Assembly: GCA_913043225.1 (NCBI GenBank)
Contig: CAJWLU010000001.1
Coordinates: forward strand, 267,882-331,881
Direction of reading: 5' to 3'
Source of the DNA: an uncultured Acidobacteriota bacterium
Lineage (GTDB): Bacteria > Acidobacteriota > Vicinamibacteria > Vicinamibacterales > UBA8438
Length of the DNA stretch: 64,000 nucleotides
Part shown: positions 1 through 64,000 of the stretch, piece after piece
Numbering within the stretch: the first letter of the stretch is position 1
How the letters are laid out: the number at the start of each line of letters is the position of its first letter
The notes under the pieces: generated by a model
What the model saw: only the letters and a program-made list of their open reading frames with translations
Databases searched by the model: none
What the model was told of the DNA's origin: nothing
Made by a program: the position numbers and the translations under genes

Positions 1-273
1 GTACTGAACAACATCCATCTGTTCGGGATGAGTCCGCAGGCCGCGATCGACGCGCCCCGGATCCGCCGACTTAGCGACGGGTCACTGGCGATCGAAGATC
101 GGATGCCCCAGGAAGCACGGGACGCGCTCGAAGCACGGGGCTACACGGTTCACACCCGGACGGGCTGGACCGCCGAGTTCGGGGGCGCGCAAGCGGTCGT
201 GATCGACCAGATGACCGGTCGTCGCATCGCCGGCGCGGATCGACGCCGCGAAGGCTGGGCGCTCGCCTACTAG
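1..273 (+). CDS. ggt: gamma-glutamyltransferase, C-terminal fragment (5' end outside window)
   Basis: Frame 1 is open from base 1 (VLNNIHLFGMSPQAAIDAPRI...REGWALAY*). This tail parallels the C-terminus of the complete GGT at 5674-7386 (FGMNIQEAVDAPRLHH...GAEDRRRTSAAVGF). Confidence 0.8.
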   Translation, partial: VLNNIHLFGMSPQAAIDAPRIRRLSDGSLAIEDRMPQEARDALEARGYTVHTRTGWTAEFGGAQAVVIDQMTGRRIAGADRRREGWALAY

Positions 274-289
274 AGCCGCCTGACACCTA

Positions 290-1099
290 CTAGTCCGGCT
301 GGTCGGAGCGAGAGGCATCCGGCACCGGTGCCTGGTAGATTGCCCGCCCCACGAAGAACGGTCCCATCTCCTGCATGTACTCGGAGGTCTGCGCGGTGGG
401 CCGCATGTCCTTAACCAACTTCGACAACGGGTAGAGCTCGGGGCCAATCAACCCGATCACGAATTCGTTGTCGTCCCGGTCGAGACCATGGCACTCGAGC
501 CGTACGTCCACCGCCAGCGCGAGCTCGCCATACCCGCGGCCGATCATGCCGTGTTCCATCAGGATGCGTCCCTGCTCGCCTCGTGACAAGCGGTTGAACG
601 CACCGAGCCGACGCAAGGGGTACCAGACACCCCAAGCCTGGTCTGGGTCGAGCACGTGGCGACGCACGCGGTGCAGTAAAAAGTCGGCCAGGTCGGTCTC
701 GCGCCCACTGGCATAGGTGCGCCCGAGCATGGTGAAATCGGGCGATGGCGTCAGGTCGGTGAACGCGGGTCCGACCAGCAGTTCGCGGCCCGCATCGACG
801 AACAGCTGCGGATCTTCTGACATCAGCACGACGCCGACCCCCCGCGGGTCGTTCACGTTGGCATAGACAGCAGCCTCGAGACCGCTGGACCGGACCGCTT
901 CGATCACCGCGTCTTGGTCGAGACACCCGGTAAAGACCTGCAGTTGGACGAAGAGGCGCGACTCGAGGGTCTGTGGTTCACCACGAATGGGGGCACCATG
1001 TTCGACCAGATCCGGCACGAATTTCTCCATCGCCGCGGCCGGTGGGCGGCCGCGGGACGACGAACGGGAAGCAGAGGGCAGGTCGGTCTTGTCGGTCAT
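290..1099 (-). CDS. chlorite dismutase / HemQ (coproheme decarboxylase) family protein
   Basis: 269-aa ORF; overlapping antisense ORFs are Arg/Pro-rich junk. Motifs RLFVQLQVFTG, WGVWYPLRR and MEHGMIGRGY recalled as Cld/HemQ family. Met at 1030 (MEKFVPDL...) is the more plausible start. Family call from memory. Confidence 0.65.
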   Translation of the reverse strand: MTDKTDLPSASRSSSRGRPPAAAMEKFVPDLVEHGAPIRGEPQTLESRLFVQLQVFTGCLDQDAVIEAVRSSGLEAAVYANVNDPRGVGVVLMSEDPQLFVDAGRELLVGPAFTDLTPSPDFTMLGRTYASGRETDLADFLLHRVRRHVLDPDQAWGVWYPLRRLGAFNRLSRGEQGRILMEHGMIGRGYGELALAVDVRLECHGLDRDDNEFVIGLIGPELYPLSKLVKDMRPTAQTSEYMQEMGPFFVGRAIYQAPVPDASRSDQPD

Positions 1100-1217
1100 T
1101 GGGCTCGAGCCTCGAAGAATCGGGCGACCATTCTATACGAGGCAGCGTCTGACTCTCGGAACGCCCCTGCACACCAGGTTGTCGGCGTCTGGCCCGGGTG
1201 ATAGTGTCGAGTTGTCC

Positions 1218-1589
1218 ATGCGACATGCCGCGCTCGTCCCAGCGCTCCTGTTCTTGACGCCCGTGATGGGGGACACTTTCGCGCAGGAGCGCAAAGTCGA
1301 CCCGCTGCCCGCGGTCGAGCTAGCGGTGAACCTCGAGCGGCTGAAGCAACGGCTGGCGGAGCTACCCGAGAGCGACGAAGAACGGTCGCTGCTAAAGCTC
1401 GATTACTATGTCTCGGTCTATGGTCGAGCGCCCGAGATCAACGTGCTCGAAGGCTTCGATCTCCACAACGGCCCGGTGCCGTTCGGGCCACCGATGCACG
1501 ACGACTTCCAGGCGCTCTGGACCCCCGAGGAGTTCAGTGCGCCGGCGGCCGACCTCACGTCGATCCTGGGCTGGCTGCTCAAACGGTAG
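1218..1589 (+). CDS. hypothetical secreted protein
   Basis: In-frame ATG at 1218 gives MRHAALVPALLFLTPVMGDTFA..., a signal-like N-terminus. The first 77 codons of the tracked ORF (987-) overlap the Cld gene start and look non-coding. No family recognised. Confidence 0.5.
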   Translation: MRHAALVPALLFLTPVMGDTFAQERKVDPLPAVELAVNLERLKQRLAELPESDEERSLLKLDYYVSVYGRAPEINVLEGFDLHNGPVPFGPPMHDDFQALWTPEEFSAPAADLTSILGWLLKR

Positions 1590-1727
1590 TCTTAACGGGT
1601 CAGCCGCACGTGAACTTCGTCCTGCTCGCCGCTTCCCATACAATATGCGGTCGGTGAGCCGCGTCACGCGGTTCGAGGATTCCCTCCTGGCCGGCGCGCT
1701 CCGGGCCCGGCCACGTTCACGACCGAG

Positions 1728-2828
1728 GTGAGATCAGTGGGTTCAGCAACCATCGACTACAAAGCTGGTGTTTCGGGTCTCGACGGACTTCTGAGCGTAC
1801 TGGGCGACGACGCCGCGCTACTCGACCATACGTGCTGTACGATTCCATCCGGCGACCTCCATCTGCCGGGACCTGATTTCGTCGATCGCTGCGTAACCCC
1901 GTCGAACCGTCCCATCCGGGTACAGACCGCGCTTCAGTCGCTGTTTGGCGCAGGGCGGCTGGCAGGGACCGGCTATCTCTCGATCCTGCCGGTCGACCAG
2001 GGCATCGAGCACTCGGGAGGTGCCTCGTTCGCCCCGAACCGAAACTATTTCGACCCCGAGAACATCGTGCGGCTGGCGATCGACGGGGGCTGTAACGCCG
2101 TGGCGTCGACTCTGGGCGTGCTGGGCGCCGTCTCGCGCCGCTACGCGCACAAGATCCCGTTCATCCTGAAGTTCAACCACAACGAGTTCCTCTCCTACCC
2201 GAACAGCTACGACCAGATCCGCTTCGCCACGATCGAGCAGGCGTTCGACATGGGCGCGATGGGCGTCGGCGCCACGATCTACTTCGGTTCAGACGAGTCG
2301 CGCCAGCAACTGATCGAAGTGTCGGAGATGTTCCAGCAGGCGCACGAAATGGGTATGTTCACGGTGCTGTGGTGCTACCTCCGCAACTCGGACTTCAAGA
2401 CCGCCGACGCCGACTACCACACCGCCGCCGACCTGACCGGCCAGGCGAACCACCTCGGCGTTACCATCGAAGCGGACATCATCAAGCAGAAGCTGCCAGA
2501 AACCAACGGCGGCTACACCGCACTCAAGTTCGGGAAGACGCACAAGAGCGTCTACGATCAGCTGACGACCGACCACCCGATCGACCTGACCCGCTATCAG
2601 GTGGCCAACTGCTACATGGGCCGGGCCGGGCTCATCAACTCCGGCGGCGCCTCATCGGGCGAGAGCGACCTCAAGGAAGCGGTCAAGACCGCGGTCATCA
2701 ACAAACGCGCCGGCGGTACCGGACTGATCTCGGGTCGGAAGGCGTTCCAGCGTCCGATGAACGAAGGCGTCACGCTCTTGAACGCCATTCAGGACGTCTA
2801 CCTAACGAAGGAAATCACAATCGCGTAG
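1728..2828 (+). CDS. fbaB: class I fructose-bisphosphate aldolase (FbaB/DhnA type)
   Basis: 366 aa, collinear with E. coli FbaB as I remember it: [93 protein letters not shown], ending ITIA*. Confidence 0.9.
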
Positions 2829-2840
2829 GTTCCGGCGAAC

Positions 2841-3095
2841 CTACTCTTCCCGGGCCCAAAGTTCCAGGCGGATAGACAGCAAGAAGTATTTCTTCCGAAG
2901 CTCGACCACCCTCTCTGAATAGCCCGCACTCGGAATCTCCTTCCGCCGAAGCCGCCGGCGCAACTGGCGTAACTCGAACCGATACAGATCGTTGATGACC
3001 TCCTTCGCCTTCGCCGGCGGAGTGGTCACCCGCGGCCGCACGCCAAAGAGCAGCAGCTCTTCCAGAACACGCGGATGGTAGGTGTATTGCGGCAC
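2841..3095 (-). CDS. hypothetical small basic protein
   Basis: 84-aa ORF filling the gap between fbaB (convergent) and the transglycosylase gene (divergent). Third-position G/C bias looks coding. Basic helical stretch RQLRRRLRRKEIP. No family recognised. Confidence 0.4.
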   Translation of the reverse strand: MPQYTYHPRVLEELLLFGVRPRVTTPPAKAKEVINDLYRFELRQLRRRLRRKEIPSAGYSERVVELRKKYFLLSIRLELWAREE

Positions 3096-3142
3096 GGACT
3101 TCAGACCTCAGGCGTGGATTCTACGATCGACCTAGGGTTTTC

Positions 3143-5434
3143 GTGCAGCGCACTCATCGCGAAAACCAGATAAGGTCGCCGGCCACGGCTCACACGAAGG
3201 CGACCGCGTGGTACCCTGACCACGTGCGGCGGGACACCCCTGTCATCCACCCTCACGTTCTCCCCCTCATTGCCGCTGTCGCGGTGTCGCTGGTCGTCAA
3301 CGCAGCTCCGCTCTTTGCCAACGACGACCTGACGGTGCCGTCACCGACCTATCCGGAGGCGGTGGAGGCGATGCGGGCCGGCAACTCGGCCGCGGCGCTC
3401 GAACAGCTCGATGCGGCGGTCAGTGTGGGAACGCCACCACTCGAAGCGCTGGTCCTCCGAGCCACCTTACTCGACCAACTGGGACGGCCAGCGGCCGACG
3501 GCGCCTGGAACGCGGTTATTGAGCGCGAGGTCTGGATGCGCACCTTCGCCAGACGGGCCCTGGTGGTGGGGCGAACCGACCGAGGAAACCTCTCCGGAGC
3601 CCGGTCGCTCCTCGCGGATCTGGATCGGGCAGACGCGACGCGCCACATAGACCTCGCGATGGACCTCGCGGGCGCGGCGGCGCGGGGCGGCGATCCCGCG
3701 ATGGCCGCCGAACTGTATCGTTCCGTGCTCGGACGACGCAGCCGGGGCGCCACCGCCGACCGCGCCCGTCTGGGTCTCGCCGCGGCTCAAGAGGCCAGCG
3801 GCGACGTCGTCGCGGCCTTGACGACCCTCCGAGAGACCCAGCTCGAACATCGGACCGGCCTGGGCTATACCGACGCCGTCGCGGCGGAGTCGCGGCTGCT
3901 GGCGGTGAGCGGACGCGCAGCGCGTCCGCTCACCGCCGAACAGCACCGAACCCTCGTGCGGCGGCTGCGCGGCTACTCGCGCTACACGGAGGCCGCCGCC
4001 CTTATCGAGGCGTGGCGGGCCGTGGCGCCTGAAGCAGCCGAACGGATCGACGCTGAGCTCGTGGGGGTGCTCTACGACGGCCGCGCCAACGAAGACGCCG
4101 TGGCGCTCTGCCTAGCCTTTACCGATCGGTACCCGTCCAGCGCTCTGCTCCCCGGCGTGCGACTGACCGAGTTCAGGCTGGCGGTGCGCATGGGCGATAC
4201 CGCAAAGGCCAAACGGCTCGGTCAGATGCTCTGGCGCGGCGATTTCAGTGGCTCGACGGCGTCCGACCGGTTCGCCGCCGGCGAGCTGCTGGCCGCCTAT
4301 CTGGTGGCAGTCGGGGAAGTCGACGAGGCCCTGCGCCTGTATCGGGAGCTCTTCCAGGGCGCGCGGGGCGGCGACGCGCAGCGGCGGATACTGTGGAAGG
4401 CAGGCGTGGCGGCATTGCGCGCGGGCGATGCCAACCGTGCCCTCACGAATCTCCGCGCGCTGAATCGACGAAACCCTACCGGCGACCTGGAGCCGGCCGG
4501 CATCTACTGGCAGGCGGTAGCCGAGCTGACTGCGGGCGAAGAGCAAGGTCCGGCCCACCGCGCACTAAACAGACTCGTCCAGACCCGTCCCCATCATTAC
4601 TACGGGCTCCAAGCGGCGGCCCGGCTGAAAGAGCTCGGAGCCGATCTGCCATCGCCGGCTGCCCGCGAATTCCCGACGCTAACGCTCGAGGCTTCCACCC
4701 GTGCGCGGGCGGAGTTCAAAGCCGCAATGACCCTGGCCCGCGCCGGACTGGTCAACGATGCGGCGTGGTATCTCCGGCGGCTACTAGAGGACGAGACGCG
4801 CAATCGGGCACTGGCGCTGCTGGCCACCCGCGCCTCGGCCGAAGGTAGCGCGTGGGAAGCGGTGCCGCGACTCCTGGTGACACACTTCGCCGGCTATCTG
4901 CAGCAAGGGGCCGACGCGCTGCCGGAAGACTTCTACCAGCTGGTCTATCCTCGTCCCTACGACAGCGCCGTGACCCCCGCGGCAGCGGATAGGGATATCG
5001 ATCCGGGTCTCATGTTCTCGCTAATGCGACAGGAGTCGCGATTCGACGCTGACGCCCGCTCGTTCGTGGGCGCGCTGGGACTGTTTCAGATCATGCCCTA
5101 CACCGCCACCGATCTCGGGCCACGGTCCGGCCTCGACGAGCTCTCGGCGGCCGATCTCGAAGACGAGGAGGTCTTGCTCCGACCAGAGGTCAACGCCAGC
5201 ATCGCGGCCACGCTCGCCGGCGACCTCCTGACTATGTTCAGCGGTCAGCTCGCCCCAGTCATCGCCTCCTACAACGCGGGCGAAGAGCGCGTGGCCATCT
5301 GGTGGGAGTCGGCGCGGGAACTCAGCGAAGATCTGTTCGTCGACACCATTCCCTACAGCGAGACTCGACGGTTCGTCCGGGAAGTGCTGGCCAACGTCGC
5401 CGGGTACCAGCGGGTGTACGGCACCACCCAATAG
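3143..5434 (+). CDS. soluble lytic murein transglycosylase (Slt70-like, superhelical N-domain + SLT domain)
   Basis: Hydrophobic N-terminus (VLPLIAAVAVSLVVNAAPLFA) and a long Ala/Leu/Arg-rich TPR-like region. C-terminal SLT motifs LMRQESRFDADARSFVGALGLFQIMPYTA and ASYNAGE. Start is GTG 3143 or GTG 3224, uncertain. Confidence 0.85.
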   Translation: MQRTHRENQIRSPATAHTKATAWYPDHVRRDTPVIHPHVLPLIAAVAVSLVVNAAPLFANDDLTVPSPTYPEAVEAMRAGNSAAALEQLDAAVSVGTPPLEALVLRATLLDQLGRPAADGAWNAVIEREVWMRTFARRALVVGRTDRGNLSGARSLLADLDRADATRHIDLAMDLAGAAARGGDPAMAAELYRSVLGRRSRGATADRARLGLAAAQEASGDVVAALTTLRETQLEHRTGLGYTDAVAAESRLLAVSGRAARPLTAEQHRTLVRRLRGYSRYTEAAALIEAWRAVAPEAAERIDAELVGVLYDGRANEDAVALCLAFTDRYPSSALLPGVRLTEFRLAVRMGDTAKAKRLGQMLWRGDFSGSTASDRFAAGELLAAYLVAVGEVDEALRLYRELFQGARGGDAQRRILWKAGVAALRAGDANRALTNLRALNRRNPTGDLEPAGIYWQAVAELTAGEEQGPAHRALNRLVQTRPHHYYGLQAAARLKELGADLPSPAAREFPTLTLEASTRARAEFKAAMTLARAGLVNDAAWYLRRLLEDETRNRALALLATRASAEGSAWEAVPRLLVTHFAGYLQQGADALPEDFYQLVYPRPYDSAVTPAAADRDIDPGLMFSLMRQESRFDADARSFVGALGLFQIMPYTATDLGPRSGLDELSAADLEDEEVLLRPEVNASIAATLAGDLLTMFSGQLAPVIASYNAGEERVAIWWESARELSEDLFVDTIPYSETRRFVREVLANVAGYQRVYGTTQ

Positions 5435-5673
5435 ACAGATCTCCTTCGTCCTAACTCCAGCGTTCTGCGGTACTCGCTACCCTATCTCCATCAGATTTTC
5501 GTCGGCGGACAGAGCAGATCGACGGCGCCGGAAAGTCGTCCAGTCGCAGTCACGGGCAGCACTGGGCGCGGTGGTAAATATGCGTGATTCAGCACGAAGC
5601 TCTTCAAGTGATCGAACCCAGGGAAGCAACGTGTCGCTGATCGCTACGGGGTGTCCTGGGCGGCTCAATCGGC

Positions 5674-7386
5674 TCAAAACCCGACCGCCGCACTGGTGCG
5701 TCGGCGGTCTTCTGCGCCCTCAAGCATGTCGTTCTTGCCGTCGTGGTAGATCGCCGAGACCGCGCCCTGCACGCGGGTCTCGACCATCTGGTGCCCGCGC
5801 GCCCTGAGCAGGGCCAGCGTGTCTGGCGACAGCCCCCATCGCTCGTAGCGGGTTTCATCCGGCAACCACTGGTGATGCAGACGCGGCGCGTCTACCGCCT
5901 CCTGAATGTTCATCCCGAAATCGATGACGTTGACCAGCGTCAGCAGCACCGTATTGATGATCGTGCGGCCACCGGGTGAGCCGGTGACCATGAGCAAATT
6001 GCCGTCGCGAGCGACGATAGTAGGGGTCATGCTGGACAGCATCCGCTTGCCCGGCTCCGCCAGATTCGGTCCAGTGCCGATGAGGCCCGTCTCGGTGGTC
6101 ATCCCTGGAGCAGGATTGAAGTCGCCCATCTCGTTGTTCAACAGGAAACCGGCGCCGGGCACAGTGATCTTCGAGCCGTACCCCTGCTCGAGGGTGTAGG
6201 TCAGCGAGACGGCGTTCCGCTCGGCATCCACCGTCGACACATGCGTGGTCTCGTCCCCTTCCGTCGGCCATTCGAAACTGGACGGTGATGAGACGGATGC
6301 GCGATCGAGGTTGATCGTCTTTCGGAGTTCCTCTGCGTACTCCTTCGAGATCAGCTGGTCGATCCGCATGTCGGCGTTGAACGCCGGATCTCCCAGATGC
6401 TGTGCCCTGTCTGCGTACGCGCGCCGCATCGCTTCGATCAACAGATGCGTCGTAGCCGCAGAGCCGGCGCCAAGCCTGGCCAGGTCGTAGCCTTCTAGAA
6501 CATTGAGCATCTCGATGACAGCGGTCCCTCCGGAACTGATGGGAGGCATCGAGATGATCTCGTGGCCACGGTAGATGCCTCGGATGGGCGTCCGTCGAAT
6601 CGCGCGGTAGGCGCCCAAGTCGACCTGGGTGATGAGCCCGCCATTGGCGGCCATCTCCTGCTCGATCAGCTCGGCCGTCACGCCCTGATAGAAGCCGGCC
6701 GGACCCTCCTCGGAGATTCGGGTCAGTGTGTCAGCCAACTCGCCCTGACGCAGGGTCTCGCCGGTCTGATAGGGCTCTCCGTTATTGGAGAACTGCGCGA
6801 CCGAGGCCGGGTAGTCGGCCATCCGGGGCAGCACGCTGGCGAGCGAGCTGGCGAGTGGGTTGGACACCGGAAAACCGTCCCTGGCCAGCGCGATCGCGGG
6901 GGCCAGTAGCCGCTCCCAGGGCAGGACACCATGGTCCGACCAGGCCAGGTACAGTCCAGCCACCGTCCCGGGCACACCGACCGCCAGGTGCGAGTCGTGA
7001 TGCAACACCCGGTCGTAGGCGCCACCGTCCATAAACATGGTCGGATAGGCTCGCGAGGGTGCCATCTCACGGAAGTCGTAGGCCACCGGCTCGCCCGTCA
7101 CGGGCCGATAGACCAGGAACCCACCTCCGCCGATGTTTCCGGCAGCCGGATAGGTAACAGCAAGCGCGAACGCGGTGGCCACCGTCGCGTCGATAGCGTT
7201 ACCTCCCTCGCGCATGACCTCCGCTCCCACCTCGGAGGCGAGCTGATCCTGAGAAACCACCATCGCCTGCCTGGCGCGAATCGGCTGGCTACTCGCCGTC
7301 AACGTGCTCGGCGTCAACACGAACAGGACACTAGCCAGCGCCAGAGACAACCGTCGCAACTGGCTCCGACCGAACGGCACCGTCAT
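5674..7386 (-). CDS. ggt: gamma-glutamyltransferase (full length)
   Basis: 570 aa with signal peptide. Motifs GGNAIDATVA and GNIGGGGF, autoprocessing/nucleophile region EGDETTHVSTVD, and GSPGGRTIINT. Confidence 0.9.
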   Translation of the reverse strand: MTVPFGRSQLRRLSLALASVLFVLTPSTLTASSQPIRARQAMVVSQDQLASEVGAEVMREGGNAIDATVATAFALAVTYPAAGNIGGGGFLVYRPVTGEPVAYDFREMAPSRAYPTMFMDGGAYDRVLHHDSHLAVGVPGTVAGLYLAWSDHGVLPWERLLAPAIALARDGFPVSNPLASSLASVLPRMADYPASVAQFSNNGEPYQTGETLRQGELADTLTRISEEGPAGFYQGVTAELIEQEMAANGGLITQVDLGAYRAIRRTPIRGIYRGHEIISMPPISSGGTAVIEMLNVLEGYDLARLGAGSAATTHLLIEAMRRAYADRAQHLGDPAFNADMRIDQLISKEYAEELRKTINLDRASVSSPSSFEWPTEGDETTHVSTVDAERNAVSLTYTLEQGYGSKITVPGAGFLLNNEMGDFNPAPGMTTETGLIGTGPNLAEPGKRMLSSMTPTIVARDGNLLMVTGSPGGRTIINTVLLTLVNVIDFGMNIQEAVDAPRLHHQWLPDETRYERWGLSPDTLALLRARGHQMVETRVQGAVSAIYHDGKNDMLEGAEDRRRTSAAVGF

Positions 7387-7471
7387 CCGTCCATGATGGC
7401 TCCCTGGGTCGAGTTAGTGCAAGCATCGTTGGCCGGCCGGAACTTGCTACACTTTCCCGCCAGAGGTTCCC

Positions 7472-9559
7472 ATGTCAGAACGTCGAATCGTCACGCTAGC
7501 CGCCGCCACACTGCTCGTCTCATCACCCGCACTCGCCCAGTCGCGCGGGCTCCTTCCGACTGACTACTACCAAGAGGTTGGGGTCGGAGAGGTCGCCATC
7601 TCGCCCGATGGTGCACTCGTGGCCTTCACCGTCACCACGAACGACGAGGTGGAAAATCGGAGACATCGGGAGATCTGGCTACAGGAGCTGCGAGGCGGCA
7701 GACCCGAAGGCGACGCGTTTCGCTTCACCGACCCGACGCAGGAAGCGAGCGCACCACGCTGGTCTCCGGATAGCCACCTGCTGAGCTTTCAGTCTCGTCG
7801 CGGAGACGGCGCCGGTAATGGCACCACCTGGTTCGCCCGCGTGACCTTCCCCGGCGGCGAGGCTTACCAGATCGAAGGCGTGCGGGGTGCCCCCGTGTGG
7901 TCGCCTGACGGCGCCTGGCTCGCGTATGTGGCCCGTCCGGAGACCGGAGGCGAGGAACCAGGCGAACGGGAAGGCTGGATCGCGCCAGACGCCGTCACGG
8001 ACACGCTGGTCGCCGAGCGCTTCGACGGCCGGGTCATCACCTCGACCCGCTACAAGCGGGATGGCACTCTGAGCTTGCTGCCGCACTACCAAACGCAACC
8101 GAAACGCCAGCTATTCGTCGTCCAGGCTAACGGAGGCGAGCCGGTGCAACGGACCGACCTACCATTCGACGTCGGCGCTCCGGTGTGGTCAGCCAACGGC
8201 GAGCACATCTACTTCACGAGCGACGAGGACGAGGACGACGAGCTCAGGTTCACCCTCACGTCGAACATCTATCTGGTAGGACGAGAGGACGGCGAGCCGG
8301 AAACACTGACCTCCAATCCCGGCAGCGAGACCGCACCGGTAGTCTCGCCCGACGGAACCAAGCTGGCCTTCCTCCAATCCCGAGCCCGGGGAGAACCCAC
8401 CGACATCCGGGTCGTGAACCTAGCGACGGACGGCAGTTTCCGTGGGCTTCCGCGCAATCTGACGTCGGACTGGGAGTACATCCCAGGCCCCCCGAGCTGG
8501 ACAGCCACCGGCGAGGCGGTCCGTTTCGTGGCCGGAATCTCCGGCAACAGCCACGTGTACGAGCTCTCGATCACCGGTGACCTCATCCGACAGGTCACCG
8601 ACGGCGACCGGCAGGTGCGATCGCTCAGCGCGACCAGCGATGACCTGGTCATGGCCTATACCGTGACCGATGCGATCTCGCCAGCCGAGGTGTACGTCAA
8701 CCGGAGCGACGGCACCCTCCAGCAGCGGATCACGAGCTTCAACGACGGCTGGCTAAACGAGATCGCACTACAGCCGGCAGAGCCACTGACCTGGTCCGTC
8801 GAGGACGGCACGGAGATCGAAGGGTGGGTCGTCCGTCCGGTCGACTACGTCGACGGCGGGTCCTACCCGATGGTGGTGAAGATCCATGGCGGGCCGTACG
8901 GCGCCTACGGCAACAGGTTCTTCCGGACATTCCACGTCCTGTCAAATGCCGGCTTCTTCGTCCTCTACACGAATCCACGTGGCTCGACCGGCTACGGCCA
9001 CGACTTCATGTACGCGGCGACGCCAGGGTGGGGAGAAGTCGACTCGGAGGACATCCTGACTGGCATCGATGCCGCGTTGGCCGCCTATCCGGACATCGAC
9101 CCCGCTCGGATCGGCGTCTCAGGCGGCAGCTACGGCGGCTTCATGACGAACTGGTTGACGGCAACCACCGACCGGTTCGCGGCCGCCGTCACCAGCCGAT
9201 CGATCGCGGACTGGACCAGCCTGTACGGATCGAGCGACGCGCAGGGCCTGCTGGAGTTCGCCTTCGGAGGCCCACCCTGGGAGCAGCGTGAACTCTACGA
9301 CCGACTCTCGCCGATCAGGTATGTCGAGAACGTGACCGCGCCGACACTGATCATCCACAGCGAGAACGACTACCGAACACCGATCGGCGACGGCGAAAAG
9401 TGGTTTATGACGCTGAAGCACCGGGAGATCCCGACTGAGTTGGTCCGCTATCCCCGATCGAGCCACGGGCTGTCTCGCACCGGAGAACCCTGGCTACTGG
9501 TCGACCGGCTTGAGCGGCTCCGAAGCTGGTTCGTCCACTGGCTCGGTAACGACACCTAG
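7472..9559 (+). CDS. S9 family serine peptidase (prolyl oligopeptidase / acylaminoacyl-peptidase type)
   Basis: 695 aa with signal peptide (AAATLLVSSPALAQS). N-terminal propeller-type repeats (ISPDGALVAF, WSPDSHLL, WSPDGAWLAY, VSPDGTKLAF). C-terminal hydrolase with GGSYGGFMT nucleophile elbow, HSENDYRTP and SSHGL. Confidence 0.9.
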   Translation: MSERRIVTLAAATLLVSSPALAQSRGLLPTDYYQEVGVGEVAISPDGALVAFTVTTNDEVENRRHREIWLQELRGGRPEGDAFRFTDPTQEASAPRWSPDSHLLSFQSRRGDGAGNGTTWFARVTFPGGEAYQIEGVRGAPVWSPDGAWLAYVARPETGGEEPGEREGWIAPDAVTDTLVAERFDGRVITSTRYKRDGTLSLLPHYQTQPKRQLFVVQANGGEPVQRTDLPFDVGAPVWSANGEHIYFTSDEDEDDELRFTLTSNIYLVGREDGEPETLTSNPGSETAPVVSPDGTKLAFLQSRARGEPTDIRVVNLATDGSFRGLPRNLTSDWEYIPGPPSWTATGEAVRFVAGISGNSHVYELSITGDLIRQVTDGDRQVRSLSATSDDLVMAYTVTDAISPAEVYVNRSDGTLQQRITSFNDGWLNEIALQPAEPLTWSVEDGTEIEGWVVRPVDYVDGGSYPMVVKIHGGPYGAYGNRFFRTFHVLSNAGFFVLYTNPRGSTGYGHDFMYAATPGWGEVDSEDILTGIDAALAAYPDIDPARIGVSGGSYGGFMTNWLTATTDRFAAAVTSRSIADWTSLYGSSDAQGLLEFAFGGPPWEQRELYDRLSPIRYVENVTAPTLIIHSENDYRTPIGDGEKWFMTLKHREIPTELVRYPRSSHGLSRTGEPWLLVDRLERLRSWFVHWLGNDT

Positions 9560-9594
9560 ACCGGTGGACAGGAGTAGCCAGGCGGGCAGAGCAC

Positions 9595-11163
9595 CTACCT
9601 TTCTGCGCCAGCGCCGTCCCTGGCCGGCGGCGCGGTGGCGGACGACATCTCCTGTAGCATCTCGCTGGCGGAAATGCCGGTCCAGCAGTGACCGCGACCG
9701 GCGCCATACTCGATCCGGACGTCGAGACCCGGACGCGAGGCGAGCCAGCCGTCAAGTAAGTGAACGGCATCCTCCAGGAAGTAGTCGTCCATCTCGCCCA
9801 CCCAAATGTTCAGCTTTCCCTTGAGCTGTGGCGCCAGCTGGTCCCAGCCCACCTCGAGCACCCGTCGCAGATCGTAGCGCTCCCACTGGCGCGCCACGGC
9901 TCGATCGAGACGACCGGTCACCGGATCCCACAGCGGCTGCGGCAGGCCATCCGGGCCGCGCGGCCCGTAGGCGGCGTTCCAGGCCCCCCACTGGCCTCCC
10001 GACATCGTCCAGCGGTCGCCCTCGCCCAGCACATTCTCGAGCCGGAGCTCATGACGCATGGTGAAGCGGATCTCGCCGTCACGCCCCCGGGCGCTCGCCA
10101 GGTCATCGCCGCGCGCGTCGAGATAGGCGCTGTCGTCGGCATAGATGTTCACCAGCTGGAACCCGCGGAAGTCGACGCTGTCCGGGCACGAGGCCCAGGC
10201 GCCGCCGAAATAGTCCGGGTAGAAGATCTGGAGCGCCAGCGAGACCCACCCCCCAGTCGAGCTTCCGTCGAGCACGCGCGATCCAGCACGACCCAGTCCC
10301 CGGAACCGCTCCTCGACATAGGGAATCAGCTCCTGGGTCACCGCATCGCCATACGGTCCGTTGTTCGCCGAGTTGACCTGATACGGATCCCCGAATGGTC
10401 CGGTCCCGTCGAGGTGCAGCAGGAGCATCTGCGGCGCATCATCAGCCATCCAGGCAGCTCGGAACGGATGGCCGGGACGCATCAGGCGGCGGATGGCCGT
10501 GTATCTGGCGCCGTAGCCCCCGGTTCGCACGCGGACGGGGTACTTCCGATCAGGCTCATCGTCATAGCGAACTGGCAGGATCACGCCTGCTCGCAGGTAG
10601 ATCGGCCGGCCGTGGAACGACGACAGCAGTTCGGAGCGGATCCGGACGTAGCGCAGCAGCCCATCGTCGGCAGGCAGGGTCTCAGGCGGAAGCTCCTGGT
10701 CCAAATGCAGGCGGATGACAGCACCGGCCTCAGCACCAAGAGTCACGGACACGGGCCGGCTATACTGGGTGCCCGGCGCCGTCGGCGAACGCAGGTCGCG
10801 GTTGGTGAGGAGCACCGCTTGTACGGCATAGGTTCCAGGTTCTAGGTCCTCAAGATCTTCCAGCGGAAACAGTGCTGACGTTCCATCGAGCGTCACCGTC
10901 TGCCCCGGCGTAAACCCCCGCACATCGCGACCAAGGATAGGTGAAGCGCCGGTCCCAGTCCTGCCGATCAACCGCCGCGGCTCCGGGTTACCTGCGGGTG
11001 CCAGCACCACCAGCAGCCGGCCGTCCGACTGCGGCGACATGGACACTTCGAGGGTGACCTCGAAGCGCGGGCCGGCTGGGGATTGGGCCTGGCTCTCGAC
11101 CGCGAGAGCGAACGCCGCGAGAGAGGTCGCAGCAAGAAACGAGAGGATCGACGCACGGCACAT
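9595..11163 (-). CDS. secreted alpha/beta-hydrolase, esterase (enterochelin-esterase/esterase-D-like)
   Basis: Met at 11163 gives the signal peptide MCRASILSFLAATSLAAFALAVESQA. The 50 extra codons of the tracked ORF look non-coding. GxSxG nucleophile elbow in DGSSTGGWVSLALQIFYPDYFGG, typical of the putative-esterase family. Confidence 0.7.
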   Translation of the reverse strand: MCRASILSFLAATSLAAFALAVESQAQSPAGPRFEVTLEVSMSPQSDGRLLVVLAPAGNPEPRRLIGRTGTGASPILGRDVRGFTPGQTVTLDGTSALFPLEDLEDLEPGTYAVQAVLLTNRDLRSPTAPGTQYSRPVSVTLGAEAGAVIRLHLDQELPPETLPADDGLLRYVRIRSELLSSFHGRPIYLRAGVILPVRYDDEPDRKYPVRVRTGGYGARYTAIRRLMRPGHPFRAAWMADDAPQMLLLHLDGTGPFGDPYQVNSANNGPYGDAVTQELIPYVEERFRGLGRAGSRVLDGSSTGGWVSLALQIFYPDYFGGAWASCPDSVDFRGFQLVNIYADDSAYLDARGDDLASARGRDGEIRFTMRHELRLENVLGEGDRWTMSGGQWGAWNAAYGPRGPDGLPQPLWDPVTGRLDRAVARQWERYDLRRVLEVGWDQLAPQLKGKLNIWVGEMDDYFLEDAVHLLDGWLASRPGLDVRIEYGAGRGHCWTGISASEMLQEMSSATAPPARDGAGAER

Positions 11164-11332
11164 AGAGCGAGTGTACTGGGCGACGTCGGCGCCGCTTTTT
11201 TGCCTTCGGACAAGCGTACACCACCAAAGGCGTTGACCGCCCGCCAGACGACATCGTCGGTACCCTGGCATGGAACGGCGCGGGCTGTTCCCGTAGAATG
11301 TGGAGTCGCTCAACTGACCTGGAGCCTGGTCG

Positions 11333-12337
11333 ATGTCTATTCACGTTACCCGACCCTCAGGCCGTCCCCTCGTGGGCGTCTGCTTCTTGGCCCTGGTGGC
11401 GCTCGTTGCCGCCTGTAGCCCACAAGGGTTGACGAGTCTCACACAGCGACTGTCGGTCGCCACGGGAGGCACCGGCGGCGTCTACTACCCGTACGGTGGC
11501 GGCGTTGCCCAGGTCATCAGCGATCATCTCGAGGGCGTAGAAGCGACCGCCGAGGTAACCGCGGGCACCGTCGACAACCTAAAGTTCATTGCCAACCGCG
11601 GCGCCGACCTCGCGTTCGCGCTGGCAGACACGCTCGACGACGCGGCCGCCGGTCGCAACGCCTTCGCCGAGTTCGGCGAGGTGCCAGCGCGCGCCATCGC
11701 CGTTCTCTACGACAACCTCAACCAGTTGGTGACACTCGAAGGTAAAGAGATCGAAACGGTCGGCGACCTGCGTGAGCGGATCATCTCGACGGGCGCCCCC
11801 GGGAGCGGCACTGAAGTCACGGCCCTGCGTATTCTGGCGTCCGCCGGGATCGACCCCGACGCCGACATTCGCCGACAAAGCCTCGGTGCAGCCCAGTCAG
11901 TTGATGCGCTGAAGGACGATAAGATAGACGCCTTCTTCTGGAGCGGCGGCATCCCGACCGGCTCTGTACTGGATCTCGCGTCGACCCCGGGACGCACTGT
12001 GAAGCTCGTCACCAACACGGACGCCATCGACTTCCTCCACGAGAACTATGGCCAGGTCTATCGACCGTCGACCATCTCGAGTCTCACCTATCCCGGCATG
12101 AGCGGCGACGTGGAGGCGATCGCGGTGGCGAACGTCCTCGTGGCCCACGCGGAGATGACTGACGAGCTGGCTTACCAGATCACGCAGGCGCTGTTCGAGC
12201 ACCACGACGAGCTGGCCGCGGTACACCCCGAGGCAGCCAAGCTGTCCATCGACACGGCGGTGACTGGATCGACCGTGCCGTTCCACCCCGGAGCGATCCG
12301 CTACTACGAGGAACAAGGCGCCTGGCCGGGGTCTTGA
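11333..12337 (+). CDS. TAXI-family TRAP transporter solute-binding protein
   Basis: Lipoprotein-like N-terminus (LALVALVAACSP). Hallmark TAXI motif ATGGTGGVYYPYGGGVAQVI and C-terminal VPFHPGAIRYYEEQG. Confidence 0.85.
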   Translation: MSIHVTRPSGRPLVGVCFLALVALVAACSPQGLTSLTQRLSVATGGTGGVYYPYGGGVAQVISDHLEGVEATAEVTAGTVDNLKFIANRGADLAFALADTLDDAAAGRNAFAEFGEVPARAIAVLYDNLNQLVTLEGKEIETVGDLRERIISTGAPGSGTEVTALRILASAGIDPDADIRRQSLGAAQSVDALKDDKIDAFFWSGGIPTGSVLDLASTPGRTVKLVTNTDAIDFLHENYGQVYRPSTISSLTYPGMSGDVEAIAVANVLVAHAEMTDELAYQITQALFEHHDELAAVHPEAAKLSIDTAVTGSTVPFHPGAIRYYEEQGAWPGS

Positions 12338-12525
12338 CTCGGTCCACGGGGGCCTAACGCTTCCCCCAGGCTTCCGGAGCCCACACTCTGTCTACAGAGC
12401 CCGTCCACCAAATCGATCCGCGAGACGACCCGGACGCCGAAGTCCCAACTCGGCAGCTCAGCGGCCTGTCCGAGTGGTTCGTTACCGCGCTCGCTGCCGG
12501 ACTCTCGCTCTATGCGCTGTACTGG

Positions 12526-14314
12526 GTGATCGGTATCGTCCAGCCGCAGGTCTACCGGGTTAGCTTTCTACTGATCACGTTGGTGCTGACCTTCGTGCTC
12601 TACCCTGCCATTCCGGCCTGGCGGGCCCGGGTCGGTTGGGGCGACTGGACCCTAGCACTTGTCTCGGTCCTGGTACTCGCTTGGCCCATCGTCGACTTCG
12701 AGAACTTCGTACGCCGAGCCGCCACCCCCAGCGAACTCGACATCCTGTTCGGCGTCGTCACGACACTTCTCGTGATGGAGGCGACACGCCGCACCGTCGG
12801 CTGGATCCTGCCGGTGACCGCCGCCGGGTTCCTGCTGTACGGCTACTACGGCCCCTATCTCGAACTCGTTGGGCTGGAGATCATGGCGCACCGCGGCTAC
12901 ACGGTGGGCCGGCTGGCCGGGACCTTGTACATGACCCTGGAAGGCATCTTCGGGGTACCGCTGAACGTCGCGTCGACCTACATCGTGCTGTTCACGATTT
13001 TCGGTGCCATGCTCCAGCATTCCGGAGCCGGGCAGTTCTTCATCAACTGGACGATGTCGGCCTTCGGACGATCGGCCAGCGGCGCTGGGCCCGGCCGCAC
13101 GGTCACCATGTCCGGTTTTCTACTCGGCACGGTGTCGGGAAGCGGCGTGGCCACCACGGTCACGCTGGGGGCAGTCGCGTGGCCCATGCTCCGGAGAGCC
13201 GGGTTCACCCCAGAGGTCGGCGGCGGGATTCTCTCGGCCAGTGGCATCGGGGCCATCATGGCCCCGCCGACAATGGGCGCGGCTGCCTTCCTGATCGCGG
13301 AATTCCTGCAGATCACCTATCTCCAGGTGATCCTGATGGCGATCGTGCCAGCGGTGCTTTACTACCTGTCTATCGTCCTGATGATCGAGGCCGACGCCAG
13401 GCGACTCGGCACCCAGGCAGTGAATGTCGACCTGCCGTCGGTGGGCGAGCTAACTCGGCGGTCCGGCTACCAATTCGTGCCGCTGATCTCGATCGTGGTC
13501 CTGTTGGTCTCCGGCATGACGCCATTCCGCGCGGTGTTCCTGGCCACGCTGATTGCCATAGCGCTCAGTTTCGTTCGCCGTGAGACGGCCCTCCGACCGG
13601 CGCGCCTGGTCACGGCGCTCGAAACCGGCGGCCGCGCCGTTCTGGCGGTTGCCTCCACCACGGCCACCGCTGGAATTATCGTGGGCGTCGTGACCCTGAC
13701 CGGTCTCGGTCTCAAGATCTCGAACATCATCGTCGACTTGGCCGGTGGCAACCTGTTCCTGACGGTGCTCTACGCGGCTGTGGCGGTCTGGATGCTGGGA
13801 CTGGCCGTGCCGGTGACCGCCTCCTACATCATCGCCGCGGTCATGATCGTGCCGGCGCTTACAACCATCGGAGTGCCCGAGGTAGCGGCGCACATGTTTA
13901 TTTTCTATTACGCGGTGCTCTCAGAGGTCAGCCCGCCCACAGCGCTCTCCCCATTCGCGGCTGCGGCCATCACCGGTGGGAACCCGTTCAAGACGATGAT
14001 GCTGACCTGGAAGTACACGCTTCCGGCCTTCCTCGTTCCGTTTGCCTTCACGCTGAGCCCGGAGGGGCTGGGCGTCCTGCTGCAAGCACCAGCCACCGAC
14101 ATTGTCGTGACAGTAGGCACGGCGGTAGTGGGGATCCTGGCCCTGGCCATGGGCCTCGGAGGCTGGCTCCGTCAGGAAGCGACCACGCTGGAGCGCACCG
14201 TGGCCACCATCGGCGGTCTGCTGCTTTTCTACGCCACGACCATCACCGACATCGCGGGAGCGGCGCTGTTCGTGTTCGCGATCGGGCTACACCTCGCGCG
14301 ACCCGTCAAATCCA

Positions 14315-14343
<29 letters not shown>
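12526..14343 (+). CDS. TRAP transporter fused permease (4TM/12TM fusion, TAXI-associated)
   Basis: 605-aa polytopic membrane protein immediately downstream of the TAXI receptor. The conserved N-terminal region appears to extend upstream of the tracked GVG-free GTG start at 12526 (see finding), so the 5' boundary is uncertain. Confidence 0.85.
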
Positions 14344-15991
<1,648 letters not shown>

Positions 15992-16097
15992 CGTGCGTGT
16001 TCTCGAAAAACAGGTGTCAGGAGACAGAAGACAGGAGCTTGCGGTAGAGTCACCACCAAGCCCGTCTCGTCGATGCGCGTGCCTCCCAGTCTATCGC

Positions 16098-17189
16098 ATG
16101 TCTGAAACGTCACCGTCGGCGTCTCCGTCGCCTGACGACCCGCCGGCGCCACGCGCCAAGCCGCGCCGGTCTCGCCGTCGCCCGGTCTGGGCGAGATGGC
16201 CGGACGAGAAACTGCTCGATGTCCGGATGTGCGATCTGGGCGTCAGCATCGAGGGCACTGCGGTCGAGCGCCGCATCAACGACCTCAACCGGGAGCTCGC
16301 AGCACGCGGGATCATCTTCCGTGCGCACTTCTGGATCGCGGATGAATGGTTCACGCCGGACGACGTTCCAGGTGTGGCGGTGCCCTTCTACCTCGTGCAC
16401 CCCCGGCTGGCGCAACTGGAGCTGGCGCAAATGCTGGAGGTAGAGGGCGGCTCCAAAGACTGGTGCCTGCGGATTCTGCGTCACGAGGTGGGCCACGCCA
16501 TCGATAACGCCTACCGGCTGCAACGGCGCCGCAGACGCCAGAAGCTCTTCGGGCTGTCGTCCACCCAGTATCCTGAGTACTACACGCCGCGCCCCTACAG
16601 TAAGAGCTTCGTACTCCACCTCGACTCGTGGTACGCACAGAGCCACCCGGACGAGGACTTCGCCGAAACGTTCGCAGTCTGGCTGAACCCCCGATCCGAC
16701 TGGCCCAGACGCTATGCGGACTGGCCGGCGCTGAAGAAGCTCGAGTACGTGGACCTGGTGATGCGCGAGATCGCCGGGACGGACCCGGTAGTCACCACGC
16801 GTCGGACGGTCGATTCCCTACCGAGCTTGCGCAAAACCCTACGGCAGCACTACCAGGAAAAGAGGCGTCGATTCGGACTCGACTACCCCAATTTCTACGA
16901 CCGTGACCTCCGGCGTCTGTTCTCGGACGCTCCCGAACATGCCGGCAACCTGACCGCGGCTCGGTTCCTGACGCGCGTGCGCCGGGACGTCCGGCGGCGG
17001 GTAGCGCGGTGGACTGGTGAGTACCAGTATCGGATCGACCAGGTCCTCAACGACATGATCGAGCGTTGCGACGCGATCCAACTGCACCTGGCCAACCCCG
17101 AAGACAGTAGCAAGCTCGACTTCATGGTGCTGCTGACCGTGCAGACGATGAACTACCTGCATGGCGGCCGCCATCGGATCGCTCTGTGA
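16098..17189 (+). CDS. putative zinc-binding metallopeptidase (uncharacterised zincin family)
   Basis: ATG at 16098 (MSETSPSASPSPDD...); upstream codons of the tracked ORF overlap the ettA promoter side. HExxH motif HEVGH at 16482-16496 within RILRHEVGHAIDNAY, plus HPDEDFAETFAVWL. Stop overlaps the next gene's start. Confidence 0.7.
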   Translation: MSETSPSASPSPDDPPAPRAKPRRSRRRPVWARWPDEKLLDVRMCDLGVSIEGTAVERRINDLNRELAARGIIFRAHFWIADEWFTPDDVPGVAVPFYLVHPRLAQLELAQMLEVEGGSKDWCLRILRHEVGHAIDNAYRLQRRRRRQKLFGLSSTQYPEYYTPRPYSKSFVLHLDSWYAQSHPDEDFAETFAVWLNPRSDWPRRYADWPALKKLEYVDLVMREIAGTDPVVTTRRTVDSLPSLRKTLRQHYQEKRRRFGLDYPNFYDRDLRRLFSDAPEHAGNLTAARFLTRVRRDVRRRVARWTGEYQYRIDQVLNDMIERCDAIQLHLANPEDSSKLDFMVLLTVQTMNYLHGGRHRIAL

Positions 17190-18208
17190 AGAAACTTCGA
17201 GTGCTCGCCCTGATGCACGACTACATGGTCCCTCCTGACGATGTCCAGGGGGTCGACGTGGTCAATGCACTCTGGAAAACTGAGTACGACGTCACGAACA
17301 CGCTGGCCGCGATGGGCCACGACGTCTATTCCCTTGGGCTCGCCGACGGGCTTGGCCCGATCCGAGACGCGATCGACGAGGTCCGCCCCCACCTCGCCTT
17401 CAACCTGATGGAGGCGTTCCACGAAGTCGGCACCTTCGACCAGAACGTGGTCAGCCATCTCGAGCTACTTCGGCTGCGTTACACCGGCTGCAACCCACGG
17501 GGGCTGATCCTCACGCGCGACAAGGCACTAGCCAAGAAGGTGCTCGCCTATGACGGCATCCCGGTGCCGGCGTTCGCGATCTTCCAGATCGGCCGCCTGG
17601 TGCGGCGCCCGACCCGGCTGCAATTTCCACTCATCGTCAAGTCCCTAACCCAAGACGCCTCGTTTGGAATCTCTCAGGCGTCGGTTGTCAACGACGACAT
17701 CAAGCTCCGTGAGCGGGTGCTCTACATCCACGAAAGCCTGGGTACCGACGCCATCGTGGAGCAGTACATCAAGGGGCGCGAGCTCTACGTGGGCGTTATC
17801 GGCAACGACCGGCTGCACGCCTATCCGGTGTGGGAGATGAAATTCACCAACATGCCTGAGGGCGCGCACCGGATCGCCACCGCCCGGGTAAAGTGGAGCA
17901 CAGCGTATCAACGCAAACACGGTATCCGCTGTGGCAAGGCGCGCCTGCCTCGTCCCGGATTGGAGGAGTATCTGCAGTTTCTCGCCAAGCGCGTGTATCA
18001 CCTGCTACAGATGAACGGCTACGGCCGGATTGACATCCGGTTAGATGAAGACGGACAACCGTGGGTGCTCGAAGCCAACGCCAACCCGCAGCTCGCCTAC
18101 GGCGAGGACTTAGCCGAATCAGCCCACCACGAGGGCGTCAGCTACGAAGCACTCCTGCAGCAAATCCTTAACGCCGGATTGCAGTGGAAAGCGGATCGGG
18201 CAGGCTAG
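17186..18208 (+). CDS. ATP-grasp ligase, D-alanine--D-alanine ligase-like family
   Basis: 340 aa with motifs KALAKKVLAYDGIPVP, PLIVKSLTQDASFGISQASVV, VEQYIKGRELYVGV and GRIDIRLDEDGQPWVLEANANP. GTG start overlaps the upstream stop (GTGA, 17186-17189). Confidence 0.85.
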   Translation: MKKLRVLALMHDYMVPPDDVQGVDVVNALWKTEYDVTNTLAAMGHDVYSLGLADGLGPIRDAIDEVRPHLAFNLMEAFHEVGTFDQNVVSHLELLRLRYTGCNPRGLILTRDKALAKKVLAYDGIPVPAFAIFQIGRLVRRPTRLQFPLIVKSLTQDASFGISQASVVNDDIKLRERVLYIHESLGTDAIVEQYIKGRELYVGVIGNDRLHAYPVWEMKFTNMPEGAHRIATARVKWSTAYQRKHGIRCGKARLPRPGLEEYLQFLAKRVYHLLQMNGYGRIDIRLDEDGQPWVLEANANPQLAYGEDLAESAHHEGVSYEALLQQILNAGLQWKADRAG

Positions 18209-18213
18209 GCGGA

Positions 18214-18930
18214 CTATTGGCTGGCGAGGATGAACTCGACCTCGGTAGTCTGGCCGGCCTCGACGGTCACTGTCTGAGGCACGGCGCCGAGCACCTCATG
18301 CCAGATCGTCACCTTGTGAGTCCCGGCCGGGACCTGCCCAATGAAAAACGCCCCCTCGGCGCCGCTCACTGCGCCGAGGTCGTTACTCACCACGATCCAG
18401 GCACGCATCCATCCATGTGAGTCGCACTCGATCCGTACGACGCCCGGACGGCGAAGCGGTCGATTGACCTCCATCCCCGAAAACGGCATGGCGATGTTGA
18501 AGTCCGTCCGTTGCCGATCGTCGTAAGAATGGGTGGAGTGCAACGTCTCGTCCTGGCTGGTCACCAGAAGCATGGACCGCGTGGGAGCAATCTGGACATG
18601 CGGCACGAACTGGCACCCGATATTGTCGATCTTCGGTGGCGCCACGCCCTCCGGCCACGCGACACCGACCAGTCGGATCACCGCATTAGCGACCCGCCCG
18701 TCTGCGTCGGCCACGATCTCCTCGTTCGGCACCGTGTCACCACACACGGCCTGATCGGCATTGACGCTGAGGACCGACGGGGCAGGAGGGTCCTCCATCC
18801 GCACGACGCCTCGGATGGTGCCCGTAGCCTGGACTTCGCCGGCCGTCACGCCGGCGGTTATCAGCGCACCTCCGATCAGGGCGACCGACAGCGTAAGACC
18901 GAGCCCTAAATGACGTGCCGCTCGCCTCAT
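18214..18930 (-). CDS. secreted cupredoxin-like protein with carboxypeptidase-regulatory-like beta-sandwich segments
   Basis: Signal/TM N-terminus. C-x2-H-x2-M motif CDSHGWM (18406-18426) with candidate upstream His in LHSTHS, matching the amicyanin-type type-1 Cu ligand spacing. C-terminal FFIGQVPAGTHKVTIWHE...VTVEAGQTTEVEF resembles CarboxypepD_reg. Confidence 0.6.
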   Translation of the reverse strand: MRRAARHLGLGLTLSVALIGGALITAGVTAGEVQATGTIRGVVRMEDPPAPSVLSVNADQAVCGDTVPNEEIVADADGRVANAVIRLVGVAWPEGVAPPKIDNIGCQFVPHVQIAPTRSMLLVTSQDETLHSTHSYDDRQRTDFNIAMPFSGMEVNRPLRRPGVVRIECDSHGWMRAWIVVSNDLGAVSGAEGAFFIGQVPAGTHKVTIWHEVLGAVPQTVTVEAGQTTEVEFILASQ

Positions 18931-18958
18931 GTCTCTCCTCTTCCTGACGTCGTTGGCC

Positions 18959-20824
18959 TCAGAGCCGAGGCACCCTGCCCGCCACCTTGGGCACCTCGAC
19001 CTTCTCCGGCTCGGGGGTGAAGTCCTCGCCGGGATTGATGAACTGATCCTGCTCGAAGCGGTATTGCGTATCGTGTAGCTCTCGATAGCGTCCGCCTGCT
19101 GCCAGTAGTTCGTGGTGGGTACCCCGCTCGACGATGCACCCCTTCTCGAGCACCAGGATCTGGTTGGCGCTCTGGATCGTCGACAGGCGGTGGGCGATCA
19201 CGAACGTGGTACGGCCCTGTCGCAGGGCACTCAGCCCGGCCTGGATCATCGCTTCGCTCTCGCTATCGAGGCTCGACGTCGCTTCATCCAGGATCAAGAT
19301 ACGAGGATCGGCAAGAATCGCCCGGGCAATCGCCACCCGCTGGCGCTGCCCACCGGAGAGCTTGACCCCACGCTCACCCACAATCGTGTCGTACCCTTCC
19401 GGAAACCCCTGAATAAACTCGTCACAGTGGGCGAGACGGCTCACCGCCTCGATTTCGGCCCGGGTGGCATGCCGGCGGGAGAAGCCGATGTTCGCGGCCA
19501 CCGACCCGTCGAACAGGAAATTCTCCTGCAGCACCACTCCGAGCTGGCTGCGATAGTCCGCAAGCTTCACGTCGGCGAGGTCGAGGCCATCCACCAGCAC
19601 CCGCCCCTGCTGGGGCCGGTTGAACGCCATAACCAGGCTCACCAGCGTACTCTTGCCGGAGCCGCTCGACCCGACCAGGGCGGTCGTGGTGCCCGCCTGG
19701 GCGGTTAGCGAAACATCCTCCAGTACTGGCACACCCTCGCTGTAGGCGAACGTCACACCGTCGACCTCGATGTCGCCGCGCAGAGCGTCAATCGACTGAC
19801 GCGACTCGTCCTCGTCGATCTCTGTGGCCGTGCCGAGGATCTCCCGAATGCGATCCAGGCCGGCAAACGCCTCAGTGATCTGGGTTCCGATCGACGCGAT
19901 CTGCACCACCGGTGCGACGACGACACCGGTGAAAACGAGGTACTGCAACATGTCGCCCACCGTCCAGAAGCCGTCGATGATAGCGCGACCGCCCACCACG
20001 ATCATCAATGCGCTTATTAGCCCGATGACGAGTGAGGCCGCCGAGGTGGTGGCCGACACCCCGGTCACACCCTTGGCGACGTTGCGCAATAGACGATGCA
20101 CGCCCTTAGCGAAGACGAGCTGCTCGCGCTTCTCGACACTGTAGGCCTTGATGATACGGACGCCGCCCAGTGTCTCGGCTAGCCTCCCGGTCACCTCCGC
20201 ATTGATCTTCCCGCGCTCCCGGAACAGCGGCCGCAGCTTCGAGAAACCCTTCGCCATGCCGACACCAAAGAAGACGAGAATCAGCAGTGTCAAGGTCGTG
20301 AGGCGCCAGTTCAAATAGAACAGGACGGCCATCCCGAGTGTCGCAGTCACGAGCCCGCCGGCGAGCTGCGCCAGCCCGGTGCCCACAAGGTTGCGAATAC
20401 CCTCGGCATCGCTCATCACCCGCGATATCAGGACCCCGGTCTGGGTAGAGTCGAAGTAGCCGACCGGCAGGCGCGTGATGTGCCGCTGGACACGCTTGCG
20501 CATCTCGGTGATGGCGCGCTGCGCAGCAACCCCGAGCACCTGTGACAGGGCGAAGCCGGTGCTGGCCTGCACCAGGGTCGCGCCCGCCGCCACCAGCGCC
20601 AGCGGCACCAACATCTCGGAACGGCCCTCGGCGATGACATCGTCGACGACGTAGCCGGACAGGCCGGGGAGCACCAGTCCGGCGAACCGGCTGACCAGCA
20701 TCAAAACCATCCCCAGCAGGAGCCGGTGTCGATGCTGCTGCACTAGCGCCCGGGCCTCGGCCCAGGCGACCGGCGTCACCAGAGGCTTCTTCGCCGTCGC
20801 CTTCTGAGGGGTATCGTCTGCCAT
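18959..20824 (-). CDS. ABC transporter permease/ATP-binding protein (ABCB/MsbA-like exporter)
   Basis: 6-TM domain followed by an NBD (GSSGSGKST, LSGGQRQRVAIARA, ILILDEATSSLD, AHRLSTI). Met at 20824 (MADDTPQKATAKKP...) preferred over the tracked 20899. Confidence 0.9.
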   Translation of the reverse strand: MADDTPQKATAKKPLVTPVAWAEARALVQQHRHRLLLGMVLMLVSRFAGLVLPGLSGYVVDDVIAEGRSEMLVPLALVAAGATLVQASTGFALSQVLGVAAQRAITEMRKRVQRHITRLPVGYFDSTQTGVLISRVMSDAEGIRNLVGTGLAQLAGGLVTATLGMAVLFYLNWRLTTLTLLILVFFGVGMAKGFSKLRPLFRERGKINAEVTGRLAETLGGVRIIKAYSVEKREQLVFAKGVHRLLRNVAKGVTGVSATTSAASLVIGLISALMIVVGGRAIIDGFWTVGDMLQYLVFTGVVVAPVVQIASIGTQITEAFAGLDRIREILGTATEIDEDESRQSIDALRGDIEVDGVTFAYSEGVPVLEDVSLTAQAGTTTALVGSSGSGKSTLVSLVMAFNRPQQGRVLVDGLDLADVKLADYRSQLGVVLQENFLFDGSVAANIGFSRRHATRAEIEAVSRLAHCDEFIQGFPEGYDTIVGERGVKLSGGQRQRVAIARAILADPRILILDEATSSLDSESEAMIQAGLSALRQGRTTFVIAHRLSTIQSANQILVLEKGCIVERGTHHELLAAGGRYRELHDTQYRFEQDQFINPGEDFTPEPEKVEVPKVAGRVPRL

Positions 20825-20848
20825 CGGCCGCCTTTGAGTACAGTATAG

Positions 20849-21970
20849 GTGTTCACCGTGGCCTCTCACGACAAGCCTTCCACTCGGCGTATCCTGCACG
20901 TCGATATGGACGCCTTCTACGCGTCGGTCGAACAGCGAGACGATCCCTCGTTACGGGGAATGCCGGTCGCGGTCGGCGGCCGACCCGATGGGCGCGGGGT
21001 GGTCGCGGCGGCCAGCTATGAAGCACGCAGGTTCGGGGTCCGCTCGGCGATGTCCATGGCGCGGGCCGTCCGGCTATGCCCAGAGTTACGCATCGTGCGC
21101 CCTGATTTCGCCCGCTATCGGTCCATCTCGCAACAAATTTTTGGGATGTACCGGTCGGTGACCCCGCTCGTCGAACCGCTCTCGCTGGATGAGGCTTACC
21201 TAGACGTCACCGAGAACAACTGGGGCGAACCGCTCGCAACCACGGTCGCCAAACGGCTTAAGCGCTGGATCAAGGAGGACACCGGGCTAACGGCCTCGGC
21301 CGGGGCAGCGCCGAACAAGTTCCTGGCAAAGATCGCGTCTGACTGGAACAAACCGGACGGGCTAACCGTCATCCCAACCGAACGGGTGGAAGGGTTCCTT
21401 CAGCAGCTCCCAGTGGAGGCACTCTGGGGTGTAGGACCGGTGACCGCGAAACGGCTGCGGGTGGCCGGCATCACCAGGCTGGTCGACGTGCGGGAGGTCG
21501 CCGACGACACGCTGTACGGCGCCGTTGGTAACCAAGCCGAGTGGCTGAGGCGGCTGGCCGCCGGCATCGACGACCGTCCGGTGACCCCGCACCGGGTCGT
21601 AAAATCATCGGGGTCCGAACGCACGTTTCCCGCCGATCTGACCGACCTCGCGGTCATTCGCCACGAGGTAGATCAAATGGCTCGGCCGCTCGCCCGGTGG
21701 CTCGCTGAGCGAAAGTTCGGAGCCCGGACGGTGATCATCAAGGTACGCTACGACGACTTCACGACGGTGACTCGCAGCCACAGCGAACGGCCCGCGATTC
21801 GCGAGGAAGCGGCCCTTGCGGCGCGAGCCGTGGCTCTGCTCAGCCGCACCGAGGCCGGGGTCCGCCCTGTACGGCTCCTTGGGGTTAGCGTCCACAACCT
21901 CGAAACCGACGTCCCCGGCGACGACCCGCTGGGCCACCCGACGCTACCGCTGACGACCGACCGCGACTAG
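20849..21970 (+). CDS. dinB: DNA polymerase IV
   Basis: N-terminus RRILHVDMDAFYASVEQRDDP, then SLDEAYLDVT, ASAGAAPNKFLAKIASD and LWGVGPVTAKRL. Collinear with DinB. GTG start at 20849 or 20858. Confidence 0.9.
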   Translation: MFTVASHDKPSTRRILHVDMDAFYASVEQRDDPSLRGMPVAVGGRPDGRGVVAAASYEARRFGVRSAMSMARAVRLCPELRIVRPDFARYRSISQQIFGMYRSVTPLVEPLSLDEAYLDVTENNWGEPLATTVAKRLKRWIKEDTGLTASAGAAPNKFLAKIASDWNKPDGLTVIPTERVEGFLQQLPVEALWGVGPVTAKRLRVAGITRLVDVREVADDTLYGAVGNQAEWLRRLAAGIDDRPVTPHRVVKSSGSERTFPADLTDLAVIRHEVDQMARPLARWLAERKFGARTVIIKVRYDDFTTVTRSHSERPAIREEAALAARAVALLSRTEAGVRPVRLLGVSVHNLETDVPGDDPLGHPTLPLTTDRD

Positions 21971-22005
21971 GAATGTTCAGCACCAGCACATAGGATAATT
22001 CAGCC

Positions 22006-22239
22006 ATGCTCAAAGGCACCCGCTCGGCAATCCTGCGGAAGGTCCAGCCGGTCAGTATTCACGGGCAAATCTCGTGGGACGTCTACTTTAACGATCCCGA
22101 GCAGCCGGAGGGTGCAATCGAGATGGCGCGGGTGGGCCCGGAAGCGGTCGAGGGCCAGCTCGAGCCGGGACATCGGATCACGCTGACCTACCTCCTCGGC
22201 AGCGTCACTGCAGTCCGTCGAGACACACCGAACGGGTGA
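22006..22239 (+). CDS. hypothetical small protein
   Basis: 77-aa ORF with strong third-position G/C bias, better than the overlapping minus-strand 81-aa ORF. No obvious RBS and no family recognised. Confidence 0.35.
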   Translation: MLKGTRSAILRKVQPVSIHGQISWDVYFNDPEQPEGAIEMARVGPEAVEGQLEPGHRITLTYLLGSVTAVRRDTPNG

Positions 22240-22249
22240 GAACATATCC

Positions 22250-22620
22250 CCCCGGAATCAAGCGTTAGGATTTCGGCGAGGTCGAGAAGATACAGGGTCG
22301 TGCCCACCAGCGTCGGCACGGTCTAGGCGGTAGCCCAGACTACATCTGCATGTCCTCGACCCATGAACCTGTCTGGCGATAACCGACCGAGGACCAGCTC
22401 ACTATCCTCAGCTAGCATAACGGTCGACTCGCCCGCCTGCGGAAAGCTCGCATGACTTGTAGCCCTGATCCTGCCAGACCACCTCGCCCATGTGGACATC
22501 CATTGCGGTCAAGAAGGCGGACCGTTTCCATATATCGTGTGCGCTTCCATCGCCGTGACTCTACCGGACCCAACGCGTTGTCGAGCCTCGGGCCGTGTGG
22601 TAGAAGGACATCAACACCTT
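22250..22620 (-). pseudogene. remnant of a PQQ-like / BamB-like beta-propeller repeat gene (C-terminal part, frameshifted with in-frame stops)
   Basis: Hand translation of the minus strand gives SHGDGSAHDIWKRSAFLTAMDVHMGEVVWQDQGYKSCELSAGGRVDRYAS*. A second frame gives LAEDSELVLGRLSPDRFMGRGHADVVWATA*TVPTLVGTTLYLLDLAEILTLD. The pattern (L.A.D..tGe..W...AGGRV, then PalvG..LYlrd...l..ld) is typical of PQQ-propeller C-termini, but no intact ORF exists. Confidence 0.35.
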
Positions 22621-22621
22621 T

Positions 22622-23731
22622 ATGACTGCGCCCGTGGACCGCGTTTCACCTTCGTCTAGCCTGGAAGCCCTTGGCTGGAACGAGGATCTCGCGCGACACT
22701 TCGCGGCCGAGACCACCGAGTGCCGGCCGGCGCGGGTTGCAGTGGCCCACAATTACCTGTTCCAGCTACTCGGCGCATCCGGCGCCCTGATGGCCGAGGT
22801 CTCGGGCCGACTCCGCCATCAGACCGCGACGCAGGACGCGATGCCGGTCGTGGGTGACTGGGTCTCGGCCCGGATCCATTCCGACGAGGAGAAGGCCACG
22901 ATCGAAACGGTGCTGCCACGCCGTACCAGCTTCTCGAGGAAAGCGGCTGGCGAAGCCACGCGACGGCAGCTCGTCGCCGCGAACATCGACGTTATCTTTT
23001 TGGTCTGCGGGCTCGATGGCGACTTCAACCTGCGGCGGATCGAGCGCTACCTGGTGGCTATCGCTGACAGTGGAGCGCGTGCGGTCATCGTCCTCAATAA
23101 GGCCGACATGTCATCCGAGCCCGACCGGGCCAGAGCTGAGGTCGCGGCGATGACGCCGGCCTCGCCGATTCACGTGATTAGCTGCCTCGAAGAGGGGGGC
23201 GTGGAACCACTCACAGAACATCTTGCCCTGGGCCGTACCATCGCGCTCCTGGGCTCGTCCGGCGTCGGGAAATCCACGATCATCAACCGGATGCTCGGGA
23301 CGGAGCGTCAACGGACCGGGGGCGTACGGCGGCGTGACCGCCGCGGACGCCACACCACGACCCAGCGCGAGTTGATCGTGTTACCGACTGGCGGCCTCCT
23401 CATCGACACACCGGGCATGCGGGAGCTGCAGCTCTGGGATGCCGACGTGGCCACCGATGACGCCTTCGACGATATCGAGGCACTCGCCGCCGGGTGCCGC
23501 TTCCGCGACTGCCGCCACGACCAAGAACCACACTGCGCTGTCCGCGGAGCCGTCAAGGCGGGCACGCTGCCGGCCGCCCGACTGGCCAACTACCGAACCC
23601 TGACCCGTGAGGCCAACGAGCTACGGCGCCGACGCGAGGAACTGGCCCGGCAGGACGAGCAGCGTCGGACCAGATCGGCCTATCGCTCCATGCGCACCAT
23701 GCGGCACAAACGACTCGGATCGGAGCCATGA
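22622..23731 (+). CDS. rsgA: ribosome small-subunit-dependent GTPase A
   Basis: Circularly permuted GTPase: NKADM (G4) precedes LLGSSGVGKSTIINRMLG (G1), then DTPGMRE. C-terminal zinc knuckle CRFRDCRHDQEPHCAV. Confidence 0.9.
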   Translation: MTAPVDRVSPSSSLEALGWNEDLARHFAAETTECRPARVAVAHNYLFQLLGASGALMAEVSGRLRHQTATQDAMPVVGDWVSARIHSDEEKATIETVLPRRTSFSRKAAGEATRRQLVAANIDVIFLVCGLDGDFNLRRIERYLVAIADSGARAVIVLNKADMSSEPDRARAEVAAMTPASPIHVISCLEEGGVEPLTEHLALGRTIALLGSSGVGKSTIINRMLGTERQRTGGVRRRDRRGRHTTTQRELIVLPTGGLLIDTPGMRELQLWDADVATDDAFDDIEALAAGCRFRDCRHDQEPHCAVRGAVKAGTLPAARLANYRTLTREANELRRRREELARQDEQRRTRSAYRSMRTMRHKRLGSEP

Positions 23732-24948
23732 CCTCAACGAGAACGCTGCTTGTCGCACTGGTCGGGACCGTCGTTGCCCTCACCGGGCTGACCGCCCAAG
23801 ATGACCGGATCACAGTCCGGGCCGGCCGCCTCCTCGACGGCACCGGCCGGATCGTCGAGAACGCGCGGATCACCATCGACGGGTCCGAGATCGCCGGGGT
23901 CGACCGGCTCCGGGGCGCGGTCACCTATGACCTGTCCGGAATGACGGTCATGCCGGGTCTGATCGATACCCACGTCCACCTTACCTCCCATTTCGACGCT
24001 GATGGGGAGACACATGACGACCTCGACGAGTCACCCGCCCGGACGATTCTCTATGCGGCGGAGAACGCGTACAAGACACTGCAGGGTGGGGTCACGACGA
24101 TCCAGAGCCTCGGCAGCCCGCTCGACGCCGAGCTGCGGGACGCCATCGCGAGAGGCTCTCTGCCCGGTCCTAGGATCCTGAGCTCGCTCGGCGCCATCCG
24201 CGAGAGTACCGGCACGCCGGACGAGATCCGCACGGCCGTGCGACAACTGGCCAACAACGGCGCCGACGTGATCAAGATCTTCGCCTCGGCCAGCATCCGC
24301 GACGGCGGCGAACTGGTGATGAGCCCTGAACAGCTTGAGGCCGCCTGCGGCGAAGCGACCGCCGTCGGGCTCAGGTCAGTCGTCCACGCGTACGGCACGG
24401 AAGGGGTGACGGCGGTGGTCGAGGCCGGATGTGGGGGTATCGAACACGGCACCAGATTCGACGACGAGACGATCGCGCTAATGGCCGAACGGGAAACGTA
24501 TCTCGACCTGCACCTGGAGTTGCTCTGGAGCAACTACGACGAATATCGAAGCGCCTTTATCGGACGGGGCAACTACACCGAAATGGGCTACGCGCGGATG
24601 GCGGAGGCCAGGCGCGCCGGCCTCGACACCTTCCAGCGGACCGTCAGTCACGGGGACGTCAAGATGGTCTTTGGCACCGACGCGCTGGCCGGTGCCCATG
24701 GACGGAACACGGACGAGCTCGTAGCGCGGGTTCGGATCGGACGGCAACGCCCGATGGACGCCATCGTGTCGGCCACCTCACTGGCGGCCGAATCGCTCGG
24801 GCTCGGTGACCGGATCGGCACTCTCGCACGCGGCTACGAGGCAGACCTGATCGCGGTGCCCGGGGACGCGCTCGCCGACATCGTCGCATTGCGTAACGTC
24901 AGATTCGTAATGAAGGGCGGGGTGGTATTCAAGTACGAAGCACAGTAA
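23728..24948 (+). CDS. secreted amidohydrolase-superfamily metallohydrolase
   Basis: Signal peptide (LLVALVGTVVALTGLTAQ), metal-binding GLIDTHVHL, and later VHAYG, IEHG and FGTDA motifs of the amidohydrolase fold. ATGA overlap with the rsgA stop. Confidence 0.85.
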   Translation: MTSTRTLLVALVGTVVALTGLTAQDDRITVRAGRLLDGTGRIVENARITIDGSEIAGVDRLRGAVTYDLSGMTVMPGLIDTHVHLTSHFDADGETHDDLDESPARTILYAAENAYKTLQGGVTTIQSLGSPLDAELRDAIARGSLPGPRILSSLGAIRESTGTPDEIRTAVRQLANNGADVIKIFASASIRDGGELVMSPEQLEAACGEATAVGLRSVVHAYGTEGVTAVVEAGCGGIEHGTRFDDETIALMAERETYLDLHLELLWSNYDEYRSAFIGRGNYTEMGYARMAEARRAGLDTFQRTVSHGDVKMVFGTDALAGAHGRNTDELVARVRIGRQRPMDAIVSATSLAAESLGLGDRIGTLARGYEADLIAVPGDALADIVALRNVRFVMKGGVVFKYEAQ

Positions 24949-25018
24949 CGCCCTGCAGGTGGGGAGCAGTCCCGAGGGAAGAGCTTGGGCTGCCACATGG
25001 AGCAAAGCCCCATGGAGA

Positions 25019-25609
25019 CTAGTGGACGCCCCGCCCCATCTGTAACGTCGATGGGTCGGCACCGAGCCGGCGAATCGCCGTCTCCCACATGTCGGCCGGG
25101 GCGGTATCGAAAATCAGATCGAGTTGGACGTCCGCGACGAGCCAGGCCGACGCCGCTAGCTCCTCGTCGAGCTGACCGGCGCCCCACCCGGCGTAGCCCG
25201 TCAGCAGACGTGCCCGATCGGGCGGCCGATCAACGAGCAGACAACGGAGCAGGTCAGGCGACGTCGACAGATACAGCCCGTCGCACACCTCGACCGACTC
25301 GGCATCCAGCGGCTCGTCTCCCATCAGTATCCAACCGCGCTCTGGTTCGACCGGACCGCCGATCCAGAGCTGCAATCCATTGTCGCCGTCGACCGGTGGG
25401 GTTAAACGTACCACCGACGACGCCGGCGTCTCCGTCTGGCGATTCAGCACTAGTCCAAACGCACCCTCTTCGCCGTGTTCGCACAACAGGACCACCGTCT
25501 GCTTGAAGTTAGGATCGACGAGCTGCGGCATCGACAGCAACAAGGTGGGAACGAGCGAACCGGGCTGCAGAGACTTGGTCATACCGACGTCAACGTCTTC
25601 CCCAATCAT
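25019..25609 (-). CDS. YqgE/AlgH family protein (UPF0301)
   Basis: LLLSMPQLVDPNFKQTVVLLCEHGEEGAFGLVLNR and GGPVEPERGWIL match the YqgE/AlgH family. Start at 25609 or 25582. Confidence 0.85.
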   Translation of the reverse strand: MIGEDVDVGMTKSLQPGSLVPTLLLSMPQLVDPNFKQTVVLLCEHGEEGAFGLVLNRQTETPASSVVRLTPPVDGDNGLQLWIGGPVEPERGWILMGDEPLDAESVEVCDGLYLSTSPDLLRCLLVDRPPDRARLLTGYAGWGAGQLDEELAASAWLVADVQLDLIFDTAPADMWETAIRRLGADPSTLQMGRGVH

Positions 25610-25642
25610 AGTTCAGCGTCCGATATCGGGGTTCGGACGACG

Positions 25643-26725
25643 TCAGCGCGATCCACTGTCGAGCCGGTCACGCGCCCAGGCAAGGTGCTCCGCCACCAGG
25701 GGGTCACGCACGCAGTCGTCTGAAACGGCCACCTCGTCCGACTCCTCGAGCGTTCGCGCGAGCCCGGCGTCGTCGGTATTGCCAAGCGCGACCGCAACAT
25801 TCCGCCGTAACCGTCGAACCCGAGCGCGCATCATCGCGCCGCCGCGGATGGCATCCCGCAGCTCGGCGTCTGAGCGACGCCACAGCTCACCCAGATCGGG
25901 CCGGTCCAGAGCCTGTCGCGGCTGCCATGCTGGATCGTCGCTCACTGGTGGTTGCTGATTGAAGGGACAGACCTCCTGGCAGATATCGCACCCGTAGACG
26001 TGATTGCTTAGCGACGGCCGCAGCGCCTCTGGCAGGGCGCCCTTGGTCTCGATCGTGAGATAGGACAGACACCGCGTCGAGTCGAGCACCCCGGGAGTTG
26101 GGAACGCCTTGGTCGGACAGGCATCCAGACAGAGCGTGCAAGAGCCACACTGGTCGAAGCCGGGGGGATCAGCCGCGAGGTCGAGCGTGGTAACCACCAC
26201 CGAGAGAAACAGCCAAGAGCCGAGCTCGGGATGGATGAGGCAAGTATTCTTCCCGACCCAGCCCAGCCCGGCGCGCTCAGCGAACGCCTTCTCCTGGATC
26301 GGACCGGTGTCAACATAGATCCGGCACCGGGACGGCTCGTCGTGTTCGGCCGTCATCCATTCCCCCAGCGCCCGGGTACGGTCGCCGAGCACGTCGTGAT
26401 AGTCGTCACCCCACGCATAGCGCGAGATCAGGGCGACCTGCGGATCGTCTACCTCCGTCGAATAGGGGCGGTCGACGTTGTAGACGGTCCCAAGCATCAC
26501 CACGGCCCTCGCGCCGGGGAGAACCAGGCGGGGATCGGCTCGCCGCTCGGCGTTTCTCGCGAGATAGTGCATCTCGCCCGCATAGCCACGATCCAGCCAC
26601 TCGCGCAGCACCCCGAGCCGCTCGAACGGCACAGCCGGCGCAATTCCGCACAGGTCGAAGCCGAGCTCGGCAGCACGTGCCTTAACCGCCTCGGCCGTCG
26701 CCGGTCTGGGCTGTGGTTTACCCAT
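25643..26725 (-). CDS. queG: tRNA epoxyqueuosine(34) reductase
   Basis: 360 aa with GFDLCGIA near the N-terminus. Two ferredoxin-type clusters CGSCTLCLDACPT and CDICQEVCPFN. C-terminal HEAT-like region. Confidence 0.9.
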   Translation of the reverse strand: MGKPQPRPATAEAVKARAAELGFDLCGIAPAVPFERLGVLREWLDRGYAGEMHYLARNAERRADPRLVLPGARAVVMLGTVYNVDRPYSTEVDDPQVALISRYAWGDDYHDVLGDRTRALGEWMTAEHDEPSRCRIYVDTGPIQEKAFAERAGLGWVGKNTCLIHPELGSWLFLSVVVTTLDLAADPPGFDQCGSCTLCLDACPTKAFPTPGVLDSTRCLSYLTIETKGALPEALRPSLSNHVYGCDICQEVCPFNQQPPVSDDPAWQPRQALDRPDLGELWRRSDAELRDAIRGGAMMRARVRRLRRNVAVALGNTDDAGLARTLEESDEVAVSDDCVRDPLVAEHLAWARDRLDSGSR

Positions 26726-26778
26726 CGTGAAAACGATCCGCGCGAACAGGCCCTCCAGGCACGAGCGTCGTTTTCAAG

Positions 26779-29700
26779 CTAAAACGAATACCTCAGCCCA
26801 AACTGCATCTCGCGCGCGTTCTGCGCGCTAAAGATGCGTCCGAAGTTTGGGGTGCCGAAGATCCGGTTCGGCACGTCGAAGTTAGCCCGGTTCAAGAGGT
26901 TGAAAATCTCCCACCGGAACTGGAGCCGTCCCTCATTCACCTGCCAGTCCTTCTGCACCGACAGGTCGACCACGGCAAACCCTGGGGCGAAGACGCTGTT
27001 TCGTGGGGCGCTCCCGAAGGTGAACGGGGCCTGGAGCGCGAACGCCGCGGTGTTAAACCACTCGGTGGCGCTACGCTGGCCCGCAGACAGGTTCGGATCG
27101 CCAATCCGGTCCGGCCGCTGGAACGGACCCGACCCGATGTTGGCGATATCCTGGGCAAGATTGACGGTGAACGGGGCACCTGACTGCACCGTCAGGATGG
27201 CGTTAAGCCGCCACCCGGCGGCAAGCAGCTCAGCCGTCCCGCCGGCACGCTCGAAGAACGGCAGCTGATAGCTGCCGCTGGCGACGAGCTGATGACGGCG
27301 GTCAAAGCTCGAAAGCGCCTCCTCTCCGGGGAAGATATTGCGCACATCCTGCGGCACATTCGACTCGAACGCAGTAGCTCCTGGGCTGGACGCATCGTCC
27401 AGCGACCGGGACAGCGTGTAGGCGGCATTGAAAGAGAATCGGCCGTCAAAGCGCCGCTCCGCCTTGAATGTCAAGGCGTGGTAGATGGACTTGCCGTCGA
27501 ATCGGATCGCCCGAATGGCACTCAGCTGCGGAATCGGCCTCCGGGCATCAATCGGCCCCGGACCAGGCTCTGGCACATTCCGGATGGTCGAGTTGTCGGC
27601 CCCGAGCGTGTACGAGCCCATGTACAGGACCTCCAACATGGTTCGCGGAAACGCTTCTATCTGCACGCCTCCGCTCCAGGTCTGTGTGTATTCGACCTGG
27701 TAGTCGTTGTCCATAATCGTGCCGCCGATGCTACCGGTCGAGTCTGAGGAAAGGATGTTCCTCGTCTGGAGGCTCGGCACCAGCTGATCCGAGGGCGCAT
27801 CAACCTGCTTCAGGAAGAAAAATGGCAGGTTGCGCGAAAATGCGGTCTGCACACTGTAGGCCCACTGGTTCAGGAAGATGCCGTAGCCCCCGCGGATCAC
27901 GGCCGGTCGCTCCTCGCCCAGGGACAAGGCGAACCCCGTCCGCGGCGCCAGCCGCACCTTACTTGGGCGCAAAAGGCTCCGCTCCCAGCCGATCTCGGAT
28001 GAGGTGACCCAGGGGATCGGGATGAGCGGCAGCAACGCCTGCGCGTCGGACGAAATGTTGCCCTGGTCATCGCTGGCGATGACAAACCGCCCGCCCGGCA
28101 CCGAGAGGTCGATTGAGGACAGCTCGTTATCCACGTCCTTCATATGGGCGTTGTACTCGTAGCGCAAGCCGTAGTTGATCGTCAGGTTATCTCTGACCCG
28201 CCAGTCGTCCTGGGCATAGAGATGAAGCCAGGTGGTCCGGGCATCCTCATCGCCGCCGCCCACGCCTGAGCGGGCGGAGGTGGGAAACCCGAGAAGAAGA
28301 TCGGCCAACGCGTTCCCCGTCCACTGCCCCGTATAGCTGAAGGCGCCCCGCGCCGTGTCGGCATTGAGCGGCCTGAACTTCAAATGAAAAAGGTAGCCGC
28401 CGAACTTAAACCGATGGGCGCCGCGATCAATCAGGAAGTTGTTGTAGAGCTCGAGGTGTTCGTTGTCACGGGAGACGAACGTCGTTGGATCTCCCATCGT
28501 GCTGAACAATCCACCGGTCGAGATCTGAGGAAACCCGACATCCCGCGGGTTCCGGCTGACCCCTAGCAGACCGACATTGCCGGCGAAGTCGAATCCGGCG
28601 TTGGCGCTCCGCTGCCCGCCATCCACCGACATATAGCCGAACCGAAACTCGTTCAGCATGCTGACACCGAAGGTCTTGGTGTGGCTGACGCCCAGGTTCC
28701 TGGTAGTGGTGTCCAGCGAGCGTCCGAACCCTGGCACCAGGGACTCCTGCTGCACGCTTGTCCCGAAGGGCTGAATCTCGTCGGCGTCGAAGGTGCTGAA
28801 CCGGACGAACATTTGCTGGGTGTCAGTCAACCGATGGTCGACGCGAACACTGAACTGATGGACGTCTTTGTCTTGTTGCTCGACGGACGTGAGATTCTGG
28901 AACTCCCCGGTGCCATTGGGCAGCGGCACGTTGGCGAGAAACGCCTGCGCGATCGGGTCTAGGCGGTCGGCGGGAATGCGGTTTCCTGGGAACGGCGCGC
29001 ACGCGCCGGTGCCGGCATCGATGGTGCTCGGATCGCAGATCGAATCCCAACCAGTGAAGTCCCCTGACCGCAACGTCGACGTCGGCACCGAGAAGGTCTT
29101 GGTCAGCGAACGCTTGGTGTCCTGACGTTCGTAGCTCACGAAGAAGAAGGTTCGATCAGGCACAATCGGCCCGCCGAACGAGCCTCCGTATTGGTGCTGA
29201 TCGAGCGGCGGCACCGGCAGGCTGCGATCATCGAAGAAGTTGTGCGCATCGAAACGCTCGTCACGCACGAACTCGAAGAGGCTCCCGCTGAAACGGTTAG
29301 CCCCAGACTTGGTCGCGACATTGATAAGCGCCGATGCCTTCCCCCCGAACTCGGGCGGATACATCGACTTCTGGATCTTGAACTCCTGGATCGAATCGAC
29401 GGAGGGATTGATAACCAGGTTGTTGAACAACTCGTCAGTGACCTTGAAGCCATCAAGCAGGTAGATGTTGTGACCCGCCCGCTGCCCACCGACGTTGGGT
29501 AACGGCCCGGCCTGCTGCAGGGCAGCGCCGCGGGTGCCACCGGGCGGGATGACCACGGCGTCGCTAAGTTGGGCCAACTGGAGGAACTGCCGCCCGTTGA
29601 GCGGAATCTGCTCGACCTCGCGAGTCTCGATCACGTCACTGATTTCGGCCGTGGTGACCTGAAGCAGGGGCGCGGTCACCTCGACCACGACCTCCTCGCT

Positions 29701-30033
29701 CACCGCACCAAGCGTCAGGGCGAACTCGAGCTCCAGGGTGCGACCGATCTCAAGCGTGATACCGCGCTGCACCGCGCGCTGAAAACCGGGAAGCTCTGCC
29801 ACCACTTCCCATCGACCAGTGGGCAGGGCGGGAAGAAAAAATCGGCCCTGGCTATCAGTTACGCGTTCGACCCGTAGGCCGCTGTCGGGATGACTCGCGA
29901 CGATCGTCGCGCCGGGAAGCACGCCACCGCTGCCGTCGACAACCAGGCCGCCTATTTCGCCGGTGTTGGCTTGAGCGCCCAGCCCGACCGTAGCCACGCC
30001 CAGCAACCAGATCACGAAACCCCAAATCCTCAT
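26779..30033 (-). CDS. TonB-dependent receptor-like outer-membrane protein with N-terminal CarboxypepD_reg domain (Oar-like)
   Basis: From Met 30033: signal peptide MRIWGFVIWLLGVATVGLGAQA. CarboxypepD_reg-like GGLVVDGSGGVLPGATIVASHPDSGLRVERVTDSQGRFFLPALPTGRWEVVAELPGF. Then a long Gly/Asn/Ser/Phe-rich barrel ending MQFGLRYSF* (terminal Phe). Confidence 0.85.
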   Translation of the reverse strand: MRIWGFVIWLLGVATVGLGAQANTGEIGGLVVDGSGGVLPGATIVASHPDSGLRVERVTDSQGRFFLPALPTGRWEVVAELPGFQRAVQRGITLEIGRTLELEFALTLGAVSEEVVVEVTAPLLQVTTAEISDVIETREVEQIPLNGRQFLQLAQLSDAVVIPPGGTRGAALQQAGPLPNVGGQRAGHNIYLLDGFKVTDELFNNLVINPSVDSIQEFKIQKSMYPPEFGGKASALINVATKSGANRFSGSLFEFVRDERFDAHNFFDDRSLPVPPLDQHQYGGSFGGPIVPDRTFFFVSYERQDTKRSLTKTFSVPTSTLRSGDFTGWDSICDPSTIDAGTGACAPFPGNRIPADRLDPIAQAFLANVPLPNGTGEFQNLTSVEQQDKDVHQFSVRVDHRLTDTQQMFVRFSTFDADEIQPFGTSVQQESLVPGFGRSLDTTTRNLGVSHTKTFGVSMLNEFRFGYMSVDGGQRSANAGFDFAGNVGLLGVSRNPRDVGFPQISTGGLFSTMGDPTTFVSRDNEHLELYNNFLIDRGAHRFKFGGYLFHLKFRPLNADTARGAFSYTGQWTGNALADLLLGFPTSARSGVGGGDEDARTTWLHLYAQDDWRVRDNLTINYGLRYEYNAHMKDVDNELSSIDLSVPGGRFVIASDDQGNISSDAQALLPLIPIPWVTSSEIGWERSLLRPSKVRLAPRTGFALSLGEERPAVIRGGYGIFLNQWAYSVQTAFSRNLPFFFLKQVDAPSDQLVPSLQTRNILSSDSTGSIGGTIMDNDYQVEYTQTWSGGVQIEAFPRTMLEVLYMGSYTLGADNSTIRNVPEPGPGPIDARRPIPQLSAIRAIRFDGKSIYHALTFKAERRFDGRFSFNAAYTLSRSLDDASSPGATAFESNVPQDVRNIFPGEEALSSFDRRHQLVASGSYQLPFFERAGGTAELLAAGWRLNAILTVQSGAPFTVNLAQDIANIGSGPFQRPDRIGDPNLSAGQRSATEWFNTAAFALQAPFTFGSAPRNSVFAPGFAVVDLSVQKDWQVNEGRLQFRWEIFNLLNRANFDVPNRIFGTPNFGRIFSAQNAREMQFGLRYSF

Positions 30034-30168
30034 CTTCCTACAGTCCTCTTCTGACAATGCCCACAATCCAGTCCACGGCCGCTGACTGTAGTTTGAACCC
30101 AAGACGAACACAACAGACACGGAAAATACAGTTACCGCCGGCCAAGCATAAATCCCATGGAGATAGAT

Positions 30169-31335
30169 TTACGCCGGTGACCGCAACGAAACCAGTAGGC
30201 GCTCTCCCACCAGATCACGCCGCCAGCCGAGCCACTCCGGCGGAGGCTCGCCGGAGTGGACATGCACCTGTACCACCAGCGATTCGAGGGCACGTCTAGA
30301 AGCCAGCAGTTCGGGAGGAAGCTCGAGCTGCGCCGCAGCCTCCACGACAATCCGCTTCAACGCGTCGACACGACGGGCCAACGGTCGCATGTCGACCTGC
30401 CGATCGAGAGTTCCTGGGCCCTCTTCCCGACCGGTCCGGACGACCGCGTCCAACTCCTCGCCGTAGCGATCCAACACCGCCCTTGACAGACCTCGCACCC
30501 CTCGCGAGGGCGCCTTCCCGGTACACCGGGCAAGCGCCACCAACGCGGTATCCCCAACGAGATGACGACGGGGCAGGTTCCGGGCCTGAGCCTCGCGCTC
30601 ACGCCATCCGGCCAGAGCCCGAAGCACGGCGTGGTCAGGGGCCGTCAGCCCCCCCCTGCCCTTCACCCGGAGATAAGCAGCGTCCGCTCCGGCATCAGTC
30701 GCTCGCGTCCGGCGGAAGCGCTCTTGATCCTCGCGCAACCAAGCCAGTCGGCCCAACGCGGCCAGCGACGCAGACAGCCGCTCCCGAAGCTGATGGAGGT
30801 AGGCCACGTCGAGCGCTGCATAGCTGAGCTGGGACGGGGTCAGCGGTCGTCGGCGCCAGTCTGACCTCGTCTCCCCTTTGTCCAGCTCGACACCGAGCAG
30901 GGAGGCCACGAGCCCTCGGTATCCGACCCCCATGCCGAGACCAGCAAAGGCTGCCGCGCGCTGGGTGTCGAAGAGCGATGCGGGAACGATGCCGACCAGC
31001 CGCTCGAACAGGTCGAAGTCCTCACCTGGAGCGTGCATAACGAACTCCACGCCCGGATCGGTGAGCAGACGCCCCAACGGGGCGAAGTCGCTCACCGCGA
31101 GCGGGTCAATGAGGACGACCCCATCCCCGGCGTCGGCCTGAAGCAGTCCGGGGAGTGGGTAGTACGTCCGCTCCCGTACGAACTCGGTATCTAGGGCGAG
31201 CTGACCGGCCCGGAGCCACCGATCGCAGACCGACGCCAGCTCGGCGTCAGTGGTCACGAAGGTGGGCTGGACGAAGGCTGGGCCAGGCAAGGTGGCACAG
31301 CTTACCTTGCCTACGGGGTGCGGCAACGCCTCCAA
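30169..31335 (-). CDS. rnd: ribonuclease D
   Basis: TTDAELASVCDRWLRAGQLALDTEFVRERTYYPLPGLLQ parallels the E. coli RNase D N-terminus; later YAALDVAYL and an HRDC-like tail. The tracked start is TTG 31335. The true start is probably a few codons before TTDAEL (e.g. in-frame GTG). Confidence 0.85.
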   Translation of the reverse strand: MEALPHPVGKVSCATLPGPAFVQPTFVTTDAELASVCDRWLRAGQLALDTEFVRERTYYPLPGLLQADAGDGVVLIDPLAVSDFAPLGRLLTDPGVEFVMHAPGEDFDLFERLVGIVPASLFDTQRAAAFAGLGMGVGYRGLVASLLGVELDKGETRSDWRRRPLTPSQLSYAALDVAYLHQLRERLSASLAALGRLAWLREDQERFRRTRATDAGADAAYLRVKGRGGLTAPDHAVLRALAGWREREAQARNLPRRHLVGDTALVALARCTGKAPSRGVRGLSRAVLDRYGEELDAVVRTGREEGPGTLDRQVDMRPLARRVDALKRIVVEAAAQLELPPELLASRRALESLVVQVHVHSGEPPPEWLGWRRDLVGERLLVSLRSPA

Positions 31336-31449
31336 TAGAGCTTGCGGGTGACCTTGAACCCGAGGAACCAGGTATTCTCATCACCGCTCTGGGGGAGCCG
31401 ATTCGGCGTGGAACCGAGGTTATTCGACACGTTCAGCTGAAATCCAGAA

Positions 31450-32607
31450 TCAGCGATCCGGGATCCGGGCATCCAGATCAGACCGCCGAGCCACCTCCAA
31501 GATTCGCTGGGCTACCCGAGCACTTGCGCCGGGACCGCCCAAGGCGTCCCGCACCGACCGGAGATCGGCACGGGTGGCCGCCGCATGGGCGTCGTCGCTC
31601 AGAAAGCGCACCGCCTCGGCGGCAACGGCTTCAGGCGTGAACTCTTGCTGGAGGAGCTCCGGCACGACCTTGCGCCCGGTCACCAGATTGACCATGCCAA
31701 AAGCATCGACCCGTACGAACCGCCGACCGATCCAGTAGCTAAGCCGGGACAGCCGATACACCACGACCATCGGCCGACCATGTATGGCGGTCTGCACCGT
31801 AGCCGTCCCAGACGCCGTGAGCACCACGTCGGCCGCATTGAGTACATCGTCACTCGAGGAGGCCACCAGCAGCGGCTGGGGGGTCAGCTCCGCCAGCGGA
31901 CGAAACAGCTCGTCGGAGAGCGCTGGCGCACGCGCGACGACGAACTGCGCTCGCGGCACTTGGTCTCGAATCAAGCGGGCGGCACCGATCAGGTCTGGCA
32001 GGATGGCCCGCAGCTCGTTGGGCCGGCTGCCAGGCAGCAATGCTACAAGCGGCGCCGTCTGATCGAGGCCAGTCGCCTCCCGAAACGCCTCACGGTCGCG
32101 GGCAGGTCTGGCGAGTTCCAGCAACGGATGCCCTACGAACGAGACCGGGATGTCGGCCTCCTCGTAGATCGACGTCTCGAAGGGAAAAATCACCAGGGCC
32201 CGCGACACGAACCGCCGCATGGTCGCGAGCCGGCTGGCCCGCCACGCCCAGACCTGCGGGCAGATGTAATAGACCACCGGTACACCGAGCCCGGCCACGG
32301 CCTGACCAAGCCGAAAATTGAAGTCAGGATAGTCAATGAGGACGAGCACGTCCGGCCGCTCGGACCGAGCGGTGGCAACCAAACTCCGATACACACGCCA
32401 CGAGTGAGGCAACACCGAGAGCACCTCGGCCAACCCGGTCACGGTCAGCCCCTTATAGCTGGCGACCAACCGTCCGCCTGCGGCCTCAAACCGCTCACCG
32501 CCCAGGCCGAACACCTGCACCTCCGGCTCAAGATCCCGGAGCTCGGTGGTTAGGGCGCCGGCATACAGGTCGCCCGAGGGCTCCCCGCAGGAGAGCATGA
32601 CCTTCAC
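31450..32607 (-). CDS. lpxB: lipid-A-disaccharide synthase
   Basis: MKVMLSCGEPSGDLYAGAL, LIDYPDFNFRL, YYICPQVWAWRASR, FPFE and FVGHPL are collinear with LpxB. Confidence 0.9.
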   Translation of the reverse strand: MKVMLSCGEPSGDLYAGALTTELRDLEPEVQVFGLGGERFEAAGGRLVASYKGLTVTGLAEVLSVLPHSWRVYRSLVATARSERPDVLVLIDYPDFNFRLGQAVAGLGVPVVYYICPQVWAWRASRLATMRRFVSRALVIFPFETSIYEEADIPVSFVGHPLLELARPARDREAFREATGLDQTAPLVALLPGSRPNELRAILPDLIGAARLIRDQVPRAQFVVARAPALSDELFRPLAELTPQPLLVASSSDDVLNAADVVLTASGTATVQTAIHGRPMVVVYRLSRLSYWIGRRFVRVDAFGMVNLVTGRKVVPELLQQEFTPEAVAAEAVRFLSDDAHAAATRADLRSVRDALGGPGASARVAQRILEVARRSDLDARIPDR

Positions 32608-32658
32608 GCTCGACCTCGCTGGGCGCTCATCGATAGCGGATGGTGGTTCGGCTTCGGC

Positions 32659-34143
32659 TCAGGGGGCGGCCGCGACTCCGGCGGCCGAGGACGGGCTCGG
32701 CTCCCAGGTCTCGAGATCGGCGACAGAGAGCACTTCGTAGTCGTCGAAACCGACCCGCGACAGGTCATTCAGGAAAGTGCGGGCTTCACCTACCAGCACG
32801 ATCGAAAGCGCCTGCGGCCGAAGATACTCGCGCGACACCCGCTGGATGTCGTCCACGGTAACCGCGTTGATCCGGTTGGGATAGGTGGGCAGTTCCTCGA
32901 GATCGAGACCATAGACGAGAGCTTCCAGTACCTGGGCGGCAATGGCGTTGGGCGCCTCGATAGTCAACGGAAAACTTCCCGCCAGATAGGCCTGAGCGTT
33001 CTGCAACTCGAACGGCCGGACACGCTCGCGCTGCAACCGAGCCACCTCTTCCACCATCAACCGGAGCGCTTCAGCCGTGGCATCCGAGCGGGTGTCGGTC
33101 TTGGCCATGAAATCGCCCCCGAACCTGCGACTGGCCACGTCGGCTGACGCGGAGTAGGTCAACGACCGCTCGGTACGCAGCACGCCGCCTAACCGGTTCC
33201 CACCTTCACCGCCGAGAATCTTCATCGCGACATCGAAGGCTAGAAAGTCGGGACTGGTACGGGCCAATCCAAGATGACCGACTCGGATCGCAGTTTGGGT
33301 TGACCCCGGCTTGTCGACGATCACCAGCCGCTGAGTTGGCTCGGGTAGCGACGGTGACGCCGGCTCGGGTACGACCTTCCGCTCCCAGTCACCGAAGACC
33401 CGCTCTGCCATGGCAAAAACGGTCTCGGCATCGATGTCTCCAACGATGCCCAGCAACGCATTATTCGGCGCGTAGTGCGCCTCGTGAAACGCCTGGAGGT
33501 CCTGGCGGGTGATCGCCCGCACTGTGCGCTCATTACCGTTATGCGGCAGACCGTAGGCATGCGAGCCGTAGACCAGCCGACCAAACACGATGCTGGCCAG
33601 ATAGGTCGGGTCGTCATAGCTAACTTGCAGCCCCGACAGCACCTGCTGGCGTTGACGCTCGATCTCCTGCGGCGCGAACGACGGCCGGCGGACGATGTCG
33701 GCCACGAGCTCGGCGGCCAGGTCGAAGCTGTCGCGCATCACGAGCACATTGACGAAGCTCAGATCCGTGCCGGCGCCAACGTCCAGGATCCCGCCGACGT
33801 AGTCGATGGTTTCCGCGATCTCGGTGGCAGTGCGGGTGGTCGTGCCCTGTCCCAACAACTGAGCCGCAAGCGCCCCCACCCCCTTCTTGTCGAGCGGATC
33901 TGAGGCCGCGCCGGCGGCCGTGATGAACCGTAGGTTAACCGCCGGCTGCTCGTGGTGCATGACCACGACCACCTGGAGCCCGTTCGAGAGCGTCCGGATC
34001 TCATAGGGTGGGAACGTGGCCTGACGCGCCGGCAGTGGCGGTGGCGGGCTTTCCCTGGGCCAGTCAGCCGCAGGCTGAGCGACCGCCACATGCGCCATAC
34101 CGATAACAAGAGCACCCAACACCGCGAACCTGAACCTCCGCAT
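32659..34143 (-). CDS. M16 family peptidase, non-catalytic-type subunit (no HxxEH)
   Basis: Signal peptide and M16 two-domain layout, but the position of the zinc motif reads GVGALAAQLLGQGT. ATG overlaps the stop of the upstream M16 gene (ATGA at 34141-34145). Confidence 0.85.
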   Translation of the reverse strand: MRRFRFAVLGALVIGMAHVAVAQPAADWPRESPPPPLPARQATFPPYEIRTLSNGLQVVVVMHHEQPAVNLRFITAAGAASDPLDKKGVGALAAQLLGQGTTTRTATEIAETIDYVGGILDVGAGTDLSFVNVLVMRDSFDLAAELVADIVRRPSFAPQEIERQRQQVLSGLQVSYDDPTYLASIVFGRLVYGSHAYGLPHNGNERTVRAITRQDLQAFHEAHYAPNNALLGIVGDIDAETVFAMAERVFGDWERKVVPEPASPSLPEPTQRLVIVDKPGSTQTAIRVGHLGLARTSPDFLAFDVAMKILGGEGGNRLGGVLRTERSLTYSASADVASRRFGGDFMAKTDTRSDATAEALRLMVEEVARLQRERVRPFELQNAQAYLAGSFPLTIEAPNAIAAQVLEALVYGLDLEELPTYPNRINAVTVDDIQRVSREYLRPQALSIVLVGEARTFLNDLSRVGFDDYEVLSVADLETWEPSPSSAAGVAAAP

Positions 34144-35585
34144 CAGTCGTCGCCTCCGGGACGAAGAAACGACCGACCCGTCGGCGCCGGCGGGGGCATG
34201 ATAGTCAGCACCAGACGGCTCTCATCGGTGAAGTAGGTCTGCGCCACCCGCTGGACATCCTCTTTGCTGATGTTCTGGAAGATGTCGAACTCAGCGTCGG
34301 CGGTCGTGATGTCGTCGTGAATCACGGCCGCGTGCGACAGATGACTGGCCTTCTGCTCGACGGTGGCCCGCGAGAAGACATAGTCGCGGGCGAACTGGTT
34401 CTTGGCCCGCTGAAGCTCCCGGTCGGACACGAACTCCGTCTTCAGGAGCTCCAGCTCGGCGATCAGCGCCGTCTCGGCCTCCTCGGTCGTTCGCCCGGGC
34501 TGGACGACCGCCACCGCATAGAAGAGGTTCGGATCGTCGATCAGGGTACCGCTGCCAAAGGCCGAGACTGCCACCTGGTCGTCGTAGATGAGACGCCTGA
34601 AGATCCGGGAGCTCTCTCCGTCGGACAGGACCTTGGTGGCGATGTGCAGCGGATAGGCGTCGGGGTGACCGTCATAGGTGATGTGATGCGCCACCACGAC
34701 CACCGGGAGCGGCCAGTTCTCGCTTTGCGACAAGGTGATGCGTCGCTCACCGGTGGGCCGCGGCTCCCGCGGGATGTCCCGCGGCACGGGGTGCTTCGCC
34801 TTCGGCACACGACCGAAGTACTGCTTCACCAGCGCCAACGCTTCGGCTGACTCAAAATCGCCGACCAGGGTCAGGAAGGCGTTCTCAGGGACGTAGTAGG
34901 TCTCGAAGAACTCACGCACGTCGTCGATCGATGCCGCCTCCAGATCCTCCATACTTCCGATGGCCGTGTGCTTGTACGGATGCACGTTGTAGGCTTGGTC
35001 GTACATGATTTCGGTGAGCAGCCCGAACGGCGTATCCTCGTAGCGCCAGCGGCGCTCTTCCTTCACCACTTGCCGCTCGGCTTCGAACGTCTCTTCATCA
35101 ATCCGGAGGGTGGCCATTCGATCGGCCTCAAGCCAGAGCGCCAGCGGAAGATACTGCGCCGGAAACGTCTCGTGGTACTCAGTCGTGTCTTCGGTGGTAA
35201 ACGCGTTCCCGGCCCCGCCGACACGCGAAATCAGCGTCAGGTGCGAATCGGGGAGAACGTTCTTGGACCCCTTGAACATCATGTGTTCGAAGAGATGAGC
35301 GAATCCGGTCCGTCCGGGGCGCTCATTCTTTGACCCGACCTTATAGACCAGCCTCGAGTGCACGATCGGCGTGGAGTGGTCCTCGGAGAGGATCACGGTA
35401 AGGCCGTTGTCGAGCGTGTGAAGCTCGTACTGGAACTTCGGGGGACGGACCGCGGTCTCGACACGCGACGTCGCGGCCAGCACACTAAGAACTGCGGCGG
35501 CGACACCCACCAAGGGGAGCCGACGGCCGAGGACGGACGGCATTCGACGCATGGCCGAATTATGGCACAGCGAGTGCGGTCGCAC
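34143..35585 (-). CDS. M16 family zinc peptidase (insulinase/pitrilysin type, catalytic subunit)
   Basis: Inverted zinc motif HxxEH in GFAHLFEHMMFKG (His codon at 35295-35297). Signal-like N-terminus from Met 35552 (MRRMPSVLGRRLPLVGVAAAVLSVLAA). Confidence 0.85.
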   Translation of the reverse strand: MRPHSLCHNSAMRRMPSVLGRRLPLVGVAAAVLSVLAATSRVETAVRPPKFQYELHTLDNGLTVILSEDHSTPIVHSRLVYKVGSKNERPGRTGFAHLFEHMMFKGSKNVLPDSHLTLISRVGGAGNAFTTEDTTEYHETFPAQYLPLALWLEADRMATLRIDEETFEAERQVVKEERRWRYEDTPFGLLTEIMYDQAYNVHPYKHTAIGSMEDLEAASIDDVREFFETYYVPENAFLTLVGDFESAEALALVKQYFGRVPKAKHPVPRDIPREPRPTGERRITLSQSENWPLPVVVVAHHITYDGHPDAYPLHIATKVLSDGESSRIFRRLIYDDQVAVSAFGSGTLIDDPNLFYAVAVVQPGRTTEEAETALIAELELLKTEFVSDRELQRAKNQFARDYVFSRATVEQKASHLSHAAVIHDDITTADAEFDIFQNISKEDVQRVAQTYFTDESRLVLTIMPPPAPTGRSFLRPGGDD

Positions 35586-35593
35586 CGCGGCAG

Positions 35594-36406
35594 TCAGTGG
35601 CTTAGGAATCGGAAGCCGAGCATGGTGAAGGTCGTCGGCTCGAGGTCGAAAGGGTCCTGGTCGATGCGCCGTTCGCGGGCGAGGAACACCTCGCCAGCGC
35701 CGGCCAGACCGGGGAACCGGGCCCCGATCTCGATCCGGCTGCCAACCTGCCGCTCCCTTCCGAAGTCGCCGACGTCGACCGGGACAACCGTCACCTCGCC
35801 GCCCAACAGCAGCGACACCCGGGGATGCACCGGTCGATAGGCGGTGGCGCTCCCGCCAAACTCACCCAGGTAATCGACAAAGGACCGGCGGACGGTACCC
35901 ATCGCGCGGTAGCTGAAATCGAAATTCCAACCCCAGTACGACATTACCGCGGTGGATTGCAGCCCGAGCATGTTCCAAGCGATGGCGAGTTCCTTATCAC
36001 GATCGGTTAGATGCCGTGACACGTGATGGAAGACCGCGCCGACTTCCAGATGCTCGCTGATCGGGCGCCACCAGGCCGACAGGGTGATGACATAGTTGCC
36101 CTGGTTGGGGTCGATGGCCCGGATCTGCTCACCGATGATCCCCTCGTAGTTCAAGAGAAGATTGCCCCGGAAGTGCTCCAGGTCGAAGATGTCGATATCG
36201 CCGCCGAAATCAGTATCCCAGACGAAGTCCTCTTCGCCAGAGACCACGCCAAAGGCGTTCAGATGAAACCGATAGTTGGTCAGAAATCCTAGCTTGGGAT
36301 CCGTCTGGCGGGCCGTCGATGCCGCGCTGCTCGTCTGGGCCCAGGCCAGCCCTGGCCAGAAAAGCAGCACGACCGCCAGGACGAGAACCACGCGATCTCG
36401 ATGCAT
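35594..36406 (-). CDS. hypothetical outer-membrane beta-barrel protein
   Basis: Signal peptide MHRDRVVLVLAVVLLFWPGLAWAQ. Alternating hydrophobic/aromatic beta-strand pattern throughout (NYRFHLNAFGV, NFDFSYRAMG, FTMLGFRFLSH*). No family recognised. Confidence 0.55.
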   Translation of the reverse strand: MHRDRVVLVLAVVLLFWPGLAWAQTSSAASTARQTDPKLGFLTNYRFHLNAFGVVSGEEDFVWDTDFGGDIDIFDLEHFRGNLLLNYEGIIGEQIRAIDPNQGNYVITLSAWWRPISEHLEVGAVFHHVSRHLTDRDKELAIAWNMLGLQSTAVMSYWGWNFDFSYRAMGTVRRSFVDYLGEFGGSATAYRPVHPRVSLLLGGEVTVVPVDVGDFGRERQVGSRIEIGARFPGLAGAGEVFLARERRIDQDPFDLEPTTFTMLGFRFLSH

Positions 36407-36517
36407 CTCGTCGGTGACGCTCTGGAGTCGTTGAGCCGTGAAGCCGCTGAAAGTCGGGTCGAACCGGGCGAACTGCGCGGTGAGTGTAGCACGCTGACCG
36501 CTCGCCCCCGGCGTTGG

Positions 36518-37195
36518 TCAGCAACTTTCGGGCAGGGTGCGCTCAACGAACCTGGACAGATGTTCGAGCTGGAGTTGGTCGGCGATCGCGCGTAGCCGCC
36601 CCTGGCGTTCGGCCGGCGGCAACGATAGCACCTGGCGCACTTCACGGAGCGGCTCCGATGACTGCACTGACCACTCGACCGCCGTCAGCCCACGCCGGGC
36701 GCCGCGAAACGCCAGCCAGTGACCGCCCATCTTCCCGGCGAAGTACCAAGAAATAAGGTTCGGGCCCGGCACGAAGAAGAACAGTGGACCGAACACCAGC
36801 ACCGCTAGTCCGTCGACCACCATCCAGACGCGGTGGTGGTCCTGGTCCCGCTGCAACATCCCGTTTGCGATCGACCAGGCTCGGTTGGAAGGCAGGTCGG
36901 CGGGGTGGATCAAACTCGCGGTCTGCTGATGACGCAGATGCCACAGCAGCCGCTGCTCCGCCACCCACTCGGCCAGGCCGCGGATGAGACTCGCCTTCGC
37001 CCGAGCCACCCACCCCGTCTGCGCCTCGGAAAGCCGGGCGCCGGACTCGCGCTCGGCCTGCTCGGAGGCCATCAGCTCACGAAGCCGGCGGAGCAACCGG
37101 CTGGCAAACCCGCCACGTTCAGCCTGCTCTACCTCTCGTGGCTCGCAGTAGAGCTCGTAGCGGCCTTCTCCGCCCGGCACCAGAAAGACGTCCAT
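36518..37195 (-). CDS. hypothetical membrane protein
   Basis: 225 aa; RBS-like AAGGAGAGG upstream. Central hydrophobic hairpin (VWMVVDGLAVLVFGPLFFFVPGPNLISWYFAGKMGGHWLAF). No confident family. Confidence 0.55.
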   Translation of the reverse strand: MDVFLVPGGEGRYELYCEPREVEQAERGGFASRLLRRLRELMASEQAERESGARLSEAQTGWVARAKASLIRGLAEWVAEQRLLWHLRHQQTASLIHPADLPSNRAWSIANGMLQRDQDHHRVWMVVDGLAVLVFGPLFFFVPGPNLISWYFAGKMGGHWLAFRGARRGLTAVEWSVQSSEPLREVRQVLSLPPAERQGRLRAIADQLQLEHLSRFVERTLPESC

Positions 37196-37219
37196 GATCG
37201 GCTATCCAGCCTCTCCTTA

Positions 37220-37257
37220 GTACTTAGCGATGGCTCCCCGTACTTGACGATGGCTCC
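37220..37257. repeat. tandem 18-nt direct repeat (20-nt period) in a divergent intergenic region
   Basis: GTACTTAGCGATGGCTCC (37220-37237) and GTACTTGACGATGGCTCC (37240-37257) are identical at 16 of 18 positions. They lie between the starts of 36518-37195 (-) and 37323-37943 (+). Confidence 0.8.
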
Positions 37258-37322
37258 GCCGGGAAAATCCCCATTACCGGGTGGTCAGCCTGACGCCCCT
37301 CCGATACCATGCCGATCTACCG

Positions 37323-37943
37323 ATGCCCCAGCTGGCCAAACGCTCCTGTATGTGCCTCTGTGCCCTAGCGACGCTGGCGCTGCTCTCTGTCGCCTCGACG
37401 CGCGCCCAGCCCCCGGCGGTGACCCTGCAGGTACGGGTATTCGACGGCGTCGACGAGGTCACCGCCGACAGCGAGGTCACCGCCTACGTCACTGACGACC
37501 GTACGTCGGCGCTGGTGGCCACCTTCGCGAGTGAATCCCACTCGCTCGAACTGCAGCCGGGCATATACGACCTGCAGATCACCATGGACGGGATCGACGA
37601 CACAGCCAGCGTCAAATGGTACAAGCATCTCTGGATTCAGCACTATCCGGATGAGTTAGCCGGGCACCTGGAGGTGCTGAACCTCCAAGCGGTTTTCGGC
37701 GCACTGCTGGTCCGTCCACCGGCGGAATGGCTGGATAACGGACGGCCCTGGCATGTCGGCGCCTTCCTGACCGAAGGCGAAGGACGATCCGGATTCGAAC
37801 CGGTCGAGTCCGAAGATCTGCGCCTTTTCATTCTGCCCGCCGGACACTATGACCTGAGAGCGCGCCACGGCGCGCGGGAACTAACCCGCGAGGCGGTCGA
37901 AGTACCGGCCGGCCGCACCCGCCTGATCCACCTCATTCCCTAA
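37323..37943 (+). CDS. hypothetical secreted protein
   Basis: ATG at 37323 gives the signal peptide MPQLAKRSCMCLCALATLALLSVASTRAQ. Beta-rich body with no family recognised. Tracked ORF begins at 37281. Confidence 0.5.
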   Translation: MPQLAKRSCMCLCALATLALLSVASTRAQPPAVTLQVRVFDGVDEVTADSEVTAYVTDDRTSALVATFASESHSLELQPGIYDLQITMDGIDDTASVKWYKHLWIQHYPDELAGHLEVLNLQAVFGALLVRPPAEWLDNGRPWHVGAFLTEGEGRSGFEPVESEDLRLFILPAGHYDLRARHGARELTREAVEVPAGRTRLIHLIP

Positions 37944-38024
37944 AAGGAATGGGCGCCGGAGACCAAGTCCCCGACGCCCAAGACTTTGTCCATCCACGGG
38001 GGATGGACCGGTGGTTCGGTTGGC

Positions 38025-40226
38025 CTAGCGGGCCAGCGGATCTGGCCGGAGCTGGAAGTGCACGATCTTGCTCTTCGTGCCCTTGCCGCCTTCGGTGTGC
38101 CAGATATAGTTCGAACCGTAGTTGGCCCAGAGCCCACGGCCCTTCCATCCAGCGTCTGGGTCGTCGATACGACCGTCGAGACCGCGGGAGTAGAACGCCA
38201 TCGGATACGGCACCCGCAGGACCAGCCACTCGCCGGTGTCTGGGTCGAGAGCCAGCAGCGAGTCCGACGTCGACCCGTTGGCAATCGGGATGTTCTCGCC
38301 CATCCCAAGAGTGTTGTACTGATCAACCCAGCTGTAGTAGTGGAAATCGGCACCGACATTGCCTTCCACGCCACGCATCTTCGGACCCGGCATCGGGTAG
38401 AGAGTCCATCCCTCTGGGCAGTGCTGACCGGTTGCGGTCGGCCCGTTCGTCACCGCGCACTTGCTGCGGTCGAAGCTGGCCATGTGGCTGCTGCCTGAAA
38501 GAGCGGCCCAGATGATGCCGTCGCGATCCACGTCGATGCCGCGAGGCGAGAACCCGGTCTCCATCGACCCGAGGTCCCCGTTCTCGATGGATGGCGGCTG
38601 ATACATCTCGGCGATACAGGTCTCGGGCGGACTATCCCCTCGGTCAAGCCTGACAATCGCCCCTGGGAACGGTCCAGTCCTACTGATCCACGCGGCGTGG
38701 TCAGTCGGGTGCGCGATGATGCCGTAGCCGAATCCGGCCACCCGACTATCCAGTGACGGGTCTGGGTTCTCTTCCCGCGGCTCGTTCCACGGCTTGGTGA
38801 TCACACCGTCCCCGTTGGTGTCGAGCACGGTCGGGCACCAGCCCTGAGAGAATCGCTCGTCGCCAGTCTCATCGTACAGCTCCGTGTTCAGCCAGCCCAC
38901 GACGTTGCCGTCGCCGCTGAACCAGAGGGTGTGCTCCTCGTCCTCACCGAACTGCAGGTGGTGTGTTCCGTAGCAAGTGTCCACCAGCACGAACCGCTCG
39001 CGCTCCGGGTCGTAATAGGATGCGTGACGGCCGGAACGACCGACGGAGTAGTACTGGGCGTACGGATTGTCTGACCCCTCGCGGCACCAGTCGTCGTTCT
39101 GGAAGGGACGGATCGTCGAGGTCATCCAGAGACGGCCCTGGTGGTCCATCATCGGATTGTGCGGATCAGAACGCTCATTCGCACCCACACCCCAGAGCTC
39201 CTGATCGCCCCAGTAGTACGACGGCGTGATCACGTCCGGGAAACGGGTGGGCATGACCTCGGGGTCGGGACGCACCGGAATGGTAAGTTCGGTCGCCGTA
39301 TTGGCCACCGGGTCCACCATCGTGATGGTGCCGTGCCCCGCCGAGACGCCGTAGACCGGCCCGTCCCCATTGAGCCGCGGGTCGCGCTTGTCGGTGACGA
39401 TCTCATCGTGGATGAAGGACGTGTCCTGGCCCCAGTCCCACAACGTCACCACAACGTTCCGCTCTGCGCCTGCCGGCCGAGGCGGCGCCTCCGGAACCTC
39501 ACCCGCGGCGATACGGTCGGTCCAGTCCGCGAACATCTCGAGCGCAGGCTCACGCCCGAACCGATTCATAGCGTTACTCATCTGATTACCGCGCTGCCCG
39601 GTCTGGACGCGGTGGTCCCAGGCGGCTACGGTCGAGTCGAACTGGTCGCGCTCCTGCACGACACGGGTCGCCTCGTTCCCGAGCTGATGACACAGCTGGC
39701 ACCCCTGCTTCATGTTGTCCACGAAGTGCGACTGCCTGCTCATGGCAGGGTTGATGCCGTTGCCACCGTTACCGGTACCCGGGAACTCGGAGGCCGGCGG
39801 CGGCTCGAGCAGCGAATACCAGTAGTTGCCCGGATAGACCTGTGCCGCCGCCCGCGCGTCAGGCGCGATGACGGCGGTCAGCTCGACCCCTTCGGCCCCG
39901 GTAGTCAGCTGGACCTTCTCGGAGTCGACGAGCCCGTAGCCACGCACCCACACGTCGTAGGTGGCCTCCGGCATCTCGGGCAACACGAATCGTCCCCGGT
40001 CGTCGGTCACGACGATCTTGACGAACTTAGTCTCGAGCTCTTCGGTCTCGGCGATGACCCAGACCCCAGCCTCAGGCCCGTTGTCGCTGGCCACGGCCCC
40101 GGCGATTACGCCATCGGACATCGACGCGCCCTGACGAGCGGACGCGGTTGCGGTCCAAATGGCGACACCGAGCACCAGCACGAGCATCGGCACGAGCGAA
40201 TAACGCTGGCGGATTGCGGTGCGCAT
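38025..40226 (-). CDS. secreted CarboxypepD_reg-domain protein with one CxxCH heme-binding motif and a C-terminal beta-propeller-like region
   Basis: ATG at 40226 preceded by GGAGAGGA. Signal peptide MRTAIRQRYSLVPMLVLVLGVAIWTATASA. CarboxypepD_reg-like DDRGRFVLPEMPEATYDVWVRGYG. CQLCH at 39687-39701. Repeats such as GIDVDRDGIIWAALSGSSH, and DTNGDGVITKPW. Paralog at 62924-64000. Confidence 0.8.
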   Translation of the reverse strand: MRTAIRQRYSLVPMLVLVLGVAIWTATASARQGASMSDGVIAGAVASDNGPEAGVWVIAETEELETKFVKIVVTDDRGRFVLPEMPEATYDVWVRGYGLVDSEKVQLTTGAEGVELTAVIAPDARAAAQVYPGNYWYSLLEPPPASEFPGTGNGGNGINPAMSRQSHFVDNMKQGCQLCHQLGNEATRVVQERDQFDSTVAAWDHRVQTGQRGNQMSNAMNRFGREPALEMFADWTDRIAAGEVPEAPPRPAGAERNVVVTLWDWGQDTSFIHDEIVTDKRDPRLNGDGPVYGVSAGHGTITMVDPVANTATELTIPVRPDPEVMPTRFPDVITPSYYWGDQELWGVGANERSDPHNPMMDHQGRLWMTSTIRPFQNDDWCREGSDNPYAQYYSVGRSGRHASYYDPERERFVLVDTCYGTHHLQFGEDEEHTLWFSGDGNVVGWLNTELYDETGDERFSQGWCPTVLDTNGDGVITKPWNEPREENPDPSLDSRVAGFGYGIIAHPTDHAAWISRTGPFPGAIVRLDRGDSPPETCIAEMYQPPSIENGDLGSMETGFSPRGIDVDRDGIIWAALSGSSHMASFDRSKCAVTNGPTATGQHCPEGWTLYPMPGPKMRGVEGNVGADFHYYSWVDQYNTLGMGENIPIANGSTSDSLLALDPDTGEWLVLRVPYPMAFYSRGLDGRIDDPDAGWKGRGLWANYGSNYIWHTEGGKGTKSKIVHFQLRPDPLAR

Positions 40227-40456
40227 ATTCCTTATATCCTCTCCTCCGGGACGCACTTGACCCGGTCTATGGATGCGGTACCCGCGTACACTGTACCTGA
40301 GGCTCGGGAGGGGGGTCAACGCCCCGGAGCATCGTTCTAGTGCTTGGCGCGGCGGATTCTGACCTGTATGATCTTGGGCTTGTTTGCACTCTTGATGCCC
40401 GCCTTTGTCCACGGCACAGCACTGACGCCGCCCTGTAGGAACGACGAATTTCCGTC

Positions 40457-41023
40457 ATGAACCCGCAGTCCAGGAGTACACGACCGGCCCTCATGGCCCT
40501 ACTGTCCGCCCTTGCCATCTGGCTGGGCGGCGGCGCCTATGTAATGCTCGGGGCGCAGCCGGAAGCACCGGAGGAGCCGCCCAGCGCCGAGACCGAAACG
40601 GTGGCCGATGCCACCGAGCAACCGATCGCCTTCAGTCACGAGCACCACGTCACCGAGATAGGCATCGAGTGCCAGTTCTGTCACGCCTACGCACGGCGAG
40701 GACCGGTCGCCGGGATCCCGCCGGTGCAGACGTGCGCTGGCTGTCACGAGGTTGTGCTGAACGAAGAACCAGAGATCCTCAAGGTCCTCGACTACTGGGA
40801 GAACGAGGAACCGATCCCTTGGGTGCGGGTACACAACCTCCCGGACTATGTGCGGTTCTCACACAAACCCCATATCCGCGCCGGCGTGAACTGCGCCGAC
40901 TGCCATGGCGACGTGGGGTCGATGGAGGCGGCGGTGCAGGTCGAATCGCTCAGTATGGGCTGGTGCGTCACCTGTCACGAAGAGCAAGACGCCAACAAGG
41001 ATTGCCTGGTGTGCCACTACTGA
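40457..41023 (+). CDS. actA: Alternative Complex III subunit ActA (pentaheme cytochrome c)
   Basis: N-terminal membrane anchor and five CxxCH motifs (CQFCH, CAGCH, CADCH, CVTCH, CLVCH). First gene of the act cluster. Confidence 0.85.
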   Translation: MNPQSRSTRPALMALLSALAIWLGGGAYVMLGAQPEAPEEPPSAETETVADATEQPIAFSHEHHVTEIGIECQFCHAYARRGPVAGIPPVQTCAGCHEVVLNEEPEILKVLDYWENEEPIPWVRVHNLPDYVRFSHKPHIRAGVNCADCHGDVGSMEAAVQVESLSMGWCVTCHEEQDANKDCLVCHY

Positions 41024-41066
41024 CCTGTCGACCGACCGGTTGGGTGCACGACATCAGGATGCGCGG

Positions 41067-44000
41067 ATGGGCCGCGCGGGGAAGGACTCCTTGAACAAGG
41101 GCAACGACAGTCTGATCGAGGTCGTCGAACGGCGGACGTTCCTAAAGGTCCTTGGCAGTGCCGGACCAGCCGCGGCGGTAGCGGCCTGCTCGCCGGTCCC
41201 GCCCGAAAAGATCATCCCCATGGTGGTGCCGCCCGAGGACGTCATCCCCGGGATCGCGACCTGGTACGCCTCGGTCTGCGGCGAGTGCCCGTCGGGGTGC
41301 GGGATCCAGGTGCGGACCCGGGAGGGTCGCGCGGTCAAGATCGAGGGCAACCCCGAGCACCCCGTCAATCAGGGTGGTCTGTGCATCCGGGGCCAGTCGT
41401 CGCTGCAAGGACACTACAACCCCGACCGGATTGCGGGACCGCAGGCGCGCCGGGTGACCAACGAGGCGGCGGGTCAGAGCGTCCTGGAGCCGACAACCTG
41501 GGAAGAGGGGCAGCAGGCGCTCGTCGATCGTCTGCAGGCGCTCCGGGACGCCGGTCAGGGAGATCGGGTGGCGCTCATCACCCCACCCCTCACCGGCACG
41601 ATGGCCTCGCTGCTCGACACCTGGGCCTCGGTGGCTGGCGGCGTCCGCTGGGTGCAGTACGAACCGTTCGGCTACGAGGCGGTCCGCGACGCGCATCAGC
41701 GGCTGTTCGGTCGTGCGGAACTCCCCCACTACGATTTCAGCCGTCCGGACCTGGTCATCTCCTTCGGCACTGATTTCCTGGAGACCTTCGGTTCGCCGGT
41801 GGGCTACGCCAAGGCGCACGCCAACCGCCGCCGGCTCGACGGCGGCGACGCGGCGCGGTTCGTCCAGATCGAGTCGCGGTTCTCGATGACCGGCTCGAAC
41901 GCCGACGCCTGGCATGCGGTCACGCCCGGCACCGAGGGGCTGATCGCCGCCGCGATGGTGCAGACGATACTGGCCGAAGACCGCGCCCAGGGCATCGCCC
42001 CAGAGGCACTGACGCAGATCGGCGATCTCGTCGCCGAGACCACGCCGGAAAGCGCGGCCGCCGCCAGCGGTCTGTCGGCCGACACCATTCGCGAGCTCGC
42101 GCGCGAGTTCTCGGATTCGGCCACCGGCGCCGGACGCAGCCTCGCGGTTGGCGGCGGCGTCGGCGCCTCGGGCGAGACCGGTGCGGACGGACAACTGGCC
42201 ATCACCTTGCTGAACTACGTGGCGGGCAACATCGGGGAAACGGTCGACTTCGACCGCGCCTCCACGCTGGGTTCGTCGACCTACGCCGACATGGTCGAGC
42301 TGGGCGACGCGATGCGATCGGGCGACATCGAGCTGGCCATCGTCGTCAACACCAACCCCGTGTTCGCGATGCCGGCCGCAGCCGACTTCGGCGGCGCCCT
42401 GGCGGCGGTGCCCTACGTGGTCAGCCTGTCGACGCTGCCCGACGAAACGTCGGCGCTCGCGGATCTACTGCTGCCGACCCATAGCTCGCTGGAGTCCTGG
42501 GGCGACAGCCACCCACGCCAGGGCGTCTGGGGACTGATGCAGCCGGTGATGCAACCGGTGTTCGACACCCGGCCGCTTGGCGATCTGCTGCTCGACGTGG
42601 GTCGAGCGCTCGGTCCGCTCGACGCCGAGGACGAAAACGCGCCGGCGTTGCCGGCACGGGGCGACTTCTACCGGTATCTGCGGGACGCGTGGGAAGCCCG
42701 TATGCCGGTACCGGAGTCGGACCCCGACGACGAAGAAGCCGAGGCAGAGGCGCCCGACTTCGAGGAATACTGGGAAGCGGCGCTCCGTCGCGGCGGCGTT
42801 ACGACGCCGGTCGCCTCGAACCCGGTCGAGCTCGACCCGACCCTCTTCGAGACGCCACTTTCGGGCCTGTCTCCCGAGTCCACCTCTCGCGCCTTGCGTC
42901 TGGTGGCGTACCCGTCCCTCCACTTCTTTGACGGACGTGGCGCCAACAGGCCCTGGCTACAGGAGATCCCTGAACCGCTGCTCAAGACCACCTGGGGCAC
43001 CGGGCTCGAGATGACCCCGGCCACCGCCGAAGGCCTCGGCGCCGACGAGGGCCAGCTGGTGTCGGTCGAGTCCGACCACGGTCAGGTCGATGCGAGCGTC
43101 ATCCTCAATCCGCATCTCGCCGACGGCGTGGTCGCCATGGCCATCGGCCAGGGCCACACCAACTTCGGCCGCTACGCCACCGACCGTGGCGTCAGTCCGA
43201 TGACGATTCTCGCCGCCGCTCCGGCGCCCGGCGGCGGACCGCGCTGGACCGGAACGGGCGTCGACGTCGCGACGCGAGACGTCGTCAGGCCGATCCCGCG
43301 GCTGCAGCGCACCTTCGACCAGGAACACCGCGAGCTGGCGCAATCGGCCTCGCAGACGGCGCTCGACGCCGGCGAGGTCCACCCGGAAGAGCACCATTTT
43401 AGCCTGTACCCCGAGCACGAGCATCCCGTGCATCACTGGGGCATGGCGATCGACCTCGATGCCTGCAACGGCTGCAACGCCTGCGTTGCCGCCTGCTACT
43501 CCGAGAACAACATCCCGGTCATGGGCGCCGATCGGATGCGCCGCGGCCGGACCATGTCGTGGCTTCGGATCGAACGCTTCGAGGAACCGCCCCTGGAAGG
43601 ATCGTCGGGGCCGGACAACCGGTTTCTCCCGATGCTCTGTCAGCAGTGCGACCACGCGCCGTGCGAAACGGTCTGCCCGGTGTATGCCACCTACCACACC
43701 GACGAAGGCTTGAACGCGCAGGTCTACAACCGCTGCGTCGGCACCCGGTACTGCGCGAACAACTGCCCCTACAAGGTGCGCCGGTTCAACTGGTTCATGC
43801 CGGAATTCGAGTCGCCGCTCAACCTCCAGCTCAACCCGGACGTGACCGGCCGCAGCGACGGCGTCATGGAGAAGTGCACGTTCTGCGTGCAGCGGATCGC
43901 CGACGGGAAGGAAGCCGCCAAGGACGAAGAACGGCCGGTCCGGGACGGCGACATCTCGCCCGCCTGTGCGCAGAGTTGCCCGGCCGAGGCGATCGTGTTC

Positions 44001-44129
44001 GGCGACATGAACGACCCGTCCAGCCGGGTGACCGAGCTCGGCAATGACAATCGCGCGTATCACGCCCTGGCCGAGTTCAACACCCGACCAGCGGTGACGT
44101 ACCTGAAGAAGGTGACCCGGGACGCATGA
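41067..44129 (+). CDS. actB: Alternative Complex III subunit ActB (fused molybdopterin-oxidoreductase-like + 4Fe-4S ferredoxin domains)
   Basis: ATG at 41067. Tat signal ERRTFLKVLGSAG. Fe-S motif CGECPSGCGIQV...GGLCIRG. C-terminal cluster motifs CNGCNACVAACYSEN, CQQCDHAPCETVCP, CVGTRYCANNCPY, CTFCVQRI and CAQSCPAEAIVFGD. Confidence 0.9.
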   Translation: MGRAGKDSLNKGNDSLIEVVERRTFLKVLGSAGPAAAVAACSPVPPEKIIPMVVPPEDVIPGIATWYASVCGECPSGCGIQVRTREGRAVKIEGNPEHPVNQGGLCIRGQSSLQGHYNPDRIAGPQARRVTNEAAGQSVLEPTTWEEGQQALVDRLQALRDAGQGDRVALITPPLTGTMASLLDTWASVAGGVRWVQYEPFGYEAVRDAHQRLFGRAELPHYDFSRPDLVISFGTDFLETFGSPVGYAKAHANRRRLDGGDAARFVQIESRFSMTGSNADAWHAVTPGTEGLIAAAMVQTILAEDRAQGIAPEALTQIGDLVAETTPESAAAASGLSADTIRELAREFSDSATGAGRSLAVGGGVGASGETGADGQLAITLLNYVAGNIGETVDFDRASTLGSSTYADMVELGDAMRSGDIELAIVVNTNPVFAMPAAADFGGALAAVPYVVSLSTLPDETSALADLLLPTHSSLESWGDSHPRQGVWGLMQPVMQPVFDTRPLGDLLLDVGRALGPLDAEDENAPALPARGDFYRYLRDAWEARMPVPESDPDDEEAEAEAPDFEEYWEAALRRGGVTTPVASNPVELDPTLFETPLSGLSPESTSRALRLVAYPSLHFFDGRGANRPWLQEIPEPLLKTTWGTGLEMTPATAEGLGADEGQLVSVESDHGQVDASVILNPHLADGVVAMAIGQGHTNFGRYATDRGVSPMTILAAAPAPGGGPRWTGTGVDVATRDVVRPIPRLQRTFDQEHRELAQSASQTALDAGEVHPEEHHFSLYPEHEHPVHHWGMAIDLDACNGCNACVAACYSENNIPVMGADRMRRGRTMSWLRIERFEEPPLEGSSGPDNRFLPMLCQQCDHAPCETVCPVYATYHTDEGLNAQVYNRCVGTRYCANNCPYKVRRFNWFMPEFESPLNLQLNPDVTGRSDGVMEKCTFCVQRIADGKEAAKDEERPVRDGDISPACAQSCPAEAIVFGDMNDPSSRVTELGNDNRAYHALAEFNTRPAVTYLKKVTRDA

Positions 44130-45445
44130 GCTTCTCGAAGATCAACGACGACATCCTGCGGACGCTGCACGCGCCAGGGCGGTGGTGGTATGTCGGGCTC
44201 CTCGCGGCGCTCTCCGCCCTGTCGTTCGGCGCCTACGCGTTCATGATCCAGGCCACGACCGGCCTGGGAGTCGCCGGTTACGAGCACCCGATCCTCTGGG
44301 GCATCTACATCACCGACTTCGTCTTCTGGGTCGGGATCGCACATTCGGGCACGCTGATCTCGGCGGTGCTGTTCCTGTTCCGGGCCAGATGGCGAACCGC
44401 GGTGGCGCGCGCATCGGAGGCGATGACCGTCTTCGCGGTGTGCACCGCGGGGCTCTTCCCGATCATCCACATCGGTCGCCCGTGGTTCTTCTACTGGCTC
44501 ATCCCGTATCCGAACGAACGTCAGCTCTGGGTCAACTTCCGGTCGCCGCTGGTGTGGGACGTCTTCGCCATCACGACGTATCTGACCGTCAGCGCGATGT
44601 TCCTGTATCTGGGCCTGATGCCGGACATCGCGGCGGCCCGAGACAAGATCAAGGACTGGCGTCGACCGATCTACAAGCTGCTGTCGTTCGGCTGGCTCGG
44701 CACGAGCAAGCAGTGGCGCCATTACACAGCGCTCTACGGGTTCTTCGCCGCGCTGGCGACGCCGCTCGTCATCTCGGTCCACAGCGTCGTCTCGTGGGAC
44801 TTCGCGGTGTCGATCCTGCCGGGCTGGCATAGCACCATCTTCGCGCCCTACTTCGTGGCCGGCGCCATCTTCTCCGGTCTCGCCATGGTGATCACCCTGC
44901 TTGTCCCCATGCGCAAGATCTTCAAGCTCGAGAGCTACATCACCGTCCATCACTTCGAGAACCTCGCGAAGCTGATGCTGACCACCTCGCTCATCGTCGG
45001 CTATGCCTACATGGTCGAGTTCTTCGTCGCGTGGTACAGCGGCAGCCGGTTCGAGCAGGGCACCTTCTACGACCGGATGTTCGGCCAGTACTGGGCCTAC
45101 AGCTGGATGATGTTCTTCTGTAACGTCATCCTGCCGCTGAGCCTGTTCTTCAAGGCGGTCCGCGGCAATCTGGCGCCCCTGTTCATCGTGTCGATCTTCG
45201 TGAACATCGGCATGTGGCTCGAACGCTACGTCATCATCGTGACCTCGCTGTCACACGACTTCGACCCGGCCAACTGGGCCGGCGTCTATCAGCCGACCTG
45301 GATCGAGGGCGCGATCACGATCGGGTCCTTCGGCATGTTCTTCACCCTGTTCCTGCTGTTCGTGAAGAACTTCCCGGCGGTCTCCATCACCGAGATGAAG
45401 GAAGCGGAAACGCTGGACCGACCGCACGAGGCCACCTCGGCCTGA
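44126..45445 (+). CDS. actC: Alternative Complex III subunit ActC (NrfD/PsrC-like quinol-interacting membrane subunit)
   Basis: 439-aa polytopic protein with ATGA overlap on the actB stop. NrfD-like N-terminus (WWYVGLLAALSALSFGAYAF...GIAHSGTLISA). Confidence 0.9.
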   Translation: MSFSKINDDILRTLHAPGRWWYVGLLAALSALSFGAYAFMIQATTGLGVAGYEHPILWGIYITDFVFWVGIAHSGTLISAVLFLFRARWRTAVARASEAMTVFAVCTAGLFPIIHIGRPWFFYWLIPYPNERQLWVNFRSPLVWDVFAITTYLTVSAMFLYLGLMPDIAAARDKIKDWRRPIYKLLSFGWLGTSKQWRHYTALYGFFAALATPLVISVHSVVSWDFAVSILPGWHSTIFAPYFVAGAIFSGLAMVITLLVPMRKIFKLESYITVHHFENLAKLMLTTSLIVGYAYMVEFFVAWYSGSRFEQGTFYDRMFGQYWAYSWMMFFCNVILPLSLFFKAVRGNLAPLFIVSIFVNIGMWLERYVIIVTSLSHDFDPANWAGVYQPTWIEGAITIGSFGMFFTLFLLFVKNFPAVSITEMKEAETLDRPHEATSA

Positions 45446-45448
45446 CGA

Positions 45449-45958
45449 GTGACCATGGCGACTGAGGCAACGGTGCTCGGCATCTTCGACGACGGCAGGC
45501 CGGCCGCGAATGCGGCCAAGGCGCTGCGTGAGGCTGGGCTCGGACAGATCACGGCCTATTCACCCGTGCCCGACCACAACGTGGAGCACGCGATGCACGA
45601 CTCGGTCAGCCCGGTCCGGACATTCGTCCTGGTCGGCGGCCTCGTCGGCTGTTTTCTGGGTTTCGCGTTCCCGATCTACACCGTCCTCGACTGGCCGATG
45701 ATCACGGGCGGCAAACCGCTCATCTCGATCCCCGCCTTCGTGGTGATCGCCTTCGAGCTGACCATCCTGATCGGCGCCATCAGCGGCATGCTGTCGTTCC
45801 TGGGCATGGCGGGGCTGCCCCGGTTGACTGGCCAACCGGCGCCAGACCCTAGCTTCACGAACGACAAGTTCGGGTTGAGCGTGGTCTGCGACGCCGGGCA
45901 GGCGGCCGCGGTGCGTGAGCAGCTCGAGCAGTATGGGGCTACCGAGATCCGGGAGTAG
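45449..45958 (+). CDS. actD: Alternative Complex III subunit ActD
   Basis: 169 aa. Soluble N-domain VLGIFDDGRPAANAAKALREAGL...YSPVP followed by two TM helices, as in ActD (DUF3341-type). Assignment is also by position in the operon. Confidence 0.8.
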   Translation: MTMATEATVLGIFDDGRPAANAAKALREAGLGQITAYSPVPDHNVEHAMHDSVSPVRTFVLVGGLVGCFLGFAFPIYTVLDWPMITGGKPLISIPAFVVIAFELTILIGAISGMLSFLGMAGLPRLTGQPAPDPSFTNDKFGLSVVCDAGQAAAVREQLEQYGATEIRE

Positions 45959-45960
45959 GC

Positions 45961-46482
45961 ATGACTGGAATGAGAGCGCTCGTCGGTCACGGACTCCGCG
46001 CGGGAATGCTCGTCGTCCTGGCGACCGCCATGGCCTCGGCGCAGCCGGCCATCATGCGAAACATGTGGGAAGGCCCGGTCGTGCTGCCCGGGACAGACCC
46101 GCGCGCCCCGGTTGAGGACACCATTGCCGTGGACGGGGTCCGTCTCCGCGACCGGATCGAATCGCAAGATCTTCCGAATCCGCTCGAGCCCACTCCTGAC
46201 GTGCTGGCGGACGGAGAGCAACTCTACGGCACCTATTGCGCGGTGTGCCACGGCCAGGCCGGCCAGGGCGATGGCCAGATCGCCAGCCATTTTCGTCGGA
46301 TGCCCGACCTGCGGCTGCCGCACATCCAAGAGAACTACACCGACGGCTGGATCTACGCCATCATCCGCGAGGGTGGCTTCAACATGCCTCCGCTCGCCTC
46401 ACAGCTCAGCCCCGAGGAACGGTGGGCGGTCGTGCTCTACGTGAAGTCGTTCGAGACCGTCCGGCCCCAGAGACGCCAATGA
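45961..46482 (+). CDS. actE: Alternative Complex III subunit ActE (monoheme cytochrome c)
   Basis: Signal/anchor N-terminus, a single CAVCH motif in GEQLYGTYCAVCHGQAGQGDG, and distal Met in GGFNMPP. Confidence 0.8.
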   Translation: MTGMRALVGHGLRAGMLVVLATAMASAQPAIMRNMWEGPVVLPGTDPRAPVEDTIAVDGVRLRDRIESQDLPNPLEPTPDVLADGEQLYGTYCAVCHGQAGQGDGQIASHFRRMPDLRLPHIQENYTDGWIYAIIREGGFNMPPLASQLSPEERWAVVLYVKSFETVRPQRRQ

Positions 46483-47723
46483 TCGCGGTCGGAACCCCCA
46501 TCGTGCCCGACGGCACACGCCGTCTCTGTCTGGGCGCCGGCCTGGTCGGCGCCTTGTCGTTCGTGGCAGGACTGTTCATCGGCGACAGCATCCGGGCCTG
46601 GCAGTCGCTGCTGGTGAATTTCCTGTTCTTCGGCGGATTGGCGCAGGCAGGCGTGGTCCTCTCGGCGATCATGCAGGTCACCTCCTCTCGTTGGGGGCGT
46701 GGTCTCAAGCGCACGGCGGAAGCCACCTCCGCGTTCTTCCCCATCTCGTTCGTGCTGCTCGTCGTGCTCCTGCTCGGCACGAGCGCGTGGATGCCCTGGG
46801 TGCACCATCCGGTCGAAGCGAAGACGCCGTGGCTCAACATCCCGTTCTTCGTGAGCCGGCAACTCGTCGGATTCTTCCTGCTCTCCGGACTGAGCGCCCT
46901 CTATGTCTACCGGTCGCTCCGGGCGGACATCGGTCAGCTCGATGAGTCGGCCGAGGTGAAGGCCACCGGCATCAGCCGACGCCTGATCGAGGGGTGGCAG
47001 GGAACCGACGCCGAGCGCGACGCCTCACAACGGTCCCAGAGCCGGCTGGCCCCCGCGATCCTGATCGCCTACGGGTGGATCTTCACCCTAGTGGGTTTCG
47101 ACTTCTTCATGTCGCTCGAACCGCACTGGTTCTCCACTCTGGCTGGCGGCTACTACTTCATCGGCAATCTCTTCATCGGGATCGCGTTCCTCAGCGTGAT
47201 CGCCGTGTGGTCGCGCGACAAGCTACAGCTGGCCCACTACATCGGCTCGCATCAGCTCCACGACATCGGGAAGCTCCTGTTCGGCTTCTGTATTCTGTGG
47301 GCATACATGTTCTGGTCGCAGTATCTCGTCATCTGGTACGGCGACCTGGCCGAAGAGACCGAGTTCATCTATCACCGCATGCACGGCGCCTGGGCGCCGG
47401 TCGCCTGGATCGTGTTCGCGATGGCGTTCGTCATCCCGTTCGTGGTGCTCCTGAGCCGGGCGGTCAAGACGAATGCCCGTGGCCTGACCATCATCGCGCT
47501 CGTGGCCTTCGTCGGGATGTGGCTCGAGCGGTTCATTCTGGTGTCACCGTCTCTCTGGCAGGGTGACGGCGTTCCCCTCGGTCTGGTCGAGTTGCTGGTC
47601 ACGGTTGGCGTCGGCGGGTTGTTCGCCTGGTGCTACCTGACCTTCCTGCAGACGTTCCCGGTAATCCCGGTGGCCGATCCCCGATTGGAACCAGCCTCCG
47701 CACATCCCAACGCTCACCATTGA
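46479..47723 (+). CDS. actF: Alternative Complex III subunit ActF (NrfD-like membrane subunit, ActC paralog)
   Basis: ATG at 46479 overlaps the actE stop (ATGA). Polytopic membrane protein. The upstream 81 codons of the tracked ORF (46236-) overlap actE and are not coding. Confidence 0.8.
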   Translation: MIAVGTPIVPDGTRRLCLGAGLVGALSFVAGLFIGDSIRAWQSLLVNFLFFGGLAQAGVVLSAIMQVTSSRWGRGLKRTAEATSAFFPISFVLLVVLLLGTSAWMPWVHHPVEAKTPWLNIPFFVSRQLVGFFLLSGLSALYVYRSLRADIGQLDESAEVKATGISRRLIEGWQGTDAERDASQRSQSRLAPAILIAYGWIFTLVGFDFFMSLEPHWFSTLAGGYYFIGNLFIGIAFLSVIAVWSRDKLQLAHYIGSHQLHDIGKLLFGFCILWAYMFWSQYLVIWYGDLAEETEFIYHRMHGAWAPVAWIVFAMAFVIPFVVLLSRAVKTNARGLTIIALVAFVGMWLERFILVSPSLWQGDGVPLGLVELLVTVGVGGLFAWCYLTFLQTFPVIPVADPRLEPASAHPNAHH

Positions 47724-47735
47724 CGGGGATCCTCG

Positions 47736-48431
47736 ATGGCTCGCACTCACGAGTTCATCACGGGGCCCGATTCGGGTTCCGCTCCGTTCACGAAAGAGTG
47801 GCGGGTCCGGCGCCGTTTTGACCGGCGCCTGCGTCTCCTCGGTATTCCGGAGGATCTGACTGGCTGGAGCGTCCTGGATGTCGGAGCCTGGCACGGCTAC
47901 TTCTCGTTCGAATGTGAACGCCGTGGTGCCGACCGGGTCCTCGCCGTCGATCGGTTCGCATGGGACAAGTTCGGGATGGACGAGTTCCTGGCGGCACACG
48001 AGCGCTATCAGTCGCGGGTCGAATACCAGCACCTGGATGCCCACGAGCTCGACGTGGACCAGATCGGGAAGTTCGATTTGGTGCTAGTGCTCGGAGTGTT
48101 CTACCATCTGCGCAACCCGGTGGCGGCGCTGGAGCGGATGGCTCGACTGACCCGTCGCTTGCTCATCTGCGAGACTCACGTGCTGCTGCCGTTCATCCAC
48201 GAACGCTATCCTCTGGTCCCGTTTTTTCCGGGCGACGAGCGGACGGACGAACAGACCTACGATCTTTGCGGCATCCCGACAATGACCGCGTTAACCGAGA
48301 TGCTCCGCTTCTCCGGATTCAATGAAGTGGATATCCGCTACCGGCCATCGTTTCGCTACTGGAAGAAGCTGATGGCGCTCGTAACGATGCGACCGCAGTC
48401 GGGACGTGGCATCGTGCATGCGAGACCCTAG
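47736..48431 (+). CDS. class I SAM-dependent methyltransferase (CmoB/DUF1698-like)
   Basis: Motif I VLDVGAWHGYFSFECERRGADRVLAVD and post-I FDLVLVLGVFYHLRNP. Starts 13 nt after the actF stop. Confidence 0.75.
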   Translation: MARTHEFITGPDSGSAPFTKEWRVRRRFDRRLRLLGIPEDLTGWSVLDVGAWHGYFSFECERRGADRVLAVDRFAWDKFGMDEFLAAHERYQSRVEYQHLDAHELDVDQIGKFDLVLVLGVFYHLRNPVAALERMARLTRRLLICETHVLLPFIHERYPLVPFFPGDERTDEQTYDLCGIPTMTALTEMLRFSGFNEVDIRYRPSFRYWKKLMALVTMRPQSGRGIVHARP

Positions 48432-48538
48432 AACTGCACTCCAAGGAAACAGGTGTCAGCAGGAAACCGGTGGGCTTCGCCGGCTGACGATTTATACGCA
48501 CCCCCCCTGCGACCAGGCGGGATGAAAGAGAGGACGAC

Positions 48539-49444
48539 ATGAACATTGCGGTGATCGGGATGGGGACCATGGGCGCCCCGATGGCACGGAATCTGTTGAA
48601 GGCAGGCCACAGCGTGGTGGTGCACAACCGCACCCGCGAGCGCGAGGAACCGCTGGTGGCTGACGGCGCGTCCCGGGCAGACACGCCGGCCGCTGCGGCC
48701 TCCGGCGTCGAAGTCGTCCTAACCTGTGTTTCCGATACGCCCGATGTGCAGCGGGTGCTGCTCGACCCAAAGATCGGCGTAATCAATGGTCTGACCAGCG
48801 GCTCGCTCATCATTGACTGCTCATCGATCGCACCCGCCGCCACCCGCGAAATTGCGGCGACGTTCGCCGACAAGGGCATCGGCTTTGTCGACGCCCCCGT
48901 ATCCGGCGGTTCCGAAGGCGCGATCAAGGGCACCCTGGCCATTATGTGCGGCGGCACCGTGGACAACTTCGCACGCGCCACCCCGCTGCTCGAGGTACTG
49001 GGCTCGAAGGTTACCCACATCGGCGACGTCGGCGCTGGCCAGGTCGCCAAAGTCGCCAACCAAATCGTTATTGCCGGCACCTATCTGGCCCTCGGTGAAG
49101 CACTGACGCTCGCCGCCAAAGCGGGCGCGGATCCGCAGAAGGTCGTCGAAGCGATCGGTGGTGGAGTGGCCGGCTCGTGGATCATGCAGAACCGGTCAAG
49201 CAACGTCCTCAACGACACCTATCCGCTCGGCTTCCGTACCAGGCTCCATCGCAAGGATCTCGGCATCGCCCTCGATACGGCGCGCACATTCGAGGTGCCG
49301 GTGCCCGTCGCTAGCCTGGTCGCCACCATCGAGGACGGTCTGATTGCTCAGGGACTCGGTGACGAAGATATGTCCAACCTGGCCAGATTCATTCGACGCG
49401 GCGCCGGCGTACCGGACGGCCCGCTCTCTGCCGGCGACTCGTAG
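48539..49444 (+). CDS. NAD(P)-dependent 3-hydroxyisobutyrate / tartronate-semialdehyde reductase family dehydrogenase
   Basis: Rossmann N-terminus MNIAVIGMGTMGAPMARNLLKAGH. Motifs DAPVSGG..GA..GTL and GAGQVAKVANQ. RBS AGAGAGGA upstream. Confidence 0.85.
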   Translation: MNIAVIGMGTMGAPMARNLLKAGHSVVVHNRTREREEPLVADGASRADTPAAAASGVEVVLTCVSDTPDVQRVLLDPKIGVINGLTSGSLIIDCSSIAPAATREIAATFADKGIGFVDAPVSGGSEGAIKGTLAIMCGGTVDNFARATPLLEVLGSKVTHIGDVGAGQVAKVANQIVIAGTYLALGEALTLAAKAGADPQKVVEAIGGGVAGSWIMQNRSSNVLNDTYPLGFRTRLHRKDLGIALDTARTFEVPVPVASLVATIEDGLIAQGLGDEDMSNLARFIRRGAGVPDGPLSAGDS

Positions 49445-49457
49445 CACGGACAACGAC

Positions 49458-50159
49458 ATGCGTAGGAAGGTATATCCAAGCTCCGCCGCCGCCCTCGACG
49501 GGTTGCTCAATGACGGCCTGACCCTGATGGTCGGAGGATTCGGACTCTGCGGGGTGCCGCAGAGCCTCGTCCGGGCGCTTAGAGATTCGGGCGTCAGGGC
49601 GCTCACCTGCATCAGTAACAACGCGGGCATCGACGGCGATGGTCTCGGGCTGCTGCTTGAAACCAGACAGATCGACAAGATGATTGCCAGCTACGTCGGC
49701 GAAAACAAGCTGTTCGAAAAGCAGTTCCTCGACGGTATTCTCGAGGTCGAGCTGAATCCGCAAGGCACGCTCGCCGAGCGAATACGGGCCGGTGGCGCTG
49801 GTATCGCGGCGTTCTTCACCCCGACCGGCTATGGCACGCCACTGACCGAGGGCAAGGAGGCCCGGAAGTTCGACGGGAAGCCCTACGTGCTGGAAACCGC
49901 GCTCCATGCCGACGTCTCGCTGGTGAAGGCCTGGCAGGCAGACGAGGAGGGCAACCTGGTCTACCGGATGACCGCGCGGAACTTCAACCCACCGATGGCC
50001 GAAGCCGGTGCGGTGACGGTGGCGGAAGTCGAAGAAATCGTACCCGTAGGCGAGATCGACCCGCACCACGTGCACACCCCAGGAATCTACGTCGACCGGA
50101 TCGTGGTAGGCGAGTACACCGAGAAGAGCATCGAGCGTCGCACGACGCGCGAAGGATAG
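49458..50159 (+). CDS. scoA: 3-oxoacid CoA-transferase subunit A
   Basis: ATG at 49458 ([37 protein letters not shown]...), typical subunit A. Symbol by analogy (scoA/atoD). Confidence 0.88.
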
Positions 50160-50163
50160 CAGC

Positions 50164-50820
50164 ATGGCCCTGACCCGTGAGGAGATGGCGGCCCGCGCCG
50201 CCCAGGAGATCAAGGACGGCTTCTACGTCAACCTCGGCATCGGCATCCCCACGCTGTGCGCGAACTACATTCAGGACGGCGTCGATGTAAAGTTGCAGAG
50301 TGAGAACGGCCTGCTGGGGATCGGCCCCTACCCCACCGAGGCGGAGATTGACGCGGATCTCATCAACGCCGGCAAGGAAACGGTGACCACGGTACCCGGG
50401 GCGAGCTTCTTCAGCAGCGCGCAGAGCTTTGCCATGATCCGGGGAGGCCACATCGACCTGGCGATCCTCGGCGCGATGCAGGTGTCGCGCACGGGAGATC
50501 TGGCCAACTGGATGATTCCGGGCGCGGTCGTTAAAGGCCCCGGAGGGGCCATGGATCTGGTGAGCGGTGCCAAGCAGGTGCTGATCGTCATGGATCACCT
50601 GTCGAAGCGCGGCGACAAGAAGATCCTCAATGAATGCAGCCTGCCGCTGACCGGCAAGCAAGTGGTCAATAAAGTGATCACGTCCCTGGCCGTGATCGGG
50701 GTAACCAGCGACGGCCTCAGGCTGCTGGAACGTGCGCCTGGCGTCGAGGTTGACGAAATACGCGCCGCAACCGAACCCGCACTCCTCACACACGGAGACA
50801 TCCCAGAGATTAGCGTCTAG
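50164..50820 (+). CDS. scoB: 3-oxoacid CoA-transferase subunit B
   Basis: [12 protein letters not shown] and the catalytic-Glu motif [14 protein letters not shown], then GGAMDLV. Symbol by analogy (scoB/atoA). Confidence 0.88.
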
Positions 50821-50842
50821 TGGTATCGGTGTTGTAGCACGG

Positions 50843-51201
50843 CTAGGCTTCCGTCGGTGCGGCCGATCTGCCGCACCGAACCGCAATAGCGATGCGGGTT
50901 CTCTGATTGACGATTTTGGCCGCCGGGTGCAGCTTCGTACCCCACAGCCCGAACGACTCGGCGAATCCCAGTAGGGTGTCTTCCTGCATGGTCATCTTGA
51001 GGCGCCAAATCACGGTGGCGCCCTGTTGGCCGGTCTCGGCGAGACCGGCCTCGAGCGGGACGTTAAATATCCCAACATAATTGCCTTCGACAACTGGAAC
51101 TTGTCGGCCAAGTCTCCGGCTAACAGCGGTCGGTCGCGAAGGAGCTACAACACCCGCCGGCGCCTCGGACCTGAGAACGCCTTGAATGCGTCTCGGCTCA
51201 T
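50843..51201 (-). pseudogene. ArsR/SmtB-family HTH regulator pseudogene (one in-frame TAG plus one frameshift)
   Basis: Hand translation from ATG 51201 gives MSRDAFKAFSGPRRRRVL*LLRDRPLLAGDLADKFQLSKAIMLGY. After a frame change near 51062-51080 it reads IFNVPLEAGLAETGQQGATVIWRLKMTMQEDTLLGFAESFGL...*. Collinear with the ArsR consensus (..AL.DPTRR.IL.LL...pl.a.ela..l.lS..t.S.HL..L..AGLv....G....Y.l). TAG at 51145-51147. The region is visibly AT-richer. Confidence 0.5.
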
Positions 51202-51330
51202 GTCCTGCTAATTTGCTTACTGGGAAAATACTGGTCGAATGCCGACCGGGATACGCAACGCGTTGAGGGGCGTCGTCGTATCATTAATGCTTCGTTACGC
51301 TGAGAAGATTTCACCGGAGGCCAGAGCCCT

Positions 51331-52929
51331 ATGCCGACCCTGAGCCAGTGCACCTGCTGCGCCGCCCTTGTCACGCTGCTACTGAGCGCACCGATTGCCA
51401 TCGCACAGGATCCGCCCGAGTTACCGGAGCAGTATCGCGATCCGATCGACCTGATGGCCGAAGTGCTCGGCACCTACGCCTTCGAGATCTCCTCGGAGTC
51501 CGCCGAGGCGCAAGACTTCTTCAACCAGGGGATGCAACTGATGTTCGCCTTTGCCAAGGCGGACGCGGTACGGTCGTTCCGTGAGGCGTGGAAGCGGGAT
51601 CCAAACTGCGCCATCTGCTACTGGGGCGAGGCGTGGGCCTGGGGCTCGTATCTGAACGGGCCAATGCGACCGCCCGAGGCACCGCACGCCTACTCCGCCG
51701 CACAGCAGGCTAGACGGCTGTCAGAAGTGCACGCCAACGCGAAAGAGCGGGCCTACATCGATGCGCTGTCGGTGCGCTATGTCGAGAACTTCGAAGTCGA
51801 CAAACGGCGCGATCAGGACGAGGCCTACGCCGAAGCGATGCGACTACTGGTGGACCGGTTCCCGGACGACCTCGACGCGACCACGCTCTATGGCGATGCG
51901 CTCTTTCTGCTGGAGCCCAGGCGTGGCACCCGCGACCTCAACGACCCCAGGGTTCAGCGACTGCATGCGGTGCTCGAGAGCGTGCTCGAACGGGACATCA
52001 AACATCCCGGCGCCTGTCACCTCTATATCCACGCCACCGAGTCGACCTCACGACCGGACAAGGCCGAGGCCTGTGCGGAGCATCTTGGGCTGGCCATCCC
52101 CGGAGCAAGCCATATCAACCACATGCCGTCGCACACCTGGAACGAGGTGGGCCGTTGGGGTGATGGCGTCCGCTCGAACCTGCGCGCCTGGCACTCGGAC
52201 CAGATGTCCGAGTTCGGAACCGGGATCGCCATTTACCCAACCCACAACCTGCACATGCTGCTCTTCGCCGCGTCGATGGACGGGCAAGGCGCGATCGCCA
52301 TCCAGGCAGGCAAGGATTTCCACAAGCTGACCGGCAACAGCGTGCATCATGCCCTAACCCTAATCCGCTTCGGAAGATTCGACGAAGTCCTCAAGGTTAC
52401 CGAGCGCCCTGACAGTGAGGTGGCCGGCGGGCTGTGGGACTTCGCGCAGGGCTACGCGCACCTGCGTGAGGGCGACGTCGACTTCGCGGAGGTCTATCTG
52501 AATCGGGTGAAGGAGCTAGCGGCGACCTCTGAGGCGCAGATGCGGTTCCACCCGGCAGAGACCCTGCTCGGCGTAGCCGCAGGCATCCTCGAGGGCGAGC
52601 TCCATCGTGAGGCAAGCGACCTGAACGCCGCCGAATCCGCGTTTGAGCAAGCCGTTGAGCTTGAGGACAGCCTGGCCTACGACGAACCTGAGCCGCTGCC
52701 CTTTGCCGCCAGACACTGGCTGGGGGCGCTCCTCCTCGAACGGGAACGATGGGCCGAGGCGGAGCAGGTGTTCAGAGCTGAGCTCGATGACCACCCCCAC
52801 AACGGGTGGTCCCTGTTCGGCCTGAAGACGGCGATCGAAGCCCAGGGTCGCACCGACGCCGACGTGGATGCCGACCTCGAACAGAGCTGGGCGCGCGCCG
52901 ACACCTGGCTGTACACGCCGCGTTATTGA
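51331..52929 (+). CDS. secreted TPR-like repeat protein (conserved hypothetical)
   Basis: Signal peptide (CCAALVTLLLSAPIAIAQ). Helical-repeat sequence (AQDFFNQGMQLMFAFAKADAVRSFREAWKRDPNCAICYWGEAWAWG...). No functional family recalled. Confidence 0.6.
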   Translation: MPTLSQCTCCAALVTLLLSAPIAIAQDPPELPEQYRDPIDLMAEVLGTYAFEISSESAEAQDFFNQGMQLMFAFAKADAVRSFREAWKRDPNCAICYWGEAWAWGSYLNGPMRPPEAPHAYSAAQQARRLSEVHANAKERAYIDALSVRYVENFEVDKRRDQDEAYAEAMRLLVDRFPDDLDATTLYGDALFLLEPRRGTRDLNDPRVQRLHAVLESVLERDIKHPGACHLYIHATESTSRPDKAEACAEHLGLAIPGASHINHMPSHTWNEVGRWGDGVRSNLRAWHSDQMSEFGTGIAIYPTHNLHMLLFAASMDGQGAIAIQAGKDFHKLTGNSVHHALTLIRFGRFDEVLKVTERPDSEVAGGLWDFAQGYAHLREGDVDFAEVYLNRVKELAATSEAQMRFHPAETLLGVAAGILEGELHREASDLNAAESAFEQAVELEDSLAYDEPEPLPFAARHWLGALLLERERWAEAEQVFRAELDDHPHNGWSLFGLKTAIEAQGRTDADVDADLEQSWARADTWLYTPRY

Positions 52930-54155
52930 GACACACCGAAGTCGAGGGGACGACCACGCCAGGTGCTCGTCTTCAGCTCCAGCACGTGGCGATCGGGATC
53001 ACGCAAATAGAGACTGCGACCTCCCTCCGGCCAGTCGACTACGCTCTCGATCTCGATACCCGCGTCGTGAAGACGCGACCGCCAGCGGTCCAGATCGGCC
53101 GGGCGGATACCGAACGCTAGATGCTGCTGCCCGCGACCGTCCGAGGACGGAATCGTTCCATGTGGCGTCACCGTCGGTTCGACCGACGCGCCCTGCTTGA
53201 ATAACAGCAGCACTTGATTCTCGGCCACGTCGAGGGCCGCCATCCGCTCCATCGGCTCCATCGCGCGGGTGAAGCCCAGCACGCGCTGATAGAACTCAAC
53301 CGACCGACCGAGATCGGCGACGTAAAGCGCCGTCTCGGTCACCGCAACTACCTTCTCCTCGGCTGCCAGAGCCCGCTTCTCTGCCTGCTCCTCCTCACGC
53401 ACGCGCGTGAGCGCGGACGCGATGAGCCCGGTCGGCACCGCCACCACCCCCAGCCCCGCCATCAGAACCAGGAACGTGAACATACGCCCGCCCGCCGTCA
53501 CGGGGAAGGCGTCTCCGTAGCCGACTGTAGTTAGGGTGACCACCGCCCACCAGAGACTGTCGAAGACCGACGCAAATGTCTCCGGCTGAGCGGCGTTCTC
53601 GAAGTAATGGATGCCCACCGCGGACAGATAGATGAGCACCATGGCGGTGCCCAGAAAGGCGATCAGTTCCTCGCGCACGAGGACGGCAGCCCGTCGGAAC
53701 CTAGCCATCGCGTCGCCGTAGCGGGCCAGTTTGAGGATGCGGGCCAGACGGAACAGCCGCAGCGCGCGGATCGAACGCAAGTCGACCCCCAGCGCCACAT
53801 AGAACGGCAAGATCGCCAGCAAGTCGACCACGCCGAAGAAGCTGAAGACGAACGTGAGCTTCCGGTCCGCCACCAGTAACCGGAGCAGATATTCAATGGT
53901 AAACACGACCACCGAGAACACTTCCAGGCGGCGAAGGAGTTCTAGGGTCTCCGGTGACAGATCCGGCAGGGTCTCGATCGAGAACGCGGCAATGGTGAGA
54001 AGGATGACCCCCACCACGACGGCGTCGAAGAGACGACCGGCGAAGGTATCGGTATCCTCGACGATGCGCTTCAGACTCACGCCGGAAGTGTATCGCGGGC
54101 AAGCTGGCCCGAGACGCGAACGGAGGGGATCAATACAGGAGCATGGCGACGACAA
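52923..54155 (-). CDS. voltage-sensor-type K+ channel fused to a C-terminal VOC (glyoxalase/bleomycin-resistance/dioxygenase-like) domain
   Basis: S4 LRSIRALRLFRLARILKLARY (53718-53780). Selectivity filter TTVGYGD (53511-53531). Linker REEEQAEKRALAAEEK. VOC-like ALYVADLGRSVEFYQRVLGF...HLAFGI...SLYLRDPDRHVLEL (52962-53351). Start at 54155 (26-nt overlap with the VWA gene) or GTG 54080. Confidence 0.8.
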   Translation of the reverse strand: MSSPCSCIDPLRSRLGPACPRYTSGVSLKRIVEDTDTFAGRLFDAVVVGVILLTIAAFSIETLPDLSPETLELLRRLEVFSVVVFTIEYLLRLLVADRKLTFVFSFFGVVDLLAILPFYVALGVDLRSIRALRLFRLARILKLARYGDAMARFRRAAVLVREELIAFLGTAMVLIYLSAVGIHYFENAAQPETFASVFDSLWWAVVTLTTVGYGDAFPVTAGGRMFTFLVLMAGLGVVAVPTGLIASALTRVREEEQAEKRALAAEEKVVAVTETALYVADLGRSVEFYQRVLGFTRAMEPMERMAALDVAENQVLLLFKQGASVEPTVTPHGTIPSSDGRGQQHLAFGIRPADLDRWRSRLHDAGIEIESVVDWPEGGRSLYLRDPDRHVLELKTSTWRGRPLDFGVSQ

Positions 54156-55218
54156 ACATCAGGATGGCCAGCATCACCACCCACTGCCAGACCTCCTGCT
54201 TATCGTCGGACGGGATGAGCTGGAACGAGATACTGCGGTGGCTGTCGACCACGTTGCGGAGGAAGTTGGCTGATTCGAGCTGCTGGCTGTCCATAGAAAA
54301 GGTGCGCCCGCCAGTGCGCTGCACCACCATGTTGATGCCATCCTGCTCCAGCCGGGTCCGCTGCCCGTCGAGGTCGGCCTCCAACGTCTCGTCATAGTCG
54401 ACACCACGAATGTAGTCGAGCAGCACGGTGTCCACGTTGACCCCAGTCCGGCTCCCGATCCCGATCGGGTAGATCGCGAGCCCCCGGCGGTTGAACTCAC
54501 CGAGAGCGATATCCAGACGGCTCCGCTGTTCGGCGTCGATCAGAAAGTCTCCGTCGGTGAACAGCAGGACCAGACGGTCGCTCCGCTCCTCGGGCTGCCA
54601 GTCGTCCTCACCCGACTCGAACCGATCCTGATTGTCGAGCGACAGATAGATCGACTCGAACGCGGTCGCGATGTCGCTGTCCCAGGGAAACGCATCGCCA
54701 GACAGTGTCAACGGCGGACCGATCCGCCCCACCTCTTCCACGAACCGTTCAGCGTTGGACGACAGGTGGACCCGACGTAGTGCCGTGGTGCCCCAAACGA
54801 ACACGGCGGTACGGTCGCCCGGCGTCAGCAGGTCTTGCGTGTACAGACTCAGCGCCTCCCGCACGGCGAGGTCGAGTCGCGATGGACCAAGGTCCTTGAC
54901 CCACATGGAGGCCGAGGCGTCGACCGCCACGATGACGTCCACGTCGCCCCGCTTGAAGCTCGACGCACCGTAGACCCAGAACGGCCTCGCGGCGGCCACC
55001 GCCACGAGCGTGAGTGCTGCAATCGCGAAGAACCAGAACTTAATGTGACCGAACAGGGGGTAGTTCGACCCTTCGCTGCGGGCCGGTCTCAATTGCAAGC
55101 GGAGCGCAAAGACGACCAGTCCGAAGGCCAGCAGCAGCCCAGCGATCGGCACGATAGCCAGATACTCCGGGTTGGCGAACTCGACACTGTCCCGGAACAG
55201 GCTGGTGATGGCGTCCAC
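54130..55218 (-). CDS. VWA domain-containing membrane protein (BatA/BatB-like)
   Basis: N-terminal FANPEYLAIVPIAGLLLAFGLVVFAL plus a second TM. MIDAS DVIVAVDASASMW. C-terminal TM (WQWVVMLAILMFVVAMLLY*). Confidence 0.85.
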   Translation of the reverse strand: MDAITSLFRDSVEFANPEYLAIVPIAGLLLAFGLVVFALRLQLRPARSEGSNYPLFGHIKFWFFAIAALTLVAVAAARPFWVYGASSFKRGDVDVIVAVDASASMWVKDLGPSRLDLAVREALSLYTQDLLTPGDRTAVFVWGTTALRRVHLSSNAERFVEEVGRIGPPLTLSGDAFPWDSDIATAFESIYLSLDNQDRFESGEDDWQPEERSDRLVLLFTDGDFLIDAEQRSRLDIALGEFNRRGLAIYPIGIGSRTGVNVDTVLLDYIRGVDYDETLEADLDGQRTRLEQDGINMVVQRTGGRTFSMDSQQLESANFLRNVVDSHRSISFQLIPSDDKQEVWQWVVMLAILMFVVAMLLY

Positions 55219-55253
55219 CGCTCGGCTTCCTCAGACTGCAGTCCGTCTCAAGG

Positions 55254-55919
55254 TCAGCCGCGGCGGCGGCGGACCGGGGTGCCCTCGCCCTTCATCTGCT
55301 CGAGCTCGGGCGGCTCGATCTCGCGGGGCGCCTCAAGGGCCCGACGCACCGCCTCGGGGTTGCTGGTCAAGTCGTAGTTCCACTTGTAGTCGAACCGGTC
55401 GGTGAGGTCGCTCCGGAGCGCCCGCTCGTAGTCCGGGTTGATGGTCTCCATCACCTCCACGATGATGGCTTCCTTGAGACGCGCGGCATCCGGGTCTTCA
55501 CCGTCGATGGCGCGATAGCGCTCCCGTGCCAGCAGGAACTTCGCGTTCGCGAGCAGATGCGACGCCCGCGCATCGTCCACTTCATCAGACAGATCGTCCA
55601 CGACCGTCTGGAGGTCGCCAGTCAGATAGCTGTAAGACGCCTGCTGCAAGAAAGCATCCTGAAAGAGATAGGAGTCAACCAGCTGCTGGACACCCCAGGC
55701 GCGGCTCCCTTCGTAGAACGCTGACACCTCGGCGAGTTGCTGCTCGGCGGTCTCGTAGTCGGCGCGCTGCACGCTATCGCTGAGCCCCTCCAGGTTGTCG
55801 TAGAACACAGCCAGGCTGCGGGACGGCACCCACACGGCGACGAAGAACGCCACCGCCAGCACGAGGCCGATGAGATAACGGAAGGAATGTTCCTTGTCGA
55901 GCAGGTCTGTCAGTCGCAT
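55254..55919 (-). CDS. hypothetical N-terminally anchored helical protein (occupies BatC-like position)
   Basis: TM helix YLIGLVLAVAFFVAVWV followed by an acidic helical region. Ends EGTPVRRRRG*. Assigned only by operon context. Confidence 0.55.
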   Translation of the reverse strand: MRLTDLLDKEHSFRYLIGLVLAVAFFVAVWVPSRSLAVFYDNLEGLSDSVQRADYETAEQQLAEVSAFYEGSRAWGVQQLVDSYLFQDAFLQQASYSYLTGDLQTVVDDLSDEVDDARASHLLANAKFLLARERYRAIDGEDPDAARLKEAIIVEVMETINPDYERALRSDLTDRFDYKWNYDLTSNPEAVRRALEAPREIEPPELEQMKGEGTPVRRRRG

Positions 55920-55965
55920 GTCGTCTGTTCAGGACCGGCCGCTGAGCCGGCCTGACTCCTCGATT

Positions 55966-57096
55966 CTAGGGGGTCGTCCCCCAGAGCAGCTCCGAAACGA
56001 ATCCGAGCGGTATCCCGACTACCAGTAGTCCCATAGCCACGAGTAGGAATCTGGAATAGATGGGCACTCTCAGAGCACGGTGCTTCAGTTCGACCCGCAC
56101 CGCTTCACGCTCGTCGATCGCCTGGTAAGCGCGCAGCAGGCTGTCCTCGCTGGTGACGTCGAAGTAGTCGCCGCCATACTCCTGAATCTGGGCCACCAGC
56201 TGCGGCACACTCGGATTCAGGAAGCTCGCGGTACGGGCATCACTCGTGTTGATGTAGATCAAATACGGGACGATGTTGCGCTTGCTAAGCTCTTCGAACT
56301 CCGCATCCGGGAACTCGTCGACCGCGGCATCGGTGATGATGAGCACGGCACGATTCTGATTCCGTCCGCGCCCTTGAACCGCTTCGTCCCGGTCAAAGTG
56401 CTTCACGATGTCCTGCAGCGGCCGGATGATGTTGGTGTCCCCTTCGGCGGGAATAATCCGCACCTTGTCCCGCGGCACCACCATCGCCTTATCGAGCCGC
56501 TGGGTCATCACATACGGCGCATCCCAGACCTGGTAGTAGTAGAGCTCGTCGTCCATGACGAAGTCATCCACCATGTAGGGATAGGTCGAGAACAACCAGA
56601 GCGACACACGGTCGTTCTTCTCACGACGCATCTCGAGAAACTCGAGGTGCGCGTCTCGAGCCACCTCGGCCTTCGACTTGTTCGTATCAGGGAACTCCCA
56701 TGCCATCGAACCCGACGTGTCGACGAGATCGATCCGCACACGCGACTCGACCGACCCACTCACTTCCTCAGTCGCAGTAAGAAACGGATCGGCCACCGAG
56801 ACGACGAGCATGACGAGCGCAGCTGCGAGCAAGACCTTCGGCGCCGTGTGCAGCACGCGGACCCAAAGCCGTTTCCGGTGCCTCGCCTCGATGAGATGGC
56901 CAGAGTGCTGTCGCGCATGCCGCTTGCGGGTCGAGGCTAGCCGCACCAGCGTCAGAGCGAGAACCACACCGACCGCCACCGCCAGCGCCACGGCCATACC
57001 GACATCGCCGTACCGCACTTGGGCATAGTCGGTCTCGAGCAGCTCGCGAAAGCCGCTATCGAGGAAGGCGACCAGCTCGTTCCATGGCATCAACAT
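55966..57096 (-). CDS. VWA domain-containing membrane protein (BatA/BatB-like)
   Basis: Two N-terminal TM helices, MIDAS RIDLVDTSGSMAW, and a C-terminal TM (FLLVAMGLLVVGIPLGF). Confidence 0.8.
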   Translation of the reverse strand: MLMPWNELVAFLDSGFRELLETDYAQVRYGDVGMAVALAVAVGVVLALTLVRLASTRKRHARQHSGHLIEARHRKRLWVRVLHTAPKVLLAAALVMLVVSVADPFLTATEEVSGSVESRVRIDLVDTSGSMAWEFPDTNKSKAEVARDAHLEFLEMRREKNDRVSLWLFSTYPYMVDDFVMDDELYYYQVWDAPYVMTQRLDKAMVVPRDKVRIIPAEGDTNIIRPLQDIVKHFDRDEAVQGRGRNQNRAVLIITDAAVDEFPDAEFEELSKRNIVPYLIYINTSDARTASFLNPSVPQLVAQIQEYGGDYFDVTSEDSLLRAYQAIDEREAVRVELKHRALRVPIYSRFLLVAMGLLVVGIPLGFVSELLWGTTP

Positions 57097-57112
57097 GAGA
57101 TCGCTCGCAGGT

Positions 57113-58207
57113 CTAGCCGCCGAACATGCCCTTCACCGAGTTGAGCAGCCGGACGTGCGGCCGCAGGTCGGCGAGGGCTCCCGAGATTGCGTCCGCGTCG
57201 GCCGACGGGTTGTCGACCGACGGCGCGCCTAACTCCAATCCTCGCTGGTACGTCACCAGGAAGTCGGTGAGCACGGCCAGTGCCTCCTTACGGTGGCCAT
57301 CATCGAGACCGGCCACGAACCGCTGGATGCCGAGCGCCGTGTCCCCCGAATTGAGGTCCGACAGGTCGGCCTGCAGGTAGTCGCGAAGCGCCAACACCAA
57401 CCCTCGCTGGACCTCGCGGACTCGGTCCCCTTCGGCGCCGGACGGCAGATCCTGCAACCCCCCCAGCGCCCGGCCCACGGCCCGCCGCGCCTCCCAGATC
57501 GATGGCTGGATCGGAATCTGCGCCTCGATCTGGGCAAGCTCGTCCTCTTCCTGCTGCTTCTCGACCGACAAACCCTTCGGCTTGCGGGCCAAGCGAACCA
57601 GCATGACGAGCCAGAGCACCAGCGGCAGCGGCGCGACGGTCCAGGCCATTGTCCGGAAGAAGGTCGCTTGATTGGCGAAGCTGCCCAGCTCGATCGTGTC
57701 GCGGATGTCGAGCAGTGGCTCGTCGGTCACCGAGGTGACATACCGCACTAGCCCCTGTCCACCGTCCACCTGCTGCACCTCGGCGTCCTCGATATCTTCA
57801 CCGAGGTCGCGCACCAGGTAGTAGAAGCTGAAGTTCGGGAGCACGTAGGTCATCTTGTTCGGGTCAACCAGCCTGAACCCGTAGATGAAGTCCCAGATGT
57901 GCTCGTCCTCGACGCGGGTCTTCTCCACCGTCAGCGAAACGCCCTCGAAGGGATGCACCGGCAGGGTCTCTGGTGCCACCCGATCCTCCAGCACGATGAT
58001 CTCCTGCCCATCGTCGATCAGGTCGGGGAACCGCACCCGATACCGCTGGGTGATGAGGTCGCCGGTCTTCACCACCGTCGGTTCCAGCTCGAGCGTCTCG
58101 ACCCGCACCGGGCCCATGGGCGCATCGATCGCGTCAGGCGGCTGGGCCAGCAGGCTGGTCGGAAGCAACAGAGCGAAGGCAAGTGCGAACGCCGACGTGC
58201 GTGTCAT
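57113..58207 (-). CDS. hypothetical signal-peptide protein with one internal TM helix (BatD-like position)
   Basis: ATG at 58207 gives MTRTSAFALAFALLLPTSLLAQ. Beta-rich ectodomain, TM MAWTVAPLPLVLWLVMLVRLA, then a helical cytoplasmic tail. Similarity to BatD is by architecture and context only. Confidence 0.55.
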   Translation of the reverse strand: MTRTSAFALAFALLLPTSLLAQPPDAIDAPMGPVRVETLELEPTVVKTGDLITQRYRVRFPDLIDDGQEIIVLEDRVAPETLPVHPFEGVSLTVEKTRVEDEHIWDFIYGFRLVDPNKMTYVLPNFSFYYLVRDLGEDIEDAEVQQVDGGQGLVRYVTSVTDEPLLDIRDTIELGSFANQATFFRTMAWTVAPLPLVLWLVMLVRLARKPKGLSVEKQQEEDELAQIEAQIPIQPSIWEARRAVGRALGGLQDLPSGAEGDRVREVQRGLVLALRDYLQADLSDLNSGDTALGIQRFVAGLDDGHRKEALAVLTDFLVTYQRGLELGAPSVDNPSADADAISGALADLRPHVRLLNSVKGMFGG

Positions 58208-58245
58208 GTTCACCGGTTGTCCATCCCTGGTCATCGATGTCCGAT

Positions 58246-59163
58246 CTAGCGAGCCGTGCGAGAAATCAGGAACTTGGGCAACTCCTCGATGTGGTTCTCT
58301 GGCGTCAGCACGACCGAGTCGATCCCCGCCCAATACTTCAACTTGTATTGCAGCGTTTCGCGTGACTCCTCGATCCGACGACGGATCGCTCCAGCCTTCC
58401 TGGCAGAGATCACCGTCTGTTTGCCGGTCTCCATATCCGAGATCCGGATGTAACCCAGGCGGCTCTTGACCGAGAACTCCTCGGGGTCGTCCAGAATGAG
58501 CACGATCATATCGTGCTTCGCCGCCACGGTGCTGAGGAGCTTGAAGTCGATTGCGTCGTGGTCGTTGACGAGATCGACCAGGTCGGTGAGCACCACGACC
58601 GAGTGCCGCATCTTCAGTCTAGCCAGCATGAAATCGATGGCCACCTTGAGATTCGCCGGACGCCGCGACGGGAACTCCCGCTCGAGCTTCAGCTTCTCGA
58701 AGATCTGATGCGCCATGTAAAAGACCTGCGAGCTGCCCATCTTGGGCTTCATGTAGAGCTCGATCCGATCCGAGTAGCCGAGCAACCCGACCGGGTCACG
58801 CACGTTGGACCGGGTCAACCCGATGTTGCCCAGCAGATCCAACATCAACAGTGCCTTGTTGGACCGTTGGGATACCTGAAACAGCGTCGAGTAGGAGAGG
58901 TCGCAGATGATGAGCGTCCGCATCTCCTTGGGCTCCATCCGCTCGATCCGGAACAGCTTCTCCGGATACGTGCGCATGCTCAGGTTCCAGGCCACGTCCT
59001 TGAGTGGCTGGCCCGGCCGCCACTGATCGACGCCGACGATGTCGTAGCCGGCCCCCTTGAACCCGCTCTTGTGCTCGCCGAAGTGGATGCTCGTGGAGGG
59101 CTTGCGCGCTCGGATCCCGTGCTTGATGTCACGAAACCTGGCGTAGACCTCCTCTACTTCCAA
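58246..59163 (-). CDS. DUF58 domain-containing protein (MoxR-associated, VWA-like)
   Basis: GEHKSGFKGAGYDIVGVDQWRPGQPLKDVAWNLSMR and LIICDLSYS are typical DUF58 signatures. Overlaps the moxR 3' end by 10 nt. Confidence 0.85.
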   Translation of the reverse strand: MEVEEVYARFRDIKHGIRARKPSTSIHFGEHKSGFKGAGYDIVGVDQWRPGQPLKDVAWNLSMRTYPEKLFRIERMEPKEMRTLIICDLSYSTLFQVSQRSNKALLMLDLLGNIGLTRSNVRDPVGLLGYSDRIELYMKPKMGSSQVFYMAHQIFEKLKLEREFPSRRPANLKVAIDFMLARLKMRHSVVVLTDLVDLVNDHDAIDFKLLSTVAAKHDMIVLILDDPEEFSVKSRLGYIRISDMETGKQTVISARKAGAIRRRIEESRETLQYKLKYWAGIDSVVLTPENHIEELPKFLISRTAR

Positions 59164-60269
59164 GGAGGAACCTCCATGTCGCGGACGATCTGTTGCAAGA
59201 GTTCGTCCTTGTCGACGGAGAACTCCATACCTTCGCGCAGGACCAGCCGGTGGGCGAGCACCGGCCCCGCGACCTCCTTAATGTGATCCGGCGTGACCTG
59301 CAGGTCGCCGTTGAAGAAGGCGAACGTCCGCGCCACGGCCTCAAGGTGAAAATGGACACGAGGCGAGATCCCGACGCGGATATACTCCTTCACCGCCCGG
59401 GCGGCCCGTCCCTGGACCCGATGGGGACGCGTGTTCCGGATGAGCCGGACCTTGTACTGCGCCCCGTATTCAGACATCGTGACGTTGTCGTAGATATAAC
59501 GGGCAATATCGAGCACCTCGTAAAGATCGGTCAGCTTCTCGACCTTCCGTCCCACGACGTTGCCGGCGGTGATGTTGTACTCGTCCTCTTCCCTCTCCGG
59601 GTCCATCATATTGATGGAGATGGTGGTGCGGTCGAGCTGCGCGACAGGGTTGGCGAAGGTGCCTTCTTCCTCGCCGAAGATATTCTCGGTGCAAATGACC
59701 ATGAAGAACCGGGGTCCCGTGATGTCACTGAAGTCACAGGACAGCGGGAAGAGGGGCAAGACCTTACCCTCGGCCAGGTTCCCGTAGTCCGAGCTAAGAG
59801 TGGCCGAGCTCTCCTCCATGCCCTCGAGCACGGCCGCCTTGGTTTTGCCTGACAACCGGTTGTCCTCGTCAATGAGGACGATGTGGGCCATCAGCTTGCC
59901 CGGTTTGAAGACGAGCTTGCGGCTGCCGTCGGTCTCCTCGACGATCGTCTCGTAGCCGAGGATGTCCTCGGGCATGTAGGTCGGCAGCCCCTGGATCCGT
60001 TCGAACTTCGCGTCGATCGCCATGGCGCAGGCGCTAACCAGGTCGGTCTTCCCGGTGCCGGTCGGCCCCCTGAACATGACGTGCGGCTGCCTGAGCAGCT
60101 TGCTCTGGCTAAGCTTGTCCGTGTAGGGGAGCAGCGTAAAGAACGCCCAGGACAGGATGCGCGCGGCATCGTCGAGACCATAGAGCCACTTGGTCGACTC
60201 CTTCTGGAACCGCTGGACCACTTCATTGGCGCGGTCGAAGTCGATAGTGCGTGTCGGTTGAACGGCCAT
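59154..60269 (-). CDS. MoxR-family AAA+ ATPase (divergent)
   Basis: ATG at 60269 preceded by GAGAGGA. Walker A FRGPTGTGKTD, Walker B region IVLIDEDNRLSGKTKAAVLEGMEE (canonical DEINRA..KTQSALLEAM.E), and C-terminal lid VSPR...A.A.A...G...V.P.D. About 50 aa longer than MoxR proteins I recall. Confidence 0.85.
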   Translation of the reverse strand: MAVQPTRTIDFDRANEVVQRFQKESTKWLYGLDDAARILSWAFFTLLPYTDKLSQSKLLRQPHVMFRGPTGTGKTDLVSACAMAIDAKFERIQGLPTYMPEDILGYETIVEETDGSRKLVFKPGKLMAHIVLIDEDNRLSGKTKAAVLEGMEESSATLSSDYGNLAEGKVLPLFPLSCDFSDITGPRFFMVICTENIFGEEEGTFANPVAQLDRTTISINMMDPEREEDEYNITAGNVVGRKVEKLTDLYEVLDIARYIYDNVTMSEYGAQYKVRLIRNTRPHRVQGRAARAVKEYIRVGISPRVHFHLEAVARTFAFFNGDLQVTPDHIKEVAGPVLAHRLVLREGMEFSVDKDELLQQIVRDMEVPPWK

Positions 60270-60401
60270 GTAATCCTCTCGCGCTCCGGGCGCCTCGAAC
60301 ATGGCAGGCGGCCGCTCGCACGACCGGCCCCTGCCGGCGGTAAGTGTGGCCGCGTGCGACCACACCGTCAAGATAGGTATTGGGTGTCCGACACCGGGTG
60401 C

Positions 60402-62762
60402 CTAGCGGGGGCCCCCACCCACGGTGAAGCCGACATAGAACTCACGCCCCGGCGACGGCTCGAAGTAGCGGCCACCCCATGCGTTGGTAATCCCCGAAGA
60501 GTTGTAGCGCTCATCGAAGATGTTGTCGAAGCCGACGAACGGCCGCACATCGACGTCACCGATCTGCGCGTCCCAGCCGAAGCGGAGGTCGACTACCGTA
60601 TAGGCCCAGTTGAACACCGTGTTGGCGTTGTTCAGAGCGTAGTCGTCGTTCCAGCGCACGGTCGCGCCAGAGCGCAAACCGAAGGGCGCGGTGTAGTTGA
60701 ACCCTGCGAATAAACGGTGGGGCACCGCACCCGGCTCGAGCATGCCGGAGAAGTCGTTCCCCTCGGGCGTGAAGTTCTCGAACACGAAGTCCTGATAGGT
60801 GTAGGCGACGCGAACGTCGAAGCTAGAGGTCGGCACCCAGTCAAGCGCCAGTTCGAACCCGTCGCGCGAGGTCTCTCCGGCGTTGCGGAAAAACGTTTCT
60901 TCGGTGATCGGGCTCTGGAACGGCACCAGGGCACTATCGACGGTCGAGAAATAAACGGCCACCTCGTAGCGAAGCCGAGCCGCCTCGGCGAGACCGCGGA
61001 CACCCACCTCGAAGCTCTGGAGATCCTGCGGCTCCAGATTCTGGTTGAATCCCCCCGAGCCGTCCTCGGTGTTCGACAGCTCGACGGTGGTCGGCGTCTC
61101 GTAGGCGGTCGAGAAGTTCCCGAACAAGTTCACCCCGGGCGCAGCAGCGAACGTAATGCCCACCGAGGGGCTCACCGCATTCATGGTGCGCTCGCCAGAC
61201 TGGTCGCCATCGTCCAGCTTCCGGTCTCCGGCCTGGAAATCGTAGTAGTCCCAGCGCACGCCGGCACTGAGGCGGACCCGGTCTGTCGGCGAGATGCCGA
61301 TCTGGGCGAACGGACCGGCCGACATTACTTCCTCGGTCTGGTCCACGAGCAGACTGCCGCTGGTAGCTCGCCCCCCGGCTGTAGTCGGCGCGACCTGCCT
61401 AAACTCCATTCGGTCGTCGTTCTGTGAGGCCACGTCGAGGCCGGCAGCCCAATCGATGCCGGTGCCGCCGCGTTGCGTGCTGCCGATGTACTCGGAACGG
61501 AACCCGAATCCGTTCCGACCGAGGTCGACGTTCCGAAACGCACCGACGGCGCCCAGATCCCGCCACATGCCCCAACCAGTGGCACGAAACACCTGGGTTC
61601 CGCTCAGCCGGTGCTCGAGGGTGATGCCGCCTTGTCCCTGGGTCGCGGCCTCGCCCCAGTTCCGAGACGCGGCGACGCCTCGGGCCAAACACGCGCCAGA
61701 CAGGCAGTTTCCGTCGCTACCGCGGACCGGATCCCCGCGCGCATCAGACTCGTTAAGGAAACTCGGACTCTCGGCAAAAGGCGAATCGTAGAGGTTGAAG
61801 ATGCCCCGGATTTCGGTGTCGGCGCCTAGTTCATGCCGCATGACGAAATTGGCCTGTGTAATCTCGGCCGCGCCATTGTCCCGAAAACCGTCAGTTCCAA
61901 AACGGCTGGCACTCAACATGAACTGCGTACTCGCGCTGCCGCCGTCGACCCGCAGTTGCTGGCGGTTGTAGCCATAGCTACCGAACTGTACGTCGGGGCG
62001 AATGGTCAGGGCCCTCGACTCGTCAAACGTGGTCTGTAGATTGATCACGCCGCCCGCCGCGTTGCCATAGAGTACCGAGCTCGGCCCACGGATGACGTCG
62101 ATCCGGCCCACCGACCCGAGGTCCACGTTGCCCGGCTCAGTCGTCCCGTCCGCGGTCGTGATCGGAATGCCGTCCTGGATGATCGCCACCCCGCGTAGGC
62201 CGAAGCGAGGCTGCGGAGCGCGGATGCTGAGTCCAATGCCCCCAGACAACCCGTAGTTGCGACGGTTCTGCACGTAGAGCCCGGGAATACCGCGGAGCGC
62301 CTCGTCGAGCGACGATCGGCGCTGAGCAAACTCGATCTGGTCCCTGGACACGACGGCAACTGAATTCGGGACGCCTGAGAGATCCTGGTCGGTCCGGGTA
62401 ACAATGACCGTCTCATCAAGCGGCGCCAGCCCGAGGGTCATATCGACCGTCACGGCCACGTTTGCCACGGTCGTGGGCTGCTCTTCGCTCCCGAACCCAG
62501 GCAGCACGCCCCGCACGGCATAGGTACCGGCCGGCAGATTCAGGATCTCGTAGCGGCCAAGACCGTCGCTCACACCCAAGTGGACCGATCCAGTCGAGGT
62601 CGCGGTCGCCGTCACGGTGACCCCGGGCAGCACGGCGCCGCTCTCGTCACGCGTGACTCCTTCGATTCGTCCTGACTGCGCAGCTACCTCTGAGACCAAC
62701 ACAACAACCAGCAGCATGGCCACCCATGCCCCCAACTTCAACAAGTGCCAAACGGTACTCAT
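60402..62762 (-). CDS. TonB-dependent receptor with N-terminal CarboxypepD_reg domain
   Basis: ATG at 62762 gives the signal peptide MSTVWHLLKLGAWVAMLLVVVLVSEVAAQS. CarboxypepD_reg GRIEGVTRDESGAVLPGVTVTATA...YEILNLPAGTYAVRGVLPGF. Plug motifs (DEALRGIPGLYV, IDVIRGPSSVLYG) and a large barrel. Confidence 0.85.
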   Translation of the reverse strand: MSTVWHLLKLGAWVAMLLVVVLVSEVAAQSGRIEGVTRDESGAVLPGVTVTATATSTGSVHLGVSDGLGRYEILNLPAGTYAVRGVLPGFGSEEQPTTVANVAVTVDMTLGLAPLDETVIVTRTDQDLSGVPNSVAVVSRDQIEFAQRRSSLDEALRGIPGLYVQNRRNYGLSGGIGLSIRAPQPRFGLRGVAIIQDGIPITTADGTTEPGNVDLGSVGRIDVIRGPSSVLYGNAAGGVINLQTTFDESRALTIRPDVQFGSYGYNRQQLRVDGGSASTQFMLSASRFGTDGFRDNGAAEITQANFVMRHELGADTEIRGIFNLYDSPFAESPSFLNESDARGDPVRGSDGNCLSGACLARGVAASRNWGEAATQGQGGITLEHRLSGTQVFRATGWGMWRDLGAVGAFRNVDLGRNGFGFRSEYIGSTQRGGTGIDWAAGLDVASQNDDRMEFRQVAPTTAGGRATSGSLLVDQTEEVMSAGPFAQIGISPTDRVRLSAGVRWDYYDFQAGDRKLDDGDQSGERTMNAVSPSVGITFAAAPGVNLFGNFSTAYETPTTVELSNTEDGSGGFNQNLEPQDLQSFEVGVRGLAEAARLRYEVAVYFSTVDSALVPFQSPITEETFFRNAGETSRDGFELALDWVPTSSFDVRVAYTYQDFVFENFTPEGNDFSGMLEPGAVPHRLFAGFNYTAPFGLRSGATVRWNDDYALNNANTVFNWAYTVVDLRFGWDAQIGDVDVRPFVGFDNIFDERYNSSGITNAWGGRYFEPSPGREFYVGFTVGGGPR

Positions 62763-62772
62763 TTTCACGAAT

Positions 62773-62782
62773 CCCCCCCCCC
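62773..62782 (-). repeat. G10 homopolymer (C10 on + strand) 10 nt upstream of the TonB-dependent receptor start codon
   Basis: The minus strand reads AATAATTTGGGGGGGGGGATTCGTGAAAATG. The run occupies the Shine-Dalgarno window of the 60402-62762 gene. Confidence 0.9.
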
Positions 62783-62923
62783 AAATTATTTTCGATACAC
62801 GCATGCACCGACGGCATCCTCGAAAAACAAACACCGACGGAACACGGGCCTTGATCGAAGCACTCCTCGAAGCCCCTTGTGTCGTACTCTTCCGAGCAAC
62901 TCAACTACCTACCAGCAGACCGG

Positions 62924-64000
62924 TCAGTTCGCCAGCGGGTCGGGACGCATCTGGAACTTCACGATGCCCGGCTTCACGCCCTGGCCACCCTCGATATGCC
63001 AGGTTGCCGCTTCGCCGTAGGTGGCCCACAAGCCACGTCCCTTCCAGCCGGCGTCTGGATCATCAATCCGACCATCGAGCCCACGAGTGAAGAACCCTTG
63101 CGGGTACGGCACCCGGAGGACAGTCCACTCACCGGAGTCAGGATCAAGAGCCAGCAACGAGTCGGAGTTGGAGCCGGTCGCAATCGGCACGTCGGCACCC
63201 AGGCCAAGGACATTCCACTGGTCCACCCAGTTGTAGTAGTGGAAGTCAGCTCGCACCGGTGGGTCGGTGCCCGCAATGATCGGGCCCGGCGTTTCATAGA
63301 GGGTCCATCCTTCGACACAGTGCCTCCCCTGGGACGTCTCTGGCCCGTTGTGCACCTCGCACTTCGTGCGGTCGAAGCTGGCCAGATGGCTACTTCCGGA
63401 CAACGCCGTCCAGATCACGCCATCGCGGTCTATGTCGACACCCCGCGCCCCGAAGCCCCGCTTCTCGGGCGGCACGCTCGAGTCGAATACCGAAGGCACC
63501 TCGAAGATCTCAGTCGCGCACGTCTCCGGCGGATTGTCGCCGATGTCGAGACGCGCCAGCGTACCGGGGAACCGATTGGCGCTAATCCACACCACCCGAT
63601 CGTCGGTCGGATCGCCGATGACCCCGTAGCTCCCCACGATCACGCGGGTATCGAGGCTCAGGTCGGGCGTGGCCTCCTGGCCGCGTCGCGCCGGCTCATT
63701 CCACGGCTTGGTGATACGGCCATCGCCATTGGTGTCGATGACCGTGGGGCACCAACCCTGCGACGCGCGCTCGTCACCCGTCTCATCGTAGAGCTTGGTG
63801 TCAATCCAGCCGACGACCTGACCGCCGCCGCTGAAATACAGCGTGTCGTTCTCGTCCTCGGCAAACTGAAGATGGTGGGTCCCGAAGCAGGTGTCCACCA
63901 TGACGAACTTCTGAGTCGGCGGGTCGTAGTACACGGCTGAGCGGAACCCGTTGTCGAGCGGGAAGTACTGGGCGAACGCGTTGTCCGACCCCTCGCGGCA
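62924..64000 (-). CDS. paralog of the 38025-40226 CarboxypepD_reg/CxxCH/propeller protein, C-terminal ~359 codons (5' end outside window)
   Basis: The reading frame stays open to base 64000 (CREGSDNAFAQYFPLDNGFRSAVYYDPPTQKFVMVDTCFGTHHLQF...). It is collinear with residues after the propeller start of the 38025-40226 product. 58 of the last 77 residues are identical by hand alignment. Confidence 0.8.
   Translation of the reverse strand, partial: CREGSDNAFAQYFPLDNGFRSAVYYDPPTQKFVMVDTCFGTHHLQFAEDENDTLYFSGGGQVVGWIDTKLYDETGDERASQGWCPTVIDTNGDGRITKPWNEPARRGQEATPDLSLDTRVIVGSYGVIGDPTDDRVVWISANRFPGTLARLDIGDNPPETCATEIFEVPSVFDSSVPPEKRGFGARGVDIDRDGVIWTALSGSSHLASFDRTKCEVHNGPETSQGRHCVEGWTLYETPGPIIAGTDPPVRADFHYYNWVDQWNVLGLGADVPIATGSNSDSLLALDPDSGEWTVLRVPYPQGFFTRGLDGRIDDPDAGWKGRGLWATYGEAATWHIEGGQGVKPGIVKFQMRPDPLAN

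Follow-up and report, generated by a model that had tools for sequence, protein, structure and literature searches.

A predicted Kv-type K+ channel fused to a vicinal oxygen chelate domain in uncultured marine Acidobacteria

The minus strand of the window, the whole 64,000-nucleotide stretch of DNA analysed here, carries at 52923-54080 a gene encoding a complete Kv-type six-transmembrane (6TM) K+ channel joined via a charged linker to a vicinal oxygen chelate (VOC) domain, an architecture that is rare, conserved and undescribed in the literature found. The product would be best explained as a working K+ channel with a voltage sensor, its S6 helix running on through the charged linker into the VOC domain; adjacent Kv-type channel and VOC genes would have been joined once, selection would have kept the fusion since, and the VOC domain would modulate opening or assembly of the channel. 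To this explanation, comprising fusion anatomy, local origin and VOC modulation, we assign a probability of roughly 0.5. The anatomy and evolutionary origin, taken alone, are very likely correct, and the gating or assembly role of the VOC domain, argued by analogy, is a more tentative proposal.

An uninterrupted open reading frame (ORF) with zero internal stops is present at 52923-54155, as a preliminary description of this DNA had reported, and mechanically it reaches upstream to a TTG at 54155. The start is almost certainly the GTG at 54080, because five orthologues all open with V/M-SLKRIVE(D/E)TDT at a GTG and the sequence upstream of it is unconserved (only about 20 nt are conserved with the related loci L001 and L005); the product is thus 385 aa long (385 codons plus a TAA stop). 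Of the two starts considered earlier, the GTG at 54080 holds, whereas the alternative, a 26-nt overlap with the preceding VWA gene, does not: the genes are non-overlapping and separated by a 49-nt gap. Pfam Ion_trans (PF00520) matches residues 41-256 of the full ORF product (E = 3.1e-33; 115.4 bits, cutoff 25) and Pfam Glyoxalase (PF00903) residues 275-394 (E = 4.2e-12; 47 bits against 20.6), the two non-overlapping halves that had been anticipated, and the S4, filter, linker and VOC-like stretch all lie where they had previously been placed.

The channel half begins with a voltage-sensor domain (S1-S4; 53718-54044, minus strand as for all features of the fusion gene given here), seen as helices in a full-length structural model, in which S4 (LRSIRALRLFRLARILKLARY; 53718-53780) bears seven Arg/Lys residues, one at every third position. 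The pore domain (53415-53675) comprises S5, pore helix, filter and S6 and is matched by Pfam Ion_trans_2 (PF07885; E = 3.6e-16, 59.2 bits against a cutoff of 22.5), with the selectivity filter TTVGYGD (53511-53531) invariant in the alignments. Also invariant, across 64 channels, are F60 and E63 of S2 and D86 of S3, which we take to be the charge-transfer centre residues. The PDB matches of this half are Kv4, Kv2, Kv1 and KvAP chains (1e-15 to 1e-28), and by family, filter, S4 and counter-residue criteria it is predicted to be a voltage-gated K+ channel. It has the S1-S6 topology of prokaryotic Kv-type 6TM channels, namely KvAP and a very common family of 236-aa 'ion transporter' proteins, together with their S4 basic residue spacing, S2/S3 counter-charges, TTVGYGD filter and Gly/Pro-containing S6, and is 60-77% identical to thousands of the unfused 236-aa proteins. 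These channels stop a few residues past S6, whereas the fusion goes on for a further 25 residues of linker and 127 of VOC domain.

The VOC domain (52959-53339), a paired beta-alpha-beta-beta-beta fold, is supported by the Pfam Glyoxalase match, by 339 VOC matches in the PDB at E <= 1e-3 and by a predicted structure (pLDDT 93.4) with strands and helices in the order expected for the fold. Three putative metal ligands, E249 (53334-53336), H320 (53121-53123) and E368 (52977-52979), align with FosA H7, H64/67 and E110/113, respectively, and fall at the beta1, beta5 and beta8 metal-ligand places of the VOC superfamily; retention of such ligands, a question raised by the preliminary description, is thus indicated by the alignment. 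No substitution in this Glu/His/Glu triad occurs among 83 free-standing relatives or among five fused orthologues, and its members are included in the 33 of 36 subfamily-invariant VOC positions that are identical in all five of the latter. Such full, enzyme-like residue retention equally fits an enzyme that is merely tethered.

The best match to the VOC half, both in sequence (E = 1.6e-12) and in fold (TM-score 0.81-0.87 to the model), is PDB entry 3R4Q from Agrobacterium tumefaciens, annotated 'lactoylglutathione lyase', with which it has in common an ETALY...H...E signature and a WP-x-GG-x-S-x-Y-x-RDPD motif. Both 3R4Q and the free-standing VOC subfamily of 140-150 aa are soluble, stand-alone proteins, whereas the domain here is attached to a channel. 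A literature search found no publication on 3R4Q, which therefore gives no functional assignment. The best NCBIfam matches, FosA/FosB/FosX, adopt the same fold as the VOC half and align with it at three metal-ligand positions, but their first ligand is His rather than Glu, and identity with them was rejected at 36-40 bits against cutoffs of 170-310. Packing of the modules is predicted to be nearer that of 3R4Q (rmsd 2.5 Å) than that of FosA (7.7 Å). When the FosA metal ligands and fosfomycin-binding/K+-loop residues are taken from PMC12037509, the equivalents of T9, Y62, K90, N92, S94 and E95 are found to be unconserved in this subfamily, and within the K+-loop conservation is confined to Gly, Ser and Tyr; FosA-like K+ sensing was rejected on the variation of the N92, S94 and E95 equivalents across the subfamily and a one-residue insertion. 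Glyoxalase I was likewise rejected (glyox_I_GloA 22.7 bits, cutoff 165), beta4 of the VOC half presenting an invariant Lys (K295) and no Glu ligand, which leaves the four-ligand H/E/H/E site of that enzyme incomplete.

Fused orthologues at 68-98% identity, likewise uninterrupted, come from many independently assembled marine metagenomes (Tara, ENA, JGI and NCBI). Among five of these, dN/dS is 0.05-0.16 for the channel half and 0.07-0.20 for the VOC half and, judged from these ratios, purifying selection acts on both; the fusion has been kept without fission up to synonymous-site saturation (dS above 1). The orthologues already refute a merger of two genes by chimeric join, frameshift or stop-loss error, an artefact about which the preliminary description had cautioned. 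Although related loci do have separate channel and VOC genes, the same uninterrupted ORF recurs from one independent assembly to the next, with compensated codon-level divergence and low dN/dS through the junction region, and the probability of an artefact is negligible.

From trees and synteny, the fusion is very probably a single derived event in a clade of uncultured marine Acidobacteria, made from adjacent Kv-type channel and VOC genes. The fused clade is monophyletic and nested among unfused channels in the channel tree, and the fused VOC halves cluster with syntenic free-standing VOC proteins in the VOC tree. The slot of the fusion is occupied by an unfused 236-aa channel in syntenic locus L010 and by a free-standing 147-aa VOC gene in L018-L020, and the free-standing VOC relative P0281 sits in this same slot. 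A convergent TPR gene (532 aa; 51331-52929, plus strand), the 3' end of which overlaps the fusion gene by 7 nt, flanks all of the syntenic loci with sequence beyond the 3' end and adjoins channel, VOC gene or fusion alike (L001-L004, L010, L018-L020, L025 and L104/L105). With unfused channel, free-standing VOC and fusion all present in syntenic relatives, the locus documents the making of a new channel architecture by fusion of neighbouring genes. No VOC remnant follows the unfused channel in L010, where a 525-nt gap is repeat-rich and without VOC similarity, no channel remnant was found upstream of the free-standing VOC genes in L018-L020, and no adjacent but unfused ancestor was found among 80 metagenome VOC loci. 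L021, once read as a 'VWA then VOC' locus, was dropped, its upstream 362-aa gene not being the VWA orthologue.

The occurrence of each gene alone at this locus also suits a near-neutral fusion, in which a stop codon and spacer were lost and the VOC domain, as a tethered enzyme with no gating role, keeps its ancestral job; the fusion would then have persisted through harming neither half, or through a mild usefulness of membrane placement. We hold this account possible, if on balance improbable. A channel gene lies near free-standing VOC in 0 of the 80 loci, so that a partnership outside the fusions has no neighbourhood support, the fused clade is a narrow one, and hardly any of the residues invariant among the free-standing enzymes has been lost from the VOC half. 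Unrelated C-terminal modules, Spo0M and chorismate mutase, occur elsewhere in this channel family, suggesting a fusion-tolerant C-terminus. Survival of the fusion to such synonymous divergence, with no fission in five orthologues, argues against this account, as does a second channel-VOC family (L014-L017; P0220 type), which is about 31% identical and has a linker of similar length. Its VOC domain is of a different subtype, with an H/E/H/E pattern on sequence reading that yet scores below curated cutoffs, and the channel-VOC combination has therefore arisen independently, twice.

When roughly 7,600 channel homologues were scored, the fusions among them fell into only about nine clusters at 90% identity; the counts are lower bounds, as the search with VOC-only homologues did not recover known fusions. 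The combination of Ion_trans and VOC was in no curated family, survey or paper found. This rarity is an observation that weighs against coupling and again accords with a tethered enzyme; with confinement to uncultured lineages, it also limits the reach of the architecture.

The genes upstream of the fusion are, as previously named, MoxR (AAA_3), DUF58 and two VWA_2 genes by Pfam, the last VWA gene of this Bat-like cluster (362 aa; 54130-55218, minus strand; Pfam VWA_2) having orthologues 82-97% identical in the syntenic loci. The genes are co-directional and the 49-nt spacer between the VWA stop and the channel start (54081-54129, minus strand) has no promoter-like or terminator-like site, making co-transcription possible in this window. 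The equivalent slot measures 42 nt in L005 and about 800-950 nt with an extra ORF in L001 and L011; in L010 it holds two unrelated genes, in L018 three small ones, and in L104/L105 an RF-1-domain gene with an opposite-strand ferredoxin gene, the last of these ruling out a shared VWA-channel transcript there. Neither the close unfused channel relatives (L006 and L008) nor the second fusion family (L014-L017) are adjacent to MoxR/VWA genes. The portrayal of the fusion as the terminal gene of a MoxR/VWA operon is thus not upheld across orthologous loci, a functional tie of the channel to the Bat-like system is unsupported, and the fusion gene is a variable-slot neighbour of the cluster rather than an obligate member.

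How the VOC domain might act on the channel depends on the connection between them. The charged linker (ALTRVREEEQAEKRALAAEEKVVAV; 25 residues, 53340-53414) is modelled as a continuation of the S6 helix, a single helix (196-242) spanning both and ending at a low-confidence hinge (241-249), and such continuity would favour coupling of the VOC domain to the gate. The model is of a monomer only, with a pTM of 0.45 and relative domain placement undefined, and was built on an alignment (A4) that is shallow over the VOC half; a mixed alignment (A2) was discarded because MAFFT misplaced the short VOC proteins. The linker changes rapidly in sequence (dN/dS as high as about 0.9, over few sites), a drift to be expected of a simple tether, but its length is constant to within one residue among the five fused orthologues, which is not. 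In the second family the linker has many Gly, Lys and Asp residues and is probably flexible, and this, together with poor linker conservation, argues against rigid mechanical coupling.

Under the explanation preferred here, the VOC domain would still bind a metal and small ligand, or catalyse its ancestral reaction, and channel opening or assembly would be modulated by its state of ligand binding or by VOC pairing across subunits, since the domain is directly attached to the inner-gate helix in a channel of four subunits. Dimers are typical of VOC proteins, and cytoplasmic oligomerisation scaffolds are found elsewhere in the T1 domain and the KcsA C-terminal bundle. Pairing of VOC domains between subunits could accordingly serve solely as an assembly or stability module with no ligand sensing, a proposal that draws on the predicted position of the domain at the end of a long helical S6 extension and on the dimeric state of small VOC proteins such as FosA (PMC10779102). 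This is improbable: the close unfused channels of 236 aa, more than 7,000 in number, evidently need no such domain to assemble, strict conservation of Glu/His/Glu and of polar pocket residues is unneeded in a scaffold, and two-fold pairing must be squared with a four-fold channel. A stronger version of the preferred explanation makes the VOC domain a cytoplasmic sensor and the fusion a Kv channel of a new class, modulated by ligand or metal, wherein a divalent metal or a thiol-adduct or electrophile-type metabolite bound at Glu/His/Glu would alter VOC pairing beneath the pore and so shift gating; the double origin of the channel-VOC combination would then point to convergence on one solution. 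We consider this version unlikely.

RCK and cyclic-nucleotide-binding domains modulate opening or assembly in other prokaryotic channels, and were the VOC domain to control this one, it would stand beside RCK/KTN and cyclic-nucleotide-binding domains as a new sensor fold for prokaryotic K+ channels and offer a compact system for the coupling of a metalloenzyme fold to an inner gate. The placement of a soluble ligand-binding domain on the inner-gate helix via a C-linker is an established design of prokaryotic K+ channels (survey PMC2234077), and MloK1, with a cyclic-nucleotide-binding domain, and Kch/MthK, with RCK, follow the same principle as the fusion; they have a ligand-controlled gate and a Rossmann or beta-roll fold in the sensor position, whereas the fusion has a VOC fold. 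The glutathione-adduct-gated K+ efflux systems KefB and KefC share with the fusion a conceptual likeness only, in the meeting of K+ flux and electrophile/glyoxalase chemistry, and KefB is activated by S-lactoylglutathione, which glyoxalase I produces (PMC10224563). A link of the fusion to electrophile or thiol-adduct chemistry is possible by this analogy, which is an idea rather than evidence; Kef belongs to the CPA2-type transporters and has a KTN domain, whereas the fusion is a Kv channel with a VOC domain. If the VOC domain is a sensor, the fusion would parallel, within one polypeptide, the glyoxalase-Kef link that connects electrophile stress to K+ efflux.

The channel-VOC gene occupies 52923-54155 on the minus strand as an ORF without an internal stop, and the elements attributed to it in the preliminary description are all at the positions claimed: an S4 segment (53718-53780, minus strand) with seven Arg/Lys residues, one every third position, and the filter TTVGYGD (53511-53531, minus strand), followed by S6, a charged linker and a VOC-like stretch. 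The expected pairing of Ion_trans and Glyoxalase on separate halves was confirmed by Pfam matches that do not overlap, with Ion_trans at residues 41-256 (E = 3.1e-33), Ion_trans_2 at residues 173-250 and Glyoxalase at residues 275-394 (E = 4.2e-12; 47 bits, cutoff 20.6); the last of these is significant, and the VOC reading therefore stands. Of the two starts proposed, TTG 54155, which overlaps the VWA gene, and GTG 54080, orthologues support the second, as a GTG followed by SLKRIVE(D/E)TDT is present in 5/5 of them and conservation upstream of this codon spans just ~20 nt. The aligned sequences point to GTG 54080 rather than TTG 54155 as the likely start, which would give a 385-aa product separated from the VWA stop codon by 49 nt (54081-54129).

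Four fused orthologues without interruption are 98% (P0001), 88% (P0002), 75% (P0003) and 68% (P0004) identical to the window protein, and a fifth (P0005) is represented by a partial sequence. Their sources are independent (Tara Oceans, several ENA runs, JGI, and NCBI MBM41789.1 and SUZ55651.1), and among named genomes the closest is a MAG from an uncultured marine member of the Acidobacteria. Within the fused clade, no orthologue has the stop after S6 and before the VOC module that was raised earlier as a sign of sequence error. Among fused orthologues, pairwise Nei-Gojobori dN/dS ranges over 0.05-0.16 in channel halves and 0.07-0.20 in VOC halves, with dS frequently >1; selection therefore maintains both halves while fused. 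Judged from these sequences, the fusion is not an artefact.

Across ~7,600 scored channel homologues in a profile search, in which fused proteins ranked top, fusions were confined to the window family, comprising five 90%-identity clusters, and one second family, counts that are lower bounds because a word-indexed search with the VOC half alone missed known fusions. The fused proteins are publicly named only "hypothetical protein", "voltage-gated potassium channel" or "uncharacterized protein", and UniRef is listed as a source for no fused cluster. Full-text searches returned no paper on the architecture, and a survey of microbial K+ channels divides 6TM cytoplasmic domains into RCK/KTN, cyclic-nucleotide-binding and "other", with glyoxalase/VOC not mentioned (PMC2234077). 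The concern that the combination might prove common and already characterised is not borne out by two families and no matching paper; the architecture is real, conserved and rare, and its description was not found in the sources searched.

The second family (P0220, P0390, P0391 and P0394; 373-386 aa) is 61-92% identical internally and only ~31% identical to the window protein. Its loci have a GC content of 46-57%, one fragment being labelled Fibrobacteraceae, and no MoxR or VWA genes were found in their contexts. By sequence reading, its VOC half has a glyoxalase-I-like H/E/H/E pattern, and it is placed far from the window VOC subfamily in the tree. Given a family so distant and a VOC of another subtype, channel and VOC were joined on at least two occasions. 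At one second-family locus (L017, 209-2415), LrgA and LrgB genes lie immediately upstream of the channel-VOC gene, co-directional with it and separated from it by 33 nt. Isolated members of the same channel family carry other C-terminal modules, suggesting that the channel C-terminus readily accepts fusions; these are Spo0M (P0130, 490 aa) and type II chorismate mutase (P0159, 349 aa), both in the short Kv family, and these fusions appear to be undescribed as well. Five long proteins (P0121, P0122, P0191, P0203 and P0210; ~1,100-1,750 aa) each have four to six channel-like units in a row and may be either concatenated four-domain channels or of eukaryotic origin, and the channel homologue P0006 (332 aa) has an internal tandem duplication of S3-S5, a nearly exact copy of ~95 residues that could be an assembly artefact or real.

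The locus itself records how the fusion may have come about. The window shares the gene order of its syntenic relatives, with a TonB-dependent receptor, MoxR, DUF58, a 362-380-aa gene (a mechanical 406-aa ORF in the window), VWA (376 aa), a 221-aa gene, VWA (362 aa) and a variable slot on one side, and a convergent TPR gene (532 aa), two CoA-transferase genes, a dehydrogenase and a methyltransferase on the other. The slot beside the TPR gene holds the fusion in the window, L001-L005, L011 and L104/L105; an unfused 236-aa channel (P0017, 69-71% identical) followed by a 525-nt repeat-rich gap in L010; and a free-standing 147-aa VOC gene (P0281, 63% identical to the VOC half) in L018-L020. A search of the L010 gap found no VOC similarity, and no channel similarity was found throughout L018-L020. 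In L025, a free-standing VOC gene is convergent with the TPR orthologue. A neighbour-joining tree of channel halves renders the fused clade monophyletic and nested inside unfused 236-aa channels, while the fused VOC modules group with P0281 and close free-standing relatives in the VOC-half tree. The simplest reading of these sequences is that neighbouring channel and VOC genes fused once, locally, in the clade ancestor, and that sister lineages would have differentially lost one gene or the other. The polarity of this fusion rests on the trees, because an adjacent but unfused channel and VOC pair was not found among 80 free-standing VOC loci. The L010 gap (10711-11236) contains several G+C-rich repeat copies, translating as GFGAQPRL.../GPRGVRGAAPS..., which may be a REP-like element at the site of VOC gene loss. 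The locus is a clear evolutionary example, with exceptionally good documentation of how fusion of neighbouring genes produced the architecture.

The proposal that the channel closes a MoxR/VWA operon does not hold up across orthologous loci. The fusion gene is the next gene on the strand of the last VWA gene, starting 49 nt beyond it in the window and 42 nt beyond it in L005; the window's spacer showed no terminator-like site, so co-transcription is possible in the window. The arrangement is not a general rule, as the slot varies elsewhere: ~800-950 nt with an extra 111-aa ORF intervene in L001 and L011, a MacB-like permease gene and a DUF4287 gene precede the unfused channel in L010, DUF2089 and two small ORFs precede the VOC gene in L018-L020, and an RF-1-domain gene, an opposite-strand ferredoxin gene and a 307-nt gap separate the last VWA gene from the fusion in L104/L105, where the ferredoxin gene precludes a common transcript. 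Close unfused channels in L006 and L008 have no MoxR or VWA genes nearby. The suggested functional link between MoxR/VWA proteins and the channel is thus not upheld, and adjacency to the Bat-like cluster is an inherited position rather than evidence of functional coupling. The 111-aa ORF of L001 and L011 (spacers at L001 9047-10000 and L011 1778-2545), whose fused orthologues are 88-89% identical, belongs to no known family and has no counterpart in the window, and a 68-nt piece of the spacer matches L010 16774-16841. Wherever a syntenic locus reaches past the 3' end, the convergent TPR gene is what follows; its overlap with the fusion gene in the window is tail to tail and 7 nt long (52923-52929; fusion TAA 52923-52925, TPR TGA 52927-52929), leaving no room for an intergenic terminator, and the same 3'-end overlap is seen at L001 11152-11155. 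Downstream of the conserved block (window 45961-47723; L010 and L104 16130-21140), cytochrome c, ActD, NrfD and molybdopterin oxidoreductase genes look like an Alternative Complex III-type cluster, whose gene order is conserved across syntenic loci.

The VOC half is modelled with high confidence as two beta-alpha-beta-beta-beta units (pLDDT 93.4). Among solved structures, 3R4Q comes closest both in sequence (E = 1.6e-12) and in fold (TM-score 0.81-0.87, rmsd ~2.5 A); this Agrobacterium tumefaciens protein carries the annotation lactoylglutathione lyase, the model packs its two units in the manner of 3R4Q, and literature searches found no paper on the entry. FosA, FosX and FosB are weaker matches (sequence E ~1e-6; TM-score ~0.64, rmsd ~7.7 A). 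In 83 free-standing relatives, with residues numbered on the 385-aa product, H320 and E368 are invariant and E249 is present in 82/83, with one gap; these align with H7, H64 and E110, the Mn2+ ligands of FosA (PMC12037509), such that the anticipated metal-ligand positions are kept as a putative Glu/His/Glu triad. Also invariant are Y264, R279, S356, Y358, R360 and W374, and K295 is nearly so. All five fused orthologues are identical at 33/36 positions conserved at >=90% in the free-standing set; the module is therefore not degenerating, and from its sequence probably keeps the ancestral ability to bind metal and ligand. A fosfomycin-resistance enzyme was rejected, as equivalents of FosA T9, Y62, K90, N92, S94 and E95 are not conserved, and so was a canonical glyoxalase I, given a score of 22.7 bits (cutoff 165) and an invariant Lys on beta4 in place of the Glu ligand. 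NCBIfam matches all fall far under curated cutoffs.

The full-length monomer model (pLDDT 74) contains S1-S6, with S6 predicted as a single helix (residues 196-242) running through the charged linker to a low-confidence hinge (241-249) and the VOC fold, which would thus be attached directly to the inner-gate helix, the position of RCK and cyclic-nucleotide-binding domains in other channels. FosA and similar small VOC proteins are dimers (PMC10779102), and the four VOC domains of a tetramer could pair beneath the pore. In the reading we prefer, gating or assembly would be modulated by whichever ligand or metal state the VOC half is in. Its main rival, that the VOC half is merely a tethered enzyme, draws on linker sequence that drifts among fused orthologues, an apparently flexible second-family linker, the full enzyme-like residue set retained in the fused VOC half and the lack of a nearby channel gene at any of 80 free-standing VOC genes; however, the two origins of the combination, a linker length constant to within one residue and persistence of the fusion through saturating synonymous divergence favour a selected combination. 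The channel-VOC protein, which is worth cloning, is a channel of familiar type bearing a novel sort of appendage rather than a new system. Bacteria already couple K+ efflux to glyoxalase chemistry through Kef, since S-lactoylglutathione activates KefB (PMC10224563), a likeness that is not evidence for the fusion protein but an idea for experiments.
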